Positions 1 through 64,000 of a stretch of DNA of 64,000 bases are shown here, one piece after another (within the stretch, counting starts at the first letter, position 1; the number at the start of each line of letters is the position of its first letter). A program made the position numbers and the translations under genes. Where the stretch lies: IMG/VR virus record IMGVR_UViG_3300025705_000475; one strand, 5' to 3'. The notes beneath the pieces are model-generated. The model was not told the DNA's origin, searched no databases, and was given only the letters and a program-made list of their open reading frames with translations. The stretch is from an uncultured virus (IMG/VR IMGVR_UViG_3300025705_000475) (taxonomy: Duplodnaviria; Heunggongvirae; Uroviricota; Caudoviricetes).

Positions 1-687
1 TATACCGCCAATGTGACCGGCATTGGAGTTTTAAATTTATTGGAGTCAGTTAAATTAGTTAACCCAAATATTAAAATTTATCAAGCTTCATCATCAGAAA
101 TGTTTGGTAACACAATTGATGACGATGGGTTTCAAAGAGAAACGACACCAATGAATCCAGTTTCACCATATGGGTGTTCTAAAGTTTTTGCATATAATAT
201 TAGTAGAAACTATCGCAATTCGTATGGTATGTTTGTTTCAAATGGAATACTGTTCAATCATGAATCACCTAGAAGAGGTACTAATTTTGTAACTAATAAA
301 GTTGTTAAAACTGCAGTTGAGATAAAAATGGGGTTACGTAATGAATTATGTTTAGGTAATATGGAAGCAACAAGAGATTGGGGTCACGCCAAAGATTATG
401 TAGAGGCCATGTGGTTAATATTACAACAGGATTCACCTGATGATTATGTATGTTCTACAGGTATTTCTCATACAGTTCAAGACTTAGTTGATTATGTCTT
501 TAGAAAATTAGATTTAGACCCTATACTTTATATAAAACAAGATAGTAAGTATTTAAGGCCAGAAGAATTAAAAGACTTAAAGGGGGATAGTACTAAATTA
601 AAAAATTCCACAGGGTGGAAACCAAAATATAGTTTTGAAACTATGTTAGATGAAATGATTGAGTACTGGTTAAAAAAGTTAGATTAA
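1..687 (+). CDS. gmd: GDP-mannose 4,6-dehydratase (5' truncated by window edge)
   Basis: YQASSSEMFG, PxSPYGCSK (YxxxK), GILFNHESPRRG..FVTxK and RDWGHAKDYV motifs; frame is open from base 1. Confidence 0.93.
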   Translation, partial: YTANVTGIGVLNLLESVKLVNPNIKIYQASSSEMFGNTIDDDGFQRETTPMNPVSPYGCSKVFAYNISRNYRNSYGMFVSNGILFNHESPRRGTNFVTNKVVKTAVEIKMGLRNELCLGNMEATRDWGHAKDYVEAMWLILQQDSPDDYVCSTGISHTVQDLVDYVFRKLDLDPILYIKQDSKYLRPEELKDLKGDSTKLKNSTGWKPKYSFETMLDEMIEYWLKKLD

Positions 688-711
688 AATAAAAAAATTA
701 ACATTACGTAA

Positions 712-1419
712 ATGGCAAGAAAAGGAGAATCGGGTACACGAAAATTACCAAGAAAAGATTTAATAAATAAAATAATTAATAAAAATCCTAAACAAAAATT
801 TTTATCAGAAAGTCAAAAAGAATATCACGAAATATTAAAGGAGAGTGAAATAACAATATGTACAGGACCTGCGGGGGTGGGTAAATCATATATCGCAATG
901 AAAGCTGCGGTAGAACTTTTAATGGACCAAAATAACTCTTATGAAAAAATAATCATTGTTAGACCGGCAGTTGAAGCTGAGGAAAAATTAGGAGCATTAC
1001 CTGGTAATTTAGAAGAAAAACTAGACCCATATATTTTTCCATCGTATTACTTATTAAATAAAATTATAGGTAAAGAGGCTAGAGAAAAATTAAAAGAAAA
1101 TGATATTATAGAGGTTTTCGCTTTAGCTTATATGAGAGGTATGAACATTGATAACTCAATATTAATCTTTGAAGAGGCTCAGAATTCAACACCTTCTCAG
1201 ATGAAATTACTATTAACTAGAATAGGTTTTAATAGTAAATTTTTCATATCAGGCGATATTGACCAAACGGATAGATATAAAGATAAAACACAATCGGGGT
1301 TATACGATGCGACAATTAGATTTAAAAATTTAGACAAAGTTGGCACATATGATTTTAAAACAGACGATATCATCAGAAATCCTTTGATTAGTAAATTATT
1401 AGATAGATACGACACATGA
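712..1419 (+). CDS. phoH: PhoH-family ATPase
   Basis: GPAGVGKSY, RPAVEAEEKLGALPG, LAYMRG, EEAQN, LTRIG, GDIDQTD. Confidence 0.93.
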   Translation: MARKGESGTRKLPRKDLINKIINKNPKQKFLSESQKEYHEILKESEITICTGPAGVGKSYIAMKAAVELLMDQNNSYEKIIIVRPAVEAEEKLGALPGNLEEKLDPYIFPSYYLLNKIIGKEAREKLKENDIIEVFALAYMRGMNIDNSILIFEEAQNSTPSQMKLLLTRIGFNSKFFISGDIDQTDRYKDKTQSGLYDATIRFKNLDKVGTYDFKTDDIIRNPLISKLLDRYDT

Positions 1420-2066
1420 GAGTAGCATTTGATTTAAATGGTGTAATTAGAGACACTTTCACAAAGGCAGAACAATTATATCAAAAACATTATATTGATG
1501 AATTTGAGGACGAAAATAATTCTGTTTATAATGAAGAGACTGAAGAATTTGATAAAGTATTATCTGTCGATGACTTTAAATACGAATTAGATTTACCTGT
1601 AAAAAATTTAGACGATTTAATCAATCATTTTAAATTTAAAGATAAAGAAGATTTATTTGAATTCTTTTATATCGATTTTGCTATGCAAATTTTTGGTCAC
1701 TCACCATCTATAGATGGACCAACTTTTAATATTTTAAATGAAATATACGAAACTTTAAGAGACGACCATGAAGTACTAATAGTATCTGATGAAATCGGTA
1801 AGTCAAAACCAGCTACACTATTTTTTTTATCCAAGTATGGTTGTTTGGTTGAGAAAATAAAATTTTATTCTAACATTACAATAGATAGTATGTGGGATGA
1901 AGTTGATATACTAATTACTTCCAACCCAAATCATATTATAAACCAACCGAAAAATAAAACAGTTATTAAATGTACAACATCGTATAATGAAGATATTAAT
2001 TCAGAATACACCATCAACGATATTGGAGAATTTAAAGAACTATATAAACAATTAAAATTAAAATAA
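1416..2066 (+). CDS. HAD-like / 5'(3')-deoxyribonucleotidase-like protein
   Basis: N-terminal RVAFDLNGVIRD resembles HAD motif I (DxN variant). Confidence 0.5.
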   Translation: MRVAFDLNGVIRDTFTKAEQLYQKHYIDEFEDENNSVYNEETEEFDKVLSVDDFKYELDLPVKNLDDLINHFKFKDKEDLFEFFYIDFAMQIFGHSPSIDGPTFNILNEIYETLRDDHEVLIVSDEIGKSKPATLFFLSKYGCLVEKIKFYSNITIDSMWDEVDILITSNPNHIINQPKNKTVIKCTTSYNEDINSEYTINDIGEFKELYKQLKLK

Positions 2067-2383
2067 TGTTACAATTTTTAGAAGAAAACTATTATGTTGA
2101 CTTTATTGCTTTAGAAAAAGAGGTTAATATACCTAAAAATGAAGACGGTAAAGAATTAACCACTGAAAAAGAAACTGAAAAAATCTCTGAAGATAAATTT
2201 GCTCAACACATAAGTGTAGTGAAATTTGAAACAATAAAAATGATGTTAGAGGTCGTTTTAACTGAAAGAGAGGAAATAGACGATAACTTAGGTATACGTG
2301 CGGGAACTTCAAAGTCTTTAAGTATTCCCTTTAAAATTGCTTTTAATACATTATTAAGACACGGAATAATAAAATATATATAA
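2066..2383 (+). CDS. hypothetical protein
   Basis: 105-aa ORF, TAATG-coupled within the operon. Confidence 0.7.
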   Translation: MLQFLEENYYVDFIALEKEVNIPKNEDGKELTTEKETEKISEDKFAQHISVVKFETIKMMLEVVLTEREEIDDNLGIRAGTSKSLSIPFKIAFNTLLRHGIIKYI

Positions 2384-2386
2384 ATT

Positions 2387-3451
2387 ATGGATACAGAATT
2401 ATTAAAAAAAGTTGAACTATCGGTTCAACGATTAACGGATAAATCAGTAAGGATTTATTTTTTAACACAAGACACTAAAGGGAACGCTAAGGCTTCCGTA
2501 AGACAAACTTATGAAATCGCCTTAACCCTAAAAAATAATGGATTTAATCCAATAATCATTCATGAAACGAAAGAATATACGGGAGTTTCTGAATGGTTAG
2601 GTGAAGAGTATATGGAATTACCTCATGAAAGTATTGAAGGTGAAGATTTAAAGATTTCTCCTGAAGATTTTATTGTTGTACCTGAGATATACGGTCACGT
2701 ATTAGAGCAACTTGCTAAACTACCTTGCGGTAAAATTATCTCATGTCAGGCTTATGACCATATGTTAGAGACTTTACAACCTGGTACAACTTGGTCTCAA
2801 TACGGTTTCTTAAAGGCTATAACTACTAGTGAAAAACAAACAGAACTCGTTAAAGGTGTTATGAAGAATATTACATTTGATATTATACCTCCTTTTATTT
2901 CTGAAAAGTTTTCAGAGAAAGAAGTACCATCAAAACCAATTATTTCAATTCATACTCGTGACCAAAGGGACACTATGAAAATAATAAAAACTTTTTATTT
3001 AAAGTACCCACAATTTAGATGGGTTACATTTAGAGACATGAGAGGTCTTAATCAAGAACAGTTCGCAGAATACTTAAAAGATTCTTTTGTTTCTGTATGG
3101 GTAGATGATACATCATCAGTGGGGACATTCCCGATAGAATCAATGGCGAGTCGAACACCAGTAATCGGTAAAGTTCCAAATCTAAAACCTGATTGGATGA
3201 CAGAAAACAATGGTGTTTGGACATACGAATTAAATCAAATGACTGATATAATAGCTGAGTTCACTCAAAATTGGTTAGAGGATAATATTAATGATGATTT
3301 ATATAAGGCGGGTATTGAAACCTCCGATAAATTTAAAAATAGAGAAGAATTCGAATCAAATGTAGTTGGAACATTTTCAGGTTATTTAGAGACTAGAAAA
3401 ACTATATTCGAAACACAATTAGATAAACTAAAAGTAGAAGAAGAAAATTAA
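2387..3451 (+). CDS. glycosyltransferase, GT-B fold (GT4-like)
   Basis: IVVPEI and C-terminal GTFPIESMASRTPVIG (ExMAxGxPVI-like motif). Confidence 0.7.
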   Translation: MDTELLKKVELSVQRLTDKSVRIYFLTQDTKGNAKASVRQTYEIALTLKNNGFNPIIIHETKEYTGVSEWLGEEYMELPHESIEGEDLKISPEDFIVVPEIYGHVLEQLAKLPCGKIISCQAYDHMLETLQPGTTWSQYGFLKAITTSEKQTELVKGVMKNITFDIIPPFISEKFSEKEVPSKPIISIHTRDQRDTMKIIKTFYLKYPQFRWVTFRDMRGLNQEQFAEYLKDSFVSVWVDDTSSVGTFPIESMASRTPVIGKVPNLKPDWMTENNGVWTYELNQMTDIIAEFTQNWLEDNINDDLYKAGIETSDKFKNREEFESNVVGTFSGYLETRKTIFETQLDKLKVEEEN

Positions 3452-3456
3452 TAATT

Positions 3457-4263
3457 ATGGAAAATAAATTAAACGTATCAGTTATACTACCTATTAATTC
3501 TTCAAAAGTGAAAAACTTTGTTGAGTTCTTTAATAGTTGTATACTTTCAATAATAAAACAATCGACACCAATCGATGAGTTAGTTATTGTACATAGTGAT
3601 GAAGAGTCACTAAAAGAAGTAGTTCAAAACTTTGACTATAGTGGTCTAACAGTAAACTTAGTTGAAAATACAGGTGATGTTGATTTCTCATCTCAAGTAA
3701 ACTTAGGAGTTGAAAACGCTAAAAATGAATGGATTTCTTTATTAGAGTTTGATGATGAATATGCGTCAATATGGTTTAAAAATGTTAAACGATATATGGA
3801 AGCATACCCGAAAGTGTCAGGATTTTTACCATTAGTATTAGATGTAGATGAAAAAGGTGTTTTCGCTGGATTCACAAATGAGGCAACCTTTGCCGCTAAT
3901 ATGAATAGTGAGATTGGTTACTTAACTAATGAAGTTTTATTAAACTATCAAAATTTTCAAACAAGCGGAGTCGTACTTAAAAAATCAGTTTTTAAAGACT
4001 TTGGTGGATTTAAAAAATCCATGAAATTAACTTTTGTATATGAGTTCCTACTAAGGTTAAGTTATAATTCAGTAGAAATAATGACAATACCTAGAATTGG
4101 TTACAAACACATGAACATGAGAGAAGGTTCAATTTTTTGGAATTACAAGTTTGGTGAGAAAAAAATATCTGAAGACGAAGTTGCGTTTTGGATTGACTCA
4201 GCAAAAAAAGAACATTTTTTTATTGAAGATAGGGACATAAACTATCAAGCAATAGATGTTTAA
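3457..4263 (+). CDS. glycosyltransferase family 2
   Basis: VSVILPI start, NLGVENAKNEWISLLEFDDEY (DxD region), FKDFGGF. Confidence 0.8.
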   Translation: MENKLNVSVILPINSSKVKNFVEFFNSCILSIIKQSTPIDELVIVHSDEESLKEVVQNFDYSGLTVNLVENTGDVDFSSQVNLGVENAKNEWISLLEFDDEYASIWFKNVKRYMEAYPKVSGFLPLVLDVDEKGVFAGFTNEATFAANMNSEIGYLTNEVLLNYQNFQTSGVVLKKSVFKDFGGFKKSMKLTFVYEFLLRLSYNSVEIMTIPRIGYKHMNMREGSIFWNYKFGEKKISEDEVAFWIDSAKKEHFFIEDRDINYQAIDV

Positions 4264-5066
4264 TGTTAATAGAACCAAAAAGTGCAACTACAACTAATAA
4301 CGATTCAAATAATGTAGTAGTTTCAGGTCAAACTGAAACTCCTGAAGTAACTGAAAAGAAAAAAAGAGGTAGAAAACCAACAACAAATAATTATTTTGCG
4401 GAAAGAGAAGAGAGGGCAGTTAGATTATTTTTAACTGCCTCTACTTTTACTGAAAAAAATAAAATCTATGATGAATATCTAAGAGCACCTTTAGATAAAA
4501 TGATTGAATCAATCATTAGAAGATATAAACTTTATAGAAAGGGGATGGAATTTCGTGAAATTAATCATGACACCCACTCTTTTTTAATTACAAAGGTTGA
4601 AAAATTTAAACCTGAAAAAGGTAAAAAAGCATACTCTTATTTTGGTACGATATGTAAGAACTACCTGATGGGTATGATTATTAAAGACCAAAAAGAACAA
4701 AATAGAAAAATATCATATGAAGATATAACTACTAAATTAGAAAGTAGACCTGATATGATTTACTACCTTGAAAATGAAAAGATAGAAGCGACAGATGTAA
4801 TTAAAAGTTTTATAAAGGAACTTAATGATTATATAGAAAATACCGATTTAAATAATAACGAATTAAAGTTAGGATATGCTTTGATGGAGTTATTTGAGAA
4901 CTATAACAATATTTTTATAGGGACCGACAATAATAAATTTAATAAAAATATAATACTACTATCTCTACGTGATATGACAAATATGTCCACTAAGGAAATA
5001 AGAACATCAATGAGAAAGTATAAGAAATTATATTATGAGTTGACAAATAAATTACATAATCTATAA
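4263..5066 (+). CDS. putative phage sigma factor (T4 gp55-like, late transcription)
   Basis: KFKPEKGKKAYSYFGTICKNYL resembles sigma region 2 (F-x-P-E-K..AYF) of gp55/ECF sigmas. Confidence 0.55.
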   Translation: MLIEPKSATTTNNDSNNVVVSGQTETPEVTEKKKRGRKPTTNNYFAEREERAVRLFLTASTFTEKNKIYDEYLRAPLDKMIESIIRRYKLYRKGMEFREINHDTHSFLITKVEKFKPEKGKKAYSYFGTICKNYLMGMIIKDQKEQNRKISYEDITTKLESRPDMIYYLENEKIEATDVIKSFIKELNDYIENTDLNNNELKLGYALMELFENYNNIFIGTDNNKFNKNIILLSLRDMTNMSTKEIRTSMRKYKKLYYELTNKLHNL

Positions 5067-5096
5067 AAAAATTATTCTGTAAATATTTATAACATT

Positions 5097-5471
5097 ATGG
5101 CGAGACCTAAAAAAAAAGAAATAGTATTAAGTAAAGACTCAGTTCTTTCACTTATGCAAGAAATTTACAATGAACTTGTAGAACAAAGAGCGACGGCCAT
5201 AAGAATACAAAATAAAATGTTGGCGATGTTAAAGGACCCTGAGGATATGACCGTTATTGGGCCTGTTATCAAAGAACAACAAAAAATCGTAAATGATACT
5301 ATAGAAAAAAAACTATCACTTTCTAAGTTACAGTCAACAATATGGGAAAAAACTAATAATACCTCAAGTGAGGAATTTAGTTTATCTGAAATTGATGATG
5401 ACACATTACAAACCTTAATACAACAAGATTTAAACAGTGGTGACAAGAAGGACGGTTATAAACTTGATTAA
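5097..5471 (+). CDS. hypothetical protein (late)
   Basis: 124-aa ORF preceded by TATTTATA. Confidence 0.7.
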   Translation: MARPKKKEIVLSKDSVLSLMQEIYNELVEQRATAIRIQNKMLAMLKDPEDMTVIGPVIKEQQKIVNDTIEKKLSLSKLQSTIWEKTNNTSSEEFSLSEIDDDTLQTLIQQDLNSGDKKDGYKLD

Positions 5472-5482
5472 AAATAACCATT

Positions 5483-7447
5483 ATGTCGATAAAAGATAAG
5501 TTTAAACAGGCTAGTTCTAAAGTAGATGCCTACAAATCCACTATTGATACTGCGGTTAATCAAGAAAAACTACAAAAAATATCTGACGGTTTAGATAGTA
5601 ACTTTCAAAACGCAAAAAGTGAGGCCCTAAAGCAATTAAACGCTATGGGGGATATCAAACAAAGAGCACAACAAGAAATTGAAAACGTATTTGATGAATT
5701 AACTAAGTTATTCAAAAAAACTATGCCTAGTGGTAAAAACACAGGTTCTTCCACTATCGATTTCCTAATAAAGCAAGTTTTAATGGCCAGCGAAAACACT
5801 AAATCCAGAATGGGTGAGATTGTTGCTGAGGAGGTATTGAAAGTTGCGGGTTGTTCAGAAGAACAGGAGTTTAATACTCAACCACTTTACATACCAGTTA
5901 ACGATATTGATTTAAGGGAATTATTAAAAAATGACCCCTCATCCAAACCATGGATATTTAGATATGAAAAAGACGCAATAAATGTCGGTTCTCAACCATT
6001 TTCAATGGATAAGGAACTTTATAATAGACTTCAGAATGAAGGAGTACCATTTACCGCCGAATACGGTAGTAGTTATATTGGTGCGTCAGGAGCTGGTATT
6101 TTTGATATAAAGTATGTAACACAATACCCCGACCCTAGTACAGGAACACCTATTTTTGGTGATTTTTACGAGGTAACATTAGCCAATAGATTAAATGGTG
6201 ATAATTTAGGTGATTTCTTAAGAGATTATTACGGTTCCATAGATATAGTTAATTTTAATATGATATCGGTAGAAATCATGAATATGTTAACTAACATTAT
6301 TGATATTTCGGGTGGTATTTCTGTTAATCAAAAAGAAGAACAGACTAAGTTTGAAAAAATATTACAAAGAATATTAGGTCTTTGTTTTGATAGTAATAGA
6401 GAAATTGATGTTCAGGGTACCGCTAAGTTAGGTCAATTAGATAATATAGACCCATCATTTTTTGAAATGTCCCCACTTGATTTAAAAAATATTGAGATTG
6501 AAGTTAATAATATGATTCAGGGAGTTACCGAGTTCACTGACTGTAATAATGTCAAATTACCCGTCAATACTGAGTCACTATTAGATTCAATGGCTCAACT
6601 CATTAATGACGATGTTGGTAATGCCGGTCAAAACGCAGATAACTTAATGGGTTTAGTCAACAATATGGCTAAAGACCAAGATTGGAAACTCAATATACCA
6701 TCGAATATTGATTTAAATTTAAATGTCGCGATTAATAATGATTTTTTAAAGATTATCCCAAAGGCTGTGATGTTCTCTATCTTAAGACCAAAAATGTTAT
6801 TAGGGTTACAAATTGTAATGAAGTCAGTTAATCCAAATTTTGCTAATATATTGGCATTAAGTAACTTAGAGTCATTTATTAAAACGTTTGGTAAATTTAT
6901 GACAGAAATGTTAAGTAAAATCGCAGCAATATTTGTTGAAGAATTATTCATTTTATTAAAAAAGAACTTAAGATTATTGGTGGAAACATTACTTGTTGAG
7001 ATAGTTAAAGAGGCCAAAAATAAACAGGCGGCCATGATTGCCGGAGTTATATTTTTAATAATCCAATTAGTTCAGGGTTTTATTGATTATAGAGAATGTA
7101 AAAGTTTAGTTGATGAAATATTAAAATTATTGAATTTAGGGGCAGCGGCAACGGGTATATCTTTACCTTCTTTTGCTTTGGCGGCTAGTTCATTATTAGG
7201 TGGTTTTTCACCCACAAGAGCAATGACGGAAGTAACGGAAAGACTCCAATCAATTGGAATACCAACAGGTGACCTTCCAAGTGGGTCGGCAAATATTGCT
7301 ATGCCTGCGATATTTCAACAGATAAAAGGTACTTACCAAGAGCAATTAGCAAATGGTAAGGTCGAAGTTTGGGTACCACCGTTAGCGGTACCACCCGTAG
7401 TTGCGGGTCTTACCGCTCCGGCAAAGGCATCAGGAAAATCATATTAA
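5483..7447 (+). CDS. hypothetical, probable virion/baseplate protein
   Basis: 654-aa ORF in the late operon upstream of the spike gene. Confidence 0.6.
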   Translation: MSIKDKFKQASSKVDAYKSTIDTAVNQEKLQKISDGLDSNFQNAKSEALKQLNAMGDIKQRAQQEIENVFDELTKLFKKTMPSGKNTGSSTIDFLIKQVLMASENTKSRMGEIVAEEVLKVAGCSEEQEFNTQPLYIPVNDIDLRELLKNDPSSKPWIFRYEKDAINVGSQPFSMDKELYNRLQNEGVPFTAEYGSSYIGASGAGIFDIKYVTQYPDPSTGTPIFGDFYEVTLANRLNGDNLGDFLRDYYGSIDIVNFNMISVEIMNMLTNIIDISGGISVNQKEEQTKFEKILQRILGLCFDSNREIDVQGTAKLGQLDNIDPSFFEMSPLDLKNIEIEVNNMIQGVTEFTDCNNVKLPVNTESLLDSMAQLINDDVGNAGQNADNLMGLVNNMAKDQDWKLNIPSNIDLNLNVAINNDFLKIIPKAVMFSILRPKMLLGLQIVMKSVNPNFANILALSNLESFIKTFGKFMTEMLSKIAAIFVEELFILLKKNLRLLVETLLVEIVKEAKNKQAAMIAGVIFLIIQLVQGFIDYRECKSLVDEILKLLNLGAAATGISLPSFALAASSLLGGFSPTRAMTEVTERLQSIGIPTGDLPSGSANIAMPAIFQQIKGTYQEQLANGKVEVWVPPLAVPPVVAGLTAPAKASGKSY

Positions 7448-7448
7448 T

Positions 7449-7646
7449 ATGGATGAAAATAAAATAACAAAAATACTATTAGAGTATAAAAACAGTTCCA
7501 ATAAAGATTTAATCGAAGCGATGGATTTTGTACAAAATGATTTTGAGGAAACTAAAACGAATATTATTAAATTAACTCGTCATTTAGATAGTACTGAAAT
7601 AATATATAATAAAATTTTAAACGAGTATAAAAAAAGAACTAAGTAA
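7449..7646 (+). CDS. small coiled-coil hypothetical protein
   Basis: ATG at 7449 directly after the upstream stop; TAATG-coupled to the next gene. Confidence 0.6.
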   Translation: MDENKITKILLEYKNSSNKDLIEAMDFVQNDFEETKTNIIKLTRHLDSTEIIYNKILNEYKKRTK

Positions 7647-9211
7647 TGGCTGATATACCATATAATAATAGAATAATATATGTAGGTGAATGTATTGATA
7701 ATATTGACCCGATGGGGTTGGGTCGTATTCGTGCCGTACTAAAAACTGAAAACACCGCAGATAGGGAAAAAAGTGTTGCAGATACTGTAGGTGTTGTAGA
7801 AAAATGGACATCTAGAGACCCATTTGTTATTAGACCATTACTACCTGTCTTCATAAATACCGCACCTAAAAATGGTGAATTTGTTCATTTAATTTATTCT
7901 AACTCTGACGATAAATCTAATAAAGATAAGTTTTATATTTCAGGTGTTTTTTCCTCTTTAACAAACGTAAAACAAGAACCTTATAATTCGGCGGTTAGTA
8001 ATAGTAATTTAGGTAGTAGAAATAAACAACAGAAACAACTACGTAACCCAAACACAGGAATTGTATTTGAATCATCTAATAAAGGAGTTTATTCTGAGCC
8101 AGACGACATATCTATTGATGGTAGAGGAAGTGCCGATATTGTTGTTAAAGAAAATACCGTATTATTAAGAGCAGGTAAATATAATGGTCAACCTAGCCCA
8201 AATATTTACCCTGTGGGTAATAATAATAGGTCATTCTTACAACTTAGTAAATTTAATAAAAAGACGGTATACGGTGAGGCTGAAAAACTTTATAAGTTTA
8301 AGTATAGACATAAAGAAATTAAAGTTTTAGTAGAATACAATGTTATAAATCCTGATAATAGTTCAAATGCATTTACAGGCGGAATCTATATTTATACTTT
8401 AACTCCTAACCAAGGAGATGGAAGAATCGGTACTGAAAATTTTGGTTTAACTTCAGATGTCGAAGATATCAAGAATCTATACCAAAAGTTTGATTTTATA
8501 GGATTAACATCTGAGGTTCTGACACGTTTAATTAATAAAATAATTAACGGTGTTGCAGAAAAATTGGTACCTGATTTATCACCTATAACTACATCAGTTA
8601 AACCTTTAGGTCCTTTTAGATTAAGAGGTGGTGCGGATTCAACTTACCCAATTTATTTCAGACCTCAACCAAGTATGTATAATAAATTATCTAGTGAAAC
8701 ATCACAAACTATCTCCAAACTTAATATCGCTAATTTAATGGCGGGAATTAAGGCTATTCCTTCGGACTTAACTGCTGGTTATGGATTAATCTATGACCAG
8801 TCAAAAAGAGGTGATGTACCTTTTACTCCTGAAAAAAATGAAATAATTCCTGAAAAAGAAATATTATTAAATAATACCGCATCTATAATGGGTGGTGATT
8901 ATGTTTATTTACTTTCACACAAATCAATCAAAACAAGTACTGGTAAAGTAAACTTATCTGACACTTTATACGGTATTGAAGAATACACACTTTCAGATGA
9001 GATTGAACCAAAAACATCGTCAACCGTTAGGGGTGAGGAATTAGTTGAACTTTTAAACCTTGTGGTACAGTTCGTTATCGGACATGTTCATCCGTATCAT
9101 GGTATGGTACCAGACTCTACTTCAGTTAATGGTGTGACTGCCGACAAACTATTAGAAGAACTAAGAAATGCAAATCAAAAGATACTAAATAAGTATATTC
9201 GTATAAACTAA
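7646..9211 (+). CDS. baseplate central spike/hub (gp5/VgrG-like)
   Basis: N-terminal GECIDNIDPMGLGRIRA (gp5 OB-fold motif) and C-terminal HVHPYHG (HxH metal-binding tip). Confidence 0.65.
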   Translation: MADIPYNNRIIYVGECIDNIDPMGLGRIRAVLKTENTADREKSVADTVGVVEKWTSRDPFVIRPLLPVFINTAPKNGEFVHLIYSNSDDKSNKDKFYISGVFSSLTNVKQEPYNSAVSNSNLGSRNKQQKQLRNPNTGIVFESSNKGVYSEPDDISIDGRGSADIVVKENTVLLRAGKYNGQPSPNIYPVGNNNRSFLQLSKFNKKTVYGEAEKLYKFKYRHKEIKVLVEYNVINPDNSSNAFTGGIYIYTLTPNQGDGRIGTENFGLTSDVEDIKNLYQKFDFIGLTSEVLTRLINKIINGVAEKLVPDLSPITTSVKPLGPFRLRGGADSTYPIYFRPQPSMYNKLSSETSQTISKLNIANLMAGIKAIPSDLTAGYGLIYDQSKRGDVPFTPEKNEIIPEKEILLNNTASIMGGDYVYLLSHKSIKTSTGKVNLSDTLYGIEEYTLSDEIEPKTSSTVRGEELVELLNLVVQFVIGHVHPYHGMVPDSTSVNGVTADKLLEELRNANQKILNKYIRIN

Positions 9212-9233
9212 GTATTTATATTAAAAAGAGTTT

Positions 9234-10697
9234 ATGTCTACTTATAAATCATATTTTAATAGAAACACAACTATTGTTTCAAATTCATACGCAAATACAG
9301 GTAGAAACCCTATATGTGAACTATTCTTTGGTGGGGTAGATAATGTAATCACTCCAAAAGGGTTTAGTCGTTTTTTATTCGATATTGAATTATCAGGAAT
9401 AACTGAGCAAATTTATAATGGGGTTATTTCTACAGGTTGTTCAAAGAATATGAAACACATTCTTACTATGACCAATACATCATCATTTGATTTAGAACTA
9501 TTAAATGACACTTGGTCTAATGGAAGAAGAAGAGCAACTTCTTTTGATTTAGTATTATTTAGAATACCTAAAGTTTCAGGAACCACAGGTACTATTCAGT
9601 TGTGGGATGAAGGTGTAGGATACGATTACTACGATTTTACTGAATTACCTACAGACAAAGCCTACTCAAGTAGACCAACTAATTGGTACGAATCTCAAAC
9701 CATTTCAAATTGGTCAGTACCCGGAGTGTATGATAATTTAAATACTAATTCAAGTTCGGGTTTAAATTTCTCAGGTTTAACCATTATCGATACTCAACAT
9801 TTTGAATTTGGTAATGAGGATATTAAATTTGATATGACTCAAGAGATAAACGATATATTAACAGGAGCAACTACCGGAGTCGCTGGATGGGGAGTGGCAT
9901 ATTATCCTCAAGTTGAAAATATTACAGGATTAACTGAAAACTATTCGGTCGGATTTTTTACAAGACACACTCAAACTTTTTATGAGCCATATTTAGAAAC
10001 CACGTATGATGACTTAATACAAGACGATAGAAATATTTTTTATGAAAATAAAGAAAATAGGTTATATCTCTATAGTTACCAATTTGGTAACCCTCAAAAT
10101 TTTGACGAATTACCGTCTGTAGATATTATGGATATGAATGGTTCAATAATATTTTTAGATTTACCGACCTGTCAAATAACTAATGGGGTATATGAAGTTA
10201 TAGTACCACCATTAACATCATCAAGTATACCATGTATGATGTATGATACTTGGAAAAATTTAAAGATTAATGGAGTTAATATCTCTAATCAAACTAATGA
10301 ATTTGTAGTTAATGACTTATCGGAGTTATATCAAATTGGTTCAACAACGAATGACCCTTCATTATATGGTTTTGATTTCTTCGGTATTAAACAAGATGAA
10401 AAAATATTAGGACCAGATGTACGTAAAGTTAATGTTATAATTAAAAAGGCTTACACTACGAATGAAGTGCTAAATAAAGTTAACGCCTATTATAGGGTAT
10501 ATGTTAGAGAAGGTAAAACTGAAGTCCAAGTTCAAGATTGGACACAGTTAAACAGAACGCCAGACAGTCACTATTTTATTTTTAATACTGAAGATAAAAT
10601 ACCTAACGAATATTTTATCGATATAAAAGTATTGACGGATAGAGAGATTAATACCTATAAAAGAGAATTAAAGTTTCAAATAGTTAATAGAAAATGA
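9234..10697 (+). CDS. probable virion structural protein
   Basis: Beta-rich, Thr/Gly-rich 487 aa; TATTTATA upstream; next to the spike gene. Confidence 0.55.
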   Translation: MSTYKSYFNRNTTIVSNSYANTGRNPICELFFGGVDNVITPKGFSRFLFDIELSGITEQIYNGVISTGCSKNMKHILTMTNTSSFDLELLNDTWSNGRRRATSFDLVLFRIPKVSGTTGTIQLWDEGVGYDYYDFTELPTDKAYSSRPTNWYESQTISNWSVPGVYDNLNTNSSSGLNFSGLTIIDTQHFEFGNEDIKFDMTQEINDILTGATTGVAGWGVAYYPQVENITGLTENYSVGFFTRHTQTFYEPYLETTYDDLIQDDRNIFYENKENRLYLYSYQFGNPQNFDELPSVDIMDMNGSIIFLDLPTCQITNGVYEVIVPPLTSSSIPCMMYDTWKNLKINGVNISNQTNEFVVNDLSELYQIGSTTNDPSLYGFDFFGIKQDEKILGPDVRKVNVIIKKAYTTNEVLNKVNAYYRVYVREGKTEVQVQDWTQLNRTPDSHYFIFNTEDKIPNEYFIDIKVLTDREINTYKRELKFQIVNRK

Positions 10698-10930
10698 GAA
10701 AAATATCGATAACTGAGAACCAACTTATCGAAATAATTACACGAGTAATTAACGAAAAGAAGAAAAAGAAAAAGAAGGACACTACTTTATGTTCTAGAGG
10801 TAAAAACGCCGCGAAGGCGAAATATGATGTATATCCATCGGCATATGCTAACGGTTATGCGGTCCAAGTGTGTAAAGGTAAAATGCCAGGATTAGATGGT
10901 AAAAAAAGATGTTCAGGTAAATATTGTTAG
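10694..10930 (+). CDS. small basic Cys-containing protein with N-terminal leader
   Basis: MRKISITENQLIEIITRVINE leader followed by LCSRG...YPSAYANGYAVQVCKG. Confidence 0.65.
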   Translation: MRKISITENQLIEIITRVINEKKKKKKKDTTLCSRGKNAAKAKYDVYPSAYANGYAVQVCKGKMPGLDGKKRCSGKYC

Positions 10931-10946
10931 ATTAAAAAATAATTTG

Positions 10947-10954
10947 TATATTTG
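10947..10954 (+). promoter_or_regulatory. Bacteroidota sigmaA -7 element TAnnTTTG (representative). Other copies: + at 32426, 35532, 37371, 37860, 45528, 52729, 62796; - at 54809-54816, 56662-56669
   Basis: TATATTTG/TATCTTTG recurring just upstream of gene starts in intergenic DNA. Confidence 0.75.
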
Positions 10955-10972
10955 TAATATATAAAAAAAATA

Positions 10973-11170
10973 ATGTATCGAAATACAACTTATCATTTTG
11001 TTAAAATTGTTAATGGGGAAGAAAAACTCATTATAGAAACCGAGTCTTCTTGTTTAGAAAGGGCTTTAGATTATTTCTACCTAATGGTACCTAAGGCTTA
11101 TGGGGATAAGAGATATACCATTAGAATTAAAAAAGATAATATTAGAAACGTTGCCAGTGAATGGGACTAA
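10973..11170 (+). CDS. hypothetical protein
   Basis: 65-aa ORF downstream of a TATATTTG promoter. Confidence 0.55.
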   Translation: MYRNTTYHFVKIVNGEEKLIIETESSCLERALDYFYLMVPKAYGDKRYTIRIKKDNIRNVASEWD

Positions 11171-11706
11171 GTAGTTTTTGATATAACCCATTTATACCCT
11201 ACATCTCCACCATTTAATAACCAATTAACATACTCCGTATCTTTTTGTGGTTTTCCTTTAAACGATTCATTTAAAGTAATTGTTTCTTTTTTACTGTCAA
11301 AAAATTGTTTTAATTCTAATAGTTGATTTTTAGAAATTACGTTATTCTCAACTATCTTTTGAGTAACTCTATTAATTCCTTTAGAGTATGATAATCCCTT
11401 TTTCATTTGGCTAATTACAGGTGAAGGGACTCTAATATAATTATTGTTTTCTATAATAACGATTTTAAGGTCACCAGAACCTTTAATTACTCTGTGGTAT
11501 GTCTCTTTATTAATAATATATTTTTGTCCAACCTTAAGGTCCTGAGGTAACTCCTCGTCCATTTGAATCTTCCAACCGTCACTTGATTCTACAAATATAA
11601 TACGGTCGTACTCATCTTTGTGCCATTTTAACTCTTCAGAGTTAACGGATTCATTAAAAACTCTACGTTTTTTATTATGCGATAGTTGTGTGTCTGAATA
11701 TATCAT
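11167..11706 (-). CDS. hypothetical protein, N-terminal cupin-like domain
   Basis: ELKWHKDEYDRII...YHRVIKG cupin-like motifs; ATG at 11706 coupled to the upstream stop. Confidence 0.6.
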   Translation of the reverse strand: MIYSDTQLSHNKKRRVFNESVNSEELKWHKDEYDRIIFVESSDGWKIQMDEELPQDLKVGQKYIINKETYHRVIKGSGDLKIVIIENNNYIRVPSPVISQMKKGLSYSKGINRVTQKIVENNVISKNQLLELKQFFDSKKETITLNESFKGKPQKDTEYVNWLLNGGDVGYKWVISKTT

Positions 11707-13655
11707 TACCAAAATCTACCTGAGACATTTTTACCAAAATCTTTATGTGCTCTACACGCCCAATAACCCGCTTTAGTTTTGTCTTTTTTCTTAACACACT
11801 GATGTCTAGCTGCAAATGATTTACGAGCACCTGGGTCATTCCATTTAGCTGTCATAACAGGGGAACCATACGATACTTTGATTACCTTACCCGTCTTAGG
11901 GTTTTTAACGTACACATACCACTTCTTAGGTCCACCTGACTTAGGTTTGTTTAAACTAACATCTTTACCCTTATATTCGGCTTCAGATAAACCAAATATT
12001 TTTTTAGATTTAGGATTAAGATTCGATGGTTTAATAAGTTTTGCTGGTATTGTTTCTGAATTAGACCTTAATGCTTTTTGTGCTCTATGATTTCCGTCTA
12101 ATATCCATTGAATTTTACCGTTTTCATCTACCATAATTAAAATAGGGTATTGAGATGAGATTTCTACTTGACTAATTCTTTCTATTTCCTCAGGATTATC
12201 ATTCCAGTTTAGAACAATATTAGCTAATTTTTTAGTAGGGAAGTTTATAATTTTAATGTCTTTTGTAAGTTCTAAAATATCTTGAAGAGTTATTTTATCC
12301 TCATCTTTTGACCAAGACGTGTCTGCACCTTGTTCATCAATTTCATTAGCATATGTTCCGTCCCAACTAAATGCTTGTTCATTAACCATTGGGAAATCAA
12401 ACGGTAATCTTTCACCCTTATAATTAAAAAATCTACCTCTATCGGATTCTAATAACTCTACTTCCTCTTCTGACCATTGATTGTAACCTTCACTATATAA
12501 TTTACGTGCTTCGTTAATTACGTCAAAGTATTTGGGACTACCATATCTAAAAACATTTTCAGTTAATGAAAGACTATTATCGATATGATATTGTAATTCT
12601 TCAGATATTACGGTTTTTTCTTTAGTATATGACTTTAAAACTGATTCGATTAATTTAGTATCATCCACTAAATCCTCCTCCTCATCCTCCTTTTTAGTTA
12701 TAGGTAATGGTATTTTTACATCGTCAAATGAATCTAATTTTTTTGGTTGTAATGGTGGGTCCAATAAAAATCGTTGATTAATCCAACTTCTTAATTCATT
12801 TTCAACAAAGAATTCGGGTACCGCCTCATCATCAGGTTGTGTAGATGCGATTTCAGATATGTGATAAGCAAATTTTAATTTATTTTCACTATTCATTAAA
12901 TTCATTAGACCGTCACTTATAAAGAATATTTTACTAAAAGGGTCAGATGGGTTTATATCTCCCTCAGCAAAACTAAACATTTTCATGATTGCTTTTGCCC
13001 ACCAAGATTTATATGATGGAGTTTCTTTTAATGTTGGTCCAAATAACTTATTCGCGGCTCTCATTGCTGAGGTAAACATTCCAGCAACTGCTATCTGTGG
13101 TATAAACCAAGGCATTAAACGTATAAACGCTTTAAATCCACCTTCACCGATATGTTTAGCTAATCTTTTGTTTTTGGCACTATCAACAATACTCTTTAAT
13201 TGTCCGAAAGTTATTGGTCCTTGAGCGTTACAGAACTTTTTAGAGTCGCAAATACTTTTAACTACTTTAGTCGAAACATTAACGTCACCCCCTAATTCCT
13301 CTAATACTAAGTTAACTAACTTATCTATTGATTCATTTTTCTTTTTGTAATTCTTCACTTTAATTCTTGTTGGTTTTTGACCTTTTCCTGTTTGAGTATC
13401 TTTCTTTTCTTTTTCTCGTTTTCTACGACAAGCCGAGTCTTTATCTTTCTGAGACATTTTACCTGCAACACCCGCACCTCTACATACAGGGTACGCACCT
13501 TTGTCGGCATCTTCACGACCACATGGTGGGTGACCACCACCTTTTTTCTTTTTACAAATATTAACCCAAGGACCCTTTGGTTGTTTGGAACCTTTCTTTT
13601 TTTTCTTCTTTCCAAACCAAACGGCTAAATCTTCTGTTAAAATATATTCACTCAT
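11706..13655 (-). CDS. multi-module late protein including a ParB/Srx-like domain
   Basis: PILI..ILDGNHRAQKA ParB-N motif; basic Cys-rich modules at both ends; TATTTAT upstream. Confidence 0.65.
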   Translation of the reverse strand: MSEYILTEDLAVWFGKKKKKKGSKQPKGPWVNICKKKKGGGHPPCGREDADKGAYPVCRGAGVAGKMSQKDKDSACRRKREKEKKDTQTGKGQKPTRIKVKNYKKKNESIDKLVNLVLEELGGDVNVSTKVVKSICDSKKFCNAQGPITFGQLKSIVDSAKNKRLAKHIGEGGFKAFIRLMPWFIPQIAVAGMFTSAMRAANKLFGPTLKETPSYKSWWAKAIMKMFSFAEGDINPSDPFSKIFFISDGLMNLMNSENKLKFAYHISEIASTQPDDEAVPEFFVENELRSWINQRFLLDPPLQPKKLDSFDDVKIPLPITKKEDEEEDLVDDTKLIESVLKSYTKEKTVISEELQYHIDNSLSLTENVFRYGSPKYFDVINEARKLYSEGYNQWSEEEVELLESDRGRFFNYKGERLPFDFPMVNEQAFSWDGTYANEIDEQGADTSWSKDEDKITLQDILELTKDIKIINFPTKKLANIVLNWNDNPEEIERISQVEISSQYPILIMVDENGKIQWILDGNHRAQKALRSNSETIPAKLIKPSNLNPKSKKIFGLSEAEYKGKDVSLNKPKSGGPKKWYVYVKNPKTGKVIKVSYGSPVMTAKWNDPGARKSFAARHQCVKKKDKTKAGYWACRAHKDFGKNVSGRFW

Positions 13656-13735
13656 ACTTGATTATTACTATACTTCATTTATCTATTAATAAATATAACA
13701 AGAAATAAACTTATTCATTAAATAAAAAAAACAAA

Positions 13736-14137
13736 ATGGCTAAAGCTAAAAAGACAACGTCTGACGAGACAACGAAACCAACAGCTAGAAAGACTAGAAC
13801 TAAAAAAACTGAAACTAAACCTGTAGAGGAAAAGGTAAGTGAAGTTTTAGAAGGTCAAGGTACCGAACAATCTGTTGATGAACAACCAAAACCTATTGGA
13901 ACATTATTTGACACTATAAACTATACTAATCTTCAAGATTTAGATAAGTTTGTACAGAACTTAAATGGTGACCAATCATTGTACTGTGTAGTACACGCAG
14001 CTAAATCAGCACACAAACGAGGTGCATTTAGTATTGAAGAGTCTGAAGTGATTTCAAGAGCTATCAGAGTGTTAACTACACCTCCTGAGGATAAAGAAAA
14101 ATCAGTTCCTGACCCTGAAGTACACAAAGCAAATTAA
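13736..14137 (+). CDS. hypothetical protein with Lys/Thr-rich N-terminus
   Basis: 133-aa ORF followed by a terminator hairpin. Confidence 0.65.
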   Translation: MAKAKKTTSDETTKPTARKTRTKKTETKPVEEKVSEVLEGQGTEQSVDEQPKPIGTLFDTINYTNLQDLDKFVQNLNGDQSLYCVVHAAKSAHKRGAFSIEESEVISRAIRVLTTPPEDKEKSVPDPEVHKAN

Positions 14138-14144
14138 TTAAATT

Positions 14145-14169
14145 AAAAAGGGACATTGTCCCTTTTTTT
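14145..14169 (+). terminator. intrinsic terminator
   Basis: AAAAAGGGAC-att-GTCCCTTTTTTT. Confidence 0.7.
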
Positions 14170-14188
14170 ATGCAAAAAAAAATACATT

Positions 14189-14389
14189 ATGACTAGAAGT
14201 GAAATAAGTACTAAAATTGTGAAAAATGAAATGATTATGATGAAGGCACGTAATAATGGTCATAAACCAAATGATGGCGATAAGTTTCAACCATTAAGAA
14301 TTGAAAATGAAATTTTAAGATGTATGTATTTTGGGGAAGACTCCCCTCATTGTATTAGAAACTATACAAATAAAAAAGGGGACCAATAA
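14189..14389 (+). CDS. hypothetical protein
   Basis: ATG at 14189 after an A-rich leader. Confidence 0.45.
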   Translation: MTRSEISTKIVKNEMIMMKARNNGHKPNDGDKFQPLRIENEILRCMYFGEDSPHCIRNYTNKKGDQ

Positions 14390-14399
14390 GGTCCCCTTT
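14372..14399. terminator. bidirectional terminator downstream of the capsid gene
   Basis: AAAAAAGGGGACC-aataa-GGTCCCCTTT between convergent genes. Confidence 0.75.
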
Positions 14400-14419
14400 A
14401 ATATTCCTATTAAGATATA

Positions 14420-16180
14420 TTATCTTAAAGAGTTCAAGTCAAATGTTCTAACACCATCAACTACGATTCTACCATAGAAACGGTTATTAACCATTTTCTT
14501 AGCGTATCTCGTCATAATACCCTTTATCGGAGTAAAGTTGAACGGGTTATACATTGTAGGTGTCAACTGTAATGGTACATACGGTGCGTAAACGTACCCT
14601 GTATCCAATAATGAAGAACCTTTATGTCCCAATAAAACAGTGTTTGGTGGGAAGTAAGGGTCTCTGTACACTTGGTATCTACCTGATAATGTACCTACTC
14701 TTTCAATACCCATGTTGTATTGGTCTTGGTCTGGAGCCGCATTTGATACGTGGAAGTATTCCAAGTCATCAAAGATAGCTGAAATTTCCGAAGAAACAAC
14801 AATCCAGTTAGCTCCACCTCTTAATGTAGATTTGTGAATTTGAGCTGAGATTTGGTTAATCGCAGTAATCAATGTCTGATTCCAGTCTTTTTGGTTATAG
14901 TTAACTGAACCATTAGACACTCTCTTCCATCCGTTGTAATCCCAACGTAATGTCCAAGCCGCACCTTTTCTTAAGTCTCTTAAGATTTCACGGTCAATTT
15001 CAGCAGCCACTTGTTCTGATAATAAAGCTGTTAATTCAGCCTCAGCATCAATGTTATGGAATGCAGAAACATCTTGTGCTAATTCTGGAGACCACTGTGC
15101 TCTTAGTTTTCTTTCTGTAACCGATACAGTAACTGCATCAAGGTCGAAAGAAACTTCACCCATTTGGTCTTCGAATTCTAAGTCAGCATATACTCTGTAA
15201 GATGCTACGAAGTCATTTACTGCAACAGCAGTGTCAAATGTAGTACCTGTATAACCATCGATTGAACAGTTAGCACATCCTTCAACAGGTTTTGAAGTAT
15301 CAACTGATAAATAGATTACACCGTCAGCGGTACAAATATCATCATACTTACCACCTGGTCCTGTGTAAGTTCCTGGAGGGAAGTTAGTTGAAGCTTCGTT
15401 ACCGTATTGAACGATACCTTTACCATACTTCTGTGTTACCACGTTAAAGTTATAGAAAGTACTACCACTACTTATTTCTAATGATGCTAAGAAATCCTCA
15501 GTATCTTGTTCGTTACCTGTAGGTCCGATTAATTTACCTTGACCTGCTGATGCGAATCCTGATAATGCAACTAAGACAGTTCTTTGATTACCTGTGTAAG
15601 CTTGTCCTCCAGTTGTTGGTGCAACTACTAATGTTGAACCATCCCATATTACTGGTGTAGTACCTACTGTAAGACCTGAAAACGCTCCTTTAGAGTAATC
15701 GAATAACCCAGCTGGGTCTGAATTCGGTGCAGAACCTTCGTAAAATCTATCATAAAGGTTTTTACCACCATCATAGTTTTCTTCAGTACTTGATGGTCCA
15801 TTAGGTGCTCCGAAAGGTGCAACATGTGTTCCATCAGCATTTCTGTTCTGAATTTTAGGTACAAAGTAGAATAATTTACCGATTGGTAAGTTCATCGCTT
15901 GTACTGATACAATATCATTAGCTAATAATTTAGAGAATACTCTTCTAATGATAGGGAAGACTACTGTTTCAAATGAACCTGAGTTATCTGAAGCAGATGC
16001 TTCGTTAATTAAGTGAGACGCTTGGTTTTCATATAATTGTGCCATGTTCTCTTTTACGTGACCTTTAAGACCCTCTAGGAATCCTAATTTGTCCCATTTG
16101 TTGATTGTGTCTTCTTTGATAACTTTAAGGTGTTTTAACCCAATATTACCAACAAGACCTGATTCTAATAATGCTCCCAT
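14420..16180 (-). CDS. major capsid protein (T4 gp23-like)
   Basis: IVSVQAMNLPIG, RKLRAQWSPELAQD..AFHNIDAEAELTALLSEQVAAEIDREIL, YAPYVPL, GIMTRYA. Confidence 0.95.
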   Translation of the reverse strand: MGALLESGLVGNIGLKHLKVIKEDTINKWDKLGFLEGLKGHVKENMAQLYENQASHLINEASASDNSGSFETVVFPIIRRVFSKLLANDIVSVQAMNLPIGKLFYFVPKIQNRNADGTHVAPFGAPNGPSSTEENYDGGKNLYDRFYEGSAPNSDPAGLFDYSKGAFSGLTVGTTPVIWDGSTLVVAPTTGGQAYTGNQRTVLVALSGFASAGQGKLIGPTGNEQDTEDFLASLEISSGSTFYNFNVVTQKYGKGIVQYGNEASTNFPPGTYTGPGGKYDDICTADGVIYLSVDTSKPVEGCANCSIDGYTGTTFDTAVAVNDFVASYRVYADLEFEDQMGEVSFDLDAVTVSVTERKLRAQWSPELAQDVSAFHNIDAEAELTALLSEQVAAEIDREILRDLRKGAAWTLRWDYNGWKRVSNGSVNYNQKDWNQTLITAINQISAQIHKSTLRGGANWIVVSSEISAIFDDLEYFHVSNAAPDQDQYNMGIERVGTLSGRYQVYRDPYFPPNTVLLGHKGSSLLDTGYVYAPYVPLQLTPTMYNPFNFTPIKGIMTRYAKKMVNNRFYGRIVVDGVRTFDLNSLR

Positions 16181-16204
16181 TTTAGTATTTGTTTTTTTTA
16201 AATT

Positions 16205-17689
16205 TTATTTTTGAAGTTTACCCATTAAATCCTTCATTCTCATGAACTGAGGATTTTCGTAAGTTTTACTTTCGATAAGATTTGTAGCAGAACCTTTAGA
16301 TGGTGATTTCTGTACTTTAGATGCAACTGATTCAGTTACAACTGCAGAACTTCCTTTCGAGTCTAAATCTTCTTTTACAGTCTTATAAAGACTTTTCGAT
16401 TCTTTGATTGTTTCAGCAGAATCAAAACGTCTTAAAATGTTTATTTTTTCTTGTTTTGTTGTCGAATGCTCAGTAAACAGTCGAGTTGCATATGCTAGAT
16501 TTGAATTGAAAACAGCAACTTCATTAAGTTTTTCTTTAAAGATGTTAAGTGCCTTACGGTACTCTTCATTTTTTTCTCTTAATTGTTTTACTTCTTTCTC
16601 AAGTGATTCATTGTACCTCGCTCTATTAGGAATAGAATGTGGTTTTGGTAAACCTTTAGACTTGTCAGATGAAGCTTTAGAACCCGCAGCGTGACTTCTC
16701 ACCATACCTTCTTTAGCTTCTTCATAATCTTTAAAGTGTCCATCTTTACCTTCACCAGCTTTCTTTTCAACACCGTCTACATCCTTACGTCTGTATTCGT
16801 GTTTCTTAGAACCCCAATCCTCTTTTGCTTCTTCGTAATCTTTAAAGTGTCCACCTTTACCTTCACCAGCTTTCTTTTCAACACCGTCTACATCCTTACG
16901 TCTGTATTCGTGTTTCTTAGAACCCCAATTCTCCTTAGCTTCAGTTTTCTCAGCGTCATCTTCCATATCGTCTTCTAAGTCTTCGATATGTGCCGCGTCG
17001 TCTTCTTCCGCACCGTGATAGTGGTCGTACTCTTCATCGTCTTCTTCACCAAGTTCAATTTCATAAACTACTTCGTCACCTTCGTTAGATTCTTCGTAGT
17101 CCTTATGAGATTTAGGGTCGTCATCTTTTTTACCTCCGAATTCCTCCATTTGAATTTGATATTCAACATCAGCCTCATCATCTTTAAGTGTGATTTCGTC
17201 ACCGTCTTGTGTAACAACGATTCCGTCTTCTTCACCCATAGCTTTAAAGACCTTAAGGATTTCTTCGTCAGATGCACCTGTAAGGTCGAGTGGTAAAAGA
17301 ATTTCTTCTTCATCATCCACTTCTAACTCATCACCTGGTAAATCCATCATAAGCATTTCATCAGTATCAATTTCCATATCATCCTCATCCTCATCGGATT
17401 CGTCTTCAATGTCCATGTCAACATCTAGTTCCATGTCGTCTTCAATGTCAAGTTCGTCTTGTTCTTTTGTTTCGTGTTTTACACCTTTTTCAATTCCTTG
17501 ACCTTCCATTGCTTCAACAGACACTTCGTCTTCAATCTCATCTTCACTTAGAGATTCTTTTACTAATTCACTGATTTCTTCCTTCATAGTAGAAGCAAGT
17601 ATTCCTTTTGCATTCTCCGTAACGGCTTCCTTCAAATTTTCCATTTGTAGTAGCGCTTCTTCAACTAAGTTTTGTTTTTTTTGTGCCAT
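16205..17689 (-). CDS. prohead core/scaffold protein (gp22-like)
   Basis: Highly acidic with C-terminal coiled coil; directly upstream of the capsid gene. Confidence 0.75.
   Translation of the reverse strand: MAQKKQNLVEEALLQMENLKEAVTENAKGILASTMKEEISELVKESLSEDEIEDEVSVEAMEGQGIEKGVKHETKEQDELDIEDDMELDVDMDIEDESDEDEDDMEIDTDEMLMMDLPGDELEVDDEEEILLPLDLTGASDEEILKVFKAMGEEDGIVVTQDGDEITLKDDEADVEYQIQMEEFGGKKDDDPKSHKDYEESNEGDEVVYEIELGEEDDEEYDHYHGAEEDDAAHIEDLEDDMEDDAEKTEAKENWGSKKHEYRRKDVDGVEKKAGEGKGGHFKDYEEAKEDWGSKKHEYRRKDVDGVEKKAGEGKDGHFKDYEEAKEGMVRSHAAGSKASSDKSKGLPKPHSIPNRARYNESLEKEVKQLREKNEEYRKALNIFKEKLNEVAVFNSNLAYATRLFTEHSTTKQEKINILRRFDSAETIKESKSLYKTVKEDLDSKGSSAVVTESVASKVQKSPSKGSATNLIESKTYENPQFMRMKDLMGKLQK
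16710..16942 (-). repeat. near-perfect 111-bp tandem duplication (37 aa) inside the scaffold gene
   Basis: WGSKKHEYRRKDVDGVEKKAGEGKxGHFKDYEEAKE twice; GTTTCTTAGA at 16801 and 16912. Confidence 0.9.
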
Positions 17690-17778
17690 TTTAGTTATTT
17701 TTTTGCAAAATGTTTATTTATAGTTTTTATAATAAATATACACGAATTAAAAAAAAATCACTTTATAAAACAATAGGC

Positions 17779-17806
17779 AAAAAAAAATCGGGGTTTACCC
17801 GATTTT
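17779..17806 (-). terminator. intrinsic terminator
   Basis: AAAATCGGG-gttta-CCCGATTTT with a long A tract on + (U tract on -). Confidence 0.7.
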
Positions 17807-17831
17807 AATTTTATAATATGTATGTGAAGTA

Positions 17832-18041
17832 TTACTCGATTACTTCATCAATTTTACTTTCGACACATGCAGATATTCTCCAATCGTGAGTAAAACCTTC
17901 AAAGGCTTTAGTAACTTTAGCCTCAACATCTGTTACGTTAAAACCTTTAACTAATTTTTCTTCTCTGATTTTTTTAATCTTACCTGAATGCTCGTCTGGC
18001 ATATCATACTGAATTTTTGCTACAAAATACTTTTCTTCCAT
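17832..18041 (-). CDS. DUF4494-like small protein
   Basis: YFVAKIQY..GKIKKIREEKLV...VTDVEAKV pattern resembles the Bacteroidota DUF4494 family. Confidence 0.55.
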   Translation of the reverse strand: MEEKYFVAKIQYDMPDEHSGKIKKIREEKLVKGFNVTDVEAKVTKAFEGFTHDWRISACVESKIDEVIE

Positions 18042-18065
18042 TTTATTTTTTTTTCTTAGTTTTAA

Positions 18066-18788
18066 TTAATACCCTAAATAATCGGTTAATTTTTTCATTA
18101 AGTCAAGTGATTTGTCTAAACCTTTTTCAGGTTCACTATTTACACTTCTTTGTTTTGTCTCTTCTTCAATGTTCTCATCGTACTTCATTCTATCATCTTG
18201 ATTAAGGAATAAGTAAGCTCCTGGTGTTGATGGTGAGGATACTAAATCAAAACAAATTAATTCAAAATCGTCCTGCACTTCATTCCTTTCACCTTTTTTA
18301 ACTAAAGAACCTACACCACGAGATGATACCCCCATAGTGACTCCCTGTCTCATAAGATTCGCTGCTTGGTCTCCTGGACATGATACAACACCTGTTTTAT
18401 GAAAACCTGGTGATGTCAATAATTTTATTTTACCCATTAGAACATTACCTTCCCACCACATATCAGTTATTAAGTGTGATACACGGTCTAAGTCGATAAG
18501 TGACGATTCAGGGTGATTAAGTTCTGATATCGATAATCCTTTCTTTATTGCCTCTTGGTATTTTTCACCTTCTCTCCTTAATATTGATTCGGGATATATT
18601 CTACCGTTTCTATTTGGTGTGTCGTATTTTTGTAATACTGCGTAAAACTCAAAAGGTTTAGAATGGTCTAATTGACCGTATGATTCTTTTATAATATCGG
18701 CGTTACGTTTATCGTTTGGGTTTATAAAACCGGCATCCCACTCAATTAAAATCCCTTTACCCGTATCATTTGGTCCTAATATTTTCAT
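18066..18788 (-). CDS. prohead maturation protease (T4 gp21-like)
   Basis: NRNGRIYP, ELNHP, RVSH, GVSSRGVGS, FDLVSSPSTPGA. Confidence 0.92.
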   Translation of the reverse strand: MKILGPNDTGKGILIEWDAGFINPNDKRNADIIKESYGQLDHSKPFEFYAVLQKYDTPNRNGRIYPESILRREGEKYQEAIKKGLSISELNHPESSLIDLDRVSHLITDMWWEGNVLMGKIKLLTSPGFHKTGVVSCPGDQAANLMRQGVTMGVSSRGVGSLVKKGERNEVQDDFELICFDLVSSPSTPGAYLFLNQDDRMKYDENIEEETKQRSVNSEPEKGLDKSLDLMKKLTDYLGY

Positions 18789-18815
18789 ATCTTTTATTTT
18801 ATAAATATGCTACGT

Positions 18816-19202
18816 TTAGTATTCCATCGAGATAAAAACGTCCCATTCACTTATTCTTATTGGAGTTACTCTTAATAATTGGTTTATTTTGTCACTAACG
18901 AATATCTTATATTCTGTTGTTAAAACAGAATCGTCACCTTCTCCTGAGAAAAAAACGTAGTTATTCGCGAAGTCTGTAACTTCCTGTCCTTTATAAATTA
19001 CTTTACCAATTTCAACCCGAACACTTATATCTTCGTCTTGAATATCACCTTCTATCATAACACTACTTGGTAAAATAAAAGTGTCCCCATAACCAAATTC
19101 ATATATAAATTTTTTAGGGTCTATAAGATTATTAAGATTATCTACAAGCGTATTTGCTTCAAATAATCTTAATAATTGACTTTCATTAATTACGACTTTC
19201 AT
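18816..19202 (-). CDS. hypothetical late protein with leader peptide
   Basis: Starts MKVVINESQLLRLFE; TATTTATA upstream. Confidence 0.65.
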   Translation of the reverse strand: MKVVINESQLLRLFEANTLVDNLNNLIDPKKFIYEFGYGDTFILPSSVMIEGDIQDEDISVRVEIGKVIYKGQEVTDFANNYVFFSGEGDDSVLTTEYKIFVSDKINQLLRVTPIRISEWDVFISMEY

Positions 19203-19226
19203 TTAGTTGTTTTAACTATAAATAGA

Positions 19227-19664
19227 TTAAACAGACTGTTTTTTAGTTTTATGTAGTATAAAATATTTTGATTTCATTAACGGATACCCATATAATGTAT
19301 TAACTATTTGTTTTATCCTGTCTCTAAGTATCAACGATTTAAAGTCTATTTGTTCTTTTACAAATAATGTTACCTCTAAATTCATAAAACTTCTTTTACC
19401 TAATTGTATACCACTACTTCTTAAATCTAAATCGACTATGTTATGTTTTTCAAATAATAACGGGTCCACCGATTCTAATAAGTGATGTTTAATGTCCCTC
19501 TCTAACATACCTGTCGTTCTAACCCAATTATGAGCCGTCATTGTTGGTTCCACCCAACTTTGTATGAGAATATAAACTGATTTTAATTTTTTTGCATCTA
19601 CTGTTCCATAACTACATTTCGCGTTTTCGTATCCCGTTAATTGGGACGTTTTTCCTTTTTTCAT
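19227..19664 (-). CDS. hypothetical protein
   Basis: 145-aa ORF divergent from rpsU. Confidence 0.7.
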   Translation of the reverse strand: MKKGKTSQLTGYENAKCSYGTVDAKKLKSVYILIQSWVEPTMTAHNWVRTTGMLERDIKHHLLESVDPLLFEKHNIVDLDLRSSGIQLGKRSFMNLEVTLFVKEQIDFKSLILRDRIKQIVNTLYGYPLMKSKYFILHKTKKQSV

Positions 19665-19772
19665 ATAAATTCATAATATCTAATGTTTATTTGTTCGTTA
19701 AAAATATAACCATAAAAAGTACGATTGTCAAAATATTGATAAGTTGAATATATTTATTATAATAAGTCATGT

Positions 19773-19964
19773 ATGTTAATAATAGAAATAGGAAAAAAAG
19801 AAAATATCGAAAGAGCCTTAAAAAGGTATAAGAATAAAGTTTATAAGACTAAACAGTTGGATAGACTTCGAGAGGAAAAAGAGTTTACTAAGAAGTCTAC
19901 TAAGAGACGTAAACAAAAACAAAAAGCCATTTATATCCAAAAAATAAAGGATTCAGAAATCTGA
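19773..19964 (+). CDS. rpsU: ribosomal protein bS21
   Basis: MLIIEI..ENIERALKRYKNK...EFTKKSTKRR..KAIY; Flavobacterium-like sequence. Confidence 0.9.
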   Translation: MLIIEIGKKENIERALKRYKNKVYKTKQLDRLREEKEFTKKSTKRRKQKQKAIYIQKIKDSEI

Positions 19965-19997
19965 ACCCTTTTTTTATTTTATATATGTAATTTAAAG

Positions 19998-20732
19998 TTA
20001 TAAACCGTGTTCTAATTGTTTTAACTTATAAAGTGAAGTTAATGAAATTTCGGACTCATTAATATGATTTATAGTCTGATTTACTTTTTCATGTAAATCT
20101 TCATCATTCGATTCATTAATTTTTTCAGTTAATTTTTCTAATACAATACTTTTAGAATTTACAATCTCTTCAGCTAATTCAGTCTTAGAGAGTGATAAAA
20201 GAGTTTTTAATTCTTTTTTATCTTCCTCACTGATATCACTATATTCCTTATTAAATGTGTTTGTTGCTATTTTTAACATAGAACTTAAAGGAATGTTAAC
20301 TGATTCGTTAATTTTTATATCCTCTTTATTTTCACCTAATAACTTTTTTATATTATTTTTACACTCTAAAACTTCTTCTAAGTTTCTAACTGAGTTATTA
20401 TAAACCACAGTATCAATATCGGTATAGTTGTTATCTGAATTATTTTTTAATCCTTCAGAAACCCACATATTGATTTCTTTAATTTTTTTATCCTCAGTAG
20501 TTAATATATTTTTTATTGTTTCAATACATTCATTTACGTAGTCATCAACAATTTCTTTGGATAAACCTTTTTTCTTGGAAAGTTCATCATAAAGAAAATA
20601 TGCTTCAGCAAGTTTCTCGTTCTCAATTACATGATTTTTAAATGACTTCATATTGGTTTTAAACGAATTTTTACCATATGACTTAGTCATTAAAGATTCT
20701 ATATTTGATTTTATTTGTCCGAATTTATTCAT
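19998..20732 (-). CDS. hypothetical late protein downstream of the portal
   Basis: Likely start ATG at 20732 (MNKFGQIK), downstream of TATTTATA. Confidence 0.7.
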   Translation of the reverse strand: MNKFGQIKSNIESLMTKSYGKNSFKTNMKSFKNHVIENEKLAEAYFLYDELSKKKGLSKEIVDDYVNECIETIKNILTTEDKKIKEINMWVSEGLKNNSDNNYTDIDTVVYNNSVRNLEEVLECKNNIKKLLGENKEDIKINESVNIPLSSMLKIATNTFNKEYSDISEEDKKELKTLLSLSKTELAEEIVNSKSIVLEKLTEKINESNDEDLHEKVNQTINHINESEISLTSLYKLKQLEHGL

Positions 20733-20751
20733 AACGTTTTTATTATAAATA

Positions 20752-22608
20752 TTAGTCATCTAGTAATGTTCTTAGTTCATCTTCAATTTTACCTAAAGAA
20801 GTTCTTCCTTTTGATAGGTCAATTTCAGATATACCGTTAATCATATCATTTTCTAATATCATATTTAAATCTTTTTCTGTAGTACTTTCAGGTGTAACCT
20901 CAGCTGCTGATTCACCACCCGTATCTGTACCACTATCACCTAAATCACCACCTAAATCACCACCTAAATCACCACCTAAATCACCTCCAAAATCACTTCC
21001 ACCACCACCAAATCCAGTGTCAGAAGGTTCTGTAACCTCACCTTCAGGTGCTCCACCTTCTCCAGGTTTATTACCATATAATTTATCGATGTTTGCAAAT
21101 ATTCCTGTTTTAGTGATTGTTTCAGGTGTTTTTTCAAGTTCTGCTCCAACAGCCTTTTCGATTCTTTGTTGTTGTAAATCTAATTTAATTTCCTCATCTG
21201 AGAAACCAAGAATATGTTTTTTAGCCCAAGAAGAAGAAACAGGTTGTATACCATTACCTGGGTCAGAAACTGCATCACGGTAAAGAGCCACTTTTTGTTG
21301 CCATTGTTCAACTTTAAGTAAGTCCGCTTGGGTTGATGGGTTAGTAAGACCTAATGTGAAATTATTTAATTCGTCTTCAAAACCTAATAGGTACAAATGT
21401 ATTATCGCAATTTTATTTAACTCTTGAATCATAGATTTTTGAATTCTATTGATTGTTCTAGCAAATCTTATATCTTGTAAAGCTAAGTTTTTACCATCAC
21501 CAACAACCTCTTCAAACCCTAAAAATGCTTTAGGTACTCTAAGTGCCGTTAATAATTTCTTTTGTATATATTCAATATCAGCAATTTCTGATAAGTTTTG
21601 TGCCCCTGGTAATGTGTCGATAGGGTTAGGTGCGTTAGCATCTCTAACGGGTATGAAGTAATCTTGGTCAACCGCCATTTGATTATATCTTAAATCGACA
21701 TTACCGTTATTAGAGTCCACAATTTGGTCTCTTTTAAATTTGTTAGCGACTCTTTGTACGTAAGGTTCGACATCTTTGTCATCCATGTTACCTACAAAAA
21801 CTTTGAATACTCGTCTTTCAGGTGCTCTTGATGTTCTATAAACTAACATCGCGTCTTCAGATAAGATAAGTTGTTTCCATATTCTTCTCGCCTTTTCTAA
21901 CATAGAAGTACCATAAGGTAATTTACGGTCATCACCTAATAATCTAAAGTGAGCCACTTCCCACGTATTTAATACCATATCTTTATTTTGCCATAAGAAT
22001 TTTAAAGCATCATTATCGGTATCTGTACTATTTTTTTCAGGTTTTATTTTCATTCCTCGTTCTTGACGAGTAATTTCAATATTAGGTAGTTGTTGTACCC
22101 CCATAACCCCTTTCTCAGGGTCTAACTTTAGATAAACGAAGTTATCCCCATACTTACAAGTATTTCTCGTCCACATAGGTAGATTAGTACTAATATCGAG
22201 TCTATTGTTAAATAAATCCCCAAGTACTGACTTAATTCGTTTACTTTCTGAGTAAATCTGTAATATAAATCCATCTTCATTTGCTGTTGTTGATTCTTCC
22301 CCATATATATCTAACGCTGCAGATATTTCGGGTGTATATTCCATGCTTTCATAATCATAAAATGAAGCTAGTCTAGTCGGTTCATAATATACCGCTTGAG
22401 TATATAAGTTGTTCTCTACCTTCTGCCATTGTTGACCAAGATAGAGTGTTTGTTGGGCTTGAAGTTTTTCTCTCTCATACTCCTTTTTATCGGGAGTCTT
22501 TAAAAGTTCTTTCTTGTCAAACTTAAATACGGGAGCTTGTTGGTCTAACGTTGAGTCAGGACCAAATACCTTAGTAAGTCGTTGCCATATAGTATAATTT
22601 TCTGCCAT
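20752..22608 (-). CDS. portal protein (T4 gp20-like)
   Basis: EDAMLVYRTSRAPERRVF.V.VGNM, DYFIPVR, IDTLPGAQNL..I.DIEY, ALRVP. Confidence 0.95.
   Translation of the reverse strand: MAENYTIWQRLTKVFGPDSTLDQQAPVFKFDKKELLKTPDKKEYEREKLQAQQTLYLGQQWQKVENNLYTQAVYYEPTRLASFYDYESMEYTPEISAALDIYGEESTTANEDGFILQIYSESKRIKSVLGDLFNNRLDISTNLPMWTRNTCKYGDNFVYLKLDPEKGVMGVQQLPNIEITRQERGMKIKPEKNSTDTDNDALKFLWQNKDMVLNTWEVAHFRLLGDDRKLPYGTSMLEKARRIWKQLILSEDAMLVYRTSRAPERRVFKVFVGNMDDKDVEPYVQRVANKFKRDQIVDSNNGNVDLRYNQMAVDQDYFIPVRDANAPNPIDTLPGAQNLSEIADIEYIQKKLLTALRVPKAFLGFEEVVGDGKNLALQDIRFARTINRIQKSMIQELNKIAIIHLYLLGFEDELNNFTLGLTNPSTQADLLKVEQWQQKVALYRDAVSDPGNGIQPVSSSWAKKHILGFSDEEIKLDLQQQRIEKAVGAELEKTPETITKTGIFANIDKLYGNKPGEGGAPEGEVTEPSDTGFGGGGSDFGGDLGGDLGGDLGGDLGDSGTDTGGESAAEVTPESTTEKDLNMILENDMINGISEIDLSKGRTSLGKIEDELRTLLDD
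20935..20986 (-). repeat. 12-bp tandem repeat encoding (GGDL)n in the portal C-terminal linker
   Basis: CCTAAATCACCA units, about 4 copies. Confidence 0.8.
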
Positions 22609-22656
22609 ACTTCTTTTTTAGATAAATAGTAACATTATTTGAATTAAACTAAAGAT

Positions 22657-24429
22657 TTAAAACTTTCCAAATAACCAAGAATTATCTTGATAATCTTGTT
22701 TAGTTGCCTGTCCTCTATGTCTATTGTGGTTTATTCCCCCCGGTAATGCCGATAAACTTGGATGAAAATCGTTAGAGGTATTTTTGACGGGGGTTTCATT
22801 AACTAACCAACTTTCCATCATGGCTTTAGTTTGTTCTGTCACCTTTTCTAATTGAGTAAATGAATTTTCCCCAACATAAATTGCCATAGCGATAGCCATA
22901 ATTAAATCATCATGTTGTCCTTTTTGGTGGTCGGGTCTACCGTTAATATAAACAAAAGTGTTTAATTCATTTAATAACCTTGTTGACCTTATTTCAAAAT
23001 TATGTCTTAACGCCTCTTCAAATGACGCTACAATCTGTACTCTTTTATTATTGAAATTTAATCCAGGAATCTTATCTAAAGTTTTAGGATTATATTTCCA
23101 TTTGTCAGCGGCATTAACACCTTCAACATATAAATTTTTATATCCTAATTCTTGTAGTTTTCTTGATGTAGATACGCCCATACCACCTGTAATATCAATG
23201 ACAATAAATGCTGAATACATTGTTGCCCATTTAAATGCTATTTCTGCGACGACATCTGGTGGTACTTTACCTAAGTACTCAAGAACTTGTTCTCTCGTTT
23301 CAAAATCTATTATAGTAAATGTAGTATAATCCTCACTATCACCACGAGAAACATCAATACCCATAATATATTTATGACCTTGTACCGGTTCTTTCCATTG
23401 CCACAATGAACCACCTATAAATTTATTTATTGGTTCTTGTATGAAGTTTTGTTTAATAATTTCAATCGTACTACTTGGGATGACGTTATCCCCTGAACCC
23501 AAGAAATTACACTCCAATTCCTGTGAGATTTTTCTTCTATCGAATTTAAGTTTTTTAGCCATACCTTCGAACCATGAAGAATAAACTTTGTATCCATTTG
23601 ATAATTTTTCTTTAATTTCTTCGTAATCCCTTTCACGGGGGTCGATATCACCATATCTGATTATTATTTTACTGTCATCGTAATCTTCACGATTTAACAT
23701 ATAATGTATAATGTCGTTACATTTGATGAGTTGTAAGTCTTTAGCATAACGAGGGTCACGATACCAATACATTTCAGTTATCTTAAAATCGTTCATACCC
23801 CTTAAGGCTTGGTCATATATAGTATAATAAATTGGGTCAAAACCATTAGGTGTTGAAATTACAATAACTTTACCACCTGTAGAAAGTGACGCCATACACG
23901 CAGACCAAAAGTCATCATCAGCGTCAATAAACGCCGCCTCGTCAAAAATAAGTATTGTTGGTGTATACCCACGAAGTGCATCTTTTGAGGTTGCAACGGC
24001 TTTAACTTCACAACCATTTGATAATTTAAAATGTCTTTGAGAATTTTTTTCGTTAGAATAAGATATCCCAAACCATGTTGGCCATTGGTCAATAAAACTT
24101 CTAACCTTATTAGCGAATTCTTGTGATGTATCTAATTTGTTTGCAATTATTAGTACCTTTTCAGGTTTTCTTTTAGATGCGGTAACTACTTTTTTTGATG
24201 CCCAAGCAGCGGTAACTGTAGAAACACCCGCCTGTCTATACTTTAAGGCGATATTTTCCTCATAAGTATCATAATCATTAATTAATGTTTTTTGGTCTGA
24301 AAATAATTCTAAAGGTACGTACTGTGATTGCGTATTATCGTAGGTTTGTAGATAAGTTTTTAATGCGTAAGTGGTATCTTTTACACACCTAGCATATTCC
24401 AATAAAACTTGCTCTCTTGATAGTCCCAT
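22657..24429 (-). CDS. terminase large subunit (gp17-like)
   Basis: KYRQAGVST Walker A, LIFDEAAFI Walker B, ISTPNG, nuclease GIDVSRG and HDDLIMA. Confidence 0.95.
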   Translation of the reverse strand: MGLSREQVLLEYARCVKDTTYALKTYLQTYDNTQSQYVPLELFSDQKTLINDYDTYEENIALKYRQAGVSTVTAAWASKKVVTASKRKPEKVLIIANKLDTSQEFANKVRSFIDQWPTWFGISYSNEKNSQRHFKLSNGCEVKAVATSKDALRGYTPTILIFDEAAFIDADDDFWSACMASLSTGGKVIVISTPNGFDPIYYTIYDQALRGMNDFKITEMYWYRDPRYAKDLQLIKCNDIIHYMLNREDYDDSKIIIRYGDIDPRERDYEEIKEKLSNGYKVYSSWFEGMAKKLKFDRRKISQELECNFLGSGDNVIPSSTIEIIKQNFIQEPINKFIGGSLWQWKEPVQGHKYIMGIDVSRGDSEDYTTFTIIDFETREQVLEYLGKVPPDVVAEIAFKWATMYSAFIVIDITGGMGVSTSRKLQELGYKNLYVEGVNAADKWKYNPKTLDKIPGLNFNNKRVQIVASFEEALRHNFEIRSTRLLNELNTFVYINGRPDHQKGQHDDLIMAIAMAIYVGENSFTQLEKVTEQTKAMMESWLVNETPVKNTSNDFHPSLSALPGGINHNRHRGQATKQDYQDNSWLFGKF

Positions 24430-24449
24430 CTATACATAATAAGTTTTTT

Positions 24450-25721
24450 TTATGATAAAGAAATACCCAACCCGTCTAAAAGACCTGAAAGGTCATCATC
24501 ATCGTCATCATCGTCATCGTCATACTGTGATATAGCATCTTCATAATCTTGAGACTTTAATTCTTCTATAATCTCATCCACCATTTTAGCTACAATTTTT
24601 TTACCATCATCAGAACCAGACATAATCATTTTAGCAACATCGAAAAATTCATCAGTAGTTAATGAAGAAAATCGTGAAAATAAATAATTTTGTATTTCTC
24701 TTAAATCGTCATCGTATAATTTCTCAGGATACGAGGCCATAAATTTTTCCCAAATAACCGGTCCTAATCGTAAATCCCATATTTCGTAAGGTAATGTATC
24801 TTGAGACGCCATAACCATATCCGCAGCTTTAGGGTCGTCAGGCAATCCTTGAGTACCTAAGACTTCGTAAACGCCCTTTAGAAGTTCATGTATCAATATA
24901 GGGAAAAATAATCCTTTAGCCTTTATAGTTGGTGGGTCAGTAGTATCATCAACTTCTTCCTTACCTTCCATTCCTTGACCACTTTCAGCGGCTTTCATAA
25001 CCATTTCATCTGGCATAATCCAGTATAATAAATCATTAACGGACATTAATACACCATATAAATTTAATAGTTTTGGGTCAAGTTTTTCTAACTCGTCTTT
25101 AACTAAATGATACATGTAATGACCTTTTTTAGATGCTCCTTGAATTAAAGTATTAATAAAACGTCTTTTAGCCTTTTCTAAGTCAAACTTTTCAAAAGCG
25201 GCCATAAAATTCTCTAAATCATCCTCAGCTTCATTTTCTTCAACACCAAATTGGTCTAAAACATCTTCGTCTTCAGGTTCTTCAGAATCCTTCCTCATTT
25301 TTGACATATCAATCTGACCTGGCATAGACGTTAATTCAACATCATATTGAAATGCGTCATCAGGTAATGATAATTCTTTTTTAACGACATCAACAGCCAA
25401 TTGTTCCAAATAACCTTCATTATTTGACTCAATCTGTTTTACTTGTTTAACGGCTTGCATCAACATACCCTGTAAATTCATTAACTGATTCTGAGTTACT
25501 TCATTTACACCTGTATATCTCTTAACTTTTTCAACTACATCACGAAATCTTTTTGACGCGACTAACTGTTCAAATGAATTATCGAATTCATCATTGTCTT
25601 TTCTAGGTAAACCTGGATTATCAGACATAGGTGTCTCACCCTTTTCTAATTTTGATTGAATTCCTTGGTCCATTCTTTCAGGACCATCATATTCGATTTG
25701 TTCTTTAATTTTTTTCTTCAT
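24450..25721 (-). CDS. conserved hypothetical protein upstream of the terminase
   Basis: 423-aa acidic ORF in the late operon. Confidence 0.7.
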   Translation of the reverse strand: MKKKIKEQIEYDGPERMDQGIQSKLEKGETPMSDNPGLPRKDNDEFDNSFEQLVASKRFRDVVEKVKRYTGVNEVTQNQLMNLQGMLMQAVKQVKQIESNNEGYLEQLAVDVVKKELSLPDDAFQYDVELTSMPGQIDMSKMRKDSEEPEDEDVLDQFGVEENEAEDDLENFMAAFEKFDLEKAKRRFINTLIQGASKKGHYMYHLVKDELEKLDPKLLNLYGVLMSVNDLLYWIMPDEMVMKAAESGQGMEGKEEVDDTTDPPTIKAKGLFFPILIHELLKGVYEVLGTQGLPDDPKAADMVMASQDTLPYEIWDLRLGPVIWEKFMASYPEKLYDDDLREIQNYLFSRFSSLTTDEFFDVAKMIMSGSDDGKKIVAKMVDEIIEELKSQDYEDAISQYDDDDDDDDDDLSGLLDGLGISLS

Positions 25722-26850
25722 CTTTGAATGATATATTTAGATTGTCAAATTTAAGAAAATCTGGTAAGTCTTTATCCTCCACCTTAGCTTTAGGTGCTGG
25801 TTTATGTTTCGGTTGGTAAGGATTTTTTCTCTTTGGTTTTGTACGAGTAGGTGTCTTCACAGGAGCTTCTTTAGTCCCAGGTCCTTGTTCAATAATATCC
25901 ATTAAATCTTTTTTAGTCATAGAAGGTTTATTTACATCTTTTATCAAAGATACAATACTTTCTTCAATTTTTCTAATATTTTCTTTACGTTCCTTAATTT
26001 GTTTACCAACAGAACTAACACATGCATCAAATTTCTTCTCAGCGTTATTCTTCCAAGTTTTTTTAGGTCCATACTTACCTTGTATACTATCCATACAAAT
26101 GGCATACTCACTATCCTCTTCAAACATACCTAAAGTAGTCATAACAGGACGTATAATAGTATCATCTACCTTTTTGCTCTTCTTCTTTTTCTTTTTACCC
26201 TTCTCTTCCGCAATACCCATACCATCACCACCAGCTTTAGGATTAACCCCATAATTAGCAGGTCCATCATCATTACCGACACTATTACCATCGTAAGGAT
26301 TATATCCTGACTCTTTTTCTAAAGAATTATCAGCATCTTTATCTTCAGATAGTTCACTATCATCAACGTCATCAGCGGGTTCAAACATTTTAACTAACAT
26401 TTCAAAGTTATCTCTAAAGTAACTTCTTAAATAAGCTCTTTTACCATGCACGATTAAACCATCTCTATCTGTTTGATATTCTTCCCAATCGTCCCAATAG
26501 AAATCAACTGCGTCTTCGACAGCGTCTTCTAATTCAGGGCTGAAAGGACTTGGCATTTTTTCGGGTTCACCTAATTGTTTGTGAATTGATTGATTGAAGA
26601 AATGTTGGTCAGAACTACCCCACTCATTTAATTCTTCTTCACCTAATTCTTTGGTTAGTTGTTGTGCCGACACGTTGGCCATTGCAAGGTCAGTTTTTAT
26701 TTTTTCTGTCTTATCGCTAGTCGTGTCTTCTTCGTTAACTAGTTTCTTATGTAAAACACTGATTTGTTTACCGTCTAATTTCTTAAGGGTATTTAATTTA
26801 AATCCCTCCCTTAATAAGTCCATTATTTTAAATTTACTTTTCATCTTCAA
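25705..26850 (-). CDS. hypothetical late protein
   Basis: 381-aa modular ORF with several xxE linker sites. Confidence 0.7.
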   Translation of the reverse strand: MKMKSKFKIMDLLREGFKLNTLKKLDGKQISVLHKKLVNEEDTTSDKTEKIKTDLAMANVSAQQLTKELGEEELNEWGSSDQHFFNQSIHKQLGEPEKMPSPFSPELEDAVEDAVDFYWDDWEEYQTDRDGLIVHGKRAYLRSYFRDNFEMLVKMFEPADDVDDSELSEDKDADNSLEKESGYNPYDGNSVGNDDGPANYGVNPKAGGDGMGIAEEKGKKKKKKSKKVDDTIIRPVMTTLGMFEEDSEYAICMDSIQGKYGPKKTWKNNAEKKFDACVSSVGKQIKERKENIRKIEESIVSLIKDVNKPSMTKKDLMDIIEQGPGTKEAPVKTPTRTKPKRKNPYQPKHKPAPKAKVEDKDLPDFLKFDNLNISFKDEEKN

Positions 26851-27244
26851 TAAAACTTTTTTCGTAACTTAATACGATATCTCTTTCATATAGTTTATCT
26901 TCTACAGATTTAACACTATCTCCGTAACCGAAAACTAATCTTTTAAATTTATCATTTATAATCGAGTCACTATCTTCATTTTCCCATGCTAAAGATATAA
27001 CCCCATCAATCGAATCATATACACCAAAAAAGTCAGAATCTTGTATTAAATGTAAATCAATGTTTACGTTTCTTAAAACACCAACTTTCTTTATATATTG
27101 AATATGGGGTGGTGAAGGGTTACCATTAGCTGGTTGTGCGTCCCATTCATCACCCCATACATCGTCTACATCTGAAAAGATGAATTCGTATATATTATCC
27201 CCTTTATAATTGGGACCTAATTCATTTATATAAACTAATTTCAT
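26834..27244 (-). CDS. hypothetical protein
   Basis: 136-aa ORF, coupled to its neighbours. Confidence 0.7.
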   Translation of the reverse strand: MKLVYINELGPNYKGDNIYEFIFSDVDDVWGDEWDAQPANGNPSPPHIQYIKKVGVLRNVNIDLHLIQDSDFFGVYDSIDGVISLAWENEDSDSIINDKFKRLVFGYGDSVKSVEDKLYERDIVLSYEKSFIEDEK

Positions 27245-28464
27245 AGTAACTCACCTTTAGAAGTTACTTTAAATTGTTTTTTACCAGATTCAAAAATTAA
27301 ATTTCCTTTATTAGTTTTACCTAAAAATTTAATATTAGTATTTTCTTTAAGTATAAACTCTGAAGTTAATTCCTGTTCAATACTCTCTGATAATCTTTTT
27401 ATTTCTTTTTTAACCGATATAGTGTTAACTTTCTCAGCTAAGAATTTTTTAATTTTTTTAGATTCTGTAATCTTTTTTTCACCATCGGTAACTACAAAGT
27501 ACTTTTCTAATACCTTATCAACTTTTGACTCACCAAATATTTCATCAACCATAGATTTCATAGAATCACCTTCAGCCATTTCACCTTCAGGTTCTTCCAT
27601 ATCCATATCCATATCTAAGTCTAAATCTAAATCTAATTCATCGTCGCCAGATTCAACATCAATATCAACTTCACCTTCCATATCATAATCAGTTTCATCT
27701 TCTTCAAAATTAGCTAAAATATCTTCTTTATCTTCTTCAGAAAGTTTGTCTAATTCAACTGCAGATATAATTGAATTTAAAACGTACTTAATATCTTCAG
27801 AGGATAGTCCTTGATTTTTATCGTAAGTTCTTAGTTTCTGACCTATTTTACCTGTTAATTTTTGAATTACCTTGAATGAACTCTCTTCATCTTCAACATC
27901 AACGTCAACCTCAACTTCTTCTTCAGTGTCGTCTAAATCTAAATCTAAATCCATATCTAAGTCATCAACACCTTCTTCAGAATCCATACCCATATCAACA
28001 TCCATATCAACATCCATATCTAAATCCGCTTCAGGTTCCATTGATGGTTCATCAACATCGATATCAACATCAACTTTAGGTTCTGGTGTTTTTAAAACAA
28101 ATTTCTTTTGTTCACCTATAATATTAACACCTTCAGTATTTTCATGTATTCTATTAAGTTCACCAGCAATAAGATTTACTTTTTTCATTGCTTGAGAAAA
28201 TGATTTGTAATGTTTACGGTTCTGCATTGGTTCGTTATAATCAAGTTCTGATTCACTTATACCAACTTTTACCACGTATCCTGTTTTTTCTTTTACAATT
28301 CCGTAGTACTTTCCATCGGCCATCTGAATTGAATAGTCGGCTTTGGAGTTTTTGTTTTCACTTAAAGTAGTGGGTTTTGAACCATAATTAGAAATCTCAA
28401 GAATTCTACTAATCTGTTCTTGACCTTCTAATTTCTCACTACCTAGAGGTTTTAAATCTGCCAT
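27241..28464 (-). CDS. acidic hypothetical protein (possible head core protein)
   Basis: D/E-rich DMDVDMD tracts like those in the scaffold. Confidence 0.65.
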   Translation of the reverse strand: MADLKPLGSEKLEGQEQISRILEISNYGSKPTTLSENKNSKADYSIQMADGKYYGIVKEKTGYVVKVGISESELDYNEPMQNRKHYKSFSQAMKKVNLIAGELNRIHENTEGVNIIGEQKKFVLKTPEPKVDVDIDVDEPSMEPEADLDMDVDMDVDMGMDSEEGVDDLDMDLDLDLDDTEEEVEVDVDVEDEESSFKVIQKLTGKIGQKLRTYDKNQGLSSEDIKYVLNSIISAVELDKLSEEDKEDILANFEEDETDYDMEGEVDIDVESGDDELDLDLDLDMDMDMEEPEGEMAEGDSMKSMVDEIFGESKVDKVLEKYFVVTDGEKKITESKKIKKFLAEKVNTISVKKEIKRLSESIEQELTSEFILKENTNIKFLGKTNKGNLIFESGKKQFKVTSKGELL

Positions 28465-28493
28465 ATCTCTATATTTTTAATATTTTTTAATTT

Positions 28494-28652
28494 TTAATTA
28501 TATAAACCATTAACTCCACCCAATCTAACAGTGTCGCACTGAGTAATTGATTGATTTTTATCGTTCACATATGTAGCATGCATTGGTGTGAATGTGGTTG
28601 TCCCACTCACAGGTATTGTGTATTCTGTCGATGTACATCCAGTTTGTGCCAT
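28494..28652 (-). CDS. 52-aa small protein not in the ORF track
   Basis: MAQTGCTSTEYTIPVSGTTTFTPMHATYVNDKNQSITQCDTVRLGGVNGLYN; TATTTAT 14 nt upstream; fills the intergenic gap. Confidence 0.65.
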   Translation of the reverse strand: MAQTGCTSTEYTIPVSGTTTFTPMHATYVNDKNQSITQCDTVRLGGVNGLYN

Positions 28653-28725
28653 AATAGTTTTTTATAATAAATATACCGTAAGTTAAGAATTTCCATTTTT
28701 TCTTAGCCTACGTTATAATTATAGT

Positions 28726-29469
28726 TTATTTTTGCTCAGATAAAGAAAGACGATTATCAATAACATCATTCTGAAAATCGAATAGTTTCTGTATATATCC
28801 ATTCCTTCTTAGATATTTAAAAACTAAATTCTCATAAGAGTATTCACCCTCTTTTTCTAAACCACAACCTCTATATTTTTTTAACTTATCTTTTACTTTT
28901 TGTATTTTCTCTAAAGAAGTCTCTAAATCATCATCCGATTCTTCAACATCATCAATCACTAAATCTATTATGTCTTCCCACTGCTCAACCTTATCAGTAA
29001 TAATTTTTTTATTGATATTAACCTCCTCTTTAGTAGGTTCAACTAACCATTCATTAAATAATACTGAATACACCCCTGTTGATATGTGTGGTTCATTTAT
29101 ATCTTGAACATATAGTTCAACTTCATAACCTTTAACGGTTATATCGTGTGTGGAGTTAAATAATGTTTTTTTTAGTTTAAATAAGTCCTTATAAAGTTCC
29201 TTTTCATTTCCTGACTCATTAAAGTCATACATAATGTGTAAATCTATATCTGAAAATTCGGACCAATTGTAATTAGATAGTGACCCAGTCATTGTTATAT
29301 CTTGTATAAAAATGTCGTAATCTAAAAACTCAATGAATTTATTAGCGATTTCGATTAACTGTAAACGAATTTCTTCTTTCATCACGGCATTTGTAGGGTC
29401 GTCAGGATTATCCCAAATAGTGGGATTTAACTCATCTTTTACATCAAAACTAGAAATTATATTATCCAT
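28726..29469 (-). CDS. nucleotidyltransferase (Pol beta superfamily)
   Basis: TGSLSNYNWSEFSDIDLHI (GS...DxD) and VELYVQ third acidic residue. Confidence 0.75.
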   Translation of the reverse strand: MDNIISSFDVKDELNPTIWDNPDDPTNAVMKEEIRLQLIEIANKFIEFLDYDIFIQDITMTGSLSNYNWSEFSDIDLHIMYDFNESGNEKELYKDLFKLKKTLFNSTHDITVKGYEVELYVQDINEPHISTGVYSVLFNEWLVEPTKEEVNINKKIITDKVEQWEDIIDLVIDDVEESDDDLETSLEKIQKVKDKLKKYRGCGLEKEGEYSYENLVFKYLRRNGYIQKLFDFQNDVIDNRLSLSEQK

Positions 29470-29490
29470 GTTTATAAATAGTGAGTTTTA

Positions 29491-29739
29491 TTACTTTGTT
29501 AATTTTTTATATTTGTATTTCCTTCCTATCTCTTTATTAAAGAATCCTCCTTGAGATTCTGCCATTCTAAATTTAGTATACATTGAGTGTGGTACTTTTT
29601 CGTATTCGTACTCCATACCATTTTTAAATGTTACCACTAACTTCTCATTAGAGGTATTATAAACTGTCTTTTTTAAGTTAGATGAGTCAATTTCATTTAT
29701 GATTAATTTCCCTTCTATTTTTTCATTTTTAATTGCCAT
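29491..29739 (-). CDS. KTSC-domain protein
   Basis: SSNL...Y......L.V.FKNG..YEY..VP...Y..F..AESQGGFFNKEI. Confidence 0.85.
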   Translation of the reverse strand: MAIKNEKIEGKLIINEIDSSNLKKTVYNTSNEKLVVTFKNGMEYEYEKVPHSMYTKFRMAESQGGFFNKEIGRKYKYKKLTK

Positions 29740-29778
29740 AATACATTTTTTTAATAAGTATAGGAATAATATATAAAT

Positions 29779-29806
29779 AAAAAACCCTCCATACGGAGGG
29801 TTTTTT
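29779..29806. terminator. intrinsic terminator
   Basis: AAAAAACCCTCC-atac-GGAGGGTTTTTT. Confidence 0.8.
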
Positions 29807-29807
29807 A

Positions 29808-30161
29808 TTACTTTCTTAAGTTTTTAATTTTATCCCTAAGTTTAATCGATTCTTCAAAATTCTCTTCAGTAATAGAAATACTTAATTTTTCTTTTAAGTC
29901 TTTTATTTCTTTTCCATTTTTTTCCAAATTTTTAATTTTGTCTCTAAGTTCAACCGCTAATTCAAAATTTTCTTCTAATATAGCATTATCTAATTCTTTT
30001 TTTAATTGATTCGTATTATTATCGGTAGTGCTCGTAGTCGATTTACTATCGTAATAAAAAATGTATCCATTAGGTCCTACTTTATAGTAAGTTGGTTTTA
30101 TTTCATTAAAGAATGAGTCAAACTCATCGAATAGTTCATTAAATTTTCTTTTTCCAAACAT
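29808..30161 (-). CDS. protein with two UVR (UvrB/UvrC) coiled-coil motifs
   Basis: LDNAILEENFELAVELRDKI and LSISITEENFEESIKLRDKI; likely start MFGKRKF. Confidence 0.8.
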   Translation of the reverse strand: MFGKRKFNELFDEFDSFFNEIKPTYYKVGPNGYIFYYDSKSTTSTTDNNTNQLKKELDNAILEENFELAVELRDKIKNLEKNGKEIKDLKEKLSISITEENFEESIKLRDKIKNLRK

Positions 30162-30209
30162 ATTATTAGTTTTTTTTATTTTATTGTTTATCTTTGTACT
30201 TAACAAATG

Positions 30210-30224
30210 GCAAAAAACGTACCA
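30210..30224 (-). promoter_or_regulatory. sigma54-type -24/-12 promoter
   Basis: Minus strand TGGTACG-TTTT-TTGC versus consensus TGGCACG-N4-TTGC, about 50 nt upstream of the UVR gene. Confidence 0.6.
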
Positions 30225-30268
30225 TAAGTTATATAATGTCCATATGACTCATCATTATAGAGGAATAG

Positions 30269-30312
30269 TGACATAATGACAGTTAACCTAAATTTAATAT
30301 GACAAAATGTCA
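30269..30312. promoter_or_regulatory. paired TGACA-N3-TG(T/A)CA operator/enhancer-like sites
   Basis: TGACATAATGACA (30269) and palindromic TGACAAAATGTCA (30300). Confidence 0.5.
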
Positions 30313-30371
30313 AGTAGTTGATAAACGAACAATTTTTGTTATATTAGTAATGATAAATTAATTAATATAAT

Positions 30372-32390
30372 ATGATAGAAGAAGTAGACCCAAACGAAAA
30401 GGGTGGTCGTAACCCTAAAGAAGTGAGTAACTCTAAAACACCTGTGTTAGATAATTTTTCTCGTGACCTAATTAAACATGCTGAACAAGGTAAACTTGAC
30501 CCTGTTGTTGGTCGTGAGAGAGAAATTAATCGTATCGCACAAATCCTTTCCCGTAGAAAGAAAAACAACCCAATTATCATTGGTGAACCAGGAGCGGGTA
30601 AAACAGCCATAGTAGAAGGTTTAGCTATGAAAATTTTTGAAGGTGATTGTCCTCAAAACTTATGTGATAAAAGAATAGTATCATTAGATATGACATCTAT
30701 TGTCGCTGGAACTAAATATCGTGGACAATTTGAAGAAAGATTAAAAGTTATCTTAGATGAGTTATATGAAAACCCTGAAATAATTGTCTTCATTGATGAG
30801 ATACACACTATTATTGGTGCAGGTAACTCTTCAGGTTCGTTAGATGCGTCTAATATATTTAAACCGGCATTAGCAAGGGGTGAACTCCAATGTATTGGGG
30901 CAACAACTCTTGATGAGTACCGAGAGAATATTGAAAAAGATGGTGCACTTGAGCGTCGTTTTCAGAAAGTAGTAGTTGACGGTGCAACACCTAAAGAGAC
31001 ATTAATAATTTTACAGAATTTAAAATCAAGGTATGAATTTCACCATAAAGTAAGTTATAGTGATGAATCGTTAGAGGCTTGTGTGACCTTAGCAGGTAGA
31101 TATATTACTGATAGAGAATTTCCTGATAAGGCAATTGATATTATGGATGAGGTAGGTGCCAGTGCACAAATCAATGTTAAATTACCTGAAGTTATTGAAA
31201 AGTTGAAGGAACAAGCATCATCTATAAAAGATGAGAAAATACAAGTCGTGAAATCTCAACAATATGAGAAAGCTGCAGAACTTAGGGATAAGGAGAAAAA
31301 GATTCTAAAGAAATTAGATTCGGAAAAGGTTAAGTTTGAAAAACAAAAGGATGTTACACGTAAACCAATAACTGAAGATATGGTTTATAATGTAGTCGCA
31401 ACTATGACTAAAATTCCAGTTAGTCGTTTAAACAATGATGAAAAAGAATCTTTACTAAATCTTGAAGATAATCTCAATACCACAGTAATTGGTCAAGAAT
31501 TGGCGGTTCAAAAGATTTCAAAGGCGATACGTAGAAATCGTGTAGGAATTAAAGACCCAAATAGACCAATAGGTTCTTTTATCTTCTTAGGTTCTACCGG
31601 TATAGGTAAAACTCATTTAGCTAAACAATTAGCTAAAGAAATTTTTGGAGATGAGGATGCGTTAATAAGAATGGATATGTCTGAATATCAAGAAAAATAT
31701 ACGATGTCTAGACTTATTGGTTCACCTCCCGGATATGTCGGTCATGACCAAGGAGGACAATTAACTGAAGCAGTTAAGAATAAACCATATTCCGTAGTTT
31801 TGTTTGATGAAATTGAAAAGGCTAATAAAGATATATTCTCACTACTCTTACAAATGATGGATGATGGTCACCTTACAGATAGTTTCGGTCGTAAAATAAA
31901 TTTCAAAAATTGTTTGATAATTATGACTTCTAACTTAGGAGTTAAAAAACTTCAAGATTTCGGTACAGGTGTTGGTTTTGAAACAACAAACAGAATGTCG
32001 AATAATGAAGAAATGAAAAAAGCTCTCCTTCAGAAAGAGTTAAAAAATCATTTTACTCCTGAATTTTTAAATCGTGTTGACGAAGTGGTGGTATTTAACC
32101 CACTAAAAGAAAAAGAAGTTTCACAAATAGTTGAGATTGAATTACTAAAATTAACAACACGTTTAGAAGATATGAACTACAATATCACTATTAGTGATAC
32201 AGTTAAGGAATTCATCTCAAATGTTGGATTCGATGAAAAATATGGAGCACGTCCGATTAAAAGAGCGATTCAAGAAAAGATTGAAGACTTAATATCTGAA
32301 GAGGTATTACGTGGTACAATCACTGAAGACAAACCATTTGTTCTTGATATGAAAGATGAAGAAGAACTTATTGTAAAGAAAGGGAATTAA
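30372..32390 (+). CDS. clpC: ClpC-type AAA+ ATPase lacking the N-terminal domain
   Basis: Two Walker A motifs ([16 protein letters not shown]), UVR M-domain [21 protein letters not shown], ClpP-docking GVGF. Confidence 0.9.
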
Positions 32391-32452
32391 TTTTCCCTTT
32401 TCTTTTTTATTTGAAGAATAAATTGTATATTTGTACTCTAAATAATAAACAA

Positions 32453-33565
32453 ATGGATAATACACGACTCAATAGACTAAAAGAAGTACTATCAGTACCA
32501 ACAAAAACGTATCAGGAAGAAAATATGGTACAATACCTACGCGACGTATTGGATGCAATGCCCGATGTTGAGTATTATACTGACGACATGAATAATGTCT
32601 ACGCCACTAAAGGTACTTTAAATGAGGGTGAGTATTATCCAATGTTTATTGCCCACACAGACACAGTACATAGTTTGGTCGATGAAATAGTTGTTCAAGA
32701 AGAATCACTTATCAAACCCAACACCTTTGGACATACTTACGGTGATGAAGAATTTCTATCCCTAAAGGGTTATACACCAAACGGTAGTCCAACAGGTATT
32801 GGTGGAGATGATAAGTGTGGTGTTTTTATCGCATTAGAACTTTTAAGAGCCCTACCCAAAGTTAAAGTTGGACTATTTGTGTCCGAAGAAACAGGGTGTC
32901 ACGGTTCGAGTAAATGTGATATTAACTTCTTGAACGATGTGGGTTACGCGGTTCAATTTGACGCACCTGGAAATAACTTAATTACTGAGGTATGTTCAGG
33001 AACAAGATTGTACGAAAAGGATGGGGATTTTATTAATAAAGCTTTACCACTTTTTAATGAAATTATGGGGGTTAATGCCGACCCACAATCTCACCCATAT
33101 ACTGATGTCTCTCAGATTAAACGTAAAGGGGATTTTAGTTGTATTAATTTCTCATGTGGTTATTACAATATGCACACAGAGAATGAATTTGTAGTTGTAG
33201 ATGATGTTAACAGAGCGGTAGAATTTTCTATTAAATTAGTTAATAGACTTGAAAATAAGAAATATATCTATGAGTACGAAAAACCTAATTATAACGACTA
33301 CGGGACTCTATTTGATGTTAATGATGACGTTTTAGGTGAGTGGGACGACTATGAAGAAGAGACCTATGAATTAGAAAATATCACAGTAACCGATTACAAA
33401 GAAGGGTTATCAATTGAATCTAAGTTTACTGGTGACGTTATCTATATGGATGAAAGTGAAGTGGGGGAACTCTATGAAATTTTAAGAGAAAAATTACTGT
33501 CAATGAATTATCAAGACGAACTTGATGAGGCTTCGGCAGAAGGTTCTACAAGATTTTTTAATTAA
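32453..33565 (+). CDS. M20/M28/M42-clan zinc peptidase
   Basis: AHTDTVH, GGDDKCG, SEETGC, QFD, YYNMHT. Confidence 0.8.
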   Translation: MDNTRLNRLKEVLSVPTKTYQEENMVQYLRDVLDAMPDVEYYTDDMNNVYATKGTLNEGEYYPMFIAHTDTVHSLVDEIVVQEESLIKPNTFGHTYGDEEFLSLKGYTPNGSPTGIGGDDKCGVFIALELLRALPKVKVGLFVSEETGCHGSSKCDINFLNDVGYAVQFDAPGNNLITEVCSGTRLYEKDGDFINKALPLFNEIMGVNADPQSHPYTDVSQIKRKGDFSCINFSCGYYNMHTENEFVVVDDVNRAVEFSIKLVNRLENKKYIYEYEKPNYNDYGTLFDVNDDVLGEWDDYEEETYELENITVTDYKEGLSIESKFTGDVIYMDESEVGELYEILREKLLSMNYQDELDEASAEGSTRFFN

Positions 33566-35478
33566 TCCTCAAATGGGTCAAATAATTGATAATTAGAAAT
33601 CAACTTCTCTATTGTCGATAATTTGGCCCTTCCTTTTTTAAGTTTCCATTGGGGGTTATTTCTACGTAGTTCAAAATCTATTTTATTATCTTCAGGTTTT
33701 ATCCCTTTTATTTCTATCGTAACATCACCATTAGGACCATTTAAAGTTTCAACTTTTATTTTTTCGTTAAAACCAAACTTTTTTTCTACCACATTAAAAA
33801 TTCTTTTATATTCCTCAATATCTACATAGTCATCAGACTCCTCAATTTTTTCAAGTAAATTATCTAAAGCAGAGTCCATAGGGCTATCAAAATAATACTT
33901 AAAGGTTTCCTCATCTACGTGTTCATACGCCATATTGTGAGGTTCTTCAGTATTCATACTGATATTTTCATCCATATACCACTCTAACATTTCTTTTAAA
34001 CTCAAAGATTTACTGTACTCGATATTACTGTCATACATTTTTATTAAATCATCGATTGATACTGAGTATTTATAGAAACATGTATCTTCTAGTTTAAACC
34101 CTTCAGGTTCATATAAGTTACACAACTCATCTGTAAGTGCCTTTTGGACACCTATTTTCATAGATTCGTCTTGAGCGTTACCATACGCATCATCAAAACT
34201 TTCGTAGAAATCGTTATCAAAATTCATTAAAAAATCACCCATTTTGGATAAAGGGAAATTATCAGTATCAACTAATGATAAATTGTATAACTCATAATAA
34301 TCCTTTAAATCTTTACCTAACTCTTTGAATTTTTTTAACTTTTCTCTTGATACGTTTGGAGAAGTTTTGAATGAACCTTTAAATTTATCACCAAGTAATT
34401 CAAGTATTTTTTTTAATGTTTTTAGGTGTGATGAATTAAGTGAGTGCAAAGGGTACCCTTCTTTCATGTCTTCACCAAAATTATAACGGTCATAATAATA
34501 ATTATCCATACCGTAAGGTAGTTCAATAGCGTTTGAGTAACTACTAAGTTCATAGTCTTCTAACTGTTCGTTCATTATAGAAAGAAACTCTTCAGCTCCT
34601 TCAAATCTAAGGTATACTTGCTCAGTATCCATATAATTAAAATATCGTGCGGTAAGTGTTTGTTTTGAGGCCTTTAATTTACCCTCTTTAACTTTAATTA
34701 ATTTTTCGTAATCAGTATTACCTTTAAGTATTTTTTTAAGTACTTCAGAAATCGGCTCAAATCTATCAAGTAAAAAATCTTCACTCCTTTGATTATCTTT
34801 TTGGTCATAAATCCAAATATTACCATTTTCATTAATATTAATGGCCATTTTACCTAAAGTTTCGTCACTAGACTGTTTATCAATTACGTAAACTAATACA
34901 CCAGAATCACCATATCGATTAAAATAACTTCGATTATCTTTAGACGCCGTACACCATTTAGTATTCGCACCATAGTAACATGACGCATCATGACTATAAG
35001 GTCTTACTACTAAAAATCTACTATCCTCATAAAGTTTATCAGTATCTTTTATGGCCTCTCTTTCTAATTCTCTATCTTTTTTCTTTTTGTCCATTGCAGA
35101 TAAGACCGTTTGTAACTCCCAATATGACTTATATCTGTGTATATCTTTAGGGGCACCTTTTATATATGTGTCATTAATACCTGAATGTAATTTTTTAGCT
35201 AAATCAATATCTTTATCAGTAATTGTTAATGATAGGTCGTGGAAAGTATTAATTAAATCTGTAATTTGAGTGATAACATCGGGAAGAGATGCTCCATCAT
35301 TAATTTTCATGAATTCAATTACTTGTTTAATAGTCCACTCAGAATACTTCTTAGTACTCGATGGGTCACTATCAATAATCTTAGATATAAAATCATTATC
35401 TTTGTATATTGGCTCATCACCATACTTAGAAATAAGATTCTCTTTTTTACCTTCGTTTAATAATGTACTGAATTTCAT
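33562..35478 (-). CDS. large hypothetical late protein (ASCYYGANTKWCT motif)
   Basis: 638 aa; MKFSTLLNE leader; TATTTAT upstream. Confidence 0.7.
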   Translation of the reverse strand: MKFSTLLNEGKKENLISKYGDEPIYKDNDFISKIIDSDPSSTKKYSEWTIKQVIEFMKINDGASLPDVITQITDLINTFHDLSLTITDKDIDLAKKLHSGINDTYIKGAPKDIHRYKSYWELQTVLSAMDKKKKDRELEREAIKDTDKLYEDSRFLVVRPYSHDASCYYGANTKWCTASKDNRSYFNRYGDSGVLVYVIDKQSSDETLGKMAININENGNIWIYDQKDNQRSEDFLLDRFEPISEVLKKILKGNTDYEKLIKVKEGKLKASKQTLTARYFNYMDTEQVYLRFEGAEEFLSIMNEQLEDYELSSYSNAIELPYGMDNYYYDRYNFGEDMKEGYPLHSLNSSHLKTLKKILELLGDKFKGSFKTSPNVSREKLKKFKELGKDLKDYYELYNLSLVDTDNFPLSKMGDFLMNFDNDFYESFDDAYGNAQDESMKIGVQKALTDELCNLYEPEGFKLEDTCFYKYSVSIDDLIKMYDSNIEYSKSLSLKEMLEWYMDENISMNTEEPHNMAYEHVDEETFKYYFDSPMDSALDNLLEKIEESDDYVDIEEYKRIFNVVEKKFGFNEKIKVETLNGPNGDVTIEIKGIKPEDNKIDFELRRNNPQWKLKKGRAKLSTIEKLISNYQLFDPFED

Positions 35479-35543
35479 TTAAAACTTTTATAATAAATAG
35501 TATATTAATAGGATAATTGGTTTTAAAGGCTTATATTTGTTAT

Positions 35544-36074
35544 ATGAAAAAGATACTACTAATATTACTAACACTTATTTCTATCGTAAGTTACTCACAG
35601 GACTTAGGTGAAATACAAAGACATTTACTGAATTTAGTGAATGAAGAGAGAAGTAATAGAGGTTTAAGTACTTTTGTAACCGACACACTAATAAATAATG
35701 GGGCTAAAATACAAGCGAATTATTTAAGTACAATAAGAAGTTACAAACAAGTCTCTCACACCAACCCTAACTTAAAATATAAAACCGCATCTGATAGAAT
35801 TAAAATTGCAAGTGATTCAAAATATGACATATCATCGGAAAATGTGACCGCATTTACCTATCACTCATCTAAAACAGATTTAGAAATTGCCACACAAGCA
35901 CATAATAATTTTATGAATTCAAAATACCATAAAATGAATGTTTTAACGGAAAATGGTGACTACTTTAATAGTGGTACTATCTCACCGAGATATTATGGTC
36001 ACTACGTAGTTTACAATAAAAAACTGAATGCAATTATTGTAGTTCAAATGTTTCCACGTCTAAATTATAATTAA
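35544..36074 (+). CDS. secreted CAP/SCP-domain protein
   Basis: Signal peptide MKKILLILL..SYSQ; LVNEER..RGL, SH, ENV, FMNSKYHKMNVL. Confidence 0.75.
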   Translation: MKKILLILLTLISIVSYSQDLGEIQRHLLNLVNEERSNRGLSTFVTDTLINNGAKIQANYLSTIRSYKQVSHTNPNLKYKTASDRIKIASDSKYDISSENVTAFTYHSSKTDLEIATQAHNNFMNSKYHKMNVLTENGDYFNSGTISPRYYGHYVVYNKKLNAIIVVQMFPRLNYN

Positions 36075-37321
36075 CCTCTTCTTTGATTAGAGAACGTAAA
36101 GATTATATCTTTTAAATAAGCAACTTTAATCTCCTCACCATCCACCACTGCAGTTCTAACGGCAGATTTAGTAGTAATTTTTGGAGAATAGTAACTTATT
36201 GGACCATCAGTTGCCGGATTTGGATTTGTAGTCCCTCTCATCGGTTCTTGTGTACCTAACATACCAACTAACTTTCCGTCAACCATGAAACCACTATTGG
36301 TAAGTTTAGCATCTAAGACTCCGTTAAACGCCCAATCAATACCTAACTCATCTGCACGTTTAACACTAAGTGCCAAATGCCAAGTACCATTACCGTAATC
36401 GTCCCAAACTCTATAACCTTCTCTATATTTACCTACTCCGTCAGTATAAACAGGAACCATCCACTTTGTTGACTCATTCTTAATATTTTTACCAGGTGTT
36501 TTTTCCCCATCAATTTTTAATTCATTTTTTACTGAATGTTGTTCAGCATTTGGTTCTAAAGTGATTTTTCTAAATTCCTCACCTCTTTTACCGTCACCTT
36601 GTCCATAGAAGTTATCACCCTTTTTTACTATAATTTTTAAATCAAATCCTGTTTTTTCTTTAATTGCATTAATTAAAGCTTGTGCGTATTGATTAGCCCT
36701 CATATCAGCCAAATACTGATTCATTTCTTTAGGGTCAGTTTTACCGTTATATGGTTTTGCGCTTGGGTGGTCTAATTTAGAATACCCACTTGGTACCTTT
36801 AACGTAGGTGTACCTGAATCGGCACTACCCTTAATTGTTACGTTAGTTAATTTATCTCCTCCACCCGCATTGATATAATCCTTAAATGTCTCAACAATTT
36901 TTCTAAATTGTTCTTGAGCGTCAGGGTACTTATCAAAGTAAGGCATGACCATATTATCAGCATATGGAAGACTACTTCCAGCTATGTCATATGTTGGAAT
37001 GGTAATTACTACGTCAGGTGGTGTTTCTTTACCTGGTATCGCCTTACCCCCACCGACTAATTTAGTAATATATCTAATATCATAATTACCTTCACCTACA
37101 TTTACCGCTAATGGGTTTGTTGGGTTAACATCAAAGTTAAGTGAACCGGAAACTTCCTGATTCCAATTTTCGGACCTACCCTTCTGTTCATATTTCTTTC
37201 GGTCTCGTTTAGAGAACTTTTTTCTATCACCAGTTAAATCACCTCTTCTCTGTTCTTCAATTACTTGTTTTACGATATTTTCAATATCCCCTTCCGTTAA
37301 CTTTATATTTCTTTTAGCCAT
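36071..37321 (-). CDS. late protein with OmpA-like peptidoglycan-binding region
   Basis: VTIKGSADS...NQYLADMRA...FRKITL resembles the OmpA C-domain; N-terminal LTE leader. Confidence 0.5.
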   Translation of the reverse strand: MAKRNIKLTEGDIENIVKQVIEEQRRGDLTGDRKKFSKRDRKKYEQKGRSENWNQEVSGSLNFDVNPTNPLAVNVGEGNYDIRYITKLVGGGKAIPGKETPPDVVITIPTYDIAGSSLPYADNMVMPYFDKYPDAQEQFRKIVETFKDYINAGGGDKLTNVTIKGSADSGTPTLKVPSGYSKLDHPSAKPYNGKTDPKEMNQYLADMRANQYAQALINAIKEKTGFDLKIIVKKGDNFYGQGDGKRGEEFRKITLEPNAEQHSVKNELKIDGEKTPGKNIKNESTKWMVPVYTDGVGKYREGYRVWDDYGNGTWHLALSVKRADELGIDWAFNGVLDAKLTNSGFMVDGKLVGMLGTQEPMRGTTNPNPATDGPISYYSPKITTKSAVRTAVVDGEEIKVAYLKDIIFTFSNQRRG

Positions 37322-37393
37322 TTTTAATGTATTTTTATTATAAATAGTTTCTTATTATAAAAAAAGTATTTATATTTGTACCAAGAAACAAAT

Positions 37394-37405
37394 GTTCTTT
37401 GAAAA
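37394..37405 (+). promoter_or_regulatory. boxA-like antitermination element before the tmRNA
   Basis: GTTCTTTGAAAA between the TATATTTG promoter and the tmRNA 5' end. Confidence 0.5.
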
Positions 37406-37408
37406 TAT

Positions 37409-37798
37409 GGGGGCGAATGGAATTGATTGGCAGGGTCAGTTATACGGGGCACGTAGTCAAACTTCATCTATGACTTAAATCTATGATGGAAATTTTTTAG
37501 ACGGCAACGTACTAAACAAAATGTCAGCTCTAGGTTTACTTAGAACTGAACAAGTAGCTGTAGCGTAAGACGTTAACAGTGAAGAGGGGTCGGTCAGGAC
37601 ATATACCTTTCAACAGAAGTCCGTTGTGTGGTGGAAAAACGATTAAACCCTAAATTGAATCGTACATCTATTGTTAGTGGAGGATGTAAAAATTGAACTA
37701 AATATTACGGAACATTGTGAATTAATGTTGTCCTAAACGTGTAGTCCTTTATGGGTGGACTGAACAAGACGCGGGTTCGAATCCCGCCGCCTCCACCA
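37409..37798 (+). ncRNA. ssrA: tmRNA
   Basis: GGGGGCG/CGCCTCC-ACCA acceptor stem with G3:U, T-arm GCGGGTTCGAATCCCGC, tag ORF 37503-37568 GNVLNKMSALGLLRTEQVAVA*. Confidence 0.92.
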
Positions 37799-37801
37799 TT
37801 T

Positions 37802-37840
37802 AAATGCCAATTAAATTAATTTTAGTTGGCATTTTTTTTT
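37802..37840 (+). terminator. tmRNA terminator
   Basis: AAATGCCAATTAAA...TTTAGTTGGCATTT followed by a T run. Confidence 0.75.
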
Positions 37841-37907
37841 GATATATGGTAAAAAGGCTTATCTTTGTAGGGTAATCATCAGTAATCACCATAAAAAAAA
37901 TATCATC

Positions 37908-38657
37908 ATGACAGTAACAGGAATCAACATCGAAGAAAAAGTAAGAAACTACCAAGGAGCAAACACATTCATTCAAAAATTACAACCATCACTTTTAAAG
38001 TGGGGTCGTCTAACACCAAAACAATACGAAGTGGCTAAAAAACTAATCATGAAAGAAGTACGTCAGGGAGAAGTTAAAATTGAAGAACTACCTATGGAAT
38101 TAAAGGCTATCGTACAATACACAGGAGAATCTAACTTCGTTAATGACCTAAAAGTTAAATACAAAAAATACCGTCAGTTGACTGAAAAACAAGTTTCTGC
38201 TGGTTACAAAGCGATTGACCGTGAGACTCAAAAAGACTCTCAAAAAGAGTTGAACATAAAATTGGTTGGTAATACAATCAAACTCGGTCGCAAAATCGCT
38301 CTAAGTATCAAAGAGAACTACGATATGGATTTCCACCCAATCTTAGTTGATGTTACAGAAGTGATGACTATCTCTAACAAAGCCTTCAAATTGAAAGCTA
38401 AACTCACAAAGGACAACGCAGGTATCTGCAGATGTTGTGGACGAACTCTTACTGATGAGATGTCCCAAGTTACAGGTATCGGTCCGGTATGTGCAGGGTA
38501 CGTAGGTGTTAAACACCCAAAGAACTCTAATGATGTTGCCAAGTTCAAAGAGGACATGTCCAACAAAATCGATGAAATCGGAGAATTCGAATTCTGGATT
38601 CCAAAACGAGCAATCATCGAATGGAAAGGGACGGCAGGAGTAATGTTGAGATGGTAG
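37908..38657 (+). CDS. early protein with DUF6011-like zinc finger
   Basis: CRCCGRTLTDEMSQVTGIGPVCA; TATCTTTG promoter upstream. Confidence 0.7.
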   Translation: MTVTGINIEEKVRNYQGANTFIQKLQPSLLKWGRLTPKQYEVAKKLIMKEVRQGEVKIEELPMELKAIVQYTGESNFVNDLKVKYKKYRQLTEKQVSAGYKAIDRETQKDSQKELNIKLVGNTIKLGRKIALSIKENYDMDFHPILVDVTEVMTISNKAFKLKAKLTKDNAGICRCCGRTLTDEMSQVTGIGPVCAGYVGVKHPKNSNDVAKFKEDMSNKIDEIGEFEFWIPKRAIIEWKGTAGVMLRW

Positions 38658-38687
38658 AAAGAGTGGGGGGAGTGATGACCCCCCATT

Positions 38688-39437
38688 TTATTTTAAATCT
38701 TCTTCAGTTGGTTCTGTTAGTGAATTACCCGCACTCATGTAACGAGTCTGATAAGTATAATCTTCTTTAGTTGCAATAGCATTCAAATTAGACGTGTAGA
38801 GCTCTCTTAAATCTTTTCGGGGGTGAGTAGTCGTAACGGCAGATAAAAACTCGTCAGACACTATTATATTCTTTTTTAGGGTATCTAAATGGTCCTCCAC
38901 TAACTTCCTTAACCCTTCCTTATTTAATATGTAAGTGTGTGTGTTATAAAAATAAGAAGGTCGTATGAAATGTTCTTTACCTATTTCGTAAGAACTATGT
39001 ATGTTTGGGAAATTCCCATGTAATGGGTTATGTGACATTAAACATAAGTCCCATTGATAATCGATAAGTTCTTCGAATATAGACCATTGTAATGTACCGT
39101 CAGTGTCGAAATCATCCTCAAGTATCATTATGTTTTCATACCCATTTAAATAAGCGTCTTCCCAACACATAGTATGTGAAATCATACCACCAGCCTCACC
39201 ATACGTGGTGGGTCTTTCCCACCAATGCCAATTAGGATTTAAATCTGAAATGTCCCAATTATGGTATAACTCATAACCTAAATCAGTTTCAGTTTTTAAA
39301 CGAGTACCTAAAAATGCATCAATAATGAATACTGGAGTGTTGTAAGGTAAAGGTATTTTACTCAACCTGTTGTATAGGTCTTGTATATATTCTTCACTGT
39401 GGTCTAAAGAAATAACATATACTTGGTCTAATTTCAT
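38688..39437 (-). CDS. glycosyltransferase family 25
   Basis: YVISL, GEAGGMISH..CW, IMILEDD, THTYILN. Confidence 0.8.
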   Translation of the reverse strand: MKLDQVYVISLDHSEEYIQDLYNRLSKIPLPYNTPVFIIDAFLGTRLKTETDLGYELYHNWDISDLNPNWHWWERPTTYGEAGGMISHTMCWEDAYLNGYENIMILEDDFDTDGTLQWSIFEELIDYQWDLCLMSHNPLHGNFPNIHSSYEIGKEHFIRPSYFYNTHTYILNKEGLRKLVEDHLDTLKKNIIVSDEFLSAVTTTHPRKDLRELYTSNLNAIATKEDYTYQTRYMSAGNSLTEPTEEDLK

Positions 39438-39629
39438 GGAAGTACTTTTTATTATAAAATATATTACTTACGAATAAATTAAAGGATTACCCATATAAAA
39501 TTTAAAGCACCATTACAAAAATACATATAAAGTTTTTAACCACAAAATTATAAGACCATTAAAATAAAAAAAGGTACCGTTTCCGATACCTTTTAATAGA
39601 TTGAATTACCCCCTTTTTCTTAAAAAAGT

Positions 39630-40232
39630 TTATGAAAGCATATTATCTCTAATGTCTTTCAACTTTAATTCCATGTTGGAATTAACGTCCCCTATAACAG
39701 GCTTTAACTTATCGACAAACGTGTCTTCAAGTTTTTTGACCATATCTGAGTTGTCTGTACTCACCATTGAATATTTACTACCCATATCTTCGGAGTATGC
39801 TTGAGCTATTTTTTGAGCCAAAAATCTTGGGTCATTAAATAATTCAGATACTTCGTCCATTTCAGTGTTACCTATAGCACTAACTAATATTTCTTGTTCA
39901 ATATCAGTAAGTTGTAACTTACTTTTTAAGTATTCAGCCAATTTTTCTTTAACTATGTCAAGAAAACGAGGACCTTCCTCATCAAACATTTGACTTAATA
40001 CTTGAACCATATTTTCATTAATTACTTTCTGATTAATACCATGAGACTTTAATGTTCTCACTTCATTAAACAGTACATTAAACGTTTTATTATTTTGTAT
40101 TGTGGAGTGTTTATTTATATTTTTAGGTACCATAGAGAATCTACCTTTAACTATTTTTTCTTCAGTTAATGATACCTTTTTTTCTTCTTGTAAAATTTGA
40201 ATGTTTCTTCTTATTGAATCTTGTATACCCAT
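39630..40232 (-). CDS. hypothetical late protein
   Basis: Likely start MGIQDSIRR just after the upstream stop. Confidence 0.65.
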   Translation of the reverse strand: MGIQDSIRRNIQILQEEKKVSLTEEKIVKGRFSMVPKNINKHSTIQNNKTFNVLFNEVRTLKSHGINQKVINENMVQVLSQMFDEEGPRFLDIVKEKLAEYLKSKLQLTDIEQEILVSAIGNTEMDEVSELFNDPRFLAQKIAQAYSEDMGSKYSMVSTDNSDMVKKLEDTFVDKLKPVIGDVNSNMELKLKDIRDNMLS

Positions 40233-40236
40233 TTTA

Positions 40237-41694
40237 TTAATCTTGTTTTTTCCAAACATGAAACGATTCTGTAAATTCAGAGCTTTTCACTTTTGTCTTT
40301 TTATAGTTTGAGTCTTCAACAGGTCTCTTAAATAAATATCCCTGACCTTTAAGTTTTTCTAATATCTCTTTTTGTTTTTTTGTAAAATCATTACCAACCT
40401 CATCAGAACTAACCAAAGATGCTAAACCTTTAAGTTCTTTTTGTTTCATAACCTCCTCATAAGGTTCTTCTTTAACTGGTTGATTAACCACTAATTTAGG
40501 TTCTTCGACCTCAACCTCTTTTTTAAATTCAATATCTTTATTGATATCTCCTTTAACTATTTCAAAATCCCTATCATCAGGTCCATCGTTATTTTTAATT
40601 GAGAAGTACTGTGTCCCTACAAGACCACCTAATCCTTTTTCCTCACCAAACCCTAAATTAACATTAGAATCTTTTGGATATGAACCTAATTTAATTAGTT
40701 GACCATCTTCTTTATCAGAACCCTTAGCTCTCACTACGGCCATAACAAAACCTCTATCACCAACAATATTTTGACTATGTAAGTCTTTTAAATGTTGTTC
40801 GATATCTCTTTTATCTTGTAAATCAAATATTACTCTTTCTTTACCTTTTTCTGAAACAGTATAAAAATATATGTCTCTTAATTTTTCTTCTATTTTGTCT
40901 GATATTGATTTCATTTCTTTTTGTTCAAATATTTTATTTTCATGTAAAGATGTTGTGAAGTATTCTGTTAGTTTAATCCATCCCGGTTGACCACCTGCTT
41001 TTTCGTCATCATAAAAAAACCATTCACCATTTTCTTTCTTTAATTTAAATGGTTTATATTTACCATTTTCAACTCTACTTTCACCCTGAAAAAATAATTC
41101 ACCATTATTATCAAATAACGAGTCTTTAATTATTTTAGGTTGAGTATCACCTGATATATTTTTCCATATTGGAAAATCATCTATAATGGCACTTTTTTTA
41201 AATCCAGTACATATACCACCACCTTCTATTACGGGTTTACAAAAGTTTAAACCAACTTTGGTTGATGTTATACTACCTTCACTGTCGGTACATTTAATAC
41301 AAAAATTAGATTTCCAATTAGTAATTGGAGAATTATCGTTACCTCCATTATCATCATTGTCATCATTGTCATCATTAGGCGTGGGAGGTGGTGTGGGAGT
41401 CGTGTTATTACCTATATCAAATATACCCTCACATTTCCAATACCCAATTTTCCCTGAAGTCATGTTTTTACCCTCCCCATGGACTACACCCATGCCAGGA
41501 GGACTTACTGGTTTGTTATAAACGGTAAATTCGTATTTTAATTCATTCTTTTTTCCAATTGCCGTAATCTTTTCTTCACCTGGAGTTTTCACAACAGTTA
41601 TTTTCTTATAGCTATTGGGACTGATACATCCGTTATCCTTTGCATACTGTAACCTCTTCGACTTGATAGTTGTTTCTTGTTCTTGTATATTCAT
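40237..41694 (-). CDS. hypothetical late protein
   Basis: 485-aa ORF with a PTPPP/DDNDDN linker. Confidence 0.65.
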   Translation of the reverse strand: MNIQEQETTIKSKRLQYAKDNGCISPNSYKKITVVKTPGEEKITAIGKKNELKYEFTVYNKPVSPPGMGVVHGEGKNMTSGKIGYWKCEGIFDIGNNTTPTPPPTPNDDNDDNDDNGGNDNSPITNWKSNFCIKCTDSEGSITSTKVGLNFCKPVIEGGGICTGFKKSAIIDDFPIWKNISGDTQPKIIKDSLFDNNGELFFQGESRVENGKYKPFKLKKENGEWFFYDDEKAGGQPGWIKLTEYFTTSLHENKIFEQKEMKSISDKIEEKLRDIYFYTVSEKGKERVIFDLQDKRDIEQHLKDLHSQNIVGDRGFVMAVVRAKGSDKEDGQLIKLGSYPKDSNVNLGFGEEKGLGGLVGTQYFSIKNNDGPDDRDFEIVKGDINKDIEFKKEVEVEEPKLVVNQPVKEEPYEEVMKQKELKGLASLVSSDEVGNDFTKKQKEILEKLKGQGYLFKRPVEDSNYKKTKVKSSEFTESFHVWKKQD

Positions 41695-41704
41695 AATATT
41701 ATTA

Positions 41705-43462
41705 TTAAAATTCTACACTTCCCGCATCAGCATTATCTATCTCTGCAAGAGCCTTATTTAACCTTTCCATAATAGTTTCATCACTATCTAAAAAGTAACC
41801 TAAGAATTTTTCCACATAACCCTCAGCATCTTTTTGTACTTTGTTTAACATTTTTAATCTCTCCTCAGGGGACGCGTTTTTGAACTCATCACTTTCTCTT
41901 ATTGTATTAATTTTTTCATATTGTTCTTTAAAGTAATTAGCACCACCACCAGCACTTGAGGTTTTTTCCATAATATTAGCAATTGCATATATTGGTATTG
42001 AGACATCAAATTTTTTCATAGTATTATTCGCAACATTAGCTAAAATATCTACACTCCAATGGAGACTATTATAATCTTTATAGTCACCCGCCCCACCTAT
42101 TCCTAGAATTCCAGGGTCCTGCAGAGTTTTAGCTAATTCAGGGTTGTCCTCAAGCCATTGTGGGGTTATTTCGGTCGTAGGATTAGTTGACATTGAAATA
42201 TAGTCCATAAGGGTTTCAAACCCACCAAGAACTAAAGGTAACCCTAATAATCTTGACCCGAACTCAGTACTTAGAACACGAGGTAACATTTTTGGGGAAT
42301 TATATATCTTTCCAATTGCGGGTCCCACATCACCAGTAAATATTCTAACAAGCGCGTTCAAATATCCAAGGTCTTTTATTCTTGCCGCAGTCTTTTCACT
42401 TCTTGTAAAAATTGCCCGTTTCGCGGGCCAGAATTTTTTCAAAGCGTCTACTCTTCGGGTACGTAGCTCCAAAGCTTCTTTAATCAAACCTTCTTCAGGC
42501 TTATACGTACCATCAGGCAAAAAATCAAGTATACTAAGAACATCAGCATCTTCTGATTTTAATTTTGTAATAACATCATTGAGTTTTCCTCTTTCAGCTG
42601 ATAGTCTAGGTAAATTGTTTCTTTTCGCACTAAGTTCTTCTATTATGGCCTCTATAGCTTCTTTATTTTTTCTATTTAAAATACCTAAATTGATTTCCAT
42701 TCGTTGCACAAATCTATTTGCCTTTGTTATAGCATTCATTTTAGCTTGTCCTGTTAATTCATTGGCCTCTTTTCTTAAAGCGATATAACTATCAACATCT
42801 TTTATTACATTTTCACTATATTTTGAAGAGTTTTTAAAATAACTGATTAATACTTCTTTAAATTTAACCAATTTACCTGTAGTTCCACCTTTTTTAGCTA
42901 TTTTTGTAACGGCAACTTCTAACGCTTCTTTAAATTGATTTTTTGAAAACCCAGGGATGGACTTAAAGAAATACTCGTCTTTTATGAGACGTTCAAGTGA
43001 CTCATCCCCCCATTTAGCGATTCGTTTAAACTCTTTGTCAAAGTATCCTGCCGCGGCGATTGTTTGGTCGTTTTTTACTAAACTTTCAACTCCATTTCTC
43101 ACTTTTGTAAGTTTTTGAATTATACTATCACCCGTTTCATCTACCATTTCATCTAAACTCAACCTAAGGCCAGTTAAAGCATCATCAAAGGCCTTTGAAT
43201 TTGGTAATTTTCTCATATCCTCAAGAATTTCACCTATACCTCTAGCGACTTTCTCGTCTTTTGTAGTTAACTCTTTTAATAATCTGGCACCATCATCACC
43301 AAACTCATCAGCTAAATCAACAGTACTTTTGCTACTAATTTTTAATATATCATCTATAAATTCAACGATTCCTTTAACTAATGTCGAGCGACCACCCTCG
43401 TTGAGGATTCCCATCACTTCTTTAATTCTACTAACTTCGTTTAATACTTTTTTATTATCCAT
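41705..43462 (-). CDS. helical hypothetical late protein with leader
   Basis: Likely start MDNKKVLNEVSRIKEVMGILNE. Confidence 0.65.
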   Translation of the reverse strand: MDNKKVLNEVSRIKEVMGILNEGGRSTLVKGIVEFIDDILKISSKSTVDLADEFGDDGARLLKELTTKDEKVARGIGEILEDMRKLPNSKAFDDALTGLRLSLDEMVDETGDSIIQKLTKVRNGVESLVKNDQTIAAAGYFDKEFKRIAKWGDESLERLIKDEYFFKSIPGFSKNQFKEALEVAVTKIAKKGGTTGKLVKFKEVLISYFKNSSKYSENVIKDVDSYIALRKEANELTGQAKMNAITKANRFVQRMEINLGILNRKNKEAIEAIIEELSAKRNNLPRLSAERGKLNDVITKLKSEDADVLSILDFLPDGTYKPEEGLIKEALELRTRRVDALKKFWPAKRAIFTRSEKTAARIKDLGYLNALVRIFTGDVGPAIGKIYNSPKMLPRVLSTEFGSRLLGLPLVLGGFETLMDYISMSTNPTTEITPQWLEDNPELAKTLQDPGILGIGGAGDYKDYNSLHWSVDILANVANNTMKKFDVSIPIYAIANIMEKTSSAGGGANYFKEQYEKINTIRESDEFKNASPEERLKMLNKVQKDAEGYVEKFLGYFLDSDETIMERLNKALAEIDNADAGSVEF

Positions 43463-44783
43463 TATCTTTGTTTTTAATCGCCTTTTCAATTGCCTTTAAT
43501 GTTTCATCACCAACAATACCATCAATTTCGTCTAACATGATAGCATCTTCAATTCCATAACTATCAAGATTCATTTGAAAATATTCTACAGCGTCTTTAG
43601 TGTCGGTACCGTAAAAACTATCGGCACCTTTTTCACCTAAATCTAAACCAAGTTTAAGTAACATTTTTTGTATTTGTTTAACGGAAGGACCTTGGTCTCC
43701 GTAGTGTAAATCAGATTTACCTTTTCTAATATCATCTATAGTTATTTTTTTACCCGGTAAATTTTCTTGCTTTGTGTTAAATACTCGTTTTTCAGCGGCT
43801 TCCAATTCAGCTGGTGACCTTACCCCCTCTCCTGTAGTATTAATAGTCTCGGTCCAATCAACTAATTCTTCATCTGACATGTCATCTGTTACTCCGGTAA
43901 TTAGTTCAATTAATTTTTTTCTTAAATCACCACCAAATTCCTGAACCATATCGGCAATTTGTTTAAATTCTGATTTTTGTCTATCTTCATCATTACCCCA
44001 AAAATAAAGATATAGTTGGTCAAATCCATAATACGTACCACCTAATGTTACACCAATCTTTCCAATTTCTTTAGATAATTTACCCGAAGTCTTTAAAACC
44101 TTATAAACTAAATTAAATAACGTTTTAAGTGTTTTTTTAGAATAAATCTCAACTAAACCTTTTTTAGTGACGACCTTAAGCTCTTCTTTAATTATTTTTT
44201 GTGTAGTTTCAGAAGCTATATCTTCACCCGCCTCTTTTAAAAATTTGAGTTCTTCTTCGGTAAACTTTAGAGACTTATCCCCTTTTTTAAATTTGTTGTA
44301 TTTTTCTAATAATTCTGAAGTTGTCTTTCTTCCGAATTTTTTAACGAACCACCCACTTTTTTTAAATACTTTACCAAACTTAAATCCGGGTACTACGGTA
44401 AGACCTAACGCTATCCATGCTGAGTGAGGGTCATCGTCTACCCATTTATAAACGGCGGCATCGGCAAGACCTGCACCATAAGAAACCGCAAGAAATGCAG
44501 GTGCTAATGGACCTGTAAATGGTGCGATTATCATCGCTCCAATCTCTATTGCCATCAAAATATCATGAGCGTCAATATTATCCAACATCTCATAAAATGC
44601 CGGATGTTCCATTCTTTTAGCCTCTTGGTAAGTTATACCAAATTGGTTAGCGTGTCTTTGTGTTTGTTGCATATCAAATTTAGCATCACCTTGTTCCATT
44701 AAAGTCTTAGACCTATCGTAATTCATTAAAACAACAATTTGTTTTAATTCTTCAGTTATTATTTTATTGTTTAAGTTTCCCAT
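43455..44783 (-). CDS. late protein with hydrophobic helices and C-terminal peptidoglycan-binding domain
   Basis: GDQGPSVKQIQKMLLKLG...DSFYGTDTKDAVEYFQ...DGIVGDETLKAI (PG_binding_1 pattern). Confidence 0.7.
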   Translation of the reverse strand: MGNLNNKIITEELKQIVVLMNYDRSKTLMEQGDAKFDMQQTQRHANQFGITYQEAKRMEHPAFYEMLDNIDAHDILMAIEIGAMIIAPFTGPLAPAFLAVSYGAGLADAAVYKWVDDDPHSAWIALGLTVVPGFKFGKVFKKSGWFVKKFGRKTTSELLEKYNKFKKGDKSLKFTEEELKFLKEAGEDIASETTQKIIKEELKVVTKKGLVEIYSKKTLKTLFNLVYKVLKTSGKLSKEIGKIGVTLGGTYYGFDQLYLYFWGNDEDRQKSEFKQIADMVQEFGGDLRKKLIELITGVTDDMSDEELVDWTETINTTGEGVRSPAELEAAEKRVFNTKQENLPGKKITIDDIRKGKSDLHYGDQGPSVKQIQKMLLKLGLDLGEKGADSFYGTDTKDAVEYFQMNLDSYGIEDAIMLDEIDGIVGDETLKAIEKAIKNKDNG

Positions 44784-44798
44784 TACTTTATAAATATG

Positions 44799-45470
44799 TT
44801 AATTAAGAGGATTTGACTTACCTCTACTTATTCCTGTTTCCCACGTACCTGTGGAATCGATATGATTACCCTTACCTCTATTAACACCACTGTTCCATAC
44901 AGCTACAGTTAATGTGTTAGCGGGACCTCTACTTATTCCTGTTTCCCATGTTGTAACATTGGCATTTGTTGATGACGAATCGGCCTCTCCACCACCGTCT
45001 TCTTGTTCTCCCATCTCTTCTTTGTCACCATAGATTTCAGGGTCTTTTAAACCGTATTTTTTAATCATCTCACCAGCAACTGAATTTGCCTCATCTTCAA
45101 TAGGTCCACCAACGTTGGATACCTTACCTTCAAGGTCCCCTTTTTCATTTTGCATGTGATGTACTAACTCATGAGCGATAGAACGTAAAACGTCCACCAA
45201 TGCTCTTCCTAAGGTAAAGACTCTTATTTCAGAATCCTCAAATTTCTCATCTTCACCGTCTTTGTACTTATAAACTGCGGTTGTCTTAATACCGTCTTTA
45301 TCATTTTGAAGTTTAACTTCAACGTCATTATTGATGTTAAGTTCTTTTTTTACGAAATCGACAAAATCATCAATGGTCTTTTTCTCTGAAGAATCAAATT
45401 GTGATTCGCCCTCAGATATAATTCCCATGATTCCTTTTATTCGTGATATTTCGTTTATTAAGTGACCCAT
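44799..45470 (-). CDS. zincin-like (HExxH) protein with C-terminal repeats
   Basis: LRSIAHELVHHMQ...EDEAN; three WxxGxxRG repeats. Confidence 0.65.
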   Translation of the reverse strand: MGHLINEISRIKGIMGIISEGESQFDSSEKKTIDDFVDFVKKELNINNDVEVKLQNDKDGIKTTAVYKYKDGEDEKFEDSEIRVFTLGRALVDVLRSIAHELVHHMQNEKGDLEGKVSNVGGPIEDEANSVAGEMIKKYGLKDPEIYGDKEEMGEQEDGGGEADSSSTNANVTTWETGISRGPANTLTVAVWNSGVNRGKGNHIDSTGTWETGISRGKSNPLN

Positions 45471-45559
45471 AATTCAATAAATATTATAAAAAAGCATTAT
45501 CTTCCATTGCAGTTAAATAAAAAGGCTTATCTTTGTATTAAATAAAATACATAAACATT

Positions 45560-46039
45560 ATGAAAAATATACTATTCCTTTTATCTTTACTCATCACATT
45601 AGTTGGATGTGAGAAATATGAACTAGAAACTTACCCTACATTAGATGGTACATACCTTGTTAGTTTTATTAGACACGATGGTGTAAATACCTATGAAGGG
45701 TACGATGAAAATAACACAACATATGATGGTATGGTGTCAACAACTATTGGTGATTTAAATGTTGGTACTGAAAAGGTTTCATTTAGTGGTAGAACTTTCT
45801 ACAAAGGTTATCAAGTAACTCAAGGAAGTGATGATTGGACTGAATCATATTACTGTGAAGTGATTCAAGGAATCGATGGTTATTGGGATGATTTATTGAT
45901 TGACTATGACGGACTCCCAAGAAACTTTATAATTGAAGAAGATGGTTTAGAACATTTGGTACTAAAATTTCCTAATCAACACTTGAATAATGGTGAAAAT
46001 GTTAATATGTGGATTAGACTCTCAAGAGTAGGTCCTTAA
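45560..46039 (+). CDS. lipoprotein
   Basis: Lipobox LVGC after a hydrophobic signal; TATCTTTG promoter. Confidence 0.7.
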   Translation: MKNILFLLSLLITLVGCEKYELETYPTLDGTYLVSFIRHDGVNTYEGYDENNTTYDGMVSTTIGDLNVGTEKVSFSGRTFYKGYQVTQGSDDWTESYYCEVIQGIDGYWDDLLIDYDGLPRNFIIEEDGLEHLVLKFPNQHLNNGENVNMWIRLSRVGP

Positions 46040-46043
46040 ATAG

Positions 46044-46068
46044 AAAAAGTGGTCAATCGACCACTTTT
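46044..46068. terminator. bidirectional terminator
   Basis: AAAAGTGGTC-aatc-GACCACTTTT between convergent genes. Confidence 0.75.
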
Positions 46069-46567
46069 ACTTTTTTAATATGTTTTGAACGTGTCTTATA
46101 TTTCTAATAAACTTTTCAGGGTTTTCTTTTGCCCATTCCTTAATAGATTCGGGTAGTTTGGATTTTTTTAATTCTTCCATCACGACAACACTTAGATTCC
46201 TTTCTTTACCCCCATTAGACTCAACCATAACGTCACCTAACGACATTAATAAGTCTCTCTTAAGTTTAGGTGTCTCAGCGGAGAAAGTTATTGAGAACTC
46301 ATTATTTTCGGCCCACGACCTTAAATCTTTTAAGTTTAAAAACTTTTTCTCTTCAAAAGGGAATTTTTTTAATAACCTGTCAGGTGAAGTGTAGATACCA
46401 TATATTTTCATACTAGGACTTACCAATAGAGTTATTTTGTGTTCATCCATTCCAAAAAAAACAGGTTTCTTTAGAAAGATTCTACCTAATAATCTATTAA
46501 TCATATCAACCATAGAGCCGCTCTGTGGTTTTTCATTATCGTTATGTGGGGTAAATTTTCCTGACAT
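46067..46567 (-). CDS. hypothetical late protein
   Basis: 166 aa; TATTTATA upstream. Confidence 0.65.
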   Translation of the reverse strand: MSGKFTPHNDNEKPQSGSMVDMINRLLGRIFLKKPVFFGMDEHKITLLVSPSMKIYGIYTSPDRLLKKFPFEEKKFLNLKDLRSWAENNEFSITFSAETPKLKRDLLMSLGDVMVESNGGKERNLSVVVMEELKKSKLPESIKEWAKENPEKFIRNIRHVQNILKK

Positions 46568-46581
46568 AACTATAAATAGTC

Positions 46582-46899
46582 TTAATTGTATTCTTCGTCA
46601 GGTTTCCTATCGGGAAAAACAATATAATATTCATTTAAAAATGATAGTAGTATTTCTTCATCAATAAACTGTTCATCCACCTCTTCAAGTTCATCGTTCC
46701 ATGTTTCCATACCATCAAAATCCATGTCATAGTCATCAAAAATATCTGTAGTCATATCAATATTATATCCAAACTCTTCAACATAATGATATTCAATAGT
46801 ATCGGATACAATATTATCATTGTTTAACACTTGAAACTCGACTTTTAGTATATTATTACTTTTATTTATATATGAACTTATAATTTCTATAATTTCCAT
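46582..46899 (-). CDS. acidic hypothetical protein
   Basis: 105-aa ORF. Confidence 0.65.
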   Translation of the reverse strand: MEIIEIISSYINKSNNILKVEFQVLNNDNIVSDTIEYHYVEEFGYNIDMTTDIFDDYDMDFDGMETWNDELEEVDEQFIDEEILLSFLNEYYIVFPDRKPDEEYN

Positions 46900-46946
46900 T
46901 TCCTTAATTAAATAAATCGTTTATTTTATATACAAATATCTAAAAA

Positions 46947-47264
46947 ATGACAAAACACCTAATAGAACTACTTGATTATGATTTTATTGACGGAACATTA
47001 AACATAATGTTTTCACTAAATAATGAAGAAGGATACAGAGAAATAGAAATTTGTGAAGGAGACTTCTCAGATTATATTGAATCAATAGGAAATTTAGAAG
47101 TATTTAGTGACGAATGGGATTACGCGACAGAAAGTCATTACACCAAAGATTGGGTCATATCATATGATGAGTATATTGAGGATTATTTAGAGAAGAATGA
47201 TTTACTAGAATTTATTATTGACTACTTTTCAGATAAGGATTATCCTGAACTAATAATAGAATAA
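46947..47264 (+). CDS. acidic hypothetical protein
   Basis: 105-aa ORF. Confidence 0.6.
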   Translation: MTKHLIELLDYDFIDGTLNIMFSLNNEEGYREIEICEGDFSDYIESIGNLEVFSDEWDYATESHYTKDWVISYDEYIEDYLEKNDLLEFIIDYFSDKDYPELIIE

Positions 47265-47267
47265 TAC

Positions 47268-47846
47268 ATGAGAGTTAATACATTAATAATTGATGATTTC
47301 TATATCAATCCTGATGAGGTAAGAGAATACGCCTTAACTCAAGATTTTGATGTAGATGGTAATTACCCTGGTCATCGTACAGTCTCACATTTAGATGACG
47401 ACTTAAAAGATAGTTTACAGAATTTAGTAGAACCATTTGCAGGTAAAATCACATATTGGGGAGGAGACTATTCAGGTAGTTTTCAATACACAACATCAGA
47501 AGACCGTTCTTGGATACATTCAGATAGTACCACAGGATGGGCAGCAGTATTATACTTAACTCCAGACGCACCTGTAAGTTCAGGTACTGGATTATATAAA
47601 CATAAAGAAACAGGTCTTTGTGGTTGGGATAATAGTAAATATACTGAGGAAGAGACTTCGTTAGCCCCTCATATGTCAGAAGCCAGAGATTACACTAAAT
47701 GGGACTTAGTCGATAGATTAGGTAATAAATTTAATCGTTTAGTATTGTATCGTTCAGATAACTATCACGTATCAATGGATTACTTTGGTAAAGATAAGTA
47801 TGATGGTAGATTGTTTCAGGTATTCTTTTTTACAACTGAATACTAA
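47268..47846 (+). CDS. 2OG-Fe(II) oxygenase (DUF6445-like)
   Basis: IIDDFYINPD.VR, YPG.R, WIHSD, AAVLYL, FNRLVLY..H, RLFQVFF. Confidence 0.8.
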   Translation: MRVNTLIIDDFYINPDEVREYALTQDFDVDGNYPGHRTVSHLDDDLKDSLQNLVEPFAGKITYWGGDYSGSFQYTTSEDRSWIHSDSTTGWAAVLYLTPDAPVSSGTGLYKHKETGLCGWDNSKYTEEETSLAPHMSEARDYTKWDLVDRLGNKFNRLVLYRSDNYHVSMDYFGKDKYDGRLFQVFFFTTEY

Positions 47847-47860
47847 TTATAAATTAAAAT

Positions 47861-48577
47861 ATGAAAGATTTAATTAACCCTAATTTAGACTTAAAAAAAA
47901 TACACAAATCCTTTAAAGAGAAGGGTTATGTTGTTATAGATAATTACTTAAAAGATGAGGTTGCTGAAAATTTAAATAATTTTTTCAGTTATGAAATGCC
48001 CACTGATTGGTGGTCAATAGCCACATTTCCGTCTAAAGATATTGATGGAGTTAGTTATTTTAGAAATACTCCTGAAGAATACAATAACATACAGAAAGCA
48101 AGACAATACTCCACAGACTCTTTTGGTAGAAACGAATTTTCATATTCTTTTCATCGAACTTTAGATAACCATTTTGATGATTGTGACTGTACCGAGTGTC
48201 AGATTAGAAAGTTTTTGGATGGTAATGAATCACATGAATTAGTCTCAAAAGTAACTGATTTAACAATTACAGGTTCTAATGAAGTTTTTGCGGCTTGTTA
48301 TGTTCCTGGTGATTTTTTATCCCCACATCAAGATAGCCCTAACGGTATTATCGGATTTGTTTTACAATTAACTAAAGATTGGAAACCTGAGTATGGTGGG
48401 TTATTACATTTTTTAAATGATGATGGTGATGTTGTAGAAAATGTTGAGACACCTAAATTTAATAGCTTAACACTATTTTTACTACCTGAAGATAAAGGTA
48501 AACTACATTATGTTTCCCACGTAAACCCAGGAACACCTGAGATAAGATTATCCCTCACTGGTTGGTATAGGAATTAA
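47861..48577 (+). CDS. 2OG-Fe(II) oxygenase (prolyl hydroxylase-like)
   Basis: GDFLSPHQD, DWKPEYGGLL, PKFNSL, HYVSHV, RLSLTGW. Confidence 0.85.
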   Translation: MKDLINPNLDLKKIHKSFKEKGYVVIDNYLKDEVAENLNNFFSYEMPTDWWSIATFPSKDIDGVSYFRNTPEEYNNIQKARQYSTDSFGRNEFSYSFHRTLDNHFDDCDCTECQIRKFLDGNESHELVSKVTDLTITGSNEVFAACYVPGDFLSPHQDSPNGIIGFVLQLTKDWKPEYGGLLHFLNDDGDVVENVETPKFNSLTLFLLPEDKGKLHYVSHVNPGTPEIRLSLTGWYRN

Positions 48578-48955
48578 TTCGGGGTGTAAGTCAAAAACCA
48601 TTTTTATTAATGTTTCTAAACAGTAACATTCCTTACCTGATTGGTCGTAAATTAATTGACCATCCACCACACTAATTATTCTAGGGTTAAATTGGTGATG
48701 TTTGTAATCCCATATTACACTATCGTTCAACCCAAAATATTCCATAATTTTTGGATTTTTATTTATAGTAGTTTGGAAAAATACTACTTCAGGAAATTCG
48801 TCATTTAAATTTTTATTTACACTTTCTATTTCATCATTAAAAGGTTTAATACTTAAAGTAGAGTCTTCTTGACCTTCCTTAAATAAAAACCATATAATCT
48901 TATGGTGTTTAGTTATGTATTCAAATAGATTATTATCGTTTACGTTATATACCAT
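48548..48955 (-). CDS. thioredoxin-like fold protein without CxxC (tentative)
   Basis: 135-aa ORF; NPRIISVVDGQ resembles the Trx cis-Pro strand. Confidence 0.4.
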   Translation of the reverse strand: MVYNVNDNNLFEYITKHHKIIWFLFKEGQEDSTLSIKPFNDEIESVNKNLNDEFPEVVFFQTTINKNPKIMEYFGLNDSVIWDYKHHQFNPRIISVVDGQLIYDQSGKECYCLETLIKMVFDLHPELIPIPTSEG

Positions 48956-49554
48956 TATCTAAAAGTTTTTCCCGTTACATTTAAAGTTATTGTACGTTTT
49001 ACGCCCGAAAGTATCGGTGTGGTTCTTTGTAGTAAGTAAGATGGGAATATGACCACATCACCGACACTAAACTTAGGTCGTAATATTTCATAACCACAAT
49101 TAAACTCAGTGTCCCCACCATTATATTCTTCTTTAAGAGATAAATGTAGAGTTACTGATAATTTATTAGTATTTGAATTTACTATATCAGAATACCATAA
49201 GTAATGACCACTATTATCTGTATAGGTATTATACTCCATAAATTGATTAATACCATCCACATTAAAATTCCAACCCATTTCCTGATTAGCGCTAACAGAT
49301 AAATCATAAATTTTATCATAAATCCATGAAGTCTCATCATTTATTGGTAAGTAACTAACGCTATTTCTTCTTTTCGTATCAACAGAAATATCGGAATAAT
49401 CCAATTCGTTAATTTCTGAATCTAATTTTTCACATATTAATATTATATCATTAATTTCTTTATCATTAAATATTTCTTTATAATAGTAGTAATTTAACAT
49501 ATCGGGGATAGTATCGATAGTTTCGGTTTGGGCAGTAAAATTTGTTTTAGACAT
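48955..49554 (-). CDS. PKHD-type 2OG-Fe(II) oxygenase homologue, Fe ligands degenerate
   Basis: KLSVTLHLS..EYNGGD, GDVVIFPSY, GVKRTI; HxD replaced by YSD and distal H by Q. Confidence 0.7.
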   Translation of the reverse strand: MSKTNFTAQTETIDTIPDMLNYYYYKEIFNDKEINDIILICEKLDSEINELDYSDISVDTKRRNSVSYLPINDETSWIYDKIYDLSVSANQEMGWNFNVDGINQFMEYNTYTDNSGHYLWYSDIVNSNTNKLSVTLHLSLKEEYNGGDTEFNCGYEILRPKFSVGDVVIFPSYLLQRTTPILSGVKRTITLNVTGKTFR

Positions 49555-49604
49555 AGATTTCTATTATATTATTATTATCTTTATAAAATAAAAGTAAGTG
49601 ACCT

Positions 49605-49799
49605 ATGACAGATATCAATATAAGTAATTATTATTTTAAAGCCGAAAATGTTTTATTTTCATGTACTAACCTATCTCAAGTAAAAAATTCATTAAACTAT
49701 ATTAAACTTTATTATAGGTTAACAGGAGATTATTGTGGGTACACAATTTTAGTTAGAAAGTACCATAAACTACTAAATGAGTTAACTACGAATGATTAA
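49605..49799 (+). CDS. hypothetical protein
   Basis: 64-aa ORF overlapping the next start. Confidence 0.45.
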   Translation: MTDINISNYYFKAENVLFSCTNLSQVKNSLNYIKLYYRLTGDYCGYTILVRKYHKLLNELTTND

Positions 49800-51477
49800 T
49801 CAAAAAATAATTGATAGTTTTTTATTTTATAATGAATTAGATTTATTAGAATTAAGACTTGAAGAGTTGTATGACCATGTTGACTTATTTTTAATTGTTG
49901 AGTCAACTAAAACTTTTACGGGAAAGGATAAACCATTATATTTTAAAGAGAATATTAATCGTTTTTCAAAGTGGAAAGATAAAATAAAACATTATGTTGT
50001 TAAAGATACTCCAACAATAGTTAGTGAAAATATAATACAATCCCACACCACTATTGATTCTCAAAAAACGATAGAGTTCTATCGAGAGTCCCATCAAAGA
50101 AACTCTATAGGTTTAGCCCTAAAAGAATTAAAACTTAATTTTGAAGACATTATCATAGTTTCCGATGTTGATGAATTTCCTAATCATAAAATTTTTAACA
50201 AATTATCCGATGATTTACCATATGGGCCCGTAATTTTTAAACAAAAATGGTTAGTATGGAACACTAAATTAGAAAAAATGCATTATTGGTTAGGTTCTAC
50301 CGCCTTTTATTACTCTCATTATATATCAAATAATAAAATATTTCAAAAAATTAGAGATGATAGATGGTCAGAGTTTGAAGATACCCGTTTCACAATTAAA
50401 GAGAATGGGGGGTTTCATTTCTCTTGGTTTGGGGATTTTAACTTTATAAGACAGAAACTAAATGCTTTCTCACACACCGAACTATTGACTGAATTTTGGG
50501 ACGATGATAATAACATCACTAACTTAATTAAAGATATGTACGCGTCGAATGGTATGGATAAAGATGGTACTACTGGTAAATTAAAACCTTTTACTCAAGA
50601 CAATTACGATTTACCTAAAATATGGGATAAGATTAAAAACACAGAAATTAATATTAAACAACCAAAAATTTACGATTGTTTTTTATTCGACCATGAATTA
50701 GATATGTTAAATTTGAGGTTACATGAGATGAATAACTATGTTGACCATTTCATATTAATCGAATCTAGAAATAGTCATACAGGTAAAGATAAAGAGTTAT
50801 TTTTTCAAAAACATAAAGGTTTATTTTCTAAATTTTTACACAAAATTGAACATGTAGTGATTGATTTACCAGATGAAATTTTATATGAACCTCACCCATT
50901 AGGTGTAAATGACGAGGATAATCTCAATAAATTTAGAGAAAACTATAATAGAAACGCAATAAAAGATACTTTAGAAAGGATATCACCTAACGATGATGAT
51001 GTAATATTAATCTCAGATGTGGATGAAATATGGGACAACGACATATTGAGTAGACTTAAAAATAATCAAGTAACTTTTGACACTTTTAAAACTATACTTC
51101 AAAGATGGCACTATTGGAATTTTAAATGGGATTTTGAAAATATGTTTTGGCCTGGACCCGCCTTTTGTCGATGGTCTTATTTAAAGAGTACAACACCACA
51201 AAAAATAAGAAATGTTAGGTATGAACAAGAAACGCATCTTAATGATATTAACGGGTGGCATTTATCATGGTTCGGTAATGTTGAATGTAATATGCATAAA
51301 TTAAGAAATACTCACCACCAAGAATTAAATATACACGATAAAGAATCAGTAAGTAATATGATTAATAATGGTTACCTATTTGATGGTGAAAAAATGGTTA
51401 CTTTAGAATGGGACTATTACCCAAAATATAGACATTTAATTGAAGATGGTAAGTTATATAAAAATATCCATGAATAA
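49792..51477 (+). CDS. tandem double GT17 (beta-1,4-GlcNAc transferase-like) glycosyltransferase
   Basis: Two copies of D.FLF..ELD.L.LRL.E....VD.F...ES, SDVDE and G(F/W)H(F/L)SWFG. Confidence 0.85.
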   Translation: MINQKIIDSFLFYNELDLLELRLEELYDHVDLFLIVESTKTFTGKDKPLYFKENINRFSKWKDKIKHYVVKDTPTIVSENIIQSHTTIDSQKTIEFYRESHQRNSIGLALKELKLNFEDIIIVSDVDEFPNHKIFNKLSDDLPYGPVIFKQKWLVWNTKLEKMHYWLGSTAFYYSHYISNNKIFQKIRDDRWSEFEDTRFTIKENGGFHFSWFGDFNFIRQKLNAFSHTELLTEFWDDDNNITNLIKDMYASNGMDKDGTTGKLKPFTQDNYDLPKIWDKIKNTEINIKQPKIYDCFLFDHELDMLNLRLHEMNNYVDHFILIESRNSHTGKDKELFFQKHKGLFSKFLHKIEHVVIDLPDEILYEPHPLGVNDEDNLNKFRENYNRNAIKDTLERISPNDDDVILISDVDEIWDNDILSRLKNNQVTFDTFKTILQRWHYWNFKWDFENMFWPGPAFCRWSYLKSTTPQKIRNVRYEQETHLNDINGWHLSWFGNVECNMHKLRNTHHQELNIHDKESVSNMINNGYLFDGEKMVTLEWDYYPKYRHLIEDGKLYKNIHE

Positions 51478-51503
51478 AAAAAGGACGGTTAAAACCGTCC
51501 TTT
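51476..51503. terminator. bidirectional terminator
   Basis: AAAGGACGG-ttaaaa-CCGTCCTTT between convergent genes. Confidence 0.75.
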
Positions 51504-51535
51504 AATAATTTTCGAATAGAACCGAAAGTTATTTA

Positions 51536-52372
51536 TTAATTAAATTTATTAAATCTATTAAACATTTCTCTTATTGTTTTTCTATCCTTATCAAACGACT
51601 CATGTAAGTCCTCATCAACTTCTTCGTACATAGAACCACATTCCACACATTCACCTTCATCAAGTTCAGAACCACACTGTTCACAAGTATCACACTCTTC
51701 ACCCATCTCTTTTGATAATGAAAAAATCTTACCAATAGGTTTATCCATTTTAGCTACGGTTACTAAACTTTCGTCAGTTTCACCACACCCCTCACACATT
51801 TCTTCATCTATCGTCTTCGAGTCTGTTTCAACAAAACCTATTGACATGTTGGTAGCTTGTTCCCCATATACATCAACATTTCCACCCTGAGAATCAAACT
51901 CATACGCCGAATCTTCATCATTGAATTTTTCTTTTCCGTCCATGTGAGTATCCATCATACTCTCTTCATCATGATATTCTGCAGGTGACATATCACCACC
52001 AAACATTTTCATTATGGAATCAATATCTAAACCATATGAATCGTCAGAGTAGGAACCATCAAATTGTTCGGGTCCACCCGAATCATAATCGTAGGCCGAA
52101 TCCACATTAGATAAATCCATGTCGTCCGCCTCCATTTCGTTAGTTTCTTTTTTTGATACTACCTTCGATTCATTAACATTATGATTACGATAAGTTTTTA
52201 CGTTACCTTGATTATCAACGGTGATACCCCCATCGTCTTTAATACTATTATCAACCGTTAATGGTTGTAAATTACTTGGTACGTTACCTGTGGCATAACC
52301 ATTATAAAATGATGAATGATTTTGAAGAATAGAATTTTTTTCTTCATCTGATATTGTCATATAATTTCTCAT
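51536..52372 (-). CDS. acidic late protein with Cys pairs
   Basis: CEGC, CEQCG, CVECG in an acidic sequence; TATTTATA upstream. Confidence 0.65.
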   Translation of the reverse strand: MRNYMTISDEEKNSILQNHSSFYNGYATGNVPSNLQPLTVDNSIKDDGGITVDNQGNVKTYRNHNVNESKVVSKKETNEMEADDMDLSNVDSAYDYDSGGPEQFDGSYSDDSYGLDIDSIMKMFGGDMSPAEYHDEESMMDTHMDGKEKFNDEDSAYEFDSQGGNVDVYGEQATNMSIGFVETDSKTIDEEMCEGCGETDESLVTVAKMDKPIGKIFSLSKEMGEECDTCEQCGSELDEGECVECGSMYEEVDEDLHESFDKDRKTIREMFNRFNKFN

Positions 52373-52459
52373 AATCTTTGTTTTTACTATAAATATGTTG
52401 ATATATTCATTTCTCGTTTGACATAGTAAACAGATTAAGTTATATTTTAAATAAAAACT

Positions 52460-52717
52460 ATGAATAGAGAAGAAATAGATGAAATTGCTGAAGGAGCAAT
52501 TGTTATGGACGGGTTCGATGATTGTATCGTTGGAGTTAGTGAAGAATTTGGTCGTGGAACGAGAATTGTGTATTCAAAACAACGTATCATTCAAAAAATG
52601 GTAAAAACTGACCTTATGACTGAAGAGGAGGCTGATGAATATTTTTATTTTAATATGGTGGGTGGACATTTTGGTGAAAGAAACCCAATTTTCTTAACTA
52701 CTTCTATGGCAGTTTAA
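52460..52717 (+). CDS. conserved phage hypothetical protein
   Basis: DGFDDCIVG...EEADEYFYFNMVGGHFGERNPIF, a common phage small-protein pattern. Confidence 0.7.
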   Translation: MNREEIDEIAEGAIVMDGFDDCIVGVSEEFGRGTRIVYSKQRIIQKMVKTDLMTEEEADEYFYFNMVGGHFGERNPIFLTTSMAV

Positions 52718-52756
52718 TATTTTATCCGTATATTTGTTTTAACAAAAAAAGATACA

Positions 52757-53149
52757 ATGTCAGATTTTATAGAACAATTTAAAGCGGATAAAGGGGTAAG
52801 GGACTTAGTTAAGAGAAAAGTCTTAACCTCACAAGATTTGAGTGCATCTTGGAGATATGACTCTCACGACTTGAATTTCAGAATTACACATATTAAGAGA
52901 GACGGTAAATGGAGTACCTCAATGATTGTTAATGTTGCAGTTTCTGGTGGATTGAAGGGTTGGGGTTGGAGAAGCGATGAAAATGGTCTATGTAATATTA
53001 ATAATACTCGTGACTTTCGTAGTGCCGTCTCAAGAAATCGTGAGATTAGACGTTTTGTTGAAAAGTCGGTAGCACATGAACTTAAACTTTTTGGGATTAA
53101 ATCGTGGGAGGTTAATATTGGTAAATTAAATATTAAAGAATCTATTTAA
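52757..53149 (+). CDS. hypothetical early protein
   Basis: 130 aa; TATATTTG promoter. Confidence 0.65.
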   Translation: MSDFIEQFKADKGVRDLVKRKVLTSQDLSASWRYDSHDLNFRITHIKRDGKWSTSMIVNVAVSGGLKGWGWRSDENGLCNINNTRDFRSAVSRNREIRRFVEKSVAHELKLFGIKSWEVNIGKLNIKESI

Positions 53150-53785
53150 TTATCTACCGAACATCATTATATAGTATTTAAGAGCCTTACTAGTTAGGGT
53201 TCTTATTTTTTTCTCTAAATTTCTATTCGAATAGTCATCGGTCCCTTCGTCTTCAACCATTTTCATAGCCATTCTAATAAATTCATCTCTTGTTTGTTGA
53301 GACATCTCCATTAACTCCTCAACCATGTCTTCATCATATTCTCTACCCGACTTCATTTCTTCAAATTCAATAAATTTTTGAAGATATTTTGGTCCAGAGA
53401 ATAAAAATTGACCTGATTCGAACATATTAACTAAACCTGACTCCCTAATCTTACTTAAAAAGTCAAAGAATATTTTTTCATTAGAATACTTAAAAATTTC
53501 TTTAAGACTTATTAGGTTATCTAAATTTGGGTTATTATGAGCTTCTTTTATATTTGTTTTTAAATCTCTCTCCATCATCCATATGTCCTCTGAAGACACT
53601 AAAGATAATGATGAACCATTTTCCCATTTAACTGAAATTATCTCCTCACCCTCATCAAACGGGTCTTTAGTGACGTTATTTACCACACCTTTAGTACCAC
53701 CAGGAACTGGTGAATATGGGTCTTTCATATAAATTAAAATTATATTATCACCTTCCTTTACACTTGGGTTTACATCTTTAGCCAT
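53150..53785 (-). CDS. DUF4314-like SH3-barrel domain fused to a helical domain
   Basis: M.DPYSPVPGGTKGVV...I.VKWENGSSLSLV..ED; C-terminal IRESGLVNMF. Confidence 0.6.
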   Translation of the reverse strand: MAKDVNPSVKEGDNIILIYMKDPYSPVPGGTKGVVNNVTKDPFDEGEEIISVKWENGSSLSLVSSEDIWMMERDLKTNIKEAHNNPNLDNLISLKEIFKYSNEKIFFDFLSKIRESGLVNMFESGQFLFSGPKYLQKFIEFEEMKSGREYDEDMVEELMEMSQQTRDEFIRMAMKMVEDEGTDDYSNRNLEKKIRTLTSKALKYYIMMFGR

Positions 53786-53858
53786 TTAAAGTCTTTTAAA
53801 ATAAATATAACGTATAACAGTTTAGTATTAGTGACATATTTATAATAAAACATTACAA

Positions 53859-54488
53859 GTGAAAGTTTTAGTTACAGAAGAACAATATCAAGTATTATTA
53901 AACGAGAGAATCGGAGAACAAGTAACGTCTACCTTAAAAAGGTTAGATAAATTACTTAAAAAAATAATTACAGACGTAAAACAACAATTTGGTATTAGTA
54001 CTAAATTCGCTCTAACTTACGGAGCAGGTATCGGTGCACTTATGGAACCTGTTGAAAAATACCTTAATGGTGAGTTTACAGGTTTAGAATCTTGGCAGGT
54101 ATCCTCATTGGTTATTGCCGCAATATCTATCGTTTATTTTGAAGGTAAGGAGTATGATAAGCTCAGAGAAGATATTGAACAACAAGGTTTAGATGATGAA
54201 TTAAAGTCTGCGGTTAGTAAAACACAACAACTTAAAGATAAATTTAGCTCAATGTTAACCGTTCTCGGTATAAGTGTGTATAGAGGTGGAGATATATTAG
54301 CCTACACTTTTTTATTACCTATTTTAGGTATGATTATTAATGTAGCAAATACTTTTGGTTTTGATTCTGTAGAGATGGCGACATTGTCAACATCATTAGT
54401 TCATTCAGGTCTTATAACTGTTTCGTCAGTAGTCTTTAGAGACGTAATGCAGAAAATAGCTAGTAAGTTATCTAGTCGACACCGATAA
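53859..54488 (+). CDS. late membrane-associated hypothetical protein with leader
   Basis: Starts MKVLVTEEQYQVLLNE; hydrophobic helices; TATTTATA upstream. Confidence 0.6.
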   Translation: MKVLVTEEQYQVLLNERIGEQVTSTLKRLDKLLKKIITDVKQQFGISTKFALTYGAGIGALMEPVEKYLNGEFTGLESWQVSSLVIAAISIVYFEGKEYDKLREDIEQQGLDDELKSAVSKTQQLKDKFSSMLTVLGISVYRGGDILAYTFLLPILGMIINVANTFGFDSVEMATLSTSLVHSGLITVSSVVFRDVMQKIASKLSSRHR

Positions 54489-54804
54489 AATTAAAATCTT
54501 TATCGACCTCATAGTAGTGTACACTCATAGAGTAGTATAAGTCTTTAACTTTATTTTTTTCTCTTAGTTTACCAATCTGATTTCTTTTATCAGATTCACC
54601 CATCATTATACCGATAACTTTTTTACCTTTTGGTGGTTTATATTCAGTTGGTAAACTAACAGTGACTGGTACTGGTTTAATAAAATCTAAAATACTATTA
54701 ATTAATTTTGTTTTCGTACCTGTACGGTGAAGAGAGTACTCTTTACAGATTAGTTTAATTTCAACTAATGATAACTTCTTTAAATTTTCTCGTGTGTGTT
54801 CCAT
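54472..54804 (-). CDS. SAP/HEH-like nucleic-acid-binding protein
   Basis: LKKLSLVEIKLICKEYSL..TGTKTKLINSI. Confidence 0.55.
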   Translation of the reverse strand: MEHTRENLKKLSLVEIKLICKEYSLHRTGTKTKLINSILDFIKPVPVTVSLPTEYKPPKGKKVIGIMMGESDKRNQIGKLREKNKVKDLYYSMSVHYYEVDKDFNFIGVD

Positions 54805-54851
54805 ATAACAAATATACGGATTTAATTGTAATAAAAAAAATATAATATAAT

Positions 54852-55319
54852 TTAATCGGGATAATGTACTATATTCTTTACACTAAACCAATTATATTCG
54901 AAACCATATTTTGCTTTAGCGTTATATTCATCATTGTGATTAGTCCAATCAAAACTACATGAACTTAAAAAACCAACCATATCATCACCCTCATCAGCGG
55001 CGGTTTTAGTTACAAATTCCATATTTTCATTTAAGTGATAATCGCCAAATGTATTTATCACTGCAGATAAAATTTCATCTAAGGCTTTACATAATGGTCC
55101 GTGGTCTGGGTCATCTACCATGAAAGGAATTTCAACTTCAAAATAAACTGTACCGTTTTGATTAGCACCATATATTTTAGTTATTAAATTTGTCGCCTTT
55201 AATTTCCTAAGTAGTGGGGATTTACTTTCAACTACGTACAATAGTATTTGTACGGCTCTTCTAGCTACACCTCTAAATTCTTCTTCACTTTTAAATTCCA
55301 TATCTTTTTTCGTATTCAT
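54852..55319 (-). CDS. hypothetical protein
   Basis: 155-aa ORF. Confidence 0.6.
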   Translation of the reverse strand: MNTKKDMEFKSEEEFRGVARRAVQILLYVVESKSPLLRKLKATNLITKIYGANQNGTVYFEVEIPFMVDDPDHGPLCKALDEILSAVINTFGDYHLNENMEFVTKTAADEGDDMVGFLSSCSFDWTNHNDEYNAKAKYGFEYNWFSVKNIVHYPD

Positions 55320-56145
55320 CAGATAAGAAAGAGATTAACTCTAACGAATCTTTATCGTTTAATTTATGAGCATATTGACTTCTTTTAAACCAATCACCTA
55401 TAACTTGTTTAATTGGTTGATTACGAAGTTTAGCCACCCTTATAATACCTTTAAGTTCTGCCGGTATCTCGTGGCTCTGCTTATAGTAGTCTTTACCGCT
55501 AGGTTGTTCTTCACCATAACTGTGATGTATTTCATTATCAGGTCTCATATAATTTTCTTGAAATAGATGTTCTATTTCATGAGCAACTACGTCATTTATA
55601 TCTGCAATTAAATCGTACATAAGTGAAGGATAATGTTCAGGATTAATAATTATTAGTACTGAAATTGTATCTCCGTCAGACATTAATGCCCCATTAATCA
55701 TGTAGGGTTCTTTTATACTATAATCGGCATTGTAAGTTAATTCTATGGAGAATGACGGTATATTGTACGACCTACTTATGTTTAACTTTTTAAAGTCATT
55801 ATCAAAGTCATATTCAATTTCATTCGTTTCAGTAATGTCTTCAGGTAAAAAGTATTCACCATAATTTTCACTTTTAACAATATTTGTTATGTCTCTTACT
55901 ATACGTCTAATTGGTTCATTAATACCCTTAGCCTCATTTATGATGTTAGACTCATTGATAGATTCTTTAACAGTTAATAGTAACTCATTTGTAATAGTTT
56001 CGGGGTTTTCGTCTTCATAAAACCCTGTTTTTATTCTAAAATAGTTGTTCTTACCTAAATTACGCGCATAAGACTCAGAACCTACACTATTAGTTATAGT
56101 TTCTATAATACCATCATAATAATCTTGAAATTCATTACTTATCAT
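55291..56145 (-). CDS. zincin-like (HExxH) late protein
   Basis: VAHEIEHLFQ...YY..SHEIPA; likely start MISNEFQ, downstream of TATTTAT. Confidence 0.65.
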   Translation of the reverse strand: MISNEFQDYYDGIIETITNSVGSESYARNLGKNNYFRIKTGFYEDENPETITNELLLTVKESINESNIINEAKGINEPIRRIVRDITNIVKSENYGEYFLPEDITETNEIEYDFDNDFKKLNISRSYNIPSFSIELTYNADYSIKEPYMINGALMSDGDTISVLIIINPEHYPSLMYDLIADINDVVAHEIEHLFQENYMRPDNEIHHSYGEEQPSGKDYYKQSHEIPAELKGIIRVAKLRNQPIKQVIGDWFKRSQYAHKLNDKDSLELISFLSDEYEKRYGI

Positions 56146-56158
56146 ACTAATAAATATA

Positions 56159-56641
56159 TCAGTATCTGTTAAGTAGAAAAGGAATTGATAAACCCGCACC
56201 AAATTCTATAGTATTAGAAACATTTAGAATCAAAGCAATGTCTATTGAACGTGAATTTTGAGTAATAAGTTTAATTGGGTGTAGTCTAATCATTACATCG
56301 GGGTAAAAATCCGCAGGTTCACTTGTATAAAGAACCATTTTACCCCCAACCCCTACATTGATACCGTTTCTTAAAAATCCATAATTAATACCTAACCTAT
56401 TTGGGTAGGCTCCCGTTTGATTTATAATCGGGACCCCTCCAGTGTTAATTATATTTAATTGGCCCGTAGTATATATTCCCCATGGGGCATATGGGTTACG
56501 ACTATTGATTACAGATGTGTTAATATTATCTGTGGAAAGAAATAAGTCTCCACTACCAAATAACACACCAACCGTAGATGATTGTGAATAAACATTAGAT
56601 ATTGTCAGAAAAAATGTAATAATAATTGTAGTAAATCTCAT
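56159..56641 (-). CDS. secreted/outer-membrane beta-rich protein
   Basis: Signal peptide MRFTTIIITFFLTISNVYSQ; alternating hydrophobic strands, EFGAGLSIPF. Confidence 0.5.
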   Translation of the reverse strand: MRFTTIIITFFLTISNVYSQSSTVGVLFGSGDLFLSTDNINTSVINSRNPYAPWGIYTTGQLNIINTGGVPIINQTGAYPNRLGINYGFLRNGINVGVGGKMVLYTSEPADFYPDVMIRLHPIKLITQNSRSIDIALILNVSNTIEFGAGLSIPFLLNRY

Positions 56642-56693
56642 AAATGTTTTTTTTAATAAAACAAATATAACCACAAAAATTTAAATAAACAAA

Positions 56694-57545
56694 TTACAGA
56701 CTCTTTAACATTTCAATTAAAGGTGGATAAGGGTAAACGTCAAATTTGTCCTTACGATAATTGGTATGACTCCATATCCCAACACCCCCATGATTTGCTA
56801 ACTTGTTAAATTCAAATGGTCCCCAATCACTTCTATCAGCATCATTGTATGTTCTTACAGCGTACTTGGTATTTCCTCCGTTAAGTCCATCTTCGGTTAA
56901 AACTTTACCATTTAATCCTAAGTAACCTTTTTCATTTAAAAATTGTTGTTTCTCCAAAACATTTAAACCTTTAAATGATTGTTTAGTATCAAACAGTTCA
57001 ACCATACCTTTACAAACATCAATACCATATTCTAAACTATATTTATCTATCAAAAATTTAACAGACTCTATTTGTTTGTCGGTATATTTTTGATAGTATC
57101 GATATCCTCTCCAATTTTTACCTAAATCTACAACATCCTCTTCAGGTACTTTACTATTAACATATGTGAAATATTCCCCCTTAACTGATTTTACTAATGG
57201 ACCATAGTTACAAATTTCTATACCTATAGATTGTTCATTTAACTCTCTATTATTAGAATTCTTAGTACCTAAATGATGTGCCCATTGTTCAACAGGTAAA
57301 CCTTGTACAACTACCCCGTCCCAATCGGTATTACCATCTCTAGTGGACTTTCCTCCAATAACGAACTGAGTGGCAACTCTTAGTGGTCTACCTCCTTTAG
57401 TTCTATCTCTGTCCCACGAACTAAATACCCAATCTGGTCTGTGACTTCCTGCCGTATGGTGTAAAACTATGGTTTTTTTGTCTGTTTTATTTGAATAATA
57501 CTCATCCCCCTCTAAATATTGTTTTTTTATTTCAATTTTTTTCAT
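56694..57545 (-). CDS. N-acetylmuramoyl-L-alanine amidase (endolysin candidate)
   Basis: IVLHHTAG, WAHHLG, SIGIEICN, YTDKQIES, WSHTN..KDKFD; PG-binding-like insert EDGLNGGNTKYAV. Confidence 0.85.
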   Translation of the reverse strand: MKKIEIKKQYLEGDEYYSNKTDKKTIVLHHTAGSHRPDWVFSSWDRDRTKGGRPLRVATQFVIGGKSTRDGNTDWDGVVVQGLPVEQWAHHLGTKNSNNRELNEQSIGIEICNYGPLVKSVKGEYFTYVNSKVPEEDVVDLGKNWRGYRYYQKYTDKQIESVKFLIDKYSLEYGIDVCKGMVELFDTKQSFKGLNVLEKQQFLNEKGYLGLNGKVLTEDGLNGGNTKYAVRTYNDADRSDWGPFEFNKLANHGGVGIWSHTNYRKDKFDVYPYPPLIEMLKSL

Positions 57546-57577
57546 ATCTTTGTCTATGTATAATAATAAATATAACT

Positions 57578-58003
57578 ATGAACAATATTAATTTTTTCGC
57601 AGATAGACTTAGAAAAATTGGCGACGAAGCACTAAAGGAAGCGTTGTACCTAAATTTGAATGTTAACGAAGTTTTATTATCCTATGAAATTGCGGGAATC
57701 CCTTCACCAATTATGGTTAAGAAAAATACGTGGGCCGACATGGGAAGAGGATGGGGTAACGGTTATGTTAAAATTATTCCCTCACATAAAGACTACGGAA
57801 AGGGTTATGACGATATTGATGTAAGTGTACATGGAGGTTTAACATTTTCAGAAACCATACTATCAGGTGATGAATGGCCTGAAGGTCATTGGGTAGGTTT
57901 CGATACCGCACACTCAGGGGATGACATCAAATCGTGGCCTAAAGAATCGGTTTTAGATGAAACTAAAGATTTATTTAGTCAGATTTATAATATTAAAAGA
58001 TAG
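57578..58003 (+). CDS. conserved phage hypothetical protein
   Basis: NGYV..HGGLTFS..WVGFDTAH pattern. Confidence 0.7.
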   Translation: MNNINFFADRLRKIGDEALKEALYLNLNVNEVLLSYEIAGIPSPIMVKKNTWADMGRGWGNGYVKIIPSHKDYGKGYDDIDVSVHGGLTFSETILSGDEWPEGHWVGFDTAHSGDDIKSWPKESVLDETKDLFSQIYNIKR

Positions 58004-58010
58004 TGAATTT

Positions 58011-58604
58011 ATGAAGATTTTATTTAAACTATTTTTAATAATTTTAACTTTACCATTACATAGTCAAACATTAACTATTGAAAATGATACCATAAAAACT
58101 GATATATTTGATGTTATATACTCTGAAGAATTAGAACAACCCTTATGGATAACATATAAAGTATTGTGTCCTATGGGAACTCAAAGTAGAAGTGGTTTAA
58201 ACTTCTACACAAATGATAGTATTCATACTTCAAACAACGAAGATTACAAAGATAATATTTGGGATAAGGGTCATTTAGCTCCGGCATCGGCATTTAATTG
58301 TGATAGAGAAACACTTAAAAAAACGTTTACCTATTTAAATTGTGTGTTACAACATGAAGGACTTAATAGAGGACCATGGAAAGAGTTAGAACGATTCGAG
58401 GTAGGACTATCAAAAATATTTGAAAGTGTGATAGTGGAGATAAAAGTATGTTTTGAAGGTGAGTTAGGGGTCGTTAGTGGTGGAGCGACAATACCATCTG
58501 GATTTAAAAAGACTATAAAATTTGACAATAAGGAAATTATATTCTATTTTCCTAATGTTGATGTCTCTGGTAAGGATTGGGGACACTTTAAAATAGAAGA
58601 ATAA
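58011..58604 (+). CDS. secreted DNA/RNA non-specific endonuclease
   Basis: Signal peptide; WDKGHLAPA, TF.Y.N..LQ...LNRGPWKELE, IPSGF.K. Confidence 0.88.
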   Translation: MKILFKLFLIILTLPLHSQTLTIENDTIKTDIFDVIYSEELEQPLWITYKVLCPMGTQSRSGLNFYTNDSIHTSNNEDYKDNIWDKGHLAPASAFNCDRETLKKTFTYLNCVLQHEGLNRGPWKELERFEVGLSKIFESVIVEIKVCFEGELGVVSGGATIPSGFKKTIKFDNKEIIFYFPNVDVSGKDWGHFKIEE

Positions 58605-58991
58605 ATGGAATTACTAAATACTCATCCCATAAAAAAATCCGATTTAGGTTTTCATGGTAATCTATTTGGAGGTAAGTTATTAGCGTGGTTAGATGCAAGT
58701 GCCGCCGCGTTTGCGATGCAAGTCGCTGACACACCAAGAATGGTAACAGTTAAGATTGATGAGTGTCTTTTTAAGAAACCCGCCAAAGAGGGTCAACTAA
58801 TAAAGATGTATGGTAAGGTAGAAAGTATTGGTATAACATCATTAACTCTTTACATGGAAGCTCGTTCACATAATGTTTATTCAGGTAAACAAACAATTAT
58901 ATTATCGACTAAAATTAAATTCGTTAGAATTGATGAAACGGGGGACCCCATCCCAATATCTCAAAGGGTTAAAGATAAATACATTAAATAA
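58605..58991 (+). CDS. HotDog acyl-CoA thioesterase
   Basis: HGNLFGGKLLAWLD..AA..A; FVRIDETGDP. Confidence 0.88.
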   Translation: MELLNTHPIKKSDLGFHGNLFGGKLLAWLDASAAAFAMQVADTPRMVTVKIDECLFKKPAKEGQLIKMYGKVESIGITSLTLYMEARSHNVYSGKQTIILSTKIKFVRIDETGDPIPISQRVKDKYIK

Positions 58992-59008
58992 ATTAAATAA
59001 CAAAAAAA

Positions 59009-59440
59009 ATGAAAGTAGAAAAAGGTAACAACGTTAAAGTTCACTACACAGGAACTTTAGAAGACGGTAAAGAATTTGACAGTTCACGTAAACGTGGTGA
59101 AACACTTAATTTTGCAGTCGGCACTGGACAAATGATTGCAGGTTTTGATGCTGCTGTCGAGGGTATGGAAGTAGGTGAGATAAAGGACATAACTTTAGAA
59201 CCAACTCAAGCGTACGGGGAAAGAAAAGATGAGGCGGTAATGCCGGTTAATCGTAAGAACTTCCCTGAAGACTTTAAAGTTGAAGTAGGTGGTATGGTTC
59301 AAGGTCAGACTGAACAGGGTATGCCGATTCAAGCAACTATCGTAGGTGAAGATGAGGAAAATCTAATTTTAGATATGAATCACCCACTCGCTGGTAAGTC
59401 ACTAAATTTTAATATTGAATTAGTAGAAATAGTAGAATAA
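59009..59440 (+). CDS. FKBP-type peptidyl-prolyl isomerase (SlyD/FkpB-like)
   Basis: VKVHYTGTLEDG.EFDSS, AYGE, LDMNHPLAGKSLNF. Confidence 0.92.
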   Translation: MKVEKGNNVKVHYTGTLEDGKEFDSSRKRGETLNFAVGTGQMIAGFDAAVEGMEVGEIKDITLEPTQAYGERKDEAVMPVNRKNFPEDFKVEVGGMVQGQTEQGMPIQATIVGEDEENLILDMNHPLAGKSLNFNIELVEIVE

Positions 59441-59877
59441 TGGTTTATTGGTTTACAGGACAGCCGTCACATGGTAAGACCGTGTTGGCTAATATGTTTA
59501 AAGAATCTCATCTACCTACCGCATATAGAATTGATGGTGATGAGATGAGAGAATTGTTTACTAATAAAGATTATTCGATTAAAGGTAGGGTAACTAATGT
59601 GGATGCTGCTCAGAAAATTTCACATTATTTACACAATCAAGGAGATGACGTAATAGTTTCTTTAGTTTCACCTTATATAGACCAAAGAGAGGAATTTAAA
59701 AAACTATTAGGTGATGATTTAGTTGAAATTTATATTCACACATCAGAACCTAGAGAACGAGACCATTTTAAGTCTGAGGCGTATGTCGCACCTAAAGAAA
59801 ACTTTATCGATATCGATACCACTGTAGATACACCTGAAGAATCTCTTCAAAAAATTATATCTAAATTAGGATGGTAG
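59440..59877 (+). CDS. cysC: adenylylsulfate (APS) kinase-like
   Basis: YWFTGQPSHGKT, IDGDEMR, VIVSLVSPY. Confidence 0.7.
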   Translation: MVYWFTGQPSHGKTVLANMFKESHLPTAYRIDGDEMRELFTNKDYSIKGRVTNVDAAQKISHYLHNQGDDVIVSLVSPYIDQREEFKKLLGDDLVEIYIHTSEPRERDHFKSEAYVAPKENFIDIDTTVDTPEESLQKIISKLGW

Positions 59878-60239
59878 ATAAGAAATCGACAATATTTTGT
59901 GACATAGATGGAACGATATTCAAATATCGAAAGTTTGAAACGTATGAAACTTCATCAGTCGAAGTTTTACCTGAAGTAAAAGAAAAGTTGGAGTCGTGGA
60001 GTAAAGATGGTCATATGGTAATTTTAACTACCGCAAGACCTGATTACCTCCACGACCACACCGTTAAAGAATTACAAGAGAACGGAATAATGTATGACCG
60101 TTTAATTACAGGAATTGAGAGGGGTCCGAGAATCTTAATTAATGATATGGACCCTAATAAACCAGGTCAAAGAGCGTTTGGAGTAAACCTTAATAGAAAT
60201 GAGGGGTTCCAAAGTATCGATTGGTCTAATTATATTTAA
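59871..60239 (+). CDS. small HAD phosphatase
   Basis: FCDIDGTI, LTTAR, LIND. Confidence 0.8.
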   Translation: MVDKKSTIFCDIDGTIFKYRKFETYETSSVEVLPEVKEKLESWSKDGHMVILTTARPDYLHDHTVKELQENGIMYDRLITGIERGPRILINDMDPNKPGQRAFGVNLNRNEGFQSIDWSNYI

Positions 60240-60248
60240 ATTTAAATT

Positions 60249-60641
60249 ATGAGTGATTGGAGTAGTAAATTTCACGTAGAATCATCAATGCCGGCTAGAG
60301 ATGGTCAGTACGCGATGTTTGTAGGTAGATGGCAACCTTTACATAAAGGACATCAAGAGTTATTTAAACAAGCAATGGATAAAGGTAAAAATGTTTTAAT
60401 TTGTATTAGAGATGGAAAACCTAATGAAAAAAATCCATTTACGGCGACAGAAGTTAAAGAAAACATTATGAATCATTATTCTTCCGAAGTTGAATCAGGT
60501 AAAATTGCAGTAACGATTATCCCTGATATTTGTTCAATTGAATTTGGTAGAGGTGTTGGTTATGATATTATTGAACACACACCCCCTTCTGAAATCGGAG
60601 ATATCTCAGCGACTAAGATTCGTAAAGAAATGGGTCTTTAA
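60249..60641 (+). CDS. HxGH cytidylyl/adenylyltransferase-like
   Basis: GRWQPLHKGH, NPF, ISATKIR. Confidence 0.8.
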   Translation: MSDWSSKFHVESSMPARDGQYAMFVGRWQPLHKGHQELFKQAMDKGKNVLICIRDGKPNEKNPFTATEVKENIMNHYSSEVESGKIAVTIIPDICSIEFGRGVGYDIIEHTPPSEIGDISATKIRKEMGL

Positions 60642-60718
60642 GGTCAAAAATCAAATAATTGGGGCTCATTTTTTAATCTAAGTGAGCTCTATTTTACTAA
60701 TTAGTAAGCCAAAAAAAT

Positions 60719-61315
60719 ATGAAATTTAATAAGAAAGAATTGTTTTATTACTGTAGTAATGAATTACGATATAAAAAATTAAATAAAATAAAAGTACTAA
60801 TCCCTTCATTAGCCTTATTAGTTATATTTTTATTGTTAATCCCTATTAATGAATCATTAATTGGTAATGTATCGAATCATGATAATTTTGAATCTGATAT
60901 TTCAGTAATTAATATTAATGATACTTTAAATGATTTCTCGGAAGATAAATTAATAGATATGTTAATTTCTTTAAATATTAAGTTCCCACATATAGTATTG
61001 GCTCAGGCTAAACTCGAAAGTGGTAACTACTCATCTAAAATATTTAAGGAGAACCATAACCTTTTTGGTATGAAAGAGGCCAGAGTTAGAATACATACAT
61101 CTAAGGGTACTCAATTTAATCATGCATATTATAGTCACTGGAAAGAATCGGTGTATGACTATGCATTTTATCAGTGTCGATATCTATCGACCTTACACAC
61201 AGAAAAAGAATATTATAGTTACCTATCTAAATCTTACGCTGAAGCAAATAACTATGTAGACATATTAAAATCTATGGTTATTAAAGAAAACTTAAAAGAA
61301 AAATTTATATATTAG
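60719..61315 (+). CDS. membrane-anchored GH73 glucosaminidase
   Basis: N-terminal TM helix; LAQAKLESG, NLFGMK, YAE..NY. Confidence 0.8.
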   Translation: MKFNKKELFYYCSNELRYKKLNKIKVLIPSLALLVIFLLLIPINESLIGNVSNHDNFESDISVININDTLNDFSEDKLIDMLISLNIKFPHIVLAQAKLESGNYSSKIFKENHNLFGMKEARVRIHTSKGTQFNHAYYSHWKESVYDYAFYQCRYLSTLHTEKEYYSYLSKSYAEANNYVDILKSMVIKENLKEKFIY

Positions 61316-61348
61316 AATTTTATGTTTATATTAGCCCAAAGAAATAAA

Positions 61349-62026
61349 ATGAAAATCACATTCATATCTGATACACACACAAAACATCATCAGGTAACAT
61401 CACAGTTACCAGGTGGTGATTTACTAATTCATGCTGGGGATTTAATGAATAGTGGACATAATAAAAATGAGATTAATTATTTCTGTGAATGGTTTGAGTC
61501 TCAAGATTACAAACATAAAATTTTTATTGCCGGAAACCATGACAAGATGTTTGAAGACCACCCATTGGAATCAAACACAATTGTAAACAACTATGATGTT
61601 ACTTATCTACAAGATGATGAAGATATTATTGATGGTATAAAAATTTATGGAAGCCCTTGGCAACCTGAGTTTTATGATTGGGCATTTAACTTACCTAAAG
61701 ATGGTGTTGAATTAAAACAAAAGTGGAGTCTAATACCTACAGGTACAGACATATTAATAACTCATGGACCACCATATGGTCATTTAGATACCGTAGTTGG
61801 GCAGTACAATAATCTTGGGTGTAAGATGTTATCTGAACGAATTGAAGTAGTTAAACCTAAGATACATGTCTTTGGTCACATTCATAGTGGATACGGATAT
61901 AAGTTTGAAAATGGTACACATTACATTAATGCGTCTGTTTTAGGTGAAGATTACATTTTTAAAAATAAACCCTTAACAGTGGAGTGGGACCCAAATACGA
62001 ATAAAATTGAATTTTTAGATTATTAA
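61349..62026 (+). CDS. calcineurin-like metallophosphoesterase
   Basis: ISDTH, HAGD, AGNHD, THGPP, FGHIH. Confidence 0.9.
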   Translation: MKITFISDTHTKHHQVTSQLPGGDLLIHAGDLMNSGHNKNEINYFCEWFESQDYKHKIFIAGNHDKMFEDHPLESNTIVNNYDVTYLQDDEDIIDGIKIYGSPWQPEFYDWAFNLPKDGVELKQKWSLIPTGTDILITHGPPYGHLDTVVGQYNNLGCKMLSERIEVVKPKIHVFGHIHSGYGYKFENGTHYINASVLGEDYIFKNKPLTVEWDPNTNKIEFLDY

Positions 62027-62031
62027 TTAAA

Positions 62032-62643
62032 ATGAAATACAAATTAGAAGTTTACGGATGGTCAATGGAGGCGATGGCTCATTCATTAAATGACCAACAA
62101 TTAGAGGATGTGGATATCCTTATGAAAGACAATAACTGTGATGAACTATGGCAGATTAGGTCTGAGTTAGAAGACGTTGTTGACGATATGTGGGGACCCG
62201 ATTTATTTCATATGAACGCACCTTTTTATAACGGTAGTACGTTCTTTAGAGTTGTAGATGAAAATGAAAAAGTAATTTTAGAATTTGATGAGAAAGATTT
62301 GGGTGACTTATATGAAAATGTTGAAGATGTTGATGATTTATACCCCTATGAATCCCATTTCGCTTCACCTAATTACCGTAACGATGGTGTTAAACATATT
62401 ATGTTAGTTGTTGATGAAAATAAAGGTGGATTTTGTGAAATGTTATTTGAATCTGACGAGGAACTTAAACCTGAAGATTTTTCTGTAATGGGAGGTGGTA
62501 TTGATACACCTTTAGGTGAATGGGATTTTATCTCACGTATTTTCTTTAAAGATACCCTACTTGAGATTGACGATTGGTTAGATAATCGAGGTAAAGCGGC
62601 AACATTAGAGATTTATGCTGAAGATGGGAGAATCATACATTAA
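62032..62643 (+). CDS. acidic hypothetical protein
   Basis: 203-aa ORF. Confidence 0.65.
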   Translation: MKYKLEVYGWSMEAMAHSLNDQQLEDVDILMKDNNCDELWQIRSELEDVVDDMWGPDLFHMNAPFYNGSTFFRVVDENEKVILEFDEKDLGDLYENVEDVDDLYPYESHFASPNYRNDGVKHIMLVVDENKGGFCEMLFESDEELKPEDFSVMGGGIDTPLGEWDFISRIFFKDTLLEIDDWLDNRGKAATLEIYAEDGRIIH

Positions 62644-62765
62644 TGAAACTAACTAAAATTAAATTAAATAATCAGAATCGTATGTTACGTATTGGTTTTG
62701 GTTTAAATAAAGGAAATAAATTCTTTAGAATTGATTTATGGTGGATAGGTTACAGATTATCCTAA
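62643..62765 (+). CDS. 40-aa small protein not in the ORF track
   Basis: TAATG-coupled; MKLTKIKLNNQNRMLRIGFGLNKGNKFFRIDLWWIGYRLS. Confidence 0.5.
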   Translation: MKLTKIKLNNQNRMLRIGFGLNKGNKFFRIDLWWIGYRLS

Positions 62766-62772
62766 AATAAAA

Positions 62773-62803
62773 TTTGACAATTGAAATAACTTAACTATAT
62801 TTG
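62773..62803 (+). promoter_or_regulatory. Bacteroidota -33/-7 promoter of the tRNA operon
   Basis: TTTG (62773) - 19 nt - TATATTTG (62796). Confidence 0.8.
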
Positions 62804-62836
62804 TAGAGTACAAACAAGTACAAAACTATTTTAAAA

Positions 62837-62908
62837 ATGAATAAACGAAACACACATAATATAATATTAAGAAACTTATCAAGGATAAGAATCTTTAGTG
62901 TTATGTGA
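62837..62908 (+). CDS. putative attenuator leader peptide (23 aa)
   Basis: MNKRNTHNIILRNLSRIRIFSVM; A-rich 5' UTR; TGA then in-frame TAG; lies between promoter and terminator. Confidence 0.55.
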   Translation: MNKRNTHNIILRNLSRIRIFSVM

Positions 62909-62960
62909 TAGTTCGGTAAAACATAATGTAAAAAATAGACTTAAAGCTATGAAAAAGAAG

Positions 62961-62994
62961 AAGCCCGAACAGAGATGTTCGGGTTTTTTGTTTT
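62961..62994 (+). terminator. intrinsic terminator/attenuator in the tRNA operon leader
   Basis: AAGCCCGAACA-GAGA-TGTTCGGGTTT then TTTGTTTT. Confidence 0.85.
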
Positions 62995-63005
62995 ATATTA
63001 GCAGT

Positions 63006-63017
63006 GTTCTTTGACAT
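63006..63017 (+). promoter_or_regulatory. boxA-like element
   Basis: GTTCTTTGACAT, repeated exactly at 63964-63975. Confidence 0.55.
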
Positions 63018-63054
63018 CAAGATTAAGTAACGACACAGTATTCGGTAAAATACT

Positions 63055-63127
63055 GACCTCTTAGCTCAGCTGGTAGAGCATCACACTTTTAATGTGAGGG
63101 TCCAGGGTTCGAACCCCTGAGGGGTCA
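63055..63127 (+). tRNA. tRNA-Lys(UUU)
   Basis: Cloverleaf; anticodon arm TCACA-CTTTTAA-TGTGA; CCA not encoded. Confidence 0.93.
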
Positions 63128-63187
63128 CTATCGCCAATACTAAATCGAGTTTTGCGCCTCTACATAAAATATGGGTGTTTTCAACAT

Positions 63188-63261
63188 GGGGATGTAGCTC
63201 AGTTGGTTAGAGCAGGACTCTTATATGGTCAAGGTCGTAGGTTCAATTCCTACCGTCCCTA
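63188..63261 (+). tRNA. tRNA-Ile(UAU)
   Basis: Cloverleaf; anticodon loop CTTATAT; G1:U72 pair; T-arm GTAGG-TTCAATT-CCTAC. Confidence 0.85.
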
Positions 63262-63337
63262 CAATTAAATTAATTTAATAAAATAGTTGTTACTTAATCA
63301 TTTGTACCGTACATTTACAGTATTGGAAGATATAGAT

Positions 63338-63423
63338 GCCGAAGTGGTGGAATTGGTAGACACGAGGGACTTAAAATCCCTTGGACAGTAATGTCCGTGA
63401 CGGTTCGAGCCCGTCCTTCGGTA
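63338..63423 (+). tRNA. tRNA-Leu(UAA)
   Basis: AGGGA-CTTAAAA-TCCCT; long variable arm GGACA-GTAA-TGTCC. Confidence 0.93.
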
Positions 63424-63605
63424 CACAGATAGGGAGTTATCCAATACGCGTTGGAACTAGATAACTTTAAAATAGAACCCTATCTTTTACATGTACCCAA
63501 CATACAGTTTAAGAGAGGTAGTGAAGCTACAATGATATAGAAAAAGGTAAGGGTTAACCTCTATATCGTAGTAACCCCGAAAGACCCGAAACCTCTCTTT
63601 TACAT

Positions 63606-63679
63606 GCACCCATAGCTCAGCTGGATAGAGCATCTGCCTTCTAAGCAGACGGTCTCAGGTTCGAATCCTGATGGGTGTA
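63606..63679 (+). tRNA. tRNA-Arg(UCU)
   Basis: TCTGC-CTTCTAA-GCAGA; acceptor stem GCACCCA/TGGGTGT. Confidence 0.93.
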
Positions 63680-63882
63680 CTAACGTGTCAAAGTAACATT
63701 GACTAATGCGTCATACATGAAGAGAAATAAGGTAGAATCCTTATAGTGACTAATCAACTAGTGAGAATGCTAGTCGGAGTTTGAGTTCTCCTAATAAATA
63801 AAAACTTTATTCCTAACCAATATTGTTTATACTCTATTGGGACATCCGTGACAGTTGTAGTTGGATAAAATAGACTGTTAAC

Positions 63883-63956
63883 GGACTTTTAGCTCAGTTG
63901 GTTAGAGCACCGCACTCATAATGCGTAGGTCGATGGTTCGAGTCCATCAAGGTCCA
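63883..63956 (+). tRNA. tRNA with CAU anticodon, probably Ile2 (lysidine type) rather than Met
   Basis: Loop CTCATAA; acceptor GGACTTT/AAGGTCC resembles bacterial Ile2 tRNAs as I recall them; no initiator C1:A72 or GGG/CCC. Confidence 0.8.
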
Positions 63957-64000
63957 CTAGTGAGTTCTTTGACATAAAAAATAAATTAAAAAATAGAAAT

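Follow-up and report, generated by a model that had tools for sequence, protein, structure and literature searches.

A candidate leader-peptide attenuator followed by a boxA-like site precedes a tRNA array in an uncultured phage

We analyzed a stretch of 64,000 nucleotides (hereafter the window) from an uncultured virus of the Caudoviricetes (IMG/VR record IMGVR_UViG_3300025705_000475). Our analysis suggests that the tRNA array of this phage is gated by a trp/his-type leader-peptide (ribosome-sensing) transcription attenuator combined with a host-type boxA, a reading to which we assign a probability of roughly 0.6. The phage would then probably make the tRNAs of the array only while their codons are read slowly. 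The anatomy of the unit is conserved in distant relatives, the leader codons match the arrays across units, two alternative pairings covary and the boxA-like site matches one of host ribosomal operons. An attenuator had been proposed at this place from the sequence alone, and the relatives support that proposal with respect to the ORF, the codon-array match and the stem covariation. A literature search found no published description of an attenuator controlling a phage tRNA array. The elements of the unit are as follows:

62773..62803, + strand: promoter P1, -33 box TTTG, 19-nt spacer, -7 box TATATTTG (exact match to TTTG-N17-21-TAnnTTTG)
62837..62908, + strand: leader ORF, 23 sense codons and TGA, MNKRNTHNIILRNLSRIRIFSVM (from the open-reading-frame list)
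62846..62915, + strand: predicted protector hairpin over the ORF, with a base formed by CGAA 62846-62849 (segment 1) and TTCG 62912-62915 (part of segment 2) (minimum-energy folds)
62911..62916, + strand: segment 2, GTTCGG, a copy of the terminator 3' arm 2 nt past the stop codon (pairs with 62965-62970)
62958..62989, + strand: predicted intrinsic terminator, core GCCCGAACA / TGTTCGGGT, GAGA loop, A-tract/U-tract extension (dG -21.3 kcal/mol in a 43-nt folding window)
62994..63001, + strand: TATATTAG, a degenerate -7-like box, counterpart of the seemingly functional second promoter TATATTTG of the related unit G010_Leu
63006..63017, + strand: boxA-like site GTTCTTTGACAT, 11/12 identical to GTTCATTGACAT of a Flavobacteriaceae rrn spacer
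63055..63128, + strand: tRNA-Lys (UUU)
63188..63262, + strand: tRNA-Ile (UAU)
63338..63424, + strand: tRNA-Leu (UAA)
63606..63680, + strand: tRNA-Arg (UCU)
63883..63957, + strand: tRNA-Met (CAU)
63964..63975, + strand: second boxA-like copy GTTCTTTGACAT, past the last tRNA of the window

Housekeeping promoters of Bacteroidota follow the consensus -33 TTTG / -7 TAnnTTTG with a spacing of 19-21 nt. P1 is the top sigma-70-type match (11/12) within positions 60000-64000, and both of its boxes are retained in the three leader types (A, B and C) of the window's clade. The promoter pattern by itself is not rare, since TTTG/TAnnTTTG occurs 6 times in the window where chance would give 3.9. The leader ORF begins 33 nt past the -7 box, at the first ATG after it, and this start is retained in leader types B (26 codons) and C (23 codons). 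The ORF contains AAA, three ATA, two TTA, two AGA, AGG and ATG, all of which are read by the downstream tRNAs. The sequence-only reading had counted the first nine of these as cognate codons, and we confirmed them, along with its parts list (promoter, ORF, terminator, boxA-like site and tRNAs), every item of which is present where it had been placed.

A small ORF running across the terminator (62949-63014) was considered as coding; it seems conserved in type C, is frame-shifted in type B and was rejected. Nine listed public runs recorded as RNA contain about half of the words sampled from 62500-64000, an observation of word presence only.

We compared the window to its relatives using 12 units: the three leader types of the window's clade and nine units of five more distant phages, whose neighbor protein is 42% identical. 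Exact-pattern searches with the leader and the pre-tRNA block recovered only the three leader types. Anchoring on tRNA-Glu yielded 10 loci in which this tRNA was mostly not the first of its array, and whole array regions were used instead. A blastn search against GenBank phages returned tRNA-sized matches only, and no relative of the leader. All 12 units share the same order: a Bacteroidota-type promoter, a first-ATG ORF, a copy of the terminator arm at the stop codon, a terminator, a boxA-like site and the array. The short ORF that the earlier reading had expected to be conserved is found in every unit, where it starts at the first ATG after the -7 box, 21-46 nt downstream of it, and comprises 22-34 codons. 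The units differ in sequence, stem and array, and hence do not represent one recently transferred module. The nearest record presents a leader identical to that of the window and is thus uninformative about variation. Some Leu-Leu-Asn arrays of the relatives present boxA or a promoter without a leader.

We analyzed the codon content of the leader ORF relative to the array, whose limits were set by hand from gaps and from the next leader. In the window, nine of the 23 codons are cognate to the array, which exceeds the expectation from the codon usage of phage genes (P = 0.014) but less clearly that from local base composition (P = 0.046). This excess is lost when the ORF is shuffled without creating stops (P = 0.28 counting the four core tRNAs and 0.24 counting the full array), and the other two frames of the ORF contain 5-8 cognate codons out of 24. 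When all codons of the window's own array are counted, they amount to 10/22 relative to a fraction of 0.23 expected from gene usage (P = 0.015). The codon enrichment of the window is no greater than base composition gives, as had been cautioned for codons common in AT-rich DNA, and none of the other 11 units is as weak. Taken alone, the window departs from chance only in part, and the significance of the codon match comes from the comparison of the 12 units. The match to the array anticodons that had been claimed from the window is supported across the units; for the window itself it is seen against gene usage but not against its own shuffled ORFs.

Across the units, codons of the own array exceed gene usage in every case (log2 ratios of 0.13-1.56; binomial P < 0.05 in 10/12). 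We further compared, within single genomes, the codons exclusive to a leader's own array to those exclusive to the other array (P = 0.0033, 0.097, 0.00011 and 7.9e-6; Fisher test). Pooling these comparisons gave 77:12 versus 29:48 (odds ratio 10.6; P = 3.7e-11), although pooled P values overstate independence because the units are partly homologous (the G007/G008 pairs and types A-C). When the pairing of leaders and arrays was permuted, none of 100,000 permutations reached the observed mean match, and the own array ranked first for nine of the 12 leaders. The rare residues Cys, Trp and His occur exactly in the leaders whose arrays carry those tRNAs. The type C array carries an additional tRNA-Ser (UGA) and tRNA-Tyr (GUA), and the type C leader presents three Tyr and three UCN codons; 17/22 of its codons are cognate (shuffle P = 0.0008).

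The minimum-energy fold of the window's leader contains the self-fold of the ORF proposed earlier, including the pairing of CGAA with TTCG at its base, and the other proposed pairing strands (GTTCGG, CCGAAC and the alternative hairpin strands TTATGT 62901-62906 and ACATAA 62921-62926) all lie at the positions given for them. A 13-nt deletion in type B shifts the frame of the 3' part of the ORF and removes the inner hairpin; this type keeps the closing stem of the hairpin in different letters (UAACC:GGUUA). Segment 2 is predicted to pair upstream in 12/12 units, and in 9/12 it does so with the first codons of the ORF. The terminator has a GC-rich stem of 14 pairs, counting A-U and G-U pairs with the U tract, in which CCGAAC (62965-62970) forms segment 3 and GTTCGG (62977-62982) forms segment 4. 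In type C, its 3' arm carries a C>U change that preserves a G-U pair.

In the window, GTTCGG is the best upstream complement to the terminator 5' arm and, across the 12 units, the best complement always lies within -21 to +5 nt of the stop codon. Five different terminator stems were observed, each copied at the end of its ORF: GTTCGG(G), AGATGGG, GGTGGG, CCGAGG and GGTTGGGC. The covariation of antiterminator and terminator that had been anticipated was therefore recovered; it is visible between clades only, since GTTCGG and CCGAAC are invariant within the window's clade (GTTCGG across 14 aligned leaders). The antiterminator of the window itself consists of just 6 bp over a 48-nt loop, and a complement of that length to the terminator 5' arm arises in 405 of 2000 shuffles, so the earlier caution about its shortness stands.

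Constrained folding of the window predicts that the 2:3 pairing forms before the terminator 3' arm exists, except with a ribosome at the stop codon. The same pairing is predicted without a ribosome, becoming about 1 kcal/mol better once the terminator 5' arm is present, and the fold model consequently cannot tell the absence of a ribosome from a stalled one. In the finished transcript, the terminator is favored at equilibrium in every modeled state, which implies that any switching would depend on kinetics.

The site that follows the terminator matches the boxA of the Flavobacteriaceae rrn spacer and constitutes a candidate antitermination site. The 17-mer GTTCATTGACATATTGG was found in eight of 31 Flavobacteriaceae-family genomes (0 for reversed-pattern controls), and it is located between the spacer tRNAs and the 23S gene in 6/6 loci examined. 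The boxA-like sites of the relatives are 16/17 identical to it. This site is invariant in all leaders and was found ahead of 10 arrays of relatives; in the relatives, a 111-codon ORF comes after the second boxA-like copy. Exact matches to the 14-mer GTGTTCTTTGACAT in bacterial genomes are scattered across taxa, with 0/80 beside the start of 16S, and no bacterial genome matched a 21-mer taken from the pre-tRNA block. We also considered whether TTCTTTGACA is a promoter motif used throughout the phage genome and rejected this, as just two array-side copies are present in the window and a 198.8-kb relative. A literature search on boxA and leader-peptide attenuators in Bacteroidetes yielded nothing usable.

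Based on these features, we propose the following mechanism. Host RNA polymerase would initiate at P1 and a ribosome would load on the 23-codon ORF, rich in AAA, ATA, TTA and AGA/AGG, the codons targeted by the downstream Lys-UUU, Ile-UAU, Leu-UAA and Arg-UCU tRNAs. If these codons are decoded fast, the ribosome would reach the stop codon and mask GTTCGG, such that the terminator would form and transcription would end around position 62990. If no ribosome is present, GTTCGG would be sequestered in the ORF hairpin, leading to termination as well. A ribosome stalled on a hungry codon would open the hairpin and let GTTCGG pair with the emerging CCGAAC; this 2:3 pairing would delay the terminator hairpin and the polymerase would continue. 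The boxA-like site could then recruit host Nus factors, allowing the untranslated array to be transcribed to its end; since it is located after the terminator, it would act only on polymerases that have passed it. The new tRNAs would hasten the decoding of the leader, resulting in negative feedback on decoding capacity. We infer translation of the ORF, stalling, conditional read-through, kinetic competition, Nus factor binding and feedback from the arrangement and evolution of the elements; a tie to anticodon nucleases is speculation.

The alternative that survives best is one in which the ORF is no sensor. The stretch from promoter to terminator would yield a discrete small RNA, structured and about 185 nt long, or act as a strong leaky leader, with constitutive partial read-through made processive by boxA. 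Several observations agree with such an element: the leader folds better than its shuffles (z = -2.8 without the terminator and -6.6 with it), the strong terminator prevails at equilibrium in all the modeled states of the window, the A+T-rich composition explains the window's codon content and the 3' part of the ORF is frame-shifted in type B. In addition, contig L033 matches positions 62856-63128 at 99% identity while lacking P1 and the ATG; this contig of 4.5 kb presents a coverage of 1.7x, however, and may be chimeric. A small RNA or leaky leader leaves unexplained why leader codons track the arrays within genomes and under permutation, why Cys, Trp and His are found in exactly the matching leaders, and why the arm copies at the stop codon change with the stem in all 12 units. 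We regard this explanation as unlikely, while giving it more weight than the two others.

Less probable still is that the array possesses its own promoter past the terminator, either the TATATTAG box or a phage-specific promoter overlapping the TTGACA contained in the boxA-like site. In that case, the leader would constitute a separate gene ahead of the array, and its terminator would close the upstream operon as well; a scan of 60000-64000 lists only one other terminator before 62958, at 60660. A full TTG-N17-22-TAnnTTTG promoter is present between terminator and boxA in four of the 12 related units, and such a consensus promoter would bypass the terminator. The TATATTAG box of the window aligns with one of these promoters and appears to be a degenerate remnant of it: TTAG replaces TTTG, and the -33 TTG is absent at the right spacing. 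Seven units, including the window, have no TTG-N17-22-TAnnTTTG between terminator and boxA. The sigma-70-type sites listed include none from 62832 to 63847. A separate promoter past the terminator, named by the sequence-only reading as evidence against attenuation, was not found in the window: on the + strand, the sole TAnnTTTG in 62601-64000 is that of the leader, with none after 62803. In four other units, the U tract lies 1-8 nt from boxA, which leaves no room for a promoter. Finally, it is very improbable that the upstream operon's terminator simply happens to lie next to an AT-rich open frame and a promoter, with no regulatory meaning: open frames of 20-40 codons are common locally (four overlap 62790-63020) and the codon and 6-bp statistics of the window alone are near chance, but chance does not account for an identical layout in 12/12 units whose flanking protein is merely 42% identical, nor for the codon tracking and stem covariation across units.

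The attenuator reading can be extended to a family of multi-codon "panel" attenuators, for which we consider the odds to be about even. Large phages of Flavobacteria-type hosts would place each of their tRNA arrays behind a mini-gene written in the array's own codons, a terminator and a stolen host boxA. The phage would gauge decoding codon by codon and turn on exactly the tRNA set that is short, whether because of codon-usage mismatch, starvation or the anticodon-nuclease defense of the host, and the products would turn the set off. Phage tRNA genes are common. If the attenuator reading is true, infected cells would have their tRNA supply adjusted, with feedback, by measuring decoding speed directly, and leader-peptide attenuation would reach beyond amino-acid metabolism into the translation machinery. 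The signature (promoter, codon-panel ORF, stop-proximal arm copy, terminator, boxA and tRNAs) would reveal which codons a phage treats as limiting. It would also become testable why phages carry tRNAs, and whether these answer the cleavage or depletion of host tRNAs. In addition, the borrowing of the rrn boxA suggests that these phages rely on the Nus antitermination system of the host for their own stable RNAs.

The tRNA cluster of phage T4 is likewise a phage tRNA array; it gives rise to a polycistronic precursor and has small stable RNAs alongside. To our knowledge no leader peptide, attenuator or boxA has been described for it, and a literature search found none of the three for this cluster. 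In a T-box riboswitch, a specifier codon and the conserved T-box sequence directly bind a single uncharged tRNA; the phage unit would resemble it in sensing tRNA status and in choosing between terminator and antiterminator. Unlike in a T-box, an ATG followed by many codons in frame suggests that the leader is read by a ribosome, and the T-box family is absent among the 23 Rfam matches obtained for 62000-64000 with E values up to 10. Besides tRNAs, these are sub-threshold matches driven by the terminator (MicC, 29.5 bits versus a cut-off of 90). They include the Leu, Thr and Phe leaders at 18-20 bits, relative to cut-offs of 50-55, and no known family fits.

Leaders of rrn operons carry a boxA, undergo NusB/NusE-dependent antitermination and are transcribed from tandem P1/P2 promoters. 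The phage unit shares with them a near-identical boxA placed between the promoter and the stable-RNA genes, and the four related units with two promoters before boxA recall the tandem P1/P2 arrangement. We know of no rrn leader with a translated ORF or a codon-matched attenuator.

The closest likeness is to the leader-peptide attenuators of Enterobacteria (trpL, hisL, leuL, thrL, ilvL, pheL and pheM of pheST). As in these amino-acid attenuators, a short ORF rich in the codons to be sensed is flanked by a promoter and an intrinsic terminator, with three predicted, mutually exclusive pairings (a putative 1:2, 2:3 and 3:4) and a segment 2 that can be masked by a ribosome at the stop codon. Sensing several amino acids at once is also a property of the ilv and thr leaders. 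In contrast to the enterobacterial systems, the unit belongs to a phage of Bacteroidota-type hosts and is followed by boxA. It would control tRNAs rather than enzymes or synthetases, and its signal would be the supply of isoacceptors reading A/U-ending codons, with products acting directly on the sensor. Finally, the codon panel spans up to about 12 amino acids instead of repeating one.

All the elements that the sequence-only reading had placed ahead of the tRNA genes (promoter, short ORF, hairpin, the GTTCGG/CCGAAC pair, terminator, boxA-like site), and the tRNAs themselves, were found in the window, which is A+T-rich (32% G+C) with densely packed ORFs. They are organized as follows:

62773-62803, + strand: promoter P1, TTTG-N19-TATATTTG, the top sigma-70-type match within 60000-64000
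62837-62908, + strand: leader ORF of 23 codons, with the nine codons named as cognate to the array
62846-49 with 62912-15, + strand: long hairpin over the ORF, base pairs CGAA:TTCG (from folding)
62911-16, + strand: GTTCGG (from the sequence)
62958-62989, + strand: strong intrinsic terminator (terminator scan of 60000-64000)
62965-70, + strand: CCGAAC (from the sequence)
63006-17, + strand: boxA-like GTTCTTTGACAT (from the sequence)
From 63055, + strand: array of five tRNAs, Lys-UUU, Ile-UAU, Leu-UAA, Arg-UCU and Met-CAU

The encoded leader peptide is MNKRNTHNIILRNLSRIRIFSVM and the array serves Lys, Ile, Leu, Arg and Met. No known family was found for the leader in an Rfam scan. The closest records to the window are IMG/VR virus contigs, the nearest being G001 (198.8 kb), whose leader is identical.

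Taken by itself, the window is unconvincing. The nine cognate codons of its ORF exceed expectation from phage codon usage (P = 0.014) but only marginally that from local base composition (P = 0.046), the other two leader frames contain comparable counts of such codons, and 24-28% of stop-free ORF shuffles do as well as the ORF. Likewise, 405 of 2000 shuffles produced a 6-bp complement to the 5' arm of the terminator. On this evidence, an attenuator would be rather improbable.

Pattern scans of viral and metagenome collections returned 14 leaders, including the window's own, which fall into three types only: type A (the window and seven near-identical loci), type B (four loci) and type C (one locus). 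The promoter boxes, the ATG, AATATTAAGAA, GTTCGG, the terminator core and the 44 nt from terminator to tRNA-Lys are invariant or nearly so, and the leader ORF is open from the common ATG in all three types. Two type A variants (L004 and L036) present two substitutions in the ORF, AAC>AAT and TGA>TAA, both of which keep the reading. The type B ORF has 26 codons, and a 13-nt deletion has removed its inner hairpin and shifted the stop past GTTCGG. The type C ORF has 23 codons with numerous amino-acid changes, and its array includes two additional tRNAs, Ser-UGA and Tyr-GUA; its leader contains three Tyr and three UCN codons (type A: no Tyr, one UCN), and the type C array reads 17 of this leader's 22 codons (shuffle P = 0.0008). 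A 4.5-kb metagenome contig (L033, 1.7x coverage) carries window 62856-63128 at 99% identity in another context, without P1 or the ATG; this copy spans mid-ORF to the tRNA-Lys 3' end, with a DinB-like gene on one side and a second tRNA-Ile(UAU) on the other. Since either recombination of a module or chimeric assembly may have produced it, we gave it little weight. Upstream, a 40-codon ORF (MKLTKIKLNNQNRMLRIGFGLNKGNKFFRIDLWWIGYRLS, window 62643-62765) shares one base with the stop of the preceding gene; its conservation in types B and C, which present an additional 126-codon gene between it and P1, makes it a probable genuine small gene.

The 203-residue protein encoded upstream, when aligned, led to two phages with only 42% identity; others were reached through a tRNA-Glu anchor, and their tRNA regions were fetched. 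These distant relatives contain nine more units, each ahead of a different tRNA array and with a common order: promoter with -7 box, short ORF, terminator, in some a second promoter, GTTCTTTGACATATTGG, and the first tRNA, which starts ~10-25 nt after GTTCTTTGACATATTGG. As the sequence-only reading had anticipated, a short leader ORF is conserved: in all 12 units it begins at the first ATG past the -7 box, at a distance of 21-46 nt, and comprises 22-34 codons. The leader peptide itself differs from array to array.

Leader peptides and arrays of three units from two distant relatives (G007 and G009)
G007_Phe: array Phe, Ile, Gln, Lys, Val, Tyr, Cys, His, Arg, Trp, Met; leader MTLVHKHMVKNMIQFCQNWYIRLSVSSGVVS
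G007_Glu: array Glu, Thr, Leu, Met, Gly, Asp, Ala, Pro; leader MKTIFIFGTPATEGDTSKVEMG
G009_Ala: array Ala, Asp, Met, Gly, Leu, Thr, Ile, Glu; leader MRNLDIILLGTTEAIGLTQVGMV

Gating is not universal among arrays, since Leu-Leu-Asn mini-arrays of distant relatives (L162, 780-830; L163, 385-432) are without leader ORF or terminator. One presents a -7 box and a boxA-like site directly after a protein gene, the other a -7 box only.

We defined cognate codons by plain wobble (G34 reads C/U; U34 reads A/G; C34 reads G; A34 reads U/C/A). Codons read by a unit's own array were enriched in 12/12 leaders relative to the gene usage of each phage, with binomial P < 0.05 in ten, the relatives' usage tables being built from only 1,000-4,300 codons. 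As the cleanest control, leaders from one genome were compared in pairs on the codons exclusive to each of the two arrays: the within-genome tests gave P = 0.0033, 0.097, 0.00011 and 7.9e-6, and the pooled counts were 77:12 versus 29:48 (odds ratio 10.6; P = 3.7e-11). When leader-array assignment was permuted, the observed mean enrichment was reached in 0 of 100,000 permutations, and nine leaders ranked their own array first of 12; these statistics include several mutually homologous units and hand-drawn array limits. The proposed tracking of each array's anticodons by leader codons is thereby borne out.

Searched from ORF start to terminator, the best complement to the terminator 5' arm lies -21 to +5 nt from the stop codon in each of the 12 units. 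The terminator stems vary (CCCGAAC, CCCATCT, CCCACC, CCTCGG, GCCCGG) and the stop-proximal segment varies with them (GTTCGG(G), AGATGGG, GGTGGG, CCGAGG, GGTTGGGC). This is the antiterminator/terminator covariation that the sequence-only reading had proposed to test; it is seen between clades, both strands being invariant within the window's clade. With the terminator removed, each leader folds into a hairpin that pairs the stop-proximal segment with upstream sequence, in 9/12 units with the first ORF codons. Constrained folds of the window form the 6-bp GTTCGG:CCGAAC helix once the 5' arm and loop have been made, and a ribosome at the stop codon blocks it. A ribosome with ATA (codon 9) in its A site would have a footprint (~-12 to +15 nt) starting at ~62846, exactly on CGAA. 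In the finished transcript the terminator wins at equilibrium in all modelled states, so that a switch, if there is one, has to operate kinetically, in the manner of classical attenuators. This simple folding model gives no separation of "no ribosome" from "stalled ribosome". The main rival explanation is a constitutively leaky leader or a small RNA, which, beside the array-specific codon content, we consider unlikely.

An unrecognised, for example phage-specific, promoter after the terminator is the second rival. A full TTG-N17-22-TAnnTTTG is found between terminator and boxA in 4/12 units (G007_Glu, G008_Glu, G009_Ala and G010_Leu), and a fifth match belongs to a tRNA gene. No such match is present in this interval in seven units, among them the window's three types; in four of these seven the U tract adjoins boxA within 1-8 nt. 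The window's TATATTAG (62994-63001) aligns with the G010_Leu -7 box but has TTAG for TTTG, and no correctly spaced -33 element precedes it. On the + strand of 62601-64000 there is no TAnnTTTG besides that of P1, and the list of sigma-70-type sites has no entry from 62832 to 63847. Motif scanning of the window thus gave no separate promoter after the terminator, which suggests that the array would depend on read-through from P1 and makes this second rival less probable still.

The boxA-like site resembles host-family rrn sequences. In a Flavobacteriaceae genome, the 16S leader contains AAGTTCATGTACATATTGGGA and the spacer ahead of 23S contains AAGTTCATTGACATATTGGGA. The 17-mer GTTCATTGACATATTGG was found in 8 of 31 sampled Flavobacteriaceae-family genomes (reversed control: 0), and all six of the loci inspected have it on the rRNA strand, downstream of the spacer tRNAs and ahead of the 23S start. 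The relatives' GTTCTTTGACATATTGG matches it at 16/17 positions and the window's GTTCTTTGACAT at 11/12. Being downstream of the terminator, the site can aid only polymerases that have already read through, and by analogy with rrn antitermination it presumably shields the long untranslated array from Rho. A role as general phage promoter was rejected, as the window and G001 contain only two copies, flanking the array. One Flavobacteriaceae 16S leader (L159, 1-203) has a weak hairpin and then eight T (TTGGTCCTTAGGCCAATTTTTTTT), with its boxA-like site ~30 nt further downstream; the phage units likewise have the hairpin first and boxA second.

The arrays present further features. In the spacer after tRNA-Leu (window 63425-63485), GATAGGG...CCCTATC can pair as an acceptor-like stem that encloses an inner hairpin; compared with the counterparts in two relatives (L009 and L007), this hairpin has two compensatory pair changes (window GTTATC/GATAAC; types B and C GTTACA/TGTAAC). 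The spacer is possibly a tRNA remnant or else a structured RNA that has been conserved. Between tRNA-Leu and tRNA-Arg, the window and G001 share a 113-nt segment (63483-63595) that is absent from L004, L007 and L009 and has the direct repeat TCTTTTACATG(T/C)ACCCA on either side. After tRNA-Arg, two related genomes carry a 116-117-nt tRNA-like insert (G001:C1:101849-101964, G003:C1:122087-122203; RF00005, 38-39 bits), which ARAGORN's intron mode reads, with uncertainty, as a tRNA-Ile(UAU) interrupted by a 35-nt intron. ARAGORN also reports a tRNA with the four-base anticodon caag (L175 of G008, 4333) and a CUA-anticodon tRNA ("Pyl"; L177 of G010, reverse strand, 10037), possible frameshift or stop suppressors.

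The attenuator interpretation, weak on the window alone, is thus supported by the comparison of 12 units, and we put the probability that the unit works as an attenuator at about 0.6. The best-supported reading would be a trp-type attenuator that senses ribosomes, with the codons served by the array as its regulatory codons and a host-type boxA behind it. T-box identity was rejected, as the Rfam scan gave no T-box match. A tie to anticodon nucleases is speculation. In the literature covered by full-text searches, neither an attenuator nor a leader peptide ahead of tRNA genes was found described, whether for phages or otherwise. The ilv and thr leaders are multivalent, and pheM-pheST is also controlled by a leader attenuator. 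The phage unit would resemble these systems in its way of working but differ in that the regulated genes are tRNAs, that their products would act back directly on the sensor, that the codon panel spans up to a dozen amino acids, and that it is found in phages of Bacteroidota-type hosts.
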